A DNA stretch of 20,000 nt, from IMG/VR virus record IMGVR_UViG_3300024319_000010. The stretch is one strand, 5' to 3'. A program made the translations under genes and the position numbers. Positions within the stretch are counted from its first letter, which is position 1. Each line of letters begins with the position of its first letter. This document shows, one piece after another, positions 1 through 20,000 of this stretch. The stretch is from an uncultured virus (IMG/VR IMGVR_UViG_3300024319_000010) (lineage: Duplodnaviria; Heunggongvirae; Uroviricota; Caudoviricetes; Crassvirales). The notes beneath the pieces were generated by a model. The model made no database searches. It had not been told where the DNA came from and saw only the letters and a program-made list of their open reading frames with translations.

Positions 1-6
1 ACAATT

Positions 7-228
7 ATGTCAGATCCAATCATTAAAAAGTACAAACATCACATCTTATTAGATACAGGTGTAGTATGTGTACACTATCACAACAGTTCAGAAGTCAAGG
101 TCTATAATGACTACAGATCCTTTGCAATTGATCATCCACAACCTGCTTACCAACACTCACAGTTTTGGATTAAGGTTAAACAATATCTACAGAGTGTAGG
201 TATATCACGTAATACTACTGCATCATGA
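7..228 (+). CDS. Hypothetical protein, 73 aa
   Basis: ORF track; A-rich leader ACAATT-ATG; ATGA overlap with the next ORF at 225-228. Confidence 0.7.
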   Translation: MSDPIIKKYKHHILLDTGVVCVHYHNSSEVKVYNDYRSFAIDHPQPAYQHSQFWIKVKQYLQSVGISRNTTAS

Positions 229-431
229 AACACACCAAACTAATGCTAGCAGGTATCACAACATTTATATTAACATGGCTATTCATAGCAACCGTTGGTT
301 ATTTATTATCTAACGATTACACTATCAAACAATGCTTGACAAGTGTTGCTACTATATGGTTCATGTTAATGTTTGGTTGGTTACCTATCGTTCCTGTTTT
401 ATCAGATTTAGATAAGAAATATGGACTATAA
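225..431 (+). CDS. Small membrane protein, 68 aa, two hydrophobic segments
   Basis: Hydrophobic runs LMLAGITTFILTWLFIATVGYLL and VATIWFMLMFGWLPIVPVL; ATGA coupling to the previous ORF. Confidence 0.75.
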   Translation: MKHTKLMLAGITTFILTWLFIATVGYLLSNDYTIKQCLTSVATIWFMLMFGWLPIVPVLSDLDKKYGL

Positions 432-597
432 CACGGCAGCAATTGAGGCTTTGCGAAAAGAACTAACAAAGCTTCAGGCTGAGAACAAACAGCTTGAGAA
501 AGAGAATCAATTATTACTCATGTCTACAATCAGACTACGGGAAAAGATAAGTAAACTTAAACCGACAGTAATATCATCGTCTAACCTTAACATTTAA
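421..597 (+). CDS. Small coiled-coil protein, 58 aa (not in ORF track)
   Basis: Hand translation MDYNTAAIEALRKELTKLQAENKQLEKENQLLLMSTIRLREKISKLKPTVISSSNLNI; heptad-spaced leucines; fills the gap between neighbouring genes. Confidence 0.7.
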   Translation: MDYNTAAIEALRKELTKLQAENKQLEKENQLLLMSTIRLREKISKLKPTVISSSNLNI

Positions 598-600
598 TCA

Positions 601-753
601 ATGGATACATTTCAACACATAGCAATGAACTTTGCTACAGTACTCTACATAGTGTGCTTAACAGGATTTGCATTAGTATTTCCTGTTGCACTATTTAGAT
701 CAATCAAACAAGTAATAAGAGAAAGAAAAAACTGTCCTGATAACAGAATCTAG
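601..753 (+). CDS. Small single-pass membrane protein, 50 aa (not in ORF track)
   Basis: Hand translation MDTFQHIAMNFATVLYIVCLTGFALVFPVALFRSIKQVIRERKNCPDNRI; hydrophobic stretch then a basic tail; starts 3 nt after the previous stop. Confidence 0.7.
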   Translation: MDTFQHIAMNFATVLYIVCLTGFALVFPVALFRSIKQVIRERKNCPDNRI

Positions 754-770
754 TGAGATAGATAAGTTAT

Positions 771-800
771 GAGAGTGGGTCAGGCTGCTCTCTATTTTTT
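771..800 (+). terminator. Putative intrinsic terminator
   Basis: GAGAGTGG...CTGCTCTC stem with G-U pairs, followed by TATTTTTT, in an intergenic gap. Confidence 0.55.
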
Positions 801-827
801 AATCAATTTTTAAATCAATAAATAACA

Positions 828-1055
828 ATGTTTGCAAAACTTCCGGAAGACACCATTCTTCAGAGCATAGAGACAGGACGTTTCAGTGTTTTAAAATTGG
901 ACAACGACAACAGGTATACACAGCTTATGCAGGTGTATCCTAAATCATGGCACTCACACATTAAACAGGCATTTAGAATGCAGTGTGAAGAAATGATTAG
1001 CGAGTTAGTAACATACTCTAGTAATTTCAAGAATCAATTAGTCTTGTCAGTATGA
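828..1055 (+). CDS. Hypothetical protein, 75 aa
   Basis: ORF track; leader TAAATCAATAAATAACA-ATG; ATGA overlap with the next ORF. Confidence 0.7.
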   Translation: MFAKLPEDTILQSIETGRFSVLKLDNDNRYTQLMQVYPKSWHSHIKQAFRMQCEEMISELVTYSSNFKNQLVLSV

Positions 1056-1168
1056 AGAGAGTGTTAGTTCTATTAATTCTATCATTAGTACTAGGTGCTT
1101 GTGGTAGTACAACGTCATGCACAACCAAGGCGACTAATCGTGGTGGTGGATATTATATTAACAGATAA
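1052..1168 (+). CDS. Putative small lipoprotein, 38 aa (not in ORF track)
   Basis: Hand translation MKRVLVLLILSLVLGACGSTTSCTTKATNRGGGYYINR: basic n-region, hydrophobic h-region, lipobox-like LGA-C; ATGA overlap with the upstream stop. Confidence 0.75.
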   Translation: MKRVLVLLILSLVLGACGSTTSCTTKATNRGGGYYINR

Positions 1169-1234
1169 GTATTTGGCTAACGGTTCTGCCTAAGTAATAA
1201 GAACCATTTATAAATCAATAAAATACAATTAATT

Positions 1235-1774
1235 ATGGTACGAGTACAATCAACATCAGAAGTTTATCAAGATACTAATGGTAAGAACTTCAAAGTAGTA
1301 ACGTTAGAATCTCCAGGTTTCAGAGAAGTAGCTGATCCAATGACAGGAGAAATAGTTTATGCATTAGCAGCACCTAAAGTCACAAAGAAATGTGTGTGGG
1401 AAGCATCGTATTTAGATGAATCAAAACACTATCTTTATGACGCGACAAGTGGTCAAGCGGTTTACGGTACAATTGTAACAGCTCAAACAGATGAGTATAC
1501 AATTACGGGAAGCGACGGTGTAGAGAGAACAGTTAGCACTTACACTGGTTTCGTAGAAGGAACTAATGAAGATGCAAACTTTGAGTCTCTTATCTCAACA
1601 ATGCTAAGATCTGCTGGACGTGAAACTCCAGAGAATGCTATTCCAAAGCAAGAGATTGCTAAAGAGCATATTGCTGCTACAAAAGCAGGAGAACAGATCG
1701 ACATGGTCAATCAAATCGATGAGTTAGCTAAAGTTTCTGTAGAGGAAGCTGGAGACATTGAAGACCAATTCTAA
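1235..1774 (+). CDS. Hypothetical protein, candidate ssDNA-binding protein, 179 aa
   Basis: Beta-strand-like N-terminal two thirds with aromatic residues; acidic tail ending EEAGDIEDQF. The ORF is secure; the function is inferred. Confidence 0.5.
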   Translation: MVRVQSTSEVYQDTNGKNFKVVTLESPGFREVADPMTGEIVYALAAPKVTKKCVWEASYLDESKHYLYDATSGQAVYGTIVTAQTDEYTITGSDGVERTVSTYTGFVEGTNEDANFESLISTMLRSAGRETPENAIPKQEIAKEHIAATKAGEQIDMVNQIDELAKVSVEEAGDIEDQF

Positions 1775-1783
1775 TTACTAACC

Positions 1784-1820
1784 GAGAGGGGTGTCACACA
1801 TCGTGATGCCTCTCTTATTT
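1784..1820 (+). terminator. Hairpin / putative terminator
   Basis: GAGAGGGGTGTCAC-ACATC-GTGATGCCTCTCTT, a 14-bp stem including G-U pairs, followed by ATTT, just after the stop at 1774. Confidence 0.65.
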
Positions 1821-1836
1821 ATAAAACTACAACATT

Positions 1837-2052
1837 ATGAACGAATTATTTGATTACTGTGTAGAATTCCTACACTGGCTGAAACCATACTTTGGTATGA
1901 GTTACCAAGAAATAAACATTTGGATATTTATTATTATTGAGCCTATCATATTCTTTGTAATGTGTTGGTACATAATAAAACTTAAAAGAACGAACAAGAG
2001 TTTGCTGTTAAATATAAGGGTATTTGAACAGAAACTTAAACAATATAATTAA
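1837..2052 (+). CDS. Small membrane protein, 71 aa
   Basis: GMSYQEINIWIFIIIEPIIFFVMCWYII hydrophobic segment and a basic C-terminus. Confidence 0.75.
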   Translation: MNELFDYCVEFLHWLKPYFGMSYQEINIWIFIIIEPIIFFVMCWYIIKLKRTNKSLLLNIRVFEQKLKQYN

Positions 2053-2069
2053 ATTAACAGCAATAAGAT

Positions 2070-2372
2070 ATGTCAGAACTATTTATTACAAACACCAAAC
2101 GGTCAGGAAGACCAAGAAGAAACTATACAAGAGGACCATTGACAAACGCAGAGAAGCGATATGCTCATAAGTTCGTAGATAGTATGGTTAGAGATCAACA
2201 ACGTTTTAGTGTAATAGAGTTGCAAAGCACGATGTATGCTATAACCGGTAAGATTAGAAGCACAGACACTATTATTAAAATGGTTAATGCGTTTCTAGAT
2301 GATCCTAAAACAGGATACAAACCAAGCTGGTTCAAAAAGCAAGCAACTAAACTATTAAACCTAATAAGATAG
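2070..2372 (+). CDS. Basic hypothetical protein, 100 aa, possibly nucleic-acid binding
   Basis: KRSGRPRRNY basic patch; ends 2 nt before the polymerase start. Confidence 0.65.
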   Translation: MSELFITNTKRSGRPRRNYTRGPLTNAEKRYAHKFVDSMVRDQQRFSVIELQSTMYAITGKIRSTDTIIKMVNAFLDDPKTGYKPSWFKKQATKLLNLIR

Positions 2373-2374
2373 CT

Positions 2375-4222
2375 ATGAATTATTTGATAAGTAACAACCC
2401 TGAGCAGAAAGTATATGATGGTTTAATATTAACCACTCTTGAAGAAATAATTCCACATCTCAAAGCACAGATAATTGTTGGTTTCGACACAGAGACAACA
2501 GGGTTAAGATTTGACAGTGAAGAGTTGTTACTTGTTCAAATATCATCGAAGGAACACAACTATCTTATAGATGCACAATCAGTTGACTTACAGCCTATTA
2601 AAGGGCTGTTTGAATCAACACGTATAATTAAGATAGCGCACAATGTTAAGTTTGACTACAAGTTTCTAAAGTTCAACGGTATTACATGTGAGAATACATA
2701 TGATACTATGCTTGCGGAACAAGTATTAAACTGTGGCAAGACAAGCTTGCGTAATTCATTGAAAGATCTGCTTGAAAGATACTTAGATATATTTATAGAT
2801 AAGAAAACAAGATCATCGTTCATAGGACACAAAGGTACGTTTAGTAAAGCGCAGTTGTTCTATGGTATTGATGACACGTCTAATCTAATCAAGCTTAGAG
2901 AACTACAACTAGAGAGCATCAAAGATTTACAGCTTGAAGAGGTAGTTCAATTGGAGAATGATGCAGCATTAGCATTTGCTGACATAGAATACAACGGTAT
3001 TTATCTTGACAAAGACAAGTGGGAAGAGAATTATAACACTGTTAAAATAGATCTTGACAATGCAATAGAAGAATTAGATATGTTTATTGAACATGATCCT
3101 ACTTTTAAAAAGCATAAGCTACCTTTTTTACAGATGGATATGTTTAAGCCTATTGAGGAGATACGTAAAACAGATATACTATGGTCTTCACCAGCACAAG
3201 TACTTGATTTATTTCGAACTGTATCACCTCTATTAGAGAGTGTTAACGGTAAGTTACTGTTAATGCACACTGAAGATCATCCTATTATAAGTAAGTACAT
3301 TAAATATAAAGAAAAAGCAAAACTTTACAACGCCTATGGTCCTGATTTCTATAAGTATCTACATAACGATGGATGTGTCCACACAAACTTCAAACAAATA
3401 CTTAATACGGGTCGAGTTAGTTCGTCTAAACCTAACATGCAACAGATACCTGCCTCCAACTCGTATAGAAATGCCTTTACTCCTGGACACAAAAGCTGGG
3501 TGTTTGTATCATCCGATTTTTCTTCGCAAGAACTATGTATTATTGCCTACGGATCACAGGATCCAGTATGGCTTGATGCACTTAAAGAAGGGAAAGACTT
3601 GCATTCCATATGTGCTGACTTAATATTTGGTCAAGTATGGCGTGATGCAGAAGGAGATGATAAAGAACGTAAACGTCTACGTACTGCTGTAAAAGCAATT
3701 AACTTCGGTCTTGCCTATGGTATGTCAGAGTTTAAACTTGCCGATACATTGCAGATTACAGTGGAAGAAGCTAAAGAGATGATAGACAAGTATTTTACTG
3801 TGTTTCCATCTATTAAAAAGTTTCTTACACAGCTGGGTAACTTCGGTAAAGACAATGGTTACATCAGAACGTTTAAACCTTATCGCAGGATAAGATGGTT
3901 CGAAGAATGGGAGAACAACAAAAGAGATTTTGCTATTCTTGGTTCTATTGAACGTGCTTCCAAGAACACACCAATACAAGGTACAGGTGCAGATATGACT
4001 AAGCTAGCTCTTATAAAAGTAAGAGAGGTAATAGCTCTTAACAACTATCCTGTAAGACTTGTAATGACTGTTCACGATCAGATAGACACAGTATCTCACG
4101 AAGGATTTGCTGAAGAATGGTCTGGTATTTTAAAGAATACAATGGAAGAAGCAGCTTTACACATTATAGACAACGGTCTATTAAAAAGCGATACTAACAT
4201 CTCACTAGCGTGGGAAAAATAA
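2375..4222 (+). CDS. polA: DNA polymerase family A (3'-5' exonuclease plus polymerase, no 5'-3' nuclease domain)
   Basis: ExoI FDTETTG, ExoII AHNVKFD, ExoIII YGIDD; TGRVSSSKPNMQQIP; motif A DFSSQEL; motif B RTAVKAINFGLAYG; NTPIQGTGAD; motif C VHDQ. Confidence 0.97.
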   Translation: MNYLISNNPEQKVYDGLILTTLEEIIPHLKAQIIVGFDTETTGLRFDSEELLLVQISSKEHNYLIDAQSVDLQPIKGLFESTRIIKIAHNVKFDYKFLKFNGITCENTYDTMLAEQVLNCGKTSLRNSLKDLLERYLDIFIDKKTRSSFIGHKGTFSKAQLFYGIDDTSNLIKLRELQLESIKDLQLEEVVQLENDAALAFADIEYNGIYLDKDKWEENYNTVKIDLDNAIEELDMFIEHDPTFKKHKLPFLQMDMFKPIEEIRKTDILWSSPAQVLDLFRTVSPLLESVNGKLLLMHTEDHPIISKYIKYKEKAKLYNAYGPDFYKYLHNDGCVHTNFKQILNTGRVSSSKPNMQQIPASNSYRNAFTPGHKSWVFVSSDFSSQELCIIAYGSQDPVWLDALKEGKDLHSICADLIFGQVWRDAEGDDKERKRLRTAVKAINFGLAYGMSEFKLADTLQITVEEAKEMIDKYFTVFPSIKKFLTQLGNFGKDNGYIRTFKPYRRIRWFEEWENNKRDFAILGSIERASKNTPIQGTGADMTKLALIKVREVIALNNYPVRLVMTVHDQIDTVSHEGFAEEWSGILKNTMEEAALHIIDNGLLKSDTNISLAWEK

Positions 4223-4244
4223 TAACACTTTAAAACAATAAACA

Positions 4245-4844
4245 ATGGGATTTGATATTTACGGAATTAAACCACACAACCCTCAACATTTAGTTAAACC
4301 AGAGCTTGATTTCTCTAAAGACGTTACAGAAGAGCAAAAGGAAGAGTATTTTAATAGAATGGAACACTACGAAAGAAATGTACCAGGACATTACTTTAGA
4401 AATAACGTGTGGTGGTGGAGACCTTTATGGACTTATGTATGTACTTACACAGATGTTCTTACATCAGAGCAACAATATGAAGGAGGCAGTAACAGTGGTG
4501 CTGAAGTCAATGACGAACAATCTATTGAATTAGCAACTCAATTACACAAGCTTATAGACTCTGGACATACTGCAGAACATGAACAAGCACATATGAAAGA
4601 GTATGAGTTAGCTCAAATACGTAACAATGAACTTGAAGAAGCACGTAAAATACTACATGAAGTAGTTGTTGCAGAGACAGGGGATGATTCTATTGTACCT
4701 GCTAACTATCCAGAAAGTTTTAAAGAAGACTGGGATAGTTTGTGGGAACAGAAACAATGGGCAGGTAGCTACCCTTTTAGCACCGATAATATTAAAGAAT
4801 TCGCTAACTTCTGTTATGGATCAGGCGGCTTTCAAATTTGGTAA
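4245..4844 (+). CDS. Phage hypothetical protein, 199 aa
   Basis: Long ORF with aromatic motifs MGFDIYG, YFRNNVWWWRPLW and EFANFCYGSGGFQIW; function not recognised. Confidence 0.8.
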   Translation: MGFDIYGIKPHNPQHLVKPELDFSKDVTEEQKEEYFNRMEHYERNVPGHYFRNNVWWWRPLWTYVCTYTDVLTSEQQYEGGSNSGAEVNDEQSIELATQLHKLIDSGHTAEHEQAHMKEYELAQIRNNELEEARKILHEVVVAETGDDSIVPANYPESFKEDWDSLWEQKQWAGSYPFSTDNIKEFANFCYGSGGFQIW

Positions 4845-4847
4845 ACT

Positions 4848-5567
4848 ATGAATGGATTTAAAACAACAAGAAATGCAGTACTAGCACAGCCGGTACCGCA
4901 AGCTACTAATACTTATGGACCTGTAGCACATGAAACATTATTTGAACGTGTAGAATCTGAGATAGCACGTAACAACTGGGAGGTAGATGATATAAGTTAT
5001 AGAGGTGCAATGAATAACGATGTTGTTATTGCATATTATACTCTAGCAACTAAATCTAACTTACCTGTAAAGCCTATGATAGGTATTATAAATTCATACA
5101 ACAAGACACGACGTGTAGGAATTGCATGTGGTGCAAGAGTAATGATTTGTATGAATGGTATGATATCAGGAGAAGCTACAGCAGCTAAAGTACATCGTTC
5201 TAAAGTAATGGACCACTTAGATCAAATGATACATGTTACTCTAGGGTCATTAAGAAAGACCTTTGGAGAGATTAACAAAGATATAAATGATTTTAAAGAG
5301 CATAGATTAGATGGAATGACAGAAGTATCACACATGCTAGGTGAGCTTTACGTACGTGATAGTATACTAACACCTACACAAGCATCAGTAGTTAAGAGTG
5401 AGATTACTGATTCTGTACATTTTTCTATGAAAGAAGACACCGAGTCTTTTAACTCTTGGAACCTGTATAATAATGTAACCGAGGCTTTAAAACGTTCACA
5501 TCCGCTGAATGAGTTTAAAGACTATCACAAGGTGCATGATTATTTCAAAAACTATATAACTATATGA
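4848..5567 (+). CDS. DUF932/DUF945-like protein, 239 aa
   Basis: INSYNKT...GARVMICMNGM...H and WNLYNNVT match the NS(H/Y)-x-C-x-NG and W-x-x-(Y/F)N patterns as I recall them for this family. Confidence 0.7.
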   Translation: MNGFKTTRNAVLAQPVPQATNTYGPVAHETLFERVESEIARNNWEVDDISYRGAMNNDVVIAYYTLATKSNLPVKPMIGIINSYNKTRRVGIACGARVMICMNGMISGEATAAKVHRSKVMDHLDQMIHVTLGSLRKTFGEINKDINDFKEHRLDGMTEVSHMLGELYVRDSILTPTQASVVKSEITDSVHFSMKEDTESFNSWNLYNNVTEALKRSHPLNEFKDYHKVHDYFKNYITI

Positions 5568-6799
5568 AAATAGATCCAAAGAAACTTGCACGACAGAGAC
5601 GTGTGGTTGATGTTTGGAAACAATCAGGATACAAAGGTACTCTCGAAGCTGTAACAGGCTTTGGGAAAACCTATGTAGCGTGTCTTATCATACAAGATAT
5701 GAATAAGAAACTACCTGATAATACTACACTAGTTGTAGTTCCAACCAGATACCTATATGAACAATGGAAAGAGGTAACAACAAGCTTAGAGCTTAAGAAT
5801 GTTAAGATACAAGTAATCAATACTGGTGTTAAAGGCATGAGCTCTGTAGACTTGTTAGTTCTTGACGAGGTTCATAACTACGCCTCTGACGTATTTAAGA
5901 CTATCTTTTCTAATGTACACTATCATTATATACTAGGATTAACAGCAACTTTAGAACGTAGTGACAAGAAACACTACATTATAGAGCAGTATTGTCCTGT
6001 TATAGATACTGTGAGTATGAAAGAAGCTCTTGCTAATGGTTATGTATCCAATTTTAAGGTGTATAACCTCGGAATAGAGCTGAACGACAAAGATAGGTAC
6101 ACGTATGAAAAATTACACGACGGATTTAATAAGTATTTTAAGTGGTTTGACTTCAATTTTCAAGCTGCAATGAAATGTTTACAATCGCAGGAGTATAGAC
6201 AGCACTACGCAGCAAAGACAGGATATGATGTAAATGGTATCATGGCAGCTGCAGTACAATGGTCTAAAAATATGCGTAATCGTAAGACTTTTTTATACAA
6301 CCATCCGTCTAAGTTTTTGGCTGCGAAGGAATTAATCGATACCTTTGACGTCCCGACAATTACATTCTCTGAGACTGTAAAATTTGCTAACGAGCTTACA
6401 AAAACGTTGCAACCTTGGGCGGTTTCTTATCATTCTAAGATGAAGCCTTATGCTAAACAGATGGCAATTGAGAACTTCAAAGATCCTAAGAGTGACATCA
6501 AGGTTATATCAACAGCTCGTGCATTAGACGAGGGATTTGACATTCAAGGTGTATCTATGGCTATAGTATGCAGCGGTACCTCAACGTCTAGACAAGATCT
6601 ACAGCGTACAGGTAGAGCTATTCGTTGGGCTCCAGGCAAAACTGGTTTAATGATAAATCTATACATAACAGATACACAGGATGAAAAGTGGTTAAGACAG
6701 AGACAGAAGAAGACAATTAACGCTACTCACGTTAGTTCAGTTAAACAAATTAAAGAAGCATTGAGTAAAGCTTCTCTAGAATATTTAAACGTTATATAG
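5564..6799 (+). CDS. Superfamily 2 DExH helicase (XPB/UvsW-like)
   Basis: Walker A VTGFGKT, motif Ia VVVPT, DEVH, motif III TAT, motif V ALDEGFD, motif VI QRTGRAIR. Confidence 0.93.
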   Translation: MKIDPKKLARQRRVVDVWKQSGYKGTLEAVTGFGKTYVACLIIQDMNKKLPDNTTLVVVPTRYLYEQWKEVTTSLELKNVKIQVINTGVKGMSSVDLLVLDEVHNYASDVFKTIFSNVHYHYILGLTATLERSDKKHYIIEQYCPVIDTVSMKEALANGYVSNFKVYNLGIELNDKDRYTYEKLHDGFNKYFKWFDFNFQAAMKCLQSQEYRQHYAAKTGYDVNGIMAAAVQWSKNMRNRKTFLYNHPSKFLAAKELIDTFDVPTITFSETVKFANELTKTLQPWAVSYHSKMKPYAKQMAIENFKDPKSDIKVISTARALDEGFDIQGVSMAIVCSGTSTSRQDLQRTGRAIRWAPGKTGLMINLYITDTQDEKWLRQRQKKTINATHVSSVKQIKEALSKASLEYLNVI

Positions 6800-6800
6800 T

Positions 6801-7364
6801 ATGCTATTAAACACTCCGCAACAGTATGTAGACTATTTGTGTAAACACAATATTAGTCCAGATCAGTTCTTATTTCTTTATATTATTTATGAAAACGACT
6901 TTGCCTCATTATACAAGTATGTAAATGAGAATGGTGGCTTTGAATTAAGTAGTTTAGAAGATTTAGAGAACAGGGGGTATTTAATTAACGAGGGAGGTAG
7001 TGATACCTCATGGGCAGACAACTACACTGTGACAAATAAATTTATCAAAGAGCTGTATAATACAGATATATCAACTGCATATGATGAGTTTTTCGAAGCG
7101 TATCCATTACAAATTTACATTAACGGTAAAAAACTACCGGGCAGAAACGCTACAATGAAAACACGGACTTTTTACAAGAAGAGTATAGCACCTAAACGTG
7201 CCTTACATACAAAAGTAATGAGTTGTCTTGAATGGGCGGTTAACAATGCACAAATACACATGGGCATGGAACGCTGGATAGAGACAGAACAATGGAAAAC
7301 AATCGAACAACTAATGAAAACAGATATAGATGGATTTGAATCTCCAAACGACAAAGTTTACTAG
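6801..7364 (+). CDS. Putative replication initiator / helicase partner, 187 aa
   Basis: Helical N-terminus with LEDLENRGYL (wHTH-like) and a DEFFEAYP motif resembling phage replisome-organiser C-terminal domains; directly upstream of the DnaB-like gene. Confidence 0.5.
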   Translation: MLLNTPQQYVDYLCKHNISPDQFLFLYIIYENDFASLYKYVNENGGFELSSLEDLENRGYLINEGGSDTSWADNYTVTNKFIKELYNTDISTAYDEFFEAYPLQIYINGKKLPGRNATMKTRTFYKKSIAPKRALHTKVMSCLEWAVNNAQIHMGMERWIETEQWKTIEQLMKTDIDGFESPNDKVY

Positions 7365-8292
7365 TCTACAAATAAAGACTGCACAACAAGCTATTAAAGA
7401 AGCAGATCAGTTCTTGCATGAAGGTGCAACAGGACAACGTCCGTTTCTAGCTACCAGATGGCAAAAAGTAAACACAATGTTACTTGGTGGTTTTCATTTT
7501 GGTCAGACTTATATGTTATGTGGTGCATCAGGACACGGTAAATCATTTTTTGCTAACATGTTGCACACTGACTTTACATCTAATTATTTAGGTAATCAAG
7601 ATGTTAAGGTCCTGCATTTCTCTTTCGAGATGCATGCAAAAGACGAGATGATTCGTAAGATGAGTCAGTTAGGTAAAGTAGACTACAGAAAACTAGTCTC
7701 CTCTGACAACCCTTTATCTTTAGATGAATTAGAGTCTTTACGTAGTGAGTACGGTAAAATGAAGAATGAGAATGTCTTTTATGTAGAAACCCCCTCTAAC
7801 AGAGATAGAATTTATGCAACTATTAACGATTTTTGCAAGGAGTTTAAAGACTCTAAAATAGTTATCTCGTTAGATCATACCTTGTTAGTAGCCCCAAACC
7901 CAGGTGAAAACGAAATACAATCTCTTGCTGAACTTGGTAAAATGTTTATACAAGTCAGAAAAGAGTTTCAAACATGTAATATTTTGATTGGTCAGATGAA
8001 TGACAAGATGGAGAGTAAAGAGAGGAGAGATCCAACTAACCCTGCATTACATTATCCAACCAAGACAGACATACATGGTTCAAAGCAAATCTATCATGCT
8101 GCAGATGTAGTTATGGTATTACATCAGCCTATTTTATTAAACATAGAGCACTACGGTAAGAAACGATTTCCTACTACTGATCTTGTTGCCTTACACTGTT
8201 TAAAGAACAGAACAGGTACAGCAGGTCTAGTGCGTCTCAAGAATAATTTATCTCACGGTAGATTTGACGATTACAGTTCAACTTTATTTTAA
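7330..8292 (+). CDS. dnaB: DnaB-like (SF4) replicative helicase, C-terminal ATPase domain only
   Basis: H1 GASGHGKS, H1a FSFEM, H2 SLDHTLL, H3 IGQMN, H4 GSKQIYHAADVV, arginine finger KNRTG. Confidence 0.9.
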   Translation: MDLNLQTTKFTSLQIKTAQQAIKEADQFLHEGATGQRPFLATRWQKVNTMLLGGFHFGQTYMLCGASGHGKSFFANMLHTDFTSNYLGNQDVKVLHFSFEMHAKDEMIRKMSQLGKVDYRKLVSSDNPLSLDELESLRSEYGKMKNENVFYVETPSNRDRIYATINDFCKEFKDSKIVISLDHTLLVAPNPGENEIQSLAELGKMFIQVRKEFQTCNILIGQMNDKMESKERRDPTNPALHYPTKTDIHGSKQIYHAADVVMVLHQPILLNIEHYGKKRFPTTDLVALHCLKNRTGTAGLVRLKNNLSHGRFDDYSSTLF

Positions 8293-8302
8293 AAACAATT
8301 AT

Positions 8303-8974
8303 ATGGAATTACCAACTCAAGTAGTAAAATCAAAAACAGTAAATCCTAGCTTGCTGACTATATTCGGTCAGTCAAAAGCAGGTAAGACAACTATGTTGTC
8401 AAAGCTCGAAGGGTGTCTTATTATAGACACAGAACGAGGTAGTAAATACATCGATGCCTTAAAGGTAGAAGTAAGTACTACTAATGAATTAAAACAACTT
8501 GTTGGTGCTCTGAAAGCAGAGTCTAACAAGTATAAATATATTGCGCTCGACACAATTGACAATGTAGTATCATGGATAGAGAGAGACATAGCTAGAGAGA
8601 ATAATTTAGACTCTTTTGCTAAACTTCCTTTCGGTGATGGCTACAATCAAGTGCGTACAAGAGTTATGGGGCTTATTGATGCTCTATTAACATGTAGTGA
8701 GCATATTATTCTCGTTGGTCACCGTAAGAAAACAATCATTGGTACAGACTCAGTAGAAGTCAATGTAAGCAGCTTAGATCTTTCAGGTAAACTCAAGAAT
8801 TATATCATGGCTAAATCCGACGCAATAGGATTTGTATATAGAAACGATGAAGGAGTTCTTAGTATATCTTTCGAAGCTTCAGACGAAGTGGAAGCAGGTA
8901 CAAGATTACCTCATTTGGCTGGTCAAATTATGAATTTTGACTGGAAACACATATACAAAACAAGTATTAAATAG
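8303..8974 (+). CDS. AAA_24 / Sak4-like P-loop ATPase, 223 aa
   Basis: GQSKAGKTT, IIDTERGS, IALDTID, LVGH. Start moved from 8264 to ATG 8303 (leader AAAAACAATTAT), which removes the overlap with the helicase. Confidence 0.85.
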   Translation: MELPTQVVKSKTVNPSLLTIFGQSKAGKTTMLSKLEGCLIIDTERGSKYIDALKVEVSTTNELKQLVGALKAESNKYKYIALDTIDNVVSWIERDIARENNLDSFAKLPFGDGYNQVRTRVMGLIDALLTCSEHIILVGHRKKTIIGTDSVEVNVSSLDLSGKLKNYIMAKSDAIGFVYRNDEGVLSISFEASDEVEAGTRLPHLAGQIMNFDWKHIYKTSIK

Positions 8975-8994
8975 GGCATATTTGCTCTATTTTT
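8969..8994 (+). terminator. Hairpin overlapping the stop of the ATPase gene
   Basis: AAATAGGGCA-TATT-TGCTCTATTT, a 10-bp stem with one G-U pair, running into a T tract. Confidence 0.5.
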
Positions 8995-9005
8995 CGTATA
9001 TTTAT
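8990..9005 (+). promoter_or_regulatory. Putative Bacteroidota-type -7 promoter box
   Basis: TTTTTCG-TATATTTA (8997-9004) is one mismatch from TAnnTTTG and lies about 45 nt upstream of ATG 9048. Confidence 0.5.
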
Positions 9006-9047
9006 ATTAACTAAACAGTAAAACAAATTTAATTTTAAAAATCAATT

Positions 9048-9674
9048 ATGTATCAATTACAAGAAACACAAACAGGTGCTCCAAGTTATAAACTTATGAG
9101 CCCAGGTATCAATGAAAACGTTAAACTAGTAGACGTTACTTTCGATACTCTTAGACAAGATGGAACAGGTGGAAACGTTATTAGATTCTATTTTCAAGAT
9201 GAAGAAGGAGCTAAATTTACACATACACAGATGGAAGTTACAAGCTTGGAAAGACTACAAGAGTCTTCTAAAAACGCTGCCTCTGCAGGAAGAAGCTGGT
9301 CTTCTACTCCTGAACAACTACATGCAGATTTAATTAGAAATACAGGTGAGGTATTACATCACATATTATCTGCTTTTATTCCTAAAGATCGTGTAGCTAT
9401 TGGTGGTACGTCTTGGAATGATTTAGGTAAGAATGTTATCGATCTTATTGGTAACTCTTATGAAGGACACAAATTCAAGATTAAGTGTGTGTATGACAAG
9501 CAAGGTAAGTATTTACAATTTCCTTCACGTCCTGTACAACCGTTTTGTTTACCTCAAGACTCTTCGCAACAGTTAGTTGTAGGGTATAGAGATAACATCA
9601 CAGCAGCACAGCCTACTAATGAGGCAGAAATCAGTTCGAATACGAACAACTCTACAGCAGGAGACAGCTGGTAA
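9048..9674 (+). CDS. Putative single-stranded DNA-binding protein, 208 aa
   Basis: Lies between a Sak4-like ATPase and a primase; OB-like pattern (PGINENVKLVDV, IRFYFQD, KFKIKCVYD); low-complexity tail ending GDSW. Confidence 0.55.
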   Translation: MYQLQETQTGAPSYKLMSPGINENVKLVDVTFDTLRQDGTGGNVIRFYFQDEEGAKFTHTQMEVTSLERLQESSKNAASAGRSWSSTPEQLHADLIRNTGEVLHHILSAFIPKDRVAIGGTSWNDLGKNVIDLIGNSYEGHKFKIKCVYDKQGKYLQFPSRPVQPFCLPQDSSQQLVVGYRDNITAAQPTNEAEISSNTNNSTAGDSW

Positions 9675-9697
9675 TCTAAACATTAATCAGACATTAC

Positions 9698-9721
9698 AGG
9701 AGGCTTCGTGCCTCCTTTTTT
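9698..9721 (+). terminator. Intrinsic terminator
   Basis: AGGAGGC-TTCGT-GCCTCCT perfect stem followed by TTTTT. Confidence 0.85.
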
Positions 9722-9739
9722 GTCTCTAAACTATAGTAA

Positions 9740-10765
9740 ATGTACAATTTAAACCCAGTAATAACGAAAGAATACATACTGAAGCATTTAGACCAAGCAC
9801 AGATACTAGAGTATTATTTAGGGGTTAAAGTTGATGTTAACACAAAAGTAAAGTCACCTCTGCGTAGAGATAATAATCCTTCTTGTTCATTTAAAATGAT
9901 CAACGGGACTATTTACTTTAAAGATTGGGCACAAGGCTTTTCTGGCGACTGGATTAGAATCATACAGTATAAGTACGGAATCACGTACGCAAAAGCACTA
10001 GAAAAGTGTGCTATAGATTTTGGTCTTACTAACGGAAGTGTCAATGCAACAGTTGTTAAAATAGAATACAAACCAGAAAAACTAGAACCAAAGGAGTCTA
10101 AAATAGAAATCAAAATTAGACCTTGGGATCAGTATGACAGAGAATTCTGGTCTAAGTATGGAATTAACAAGTCAATTCTAACTCTTTATAATGTATACCC
10201 TTGTGAAATTGTGTTTTATAATTCTAAGGTAGTCTACACAAGACGTAAAAATGATATTGCATATGCGTATAGATTTGGTCCTGGTAAATATAAGATTTAT
10301 ATGCCTCAGCGTAATGCGTTTAGATGGCTATCTAATTATAATAGCTGGCAAGGTCTAGAACAACTACCTGAATTTGGTGATCACATTGTAATTACAAAGT
10401 CTATGAAAGATGTTATGGCACTAAGACAACTTGGTGTTGTATCTGCAGCTCCGGCTTCAGAAGCAGTTATACCTGATGATGGTATAATGACAGAAATTTC
10501 TAGACGATTTACAAATATTTATTCCTTTATGGATTTTGATTTAACAGGTGTTAAAATGGCTAATACCTTACTTAAGCGTTATAATATTCAACCTTTATTC
10601 TTAACTGATGGTAGGTTTGGTACTATAAATTATGGTGCTAAAGATATATCAGATTATATAGAAATTAACGGTACTACAGAAACATTAAAATTAATTAATC
10701 AGTGCAAATATGATAGAAGCAATCGGTTGGCTAGCAATAGCTATAGTAGTAATGATAGTAAGTAA
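9740..10765 (+). CDS. dnaG: DnaG-type DNA primase with degenerate Zn-binding domain and TOPRIM domain
   Basis: N-terminal SPLRRDNNPSC...YFKDW...GD; TOPRIM-like VITKSMKDVMAL and FMDFDLTG (DxD); C-terminal KDISD. Confidence 0.85.
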   Translation: MYNLNPVITKEYILKHLDQAQILEYYLGVKVDVNTKVKSPLRRDNNPSCSFKMINGTIYFKDWAQGFSGDWIRIIQYKYGITYAKALEKCAIDFGLTNGSVNATVVKIEYKPEKLEPKESKIEIKIRPWDQYDREFWSKYGINKSILTLYNVYPCEIVFYNSKVVYTRRKNDIAYAYRFGPGKYKIYMPQRNAFRWLSNYNSWQGLEQLPEFGDHIVITKSMKDVMALRQLGVVSAAPASEAVIPDDGIMTEISRRFTNIYSFMDFDLTGVKMANTLLKRYNIQPLFLTDGRFGTINYGAKDISDYIEINGTTETLKLINQCKYDRSNRLASNSYSSNDSK

Positions 10766-10820
10766 AGAAGTAGCAAAGAAAATATTCCCAGAGGATTGGG
10801 ATAATAACCCATTTGAATAA
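10710..10820 (+). CDS. Small membrane peptide, 36 aa (not in ORF track)
   Basis: Hand translation MIEAIGWLAIAIVVMIVSKEVAKKIFPEDWDNNPFE; overlaps the primase tail and ends 11 nt before the next ATG. Confidence 0.6.
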   Translation: MIEAIGWLAIAIVVMIVSKEVAKKIFPEDWDNNPFE

Positions 10821-10831
10821 AAGCTAAAAAT

Positions 10832-11434
10832 ATGACAACATCAATAGAAATACCACAGTTCATCAAGAAAGTGATGGTAGCTAAGGCTCGTAGAATTAAG
10901 TATTACAAAAAAGGAGGTAAAATACCTAAAAAGTATGCTAACAATAAGTTTGATAAGAAAGGGCGGATGATTAACAGCGATGGTGAGCATGTTGTAGCTA
11001 ACCCTAGAACTATAGGTACAGCTAGATATCTTACAATAAACGGTCAACAGCTGTATAATGCTCGTATGAGCCCTCATATGAGGAGTAAAATAGTAAACGC
11101 AGTAAAGGATAGTTATATGCCTTACGTCAAAAATGTAAAGCCTATCAAAAAACTGCCAGTAACTATATCATTAGACTTCTATGACACAACTAGACAAGCT
11201 AATTGGGATTTAGACAATCAATGGTTGTACGGTAAATGTTTTCAAGATTTAATAGTAAAGTTAGGTATAATACCTGATGATGATATTAAATATATAACAC
11301 AAGCTAGTGCACCTCGTTTCTTTCCTGTAGATACAGAAGAAGAAAGAAAACTTATATTTCATATAAGAACAGAAACCCGTGTAGAAATACTTAAAAATAA
11401 ATTTTATGATACATTTTACAGGAAAGGTAAGTAA
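10832..11434 (+). CDS. rusA: RusA-like Holliday junction resolvase with a basic N-terminal extension
   Basis: WDLDN...K..QD.....GIIPDDD matches the RusA DxDN / K / D / DD catalytic pattern. Confidence 0.75.
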   Translation: MTTSIEIPQFIKKVMVAKARRIKYYKKGGKIPKKYANNKFDKKGRMINSDGEHVVANPRTIGTARYLTINGQQLYNARMSPHMRSKIVNAVKDSYMPYVKNVKPIKKLPVTISLDFYDTTRQANWDLDNQWLYGKCFQDLIVKLGIIPDDDIKYITQASAPRFFPVDTEEERKLIFHIRTETRVEILKNKFYDTFYRKGK

Positions 11435-11879
11435 TGGTAGAATAGTACCAGACGATCCTATTATGGTTAATGATGATCTTAATAAACTACATGATAAAGA
11501 TGTAGAGATTACGATCAAGAAAACCAAAACAAGAAGCAATCCACAAAACAGATATTATTGGGGTGTTGTAGTTTATCTTATTAAAGAACGATTTAAAGAG
11601 CTAGGCTATACACGTACAGATATTCAACAAGACAATGTAAGCAGTCCTATAACTAGAGACGATGTACATACTTTTCTTAGAGAAAACTTTCTAAGAGATG
11701 ATTGGATTGTGAAAGATACCGGTGTAGTAATCGGAACTGTAGCAAAATCAACCACGGAGTTATCTACGGATGAGTTTGTTATATACTTAGAAAATGTGAG
11801 AAATTGGGCAGTAGAAAGTTTAGACATAGACATACCTGATCCAAATACTCCTATTAGCACAAACATAGAAATCAAATAA
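11406..11879 (+). CDS. NinB/Orf-like recombination mediator, 157 aa
   Basis: RSNPQNRYYW and STTELSTDEFVIYLENVRNWA...IPDP patterns typical of the NinB/YbcN-like group. Confidence 0.7.
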   Translation: MIHFTGKVSNGRIVPDDPIMVNDDLNKLHDKDVEITIKKTKTRSNPQNRYYWGVVVYLIKERFKELGYTRTDIQQDNVSSPITRDDVHTFLRENFLRDDWIVKDTGVVIGTVAKSTTELSTDEFVIYLENVRNWAVESLDIDIPDPNTPISTNIEIK

Positions 11880-11889
11880 ATCAATAATC

Positions 11890-12120
11890 ATGGGAAGAAT
11901 GAAAGAGTACTATCTTAATAATATAGACTGGGAACACGAACACATTAATCAACCTCCAATGGAAGAACCAATGTTTTGTAGTGATCAAAGTCCGCATGTA
12001 CAATGTCCTAACTGTTTTCAAGGACGTATAAAAATAAACTACACATCTAAAGAAGGTGTGTGTGAAAGTTGTGGGCAAGAGTTTGTATTAGTAGGAAGTA
12101 ACACAGTCAGATATAAATAA
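11890..12120 (+). CDS. Zinc-ribbon protein, 76 aa
   Basis: CPNC...CESC pair. Confidence 0.75.
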   Translation: MGRMKEYYLNNIDWEHEHINQPPMEEPMFCSDQSPHVQCPNCFQGRIKINYTSKEGVCESCGQEFVLVGSNTVRYK

Positions 12121-12131
12121 AACAATAATTT

Positions 12132-14414
12132 ATGAAAATAGTAAGCAATGCAGACATACAGCATGTAGGTACTATATCAGAATCAATAGATTTTGGTATA
12201 GATAGTAGTAATATTGGTATATTGTTTAGAGGTTTCTCTGATACTTTATATTCCAATAAAATAGGATCTATAGTTAGAGAAGTAACTTCTAACTGTTTTG
12301 ATTCTCACAGAGAAGCTAACATCAAAGACGATGTAGTAATATTATTATCAAAAGCGGACCCTCTTACAGGTAAATCAGGTAAAATCTGTTTTAAAGATGT
12401 AGGTGTAGGATTAAGTCCTGATAGAATCAAAAACATTTATTCAAAGTATTTCTCTTCTACAAAAAGAGGATCTAACAATGAGATAGGTGGTTTTGGTATA
12501 GGTGCAAAGAGTCCTTTGGCTTATACAGACGCTTTTGAGGTAAAAACTATATACGATGGAATAGAATACCATTATATAGTACATAGAGGTGAACAAGTTC
12601 CTAGAATAGAGTTGTTGACTAGCAGTGTAACTGATACTAGAAATGGTACTGAAGTTATACTACCGGTTAGAACAGGAGACGAAGACAAGTTTATTACAGA
12701 GTGTAAAAGACAGCTACGTTTCTTTGATAACATCTCTTATAGAGGTATGGGTATAAACAACAACTACAAAGTAATGTCTGGTAAAAGCTGGATAGCAACT
12801 GGTAGTACTGGATATACAGATTTTAAGATCTCTATATGTTTAGGAGGTGTAAGTTATCCTCTTGACGCAGATCAAGTAGGTCTTGGTAGATACGGTGCTG
12901 ATGAAGATTATTTAGATACATACTCACAGACTACTGTAGCTTTGAAGTTTGATGTAGGTGATATAGACGTTACTATGTCTAGAGAATCTATAGAATACAA
13001 CGATAGAACTATAGCCGCTATTAAAACAAAGTATAGAGAAGCTAAAGAAGAGCTAAGAGAGCTTTATTATAAATCTTGGAAAGAAGAGACAGACTTTAAA
13101 CGTTACATAGATCTATGTGAAGAAAGCAGAGGAGTTCCTAAAATACCGGTTACAAAAGAAGAAAGTATTAGTATAGACTTTTGTATAGCTGGTTCAGATA
13201 GACCAGAGTTTGCTCCGTGGGGTATGTCAGTTAATCCTTCAGACATTGATTTTATATTTAAAGGATATGCTGTTACTGATGGTAAACGTAATACTAAAAA
13301 GTACAGTAATACTGCATCTCATTATTTTTCTAGAAAAGCTATTACAAACTTTTATAGAAAGAGAGGTAAGTTAAGCAGTATTAAGAGTGAGTACATAGAG
13401 TCACTGGTAGGGTCAAATACTTTTATTTGTCTAGAATTACAAGAAGATGAGACTTGGAAGAACAGTATGCAACAAAGTAAAGTAACAATGTTAGAAAAGC
13501 TGAAGCCTTTGCTGTTAAGATATATTATAGACAATACAAAAAGCTATGATAATCTTGTTGTTCCAGATACTTTTAAACCTTCTGTAAAAGCAATAGCTAA
13601 AGCTAAACCTCCTAGAGATTTAGTATGTGCTAGACAACTAAAGTGGTATAATGACTATGACAGGAAGTTTGAGTACGTTAGATTTTATAAAACAGAAGCA
13701 TACTACAAAGATTTAACTAAACTAGTTAACCAAGGTGTTAGTATTGTTTATGCTTCTTCAGAAGAAGAGGAGCAGCTTAAACGACTAGGTCTTGTTTTAT
13801 ACAACAGTAAGTATAACTCAGGTAAAAATAGGTTAGGTAGAGCTGTTTATGGACCTCTTTACAATGATTCTAGAATACAAGTGCATAAAATTGCTAAGTC
13901 TCACTTGAAGTGGTACAAGCAAATAGGTGCTCTTACTATTAAAGAATTTTTAGTAAAGAACTATAACTATCTTATGTGTACTAAAAACATAGAGTATTTA
14001 CACGGTCTTGTTAATAAGCATCCTGTTTTATTAGGAGAAGCATCTAATGTATCTCCTATTCCTAGAAAGTATCGTACTGATTTTGCAACCATTATTACGG
14101 ATGTAGCTACACAAAATAGAACTGATCAACGTGTAGAAAACGTAACTAAGCTGTTTAATCATTACAACATAGCCATGACTGACACTAATGCTACGGCATA
14201 TGGTAAACAGGGTGGTTATTATATGGATGGGCTTTTAGATTTTCTTAAAGATCAAGCTAACAAACTAGTGTTTTTAGAAAAGTATTTCTTAACTATAAAT
14301 ACTACCAGAGATGACAAAGCTGAGAATATTATTAAAAACATTATTCCACAGTTTTATACAAAAAACAATTTTAAAATTAAAAACTATTTCAATGAATCAA
14401 GTATTTGCAATTAG
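12132..14414 (+). CDS. rIIA: rIIA-like protein (N-terminal GHKL ATPase), 760 aa
   Basis: LYSNK..IVREVTSNCFDSH (ExxxNxxD), DVGVGLS (DxGxG), STK...IGGFGIGAKSPLAYTD, NGTEV, SRESIEY; followed directly by an rIIB-like gene. Confidence 0.88.
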   Translation: MKIVSNADIQHVGTISESIDFGIDSSNIGILFRGFSDTLYSNKIGSIVREVTSNCFDSHREANIKDDVVILLSKADPLTGKSGKICFKDVGVGLSPDRIKNIYSKYFSSTKRGSNNEIGGFGIGAKSPLAYTDAFEVKTIYDGIEYHYIVHRGEQVPRIELLTSSVTDTRNGTEVILPVRTGDEDKFITECKRQLRFFDNISYRGMGINNNYKVMSGKSWIATGSTGYTDFKISICLGGVSYPLDADQVGLGRYGADEDYLDTYSQTTVALKFDVGDIDVTMSRESIEYNDRTIAAIKTKYREAKEELRELYYKSWKEETDFKRYIDLCEESRGVPKIPVTKEESISIDFCIAGSDRPEFAPWGMSVNPSDIDFIFKGYAVTDGKRNTKKYSNTASHYFSRKAITNFYRKRGKLSSIKSEYIESLVGSNTFICLELQEDETWKNSMQQSKVTMLEKLKPLLLRYIIDNTKSYDNLVVPDTFKPSVKAIAKAKPPRDLVCARQLKWYNDYDRKFEYVRFYKTEAYYKDLTKLVNQGVSIVYASSEEEEQLKRLGLVLYNSKYNSGKNRLGRAVYGPLYNDSRIQVHKIAKSHLKWYKQIGALTIKEFLVKNYNYLMCTKNIEYLHGLVNKHPVLLGEASNVSPIPRKYRTDFATIITDVATQNRTDQRVENVTKLFNHYNIAMTDTNATAYGKQGGYYMDGLLDFLKDQANKLVFLEKYFLTINTTRDDKAENIIKNIIPQFYTKNNFKIKNYFNESSICN

Positions 14415-15528
14415 AAGTAACAAAGACGTTACAGCGTTAGTTAATGGTAGCAGTTTTTATAAAACAGCTAGCACAAAAGAAGAAGCACAAACCCTATACG
14501 AACAGGTTAAAACAGTTGCTCTAAATCCTAAAGATAATTTAGTTAGAGAGTTGATTGAGAAATTTGACCCGGTGTCTAGAGTTTATAATAACCAAGATCT
14601 TGTAAAAGACAGTCTTGGTAACTGGTATTTAAAGGGGTTCAGCGAGCCCCTACCTACCAAGCTTCTTACTAAGATGAAATCATTCTTAGACGAAGGACAT
14701 CCTATAACACCACTAGTAAATTTCTGGAAGTTATTAATGTTGAATCCTGCAGAACATGTAAAACGTGATTTGTATTCTTTTATGGATCAATACGAATTCC
14801 CTATTACAGACTCAGGATATTTTGTAGCATATAAATCTGTTAAAAAGACAGACAAGACCTACAAAGCAGTAAACATGTGGGTGCCTAAAGAGTACATACA
14901 GATGAAAGCTTCGGGAGAAGATCCTAAAGACTACACAGTTATGGACATTGATGGTAAATTCTCTATTGTTAAAACAGAAGTTGTAGCAGATAGCAATGGT
15001 AATTTTATAGCTCCTCAGCACGTTGCTGGTAATCTAGATGAAATGTTTAATAGCATGAATGATCTAGGAGGTGATGTAGATGCTCCAGAGTTTACTGACT
15101 GGCATGGTGGTAGTACACAAATTCGTTTGGGTTCTCCTGTATCTATGCCTAGAAGCTCTTGTGATAGTAATCCTAACAATACATGTTCTAGTGGTTTGCA
15201 CGTAGGTGCCCCAGGATATGTAAAAGGATTTGGTGGTAGTGGTGGAGACACTGTTTTCTTAGCAACGTTAGTTAACCCAATGAACATTGTTGCTGTACCA
15301 TCAGACTATTCTTATATGAAAATGAGATGTTGTGAGTACTATGCATATGGTATTGTAGATCTAGCTAATGATATGACAATTACAACTCCTTATTTTGAGC
15401 ACGACTATAAAACTTGGGAATCTGAGTCTTTAGAAGAGCAATTAGCTGAAATAGGACAGTATAGCACTTCTGCTCAATTGGCAGAAAAAGCTAATATCGT
15501 ACAAGAGAGACTTGTAATGGTAGCATAA
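14392..15528 (+). CDS. rIIB: rIIB-like protein, about 378 aa
   Basis: PLVNFWKLLMLNP, PITDSGYFVAYKSV, MPRSSCDSNPNNTCSSGLHVG, VNPMNIVAVPSDY, KMRCCEY. Start set at in-frame ATG 14392 rather than 14311 (smaller overlap, A-rich leader). Confidence 0.88.
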   Translation: MNQVFAIRSNKDVTALVNGSSFYKTASTKEEAQTLYEQVKTVALNPKDNLVRELIEKFDPVSRVYNNQDLVKDSLGNWYLKGFSEPLPTKLLTKMKSFLDEGHPITPLVNFWKLLMLNPAEHVKRDLYSFMDQYEFPITDSGYFVAYKSVKKTDKTYKAVNMWVPKEYIQMKASGEDPKDYTVMDIDGKFSIVKTEVVADSNGNFIAPQHVAGNLDEMFNSMNDLGGDVDAPEFTDWHGGSTQIRLGSPVSMPRSSCDSNPNNTCSSGLHVGAPGYVKGFGGSGGDTVFLATLVNPMNIVAVPSDYSYMKMRCCEYYAYGIVDLANDMTITTPYFEHDYKTWESESLEEQLAEIGQYSTSAQLAEKANIVQERLVMVA

Positions 15529-15536
15529 CTTAAAAT

Positions 15537-15594
15537 AGAGGGGTCAAGCGTAGTGATACGTGCAGGGTTACCGAGTCCCAACCCCTCTCTTTTT
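15537..15594 (+). other. Structured intergenic element (branched hairpin with T tail)
   Basis: Outer stem AGAGGGGT/ACCCCTCT encloses GCGTA-GTGA-TACGT and GGGTT-ACCG-AGTCC hairpins; followed by CTTTTT. Confidence 0.6.
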
Positions 15595-15606
15595 AAAACT
15601 TAAAAT

Positions 15607-15816
15607 ATGACAATAAAACAAGAGCATATAAGACTTATATGCAAAGCATTGAATAGAACAGAAGGACACAAAGAAGAAGCATCAAAACTTTTAGGAATTA
15701 CAGCTAGAACTTTATACAGGTATTTGGGAGATTATTCAATAATAAAAGTTAAAGGAAAATATATAGAAAATGATAAAATATCAGAAAACAAAAACCCTAG
15801 TAACAAAACCGAATAA
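15607..15816 (+). CDS. Stand-alone Fis-type (HTH_8) DNA-binding protein, 69 aa
   Basis: ICKALNRTEGHKEEASKLLGITARTLYRYL matches the Fis/NtrC AL...G....A..LGI...TL.R pattern. Confidence 0.85.
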   Translation: MTIKQEHIRLICKALNRTEGHKEEASKLLGITARTLYRYLGDYSIIKVKGKYIENDKISENKNPSNKTE

Positions 15817-16612
15817 TAACAGTGCTAATTGCATTGCACCAAACCTCATCTATGGTTGTTTTGGTGGTTGTGTTAACACTTATTGTTATATGTCACGTTA
15901 CAATGGGACCAGAGTATATGTTAATGAGAACGTTGATGAAATATTTAACTCTGTAGTAGAGTGGGAAAAGACCTATGACAAGGTACCTGATCAACAAGAC
16001 CCTGTATACACAATGGTAGACATTGCGTGTAATACAGATTTAGTACTTATGCAGAAACATGTAAAGAAAACAGGAGTTTCTTTACACGATTACTTGCTTA
16101 TGTATGATAAACACGAAAATCTTAACACAACAATGGCTACAAAGTATCCAGGACTACTAACGTTAGACGTAAATTCTTTCAAAAAACGCCCTCGTATACG
16201 TGTTTCTCTTATGCCACAGGTATATTCTACCGTCGTAGAGCCTAAAATGCAGGATATTTACTCTCGTATTGAAGATATTAATAGATTGAAAGACTTAGGA
16301 TGGGAAGTACATATAAATTACTCTCCTCTTATATTTCACCACCACTGGGATGAGCTTTATGAAGAATTATTTCAAGAAGTATCCGCAGTTGCTGGTGTTA
16401 ACAAATGTGAAGTAATAGTTTTAACTAACCATGTAAATCAAATGGCTAAAGCATCACCAGAAGCAAGACACCTAATGCAATATAGCAACGAGGTAAAGAA
16501 CAAAAGTGGTGTAATGCGTTACCCTTTGAAACATAAAAGCAGATTATTAACAGAATGGACAGAACTATACAGTAAGTATTTTCCTGTAGAAACCATTAGA
16601 TATATATTTTAA
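15770..16612 (+). CDS. Spore photoproduct lyase-like radical SAM protein, 280 aa
   Basis: GCFGGCVNTYCYM cysteine triad; DIACNTDL, ATKYP, RIRVSLMP, RIEDINRL..LGW.V....SPLI and C-terminal MRYP...YFP...IRYIF are colinear with SplB-family motifs as recalled. Confidence 0.8.
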   Translation: MIKYQKTKTLVTKPNNNSANCIAPNLIYGCFGGCVNTYCYMSRYNGTRVYVNENVDEIFNSVVEWEKTYDKVPDQQDPVYTMVDIACNTDLVLMQKHVKKTGVSLHDYLLMYDKHENLNTTMATKYPGLLTLDVNSFKKRPRIRVSLMPQVYSTVVEPKMQDIYSRIEDINRLKDLGWEVHINYSPLIFHHHWDELYEELFQEVSAVAGVNKCEVIVLTNHVNQMAKASPEARHLMQYSNEVKNKSGVMRYPLKHKSRLLTEWTELYSKYFPVETIRYIF

Positions 16613-16613
16613 T

Positions 16614-16739
16614 ATGGACCCAGTAGATTACGGAAACCCCGCATATGATAACGACGAATACGAATGCACGCACTGTGAAAAACCTATGTCAAGACCAGGT
16701 TATTGTAGCAATGCATGTTTCGATGCAGATATGTTATAA
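16614..16739 (+). CDS. Small C4 zinc-finger protein, 41 aa (not in ORF track)
   Basis: Hand translation MDPVDYGNPAYDNDEYECTHCEKPMSRPGYCSNACFDADML; CxxC...YCSxxC; starts 1 nt after the previous stop. Confidence 0.75.
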   Translation: MDPVDYGNPAYDNDEYECTHCEKPMSRPGYCSNACFDADML

Positions 16740-16753
16740 AACATTTAAAAGAA

Positions 16754-16768
16754 TCTTGTATATTGCAT
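16754..16768 (+). promoter_or_regulatory. Putative Bacteroidota-type -7 promoter box
   Basis: TCTTG-TATATTGC-A (16759-16766) resembles TAnnTTTG, is intergenic and lies about 35 nt upstream of ATG 16801. Confidence 0.45.
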
Positions 16769-16800
16769 ACAGTAATTACAGTTAAAAAGAAAACAATAAT

Positions 16801-17706
16801 ATGGATTATTATCAAAGTACAAAAATCAGTAATTCTTCTTTAAGTTATATAAATCCGGAACAAGGAGGATCACCAAGAAAGTTTAAAGATTATATAGATG
16901 GAAATTCTAATAATATTAGCAGTCCCTCTCTATATGCCGGTACAACTATACACCAATATTTTTTAGAACCAGAGACTTTTATAGTATCTGATGTAGATAG
17001 ACCTAGTGATACTATTGTGAAAATAATAGACAAGGTTTATCAAGTTACTAGAGGCGAACTAGATACCGATATTAACTCACATCAGGATTACATTTTAGGA
17101 TCTGCTAAAGAATTTGCGTATGGTCAATCATGGAAACCCGAAACATTGCTTAAAAAAATCATCGATCAAGGTAAAGAGTATTATAACTTTTTACATAGAG
17201 CGGATGGCAAGACTTGTATAGACCAAAAAATGGCAGCTATGTTAGCTAACATAAAAGAGTCTGTTAACAATAATGCAGGCGTTAAAAAACTGTTGTTTGA
17301 CACACCAGGAGTTAACGAAGAGGATGTATATTGGGGTCCAGATGAAATATATAAATCTAAAATAGATAGATATACTTCTAATGCTCTCATAGATTTAAAA
17401 ACAACATCAAAACCACTAGCCTCCTTTAGAAGCTCTTTTGATTTCTATCACTACGATAGACAGCTAGCATTTTATAAAGATGCTTTAGAGTGGATAGGAA
17501 AGCCTGTAGAGCGATGTTATATTATAGCTATAGAGACAACCGGTTATAACCAAGTGCGAATCTTCGAAGTTGGTGAGAAATTGATTGAACAAGGTAGAGA
17601 AAAATATAAAAATCTACTTAACAGAATAAAGTATCATCAACAAACACAACAGTGGATAGAACCACAAGAAGTGTATGAAAACAATGGTATAACTTTATTT
17701 AACTAA
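16801..17706 (+). CDS. PD-(D/E)XK exonuclease (RecE/exonuclease VIII, DUF3799-like), 301 aa
   Basis: ISNSSL, GTTIH...LEP, E, KSKID, LIDLKTT, YHYDRQLAFY. Confidence 0.88.
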   Translation: MDYYQSTKISNSSLSYINPEQGGSPRKFKDYIDGNSNNISSPSLYAGTTIHQYFLEPETFIVSDVDRPSDTIVKIIDKVYQVTRGELDTDINSHQDYILGSAKEFAYGQSWKPETLLKKIIDQGKEYYNFLHRADGKTCIDQKMAAMLANIKESVNNNAGVKKLLFDTPGVNEEDVYWGPDEIYKSKIDRYTSNALIDLKTTSKPLASFRSSFDFYHYDRQLAFYKDALEWIGKPVERCYIIAIETTGYNQVRIFEVGEKLIEQGREKYKNLLNRIKYHQQTQQWIEPQEVYENNGITLFN

Positions 17707-17710
17707 ATCA

Positions 17711-17962
17711 ATGATCAGTAGACAAGAAAAAAGCAAAGGTAGAAAAGAAGCACACGAAGCTTTAGAAAGAGCAAAAGCTCTAGTAAAAGAAAGACAAAAA
17801 AATAAAGATACAGCTGGTCCTTTTTACAAGGACGGTTGTATGATTTATTGTAGTAAAGAACGTGAGGCTGAAGTAAGAGAAAAGTTTAACATAGGTAATG
17901 ATGAGCCTATTCAAAGGCTACATCCTATTAAGAAATATTCAAAACCAGATGGAAAAAATTAA
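17711..17962 (+). CDS. Basic hypothetical protein, 83 aa
   Basis: ORF track; starts 4 nt after the exonuclease stop. Confidence 0.65.
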   Translation: MISRQEKSKGRKEAHEALERAKALVKERQKNKDTAGPFYKDGCMIYCSKEREAEVREKFNIGNDEPIQRLHPIKKYSKPDGKN

Positions 17963-18098
17963 AACAATAATGAAGCAAATTGCTTTTTTAAAACGAGTAA
18001 CTAGCGCAGATACAAAACGTAGTATTCAAAAACTACAACAAAAATTAGATGTTTTAATAAAAAATAAAAATGCAAGAGATACAGATAAATCCGCTTAG
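17949..18098 (+). CDS. Small basic helical protein, about 49 aa
   Basis: In-frame ATG at 17949 (MEKIKTIMKQ...) within track ORF 17898..18098; fills the gap between neighbours. Confidence 0.55.
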   Translation: MEKIKTIMKQIAFLKRVTSADTKRSIQKLQQKLDVLIKNKNARDTDKSA

Positions 18099-18555
18099 AC
18101 CTGAGATAGGTCATATTAGCTTAGAAGAAATAGAAAATGTAGTACGGGAGATAGGACTTATAGACATACGTATTGTTTCAAGAAAAAGAAATTATGTATT
18201 ACACAGAGGCATCTTTTTTATGATAGCAGTAGCATATACAAAGTACTCCTTATCACACATTGGTGACTTTTTAGAAAAGGATCATGCAACAGTAATACAT
18301 GCAAACAAAACAACTCCTTGGACACTAGGTCAAGATAGAGATGCAAAAAACATGTTTAATGCTATCCATACTAGAATAAAGCATAAAATTCATCTAAGAC
18401 TAAAAGAACATGAGTTTGTTAGAGACAATAGAATAGAAACTCCAACAGACTATACGAATGTATACGACCGTGTTGATCTACTTTTAATAGAAATAGAACA
18501 ATTAAAAACACAATTAGCAAAAGATATAACAGTAACATATGATACAGCAGAATGA
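18070..18555 (+). CDS. Stand-alone DnaA C-terminal (domain IV) HTH protein, 161 aa
   Basis: SRKRNYVLHR.IF.....YTKYSLSHIGDFLEKDHATVIHA matches the DnaA signature SLxxIGxxF..RDHTTVxHA; no AAA+ domain. Confidence 0.8.
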   Translation: MQEIQINPLRPEIGHISLEEIENVVREIGLIDIRIVSRKRNYVLHRGIFFMIAVAYTKYSLSHIGDFLEKDHATVIHANKTTPWTLGQDRDAKNMFNAIHTRIKHKIHLRLKEHEFVRDNRIETPTDYTNVYDRVDLLLIEIEQLKTQLAKDITVTYDTAE

Positions 18556-19639
18556 TATATTAGAAATAGTAGATAAATTTAATAACAAACTTCTTATAAA
18601 TAAGACTAGTCCATACACAATAAAGTTACACCAGAGTAACGAAAACAGACTCAGGGACTTAGGATTTTTAGTGCAAGTAACTCCTGAAAAGGTAGTATAC
18701 AAAAAGCATGAAAGAGAAGCAGACATTTATAGAAAAACAAAAGCTTGGAGTGTTCATGCAAGAATTCTTGACTTTGCAAATGAGATAGAATATGAAACTT
18801 CTGATGCGGTGTACAAGATTAGTACACAAGAGGCAAGAATAAAATGTGGAAAGATGGTATACAAGAATGCAAGCTATACCCAAAAGATCTATATCCCAAT
18901 AAAGTATTGGACTGTAGAATATAAAAATCCAGCTAACCAAAAATTATATGAGTATTTAGGGTATGAATGGTATAGTGAACTTAGAGATCTTTTTGATAAA
19001 GACTATATGAAAAGTATAGGTCAATCAGTTAGTAAACTAAGAGCTACTAATATTGTATATCCTGCAAAAGATGAGGTGTTTAATGCTTTTAAGTATTGCA
19101 GCTTCTTAGATACTAATGTAGTTATTATAGGACAAGACCCGTACCATGACGGCAGTGCTCACGGTTTGGCTTTTTCAGTACGAGAAGGTCAGACTAAAGT
19201 ACCTCCTAGTTTACGTAACATACTTAAAGAAGTTCAGGATGATTACTATTCCGGTAACTTTGCTTTTAAAAGCGCGCATAGTCCAACACTAACACGTTGG
19301 GCGTCGCAAGGAGTATTAATGATAAACAAAACTTTAACAGTTAATAAGAGTCAAGCTAACTCTCATTCTAATCTAGGATGGAATAAGTTTACTCAGGAAG
19401 TTATAGACAAGCTTATAGCTTCTAAAACAGCCTCAAAAAAACCACTTGTATTTGTATTGTGGGGTAAAGAGTCACAGAAATTAGCACCAGAAGAGTCTGA
19501 ATACATTAAAGTAATCAAAGCTCCTCACCCTGCAGCAGAAGTATATGCTGGAGGTAAAGCAGGTTTCTTTGGATCTAAGCCTTTTACAAAATGCAACGAA
19601 TTCTTAGAAGAGTTTAAACTTCAAGGAATTATATGGTAA
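18539..19639 (+). CDS. ung: Family 1 uracil-DNA glycosylase with a ~135-aa N-terminal extension
   Basis: VVIIGQDPYH, AHGLAFSV, PPSLRNI, WASQGVLMIN, SH..LGW, VFVLWG, PHPAA. Confidence 0.93.
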   Translation: MIQQNDILEIVDKFNNKLLINKTSPYTIKLHQSNENRLRDLGFLVQVTPEKVVYKKHEREADIYRKTKAWSVHARILDFANEIEYETSDAVYKISTQEARIKCGKMVYKNASYTQKIYIPIKYWTVEYKNPANQKLYEYLGYEWYSELRDLFDKDYMKSIGQSVSKLRATNIVYPAKDEVFNAFKYCSFLDTNVVIIGQDPYHDGSAHGLAFSVREGQTKVPPSLRNILKEVQDDYYSGNFAFKSAHSPTLTRWASQGVLMINKTLTVNKSQANSHSNLGWNKFTQEVIDKLIASKTASKKPLVFVLWGKESQKLAPEESEYIKVIKAPHPAAEVYAGGKAGFFGSKPFTKCNEFLEEFKLQGIIW

Positions 19640-19643
19640 AGAT

Positions 19644-19670
19644 AAGCCTCGCTATATGCGGGGCTTTTTT
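19644..19670. terminator. Intrinsic terminator between convergent genes
   Basis: AAGCCTCGC-TATAT-GCGGGGCTT then TTTT; lies between the + strand stop at 19639 and the - strand stop at 19676. Confidence 0.85.
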
Positions 19671-19675
19671 CTTTC

Positions 19676-20000
19676 TTAGTTAGTCAACTTAGTAAAGTTT
19701 CTCCAAGCTGTTTCAGGATCAAATTGTACCCCTCCACTATAACCTAAACTTTGTAACGCTCTTACTTTAAGTTTACTTTCTCCTTTTTTCCACACACCGC
19801 TGTCTCTTTTATATTCAGCAAACGGATCAGTTAACTGCGCAATAAGCTTTTCAGCACGCAATATAGAATTAGTCATTGCTGTAGGTGATCTTAAAATTCT
19901 AAGTAAATCAGATATAGCTCCCGGTGTTGGTGCAAATGCATTAATCTCTCCTTTTAGTGTAGTCATTAAATACAATAAATAATAAGCACTTGTTGGTATT
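19676..20000 (-). CDS. C-terminal fragment of a larger protein (5' end outside the window), possibly a large virion/ejection protein
   Basis: The frame stays open upstream of the track's TTG start to the window edge (IPTSAYYLLYLMTTLKGEINAF...). Function is a guess from the convergent layout. Confidence 0.6.
   Translation of the reverse strand, partial: IPTSAYYLLYLMTTLKGEINAFAPTPGAISDLLRILRSPTAMTNSILRAEKLIAQLTDPFAEYKRDSGVWKKGESKLKVRALQSLGYSGGVQFDPETAWRNFTKLTN

What the first reader, a model, noticed from the sequence alone, without database searches (positions are those of the whole stretch)
15537..16739. Candidate phage UV-repair or DNA-modification cassette: structured leader + Fis-type HTH + SPL-like radical SAM enzyme + zinc finger
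Seen: three coupled ORFs (47-nt overlap, then a 1-nt gap), bounded by a structured element upstream and a promoter-like box downstream. Established: Bacillus SplB repairs 5-thyminyl-5,6-dihydrothymine, a lesion of UV-irradiated dehydrated or A-like DNA, and is co-transcribed with a small regulator gene (splA). Inference: a phage of a non-sporulating host may use this enzyme to repair spore photoproduct formed in densely packed virion DNA under sunlight, or may have repurposed it for base chemistry. The HTH and zinc finger could be regulator and accessory subunits.
Basis: partly seen in the sequence, partly recalled or inferred. Interest (0 to 1): 0.8.

Follow-up and report, generated by a model that had tools for sequence, protein, structure and literature searches.

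The report
Short phage photoproduct-lyase, no fixed cassette
An uncultured seawater phage carries a shortened, well-conserved relative of the iron-sulfur enzyme that splits a UV-made thymine cross-link in bacterial spores, but the small neighbouring genes and the RNA hairpin proposed as its partners do not travel with it.

Summary
The three ORFs, the 47-nt overlap and the 1-nt gap are as described. ORF 15770-16612 is a true member of the spore photoproduct lyase (SPL) fold. Pfam SPL scores above its cut-off, solved SPL structures are the only strong match (Z 26.3 against 14.0 for the next family), and most SPL catalytic and base-binding residues are kept.

It differs from SplB in three ways: it lacks the first ~61 residues, its cluster motif is CX3CX4C, and the phosphate and hairpin-tip residues differ.

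The cassette idea fails:
- SPL homologues sit in at least 17 other phage contexts without the HTH or zinc-finger genes.
- In the same rIIB-exonuclease slot, relatives carry SPL alone, HTH without SPL, or nothing.
- The "leader" is a separate, covarying about 55-nt element at the rIIB 3' end. It also occurs in SPL-free contexts and matches no Rfam family.

Best reading: light-independent repair of an SP-type thymine dimer in phage DNA. This is untested.

This scan has already noted the same enzyme family on other DNA. I found no paper on it.

The parts
15770..16612 (+). Short-form SPL-family radical SAM enzyme (280 aa). Cluster motif C30-x3-C34-x4-C39. Y38, Y40 and C87 correspond to SPL Y96, Y98 and C140.
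   Evidence: PF20903 56.9 bits against cut-off 27. TIGR03886 131 bits against 437 and TIGR04070 53 against 400. A profile of A2 against PDB gives 4fhc at 4.9e-38. AF2 model pLDDT 96.3. VIA Z 26.3, rmsd 2.4 A, 264-265 residues aligned, model 1-280 on SPL 62-341. dN/dS 0.08-0.14.
15607..15816 (+). Small Fis-type HTH protein (69 aa). Its low-complexity tail overlaps the SPL start by 47 nt.
   Evidence: PF02954 3.4e-9. Homologues lie upstream of SPL in L001, L002, L015 and L014 only, and occur without SPL in L026 and L027. dN/dS 0.28 against L001.
16614..16739 (+). 41-aa Cys4 mini-protein (C-x2-C-x11-C-x3-C), a possible zinc ribbon of unknown role.
   Evidence: phrog_27963 5.5e-6. zf-HIT is below its cut-off. 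Present only in the window, its near-identical record G001, L001 and L002. No tblastn hit in 50,697 phage records. dN/dS 0.10.
15537..15591 (+). Conserved three-helix intergenic element. P1 is AGAGGGGT/ACCCCTCT, P2 is variable and P3 is GGG/CCC around an invariant core. In this lineage a T-run follows it.
   Evidence: 94.5% of cells pair, 5 pairs change on both sides, and 0 of 500 shuffles reach the covariation score. There is no Rfam match and no tRNA. RNA-library contigs over rIIB stop at 15522, 15547 and 15579 (weak hint).
16759..16768 (+).
   Evidence: The same box precedes the exonuclease start in L030, L031, L032, L033 and L036. It is not enriched in the window. No sigma-70 match here.
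14311..15528 (+). rIIB-like gene, the left border of the variable slot.
   Evidence: phrog_609 and other RIIB families, 1.3e-37. Synteny series.
16801..17706 (+). PD-(D/E)XK exonuclease (RecE/exonuclease VIII-like), the right border of the variable slot.
   Evidence: PF12684 6.3e-15. phrog_412 7.7e-33. It directly follows rIIB in L031, L032, L033 and L036.

Best explanation
ORF 15770-16612 encodes a functional, compact SPL-family radical SAM enzyme. It sits as an optional gene in the replication and repair module of an uncultured seawater phage.

Proposed mechanism (inferred, not shown): a [4Fe-4S] cluster held by C30, C34 and C39 cleaves SAM. The 5'-deoxyadenosyl radical abstracts H from C6 of a flipped-out 5-thyminyl-5,6-dihydrothymine-type dimer. 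The methylene bridge breaks, and C87 returns an H atom, with Y40 and Y38 relaying the radical, as in SplB. This would give the phage light-independent direct reversal of a thymine cross-link in its own DNA after injection.

The HTH and Cys4 genes are independent small phage genes that happen to flank it in this lineage. The upstream hairpin is a separate conserved RNA element at the rIIB 3' end that probably also terminates rIIB transcription here.
For: Family and fold:
- PF20903 scores above its cut-off.
- All 5 PDB sequences matched by the family profile are SPL, the best at 4.9e-38.
- The top 6 Foldseek hits are all SPL (TM 0.78-0.80), and the next is NifB at 0.45.
- VIA gives Z 26.3 against 14.0 for RlmN.

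Residue mapping, using the alignment and the residue roles stated in PMC3467042 (passages and section 14 read):
- C90/C94/C97 map to C30/C34/C39.
- Y96/Y98 map to Y38/Y40.
- C140 maps to C87.
- K174/S195 (SAM binding) map to K125/S146.
- R193/E268/Y339 (dihydrothymine binding) map to R144/E214/Y278.
- The S76-S79 loop maps to N15-S18.

Conservation: in 118 close homologues (of 120 listed; the 2 that were 240 aa long were dropped) these residues are invariant, except C87, which is C in 114 and S in 4. dN/dS is 0.08-0.14.

Abundance: 1725 proteins in 90%-identity clusters at E<=1e-5.

Context: DNA polymerase A, helicases, an exonuclease and a true family-1 UNG (TIGR00628, 212.8 bits against cut-off 185.75).

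Cellular relatives: they are frequent in non-spore-forming bacteria. Among the 80 best loci kept, many are titled Spirosoma, Pontibacter, Rufibacter, Adhaeribacter and Mucilaginibacter.

Cluster spacing: CX3CX4C and CX3CX2C forms interleave on the tree, which suggests the two spacings are interchangeable (quick tree only).
Against: No activity was tested.

Differences from SplB:
- The cluster spacing is non-canonical.
- R273 and K309, which bind the intra-lesion phosphate, align to T219 and V248. The hairpin-tip pair R304/Y305 aligns to about K243/N244. DNA docking, and possibly the lesion, may therefore differ.
- It scores far below both NCBIfam equivalog cut-offs.

Other points against:
- Whether spore photoproduct forms in virion DNA is not known to me. 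My literature searches found nothing on it.
- The donor Cys is not conserved in the wider family (A2).
- Archaeal SplB-like proteins are also of unknown substrate (PMC4929162, passages read).
Confidence: 0.6

Rival explanations
1. The enzyme repairs a different intrastrand or interstrand DNA cross-link or dihydropyrimidine lesion, not canonical spore photoproduct, using the same radical chemistry.
For: The phosphate-binding and hairpin-tip residues of SPL are replaced, and most of the N-terminal domain is missing. The protein scores closer to TIGR03886 (131 bits), the non-spore-former branch of unknown substrate, than to SplB TIGR04070 (53 bits). PMC4929162 raises the same idea for archaeal SplB-like proteins.
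Against: All three side chains that hydrogen-bond the 5'-dihydrothymine (R193, E268, Y339), the loop holding the 3'-thymine, and the Cys/Tyr relay are retained and invariant in 118 homologues.
Confidence: 0.2
2. It is a DNA-modification enzyme like Pseudomonas phage M6 gp53, an SPL-fold radical SAM isomerase in thymidine hypermodification.
For: M6 gp53 shows that an SPL-like fold can be recruited for base modification in phage DNA (PMC8989533, passages read).
Against: - No thymidylate-synthase-like hydroxymethylase (PF00303) in 0 of 5 related phage records, 3 of them at least 90% complete.
- No Tet/JBP match in 0 of 5, but that control rang nowhere, so it is uninformative.
- No second radical SAM gene (PF04055) in 0 of 5.
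- The gene is optional among close relatives and has no fixed partner genes.
- The phage encodes a genuine UNG.
- The SP-binding residues are kept.
- The kinase and aGPT-Pplase genes of the M6 pathway were not searched for.
Confidence: 0.1
3. HTH, SPL and the Cys4 protein form one regulated functional unit (regulator, enzyme and accessory subunit) controlled by the upstream structured leader.
For: The genes are tightly packed, with a 47-nt overlap and a 1-nt gap. This arrangement is conserved in 3 closely related contigs. All three genes are under purifying selection. The element lies upstream of HTH or SPL in every member of this lineage that has either gene.
Against: - SPL occurs without both partners in L030 (same slot) and in 16 other loci.
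- HTH occurs without SPL in L026 and L027.
- L015/L029 have an extra ORF between the element and HTH.
- The element occurs in 7 loci of two other contexts without SPL nearby, and in 0 of 17 other SPL loci.
Confidence: 0.07

Closest known systems
Spore photoproduct lyase SplB (Geobacillus thermodenitrificans SPL, PDB 4FHC/4FHD/4FHF; TIGR04070; Pfam PF20903)
   Same: Partial TIM-barrel radical SAM fold with a C-terminal beta-hairpin (Z 26.3). Three cluster cysteines. Equivalents of Y96, Y98, C140, K174, S195, R193, E268 and Y339, and the 3'-thymine loop.
   Different: 280 aa against 340 aa, with no residues 1-61. CX3CX4C instead of CX3CX2C. R273, K309, R304 and Y305 are not conserved. About 20% identity. 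53 bits against the 400-bit equivalog cut-off. A phage gene in seawater, with no splA-type partner.
TIGR03886 'spore photoproduct lyase family protein' of non-spore-forming bacteria (function untested as far as I know; recalled)
   Same: Best NCBIfam match (131 bits, profile positions 62-346). The same C-terminal RYIF end. Cellular relatives found at 29-38% identity in Cytophagales, Sphingobacteriales and others.
   Different: Below the 437-bit cut-off. Those proteins are mostly 343-390 aa with the N-terminal domain and a canonical CX3CX2C motif.
Short CX3CX4C bacterial homologues (contigs titled Neolewinella, Odyssella, Legionella sp., Cesiribacter, Rickettsiaceae/Paracaedibacteraceae MAGs)
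   Same: About 291 aa, the same short form and the same CxGGCxxSYC spacing (10 loci, L059-L068).
   Different: 35-38% identity. They are chromosomal stand-alone genes with unrelated neighbours.
Pseudomonas phage M6 gp53 radical SAM isomerase (PMC8989533)
   Same: A phage-encoded SPL-fold radical SAM enzyme acting on thymine derivatives in DNA.
   Different: It has a canonical motif and lies in a hypermodification gene cluster. No such cluster genes were found here. No sequence hit between the two was obtained.

Membership tests
Spore photoproduct lyase (SplB) | Three cysteines ligating the radical SAM [4Fe-4S] cluster | tested here: met
   C30, C34 and C39 are the only invariant columns in 54 sequences. 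They are invariant in 118 of 118 close homologues.
Spore photoproduct lyase (SplB) | Canonical CX3CX2C spacing | tested here: not met
   The motif CFGGCVNTYC is CX3CX4C. All 118 close homologues have it, as do 14 of 61 motif-bearing full-length sequences (60 representatives plus the query).
Spore photoproduct lyase (SplB) | SPL fold: partial (alpha/beta)6 barrel plus C-terminal helices and a beta-hairpin | tested here: met
   Z 26.3, rmsd 2.4 A, 264-265 residues aligned. The next family scores Z 14.0. Foldseek TM 0.79.
Spore photoproduct lyase (SplB) | N-terminal alpha/beta domain (four-stranded sheet, three helices) | tested here: not met
   The model aligns to SPL 62-341 only, and the ORF cannot extend upstream. 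Only the last strand(s) and the S76-S79 loop equivalent (N15-S18) remain.
Spore photoproduct lyase (SplB) | H-atom donor Cys140 and the Tyr96/Tyr98 relay | tested here: met
   C87, Y38 and Y40 by profile alignment. C87 is C in 114 and S in 4 of 118. The two Tyr are present in 118 of 118.
Spore photoproduct lyase (SplB) | Dihydrothymine-binding Arg193, Glu268 and Tyr339 | tested here: met
   R144, E214 and Y278, each invariant in 118 of 118.
Spore photoproduct lyase (SplB) | Phosphate-binding Arg273/Lys309 and hairpin tip Arg304/Tyr305 | tested here: not met
   They align to T219, V248 and about K243/N244. This rests on sequence-profile alignment only.
Spore photoproduct lyase (SplB) | Curated score cut-offs | tested here: inconclusive
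   Pfam PF20903 is passed (56.9 against 27). The NCBIfam equivalog TIGR04070 is failed (53.2 against 400).
Spore photoproduct lyase (SplB) | Cleaves 5R-spore photoproduct to two thymines with SAM | not testable with these tools
   This needs anaerobic biochemistry.
TIGR03886 SPL-family protein | Score above the equivalog cut-off | tested here: not met
   131.3 bits against 437.55.
splAB-type operon | SplA-family regulator gene upstream of the lyase | tested here: not met
   The upstream ORF is HTH_8. The 11 Pfam families listed at E<=1 include no SplA family. It accompanies SPL in 4 of 18 loci.
M6 gp53-type thymidine hypermodification pathway | Co-occurring dUMP hydroxymethylase (thymidylate-synthase fold) | tested here: not met
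   PF00303 matches 0 of 5 related phage records, while the control rang in 10 of 14 genomes. The window itself has none.
M6 gp53-type thymidine hypermodification pathway | 5-HMUDK kinase and aGPT-Pplase genes | not tested
   No search was made with these families.
Intrinsic terminator (for element 15537-15591) | GC-rich stem directly followed by a U-run, with transcripts ending there | tested here: inconclusive
   An 8-bp GC-rich closing stem plus T5 is read. The scan tool lists none because the 'loop' is 37 nt and branched. RNA-library contigs stop at 15522-15579 in 3 runs (contigs only, no DNA run laid). Relatives without the insert have plain UUCG-loop terminators at the same place. Other copies of the element lack a T-run.

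The most novel reading that the evidence does not exclude
Spore photoproduct, or a close analogue, would be a significant sunlight lesion in the tightly packed, poorly hydrated DNA of ocean phage particles. Abundant marine phages would counter it with a minimal, light-independent radical SAM lyase. Its CX3CX4C motif would be a naturally interchangeable alternative to the canonical CX3CX2C cluster site. This would extend SP repair from spores to virions and define a smallest working SPL core.
Probability: 0.3. Interest if true: 0.8.

Novelty: new variant of a known kind. Interest (0 to 1): 0.55.

Why it matters
SPL is the textbook example of radical-SAM DNA repair and is considered specific to endospores. 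A strongly conserved, abundant short form in seawater phages matters for three reasons. It suggests that the lesion, or a relative of it, arises outside spores. It offers a smaller enzyme for mechanistic work. It also shows that the radical SAM cysteine spacing can gain or lose two residues among close relatives. The negative result matters too: the enzyme works without dedicated regulator or accessory genes, so the gene alone can be tested.

Tried and rejected
Searches that found nothing:
- tblastn of the SPL protein and of the Cys4 protein against 50,697 phage records: no match.
- No whole genome is held for the window. The nearest record, G001, is a 30-kb fragment.
- No photolyase (PF00875) in 5 related records.
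- Rfam: no family at the element, either in the window region or in 5 loci. ARAGORN: no tRNA.
- Exact 18-mer of the element in 185,579 species genomes: 0 matches.
- A looser gapped pattern gave 100 stretches in viral contigs. 0 of the 73 new loci scored with model R1 matched, so these were chance hits. L044 and L050, GC-rich coding matches to the 18-mer, were also dropped from the element alignment.

Uninformative results:
- Bacterial neighbourhoods of 15 homologues: 44 of 80 neighbouring ORFs were scanned and show no recurrent partner.
- The atlas search with the Cys4 protein gave only unnamed clusters and a sub-threshold NinF lead at 0.87.
- The search for related loci with HTH found only 3 loci.
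- In the RNA-library contigs, the parts without cover (15580-16278 and others) are not evidence of silence.

A reading considered and rejected: a +1 frameshift fusing HTH to SPL. It is rejected because SPL begins at its own conserved MIK(Y/T)QKTK start where no HTH is present (L030).

Not done:
- No complex prediction of SPL with the Cys4 protein was run, because I do not claim that they bind.
- The careful tree did not finish. Only the quick tree is reported.
Full report
**Observation.** The three ORFs exist exactly as described.
- HTH is 15607-15816, the SPL-like ORF is 15770-16612 and a 41-aa Cys4 ORF is 16614-16739.
- The overlap is 47 nt and the gap is 1 nt.
- The window is the replication and repair module of a phage. 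It holds family-A DNA polymerase, SF2 and DnaB-like helicases, AAA_24, a primase-like protein, rIIA, rIIB, a PD-(D/E)XK exonuclease, a DnaA-C-domain protein and a family-1 uracil-DNA glycosylase.
- The polymerase is only 27-30% identical to anything in 50,697 phage records. Many of the 15 listed hits are crAss-like phages, and the top-ranked hit is a Leptolyngbya phage.
- The stretch is held by seawater metagenomes. 15 runs hold at least half of its sampled words, and 4 of them may be its source.

**The enzyme: family and fold.**
- Pfam SPL (PF20903) is passed, at 56.9 bits against a cut-off of 27.
- NCBIfam places the protein nearer the non-spore-former branch TIGR03886 (131 bits) than SplB TIGR04070 (53 bits). 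Both scores are far below the equivalog cut-offs.
- phmmer against PDB finds only SPL (2.4e-7). A profile of 54 family members raises this to 4.9e-38 over SPL residues 62-339.
- An AlphaFold model built on that alignment has pLDDT 96.3 and pTM 0.93.
- Foldseek ranks six SPL entries first (E about 1e-14, TM 0.78-0.80), followed by NifB at TM 0.45.
- VIA-align gives Z 26.3, rmsd 2.4 A over 264-265 residues, with model 1-280 on SPL 62-341. The next hit is RlmN at Z 14.0.

**The enzyme: residues.** Residue roles are taken from Benjdia et al. 2012 (PMC3467042; passages and section 14 read). The mapping uses the alignment.

| SPL residue(s) | Role | Here |
|---|---|---|
| C90/C94/C97 | cluster ligands | C30/C34/C39 |
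| Y96/Y98 | radical relay | Y38/Y40 |
| C140 | H-atom donor | C87 |
| K174/S195 | SAM binding | K125/S146 |
| R193/E268/Y339 | dihydrothymine binding | R144/E214/Y278 |
| S76-S79 loop | 3'-thymine binding | N15-S18 |
| R273 | intra-lesion phosphate | T219 (not kept) |
| K309 | intra-lesion phosphate | V248 (not kept) |
| R304/Y305 | hairpin tip | about K243/N244 (not kept) |

- Among 118 close homologues (2 of the 120 listed were dropped as 240-aa fragments) all the retained residues are invariant. The exception is C87, which is C in 114 and S in 4.
[quoted passage not shown] No upstream in-frame sequence could supply them.
- The cluster motif is CFGGCVNTYC, a two-residue insertion relative to SPL's CMGHCHYC.

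**Distribution.**
- 1725 proteins in 90%-identity clusters match at E<=1e-5. The 120 listed are 73-100% identical, carry PF20903, and a few are named 'spore photoproduct lyase' by JGI.
- At 50% clustering there are 154 representatives at E<=1e-3.
- Of the 69 full-length sequences examined (68 representatives plus the query), 14 are short with CX3CX4C, 33 are short with CX3CX2C, 14 are long with CX3CX2C and 8 have no motif.
- On a quick maximum-likelihood tree the two spacings interleave. The tree needs 9 changes, of which at least 3 are forced by well-supported branches. The careful search did not finish.
Among the 80 best loci:
  - L056 and L057 are phage-like (70-72% identity, 277 aa);
  - L059-L068 are short CX3CX4C forms of about 291 aa, on contigs titled Neolewinella, Odyssella, a Legionella sp., Cesiribacter and others;
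  - most of the rest are 343-390-aa canonical forms in Cytophagales and Sphingobacteriales (Spirosoma, Pontibacter, Rufibacter, Adhaeribacter, Mucilaginibacter), myxobacteria and others.
- The neighbours of these bacterial genes show no recurrent partner.
- The phage gene is under purifying selection, with dN/dS 0.08-0.14.

**The cassette hypothesis.**
- Twenty viral loci encode SPL homologues at 66-95% identity.
- HTH lies upstream in 4 of the 18 loci that have enough upstream sequence (L001, L002, L015, L014).
- The Cys4 ORF lies downstream in 2 of the 19 with downstream sequence (L001, L002).
- Elsewhere the neighbours are DNA polymerases, a helicase, UNG and unrelated small ORFs.
- A survey anchored on rIIB gives a natural series in one synteny frame, rIIA-rIIB-[slot]-exonuclease. 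Ten loci extend past rIIB:

| Slot content | Loci | Count |
|---|---|---|
| element + HTH + SPL (+ Cys4) | L025, L028, L029 | 3 |
| element + SPL alone | L030 | 1 |
| element + HTH, then unrelated small ORFs, no SPL in the 2.1 kb (L026) or 0.6 kb (L027) that follow | L026, L027 | 2 |
| empty, with a plain UUCG-loop terminator | L031, L032, L033, L036 | 4 |

  Supporting calls for the table: 64, 65, 66.
- SPL, HTH and the Cys4 ORF are therefore separable, and SPL is an optional gene.

**The 'structured leader'.**
- The hairpin starts 9 nt after the rIIB stop.
- In L015/L029 an extra ORF lies between it and HTH.
- Its invariant core (GGTCAAGC ... GTGCAGGGTTACCGAGTCCCAAC) also occurs in seven loci of two other contexts:
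  - after a small acidic-tailed protein gene in L043, L046, L048, L053 and L054;
  - between a 291-aa gene of unassigned function and a 343-aa ORF in L045 and L052 (neither was scanned).
- None of these seven has SPL within 1.5 kb.
- Across 8 distinct versions the closing helix covaries (GAGGGG/CCCCTC against GTGGAGG/CCTCCAC and others), and the middle hairpin varies in length.
- Counts: 94.5% of cells pair, 5 pairs change on both sides, 0 of 500 shuffles reach the covariation score, and slid controls give 34-70% pairing. With only 8 related sequences this is moderate support.
- A covariance model finds it in 0 of 17 other SPL loci and in 0 of 73 loci from a looser pattern.
- There is no Rfam family, no tRNA and no exact copy in 185,579 species genomes.
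- In this lineage a T-run follows the element. Contigs from three RNA libraries covering rIIB stop at 15522, 15547 and 15579 and none bridges into HTH. This is a weak hint of a 3' end. These are contigs, not reads, and I laid no DNA run or silent control.
- Other copies lack the T-run, so termination is not the element's conserved role.

**Hypermodification rival.**
- M6 gp53 shows that an SPL-like fold can isomerise a thymine adduct (PMC8989533, passages read).
- Related phage records, three of them 94-99% complete, have no thymidylate-synthase-like gene and no further radical SAM gene.
- The Tet/JBP search was uninformative because its control did not ring.
- The kinase and pyrophosphorylase genes of that pathway were not searched for.

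**Literature.**
- Six full-text searches found no paper on phage SPL homologues or on SP in virions.
- They found SplB-like genes discussed in SOS-linked operons (PMC3765255) and in archaea (PMC4929162), with the substrate unknown in archaea.
- The library lacks most subscription journals.

**Earlier notes of this scan.** Five notes on other DNA describe the same short CX3CX4C phage SPL. I reached the same reading independently, as stated, and re-tested it here.

**Verdict.** This is a real, conserved, compact SPL-family enzyme. It is most likely a light-independent thymine-dimer lyase serving the phage (confidence 0.6). It is not part of a dedicated HTH, leader and zinc-finger cassette.

Noticed in passing
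window 15537-15591; L046:1468-1530; L045:1489-1551 (-); L026:5218-5296; L030:5153-5237: A conserved three-helix intergenic element of about 55-85 nt with an invariant core. Its closing stem covaries and its middle hairpin varies. It is found after genes in at least three different marine phage contexts and matches no Rfam family. It may be a new small structured RNA (3'-end, processing or protein-binding element) or a border of mobile gene slots.
   Followed up: yes
window 18539-19639: Family-1 uracil-DNA glycosylase (TIGR00628, 212.8 bits, above cut-off) with an unassigned N-terminal extension of about 140 aa. A 231-aa version without the extension lies directly upstream of SPL in L007 and L008.
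   Followed up: partly
L086:2539-3618 (-) and 3812-4855 (+): A contig titled Rufibacter sediminis carries two divergently oriented SPL-family paralogues side by side. One is a full-length match to Pfam SPL (309 bits) and the other is of the 347-aa TIGR03886-like type.
   Followed up: no
L060:2246-3442: In the Odyssella contig, a SAM synthetase gene lies on the same strand about 540 nt upstream of the short CX3CX4C SPL homologue.
   Followed up: no
window 18070-18555: A 161-aa protein consisting essentially of a DnaA C-terminal DNA-binding domain (PF08299, 1.7e-10). It is conserved in the rIIB-exonuclease synteny of relatives.
   Followed up: no
L015:4586-4837 (= L029): One close relative has an extra small hydrophobic ORF inserted between the structured element and the HTH gene. 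This shows the slot accepts further insertions.
   Followed up: partly
window 14311-14414: The listed rIIB ORF overlaps rIIA by 104 nt. The relative L026 starts rIIB at the internal Met (MNQVFAIRS...), so the true start in the window is probably 14392, giving an overlap of 23 nt.
   Followed up: no
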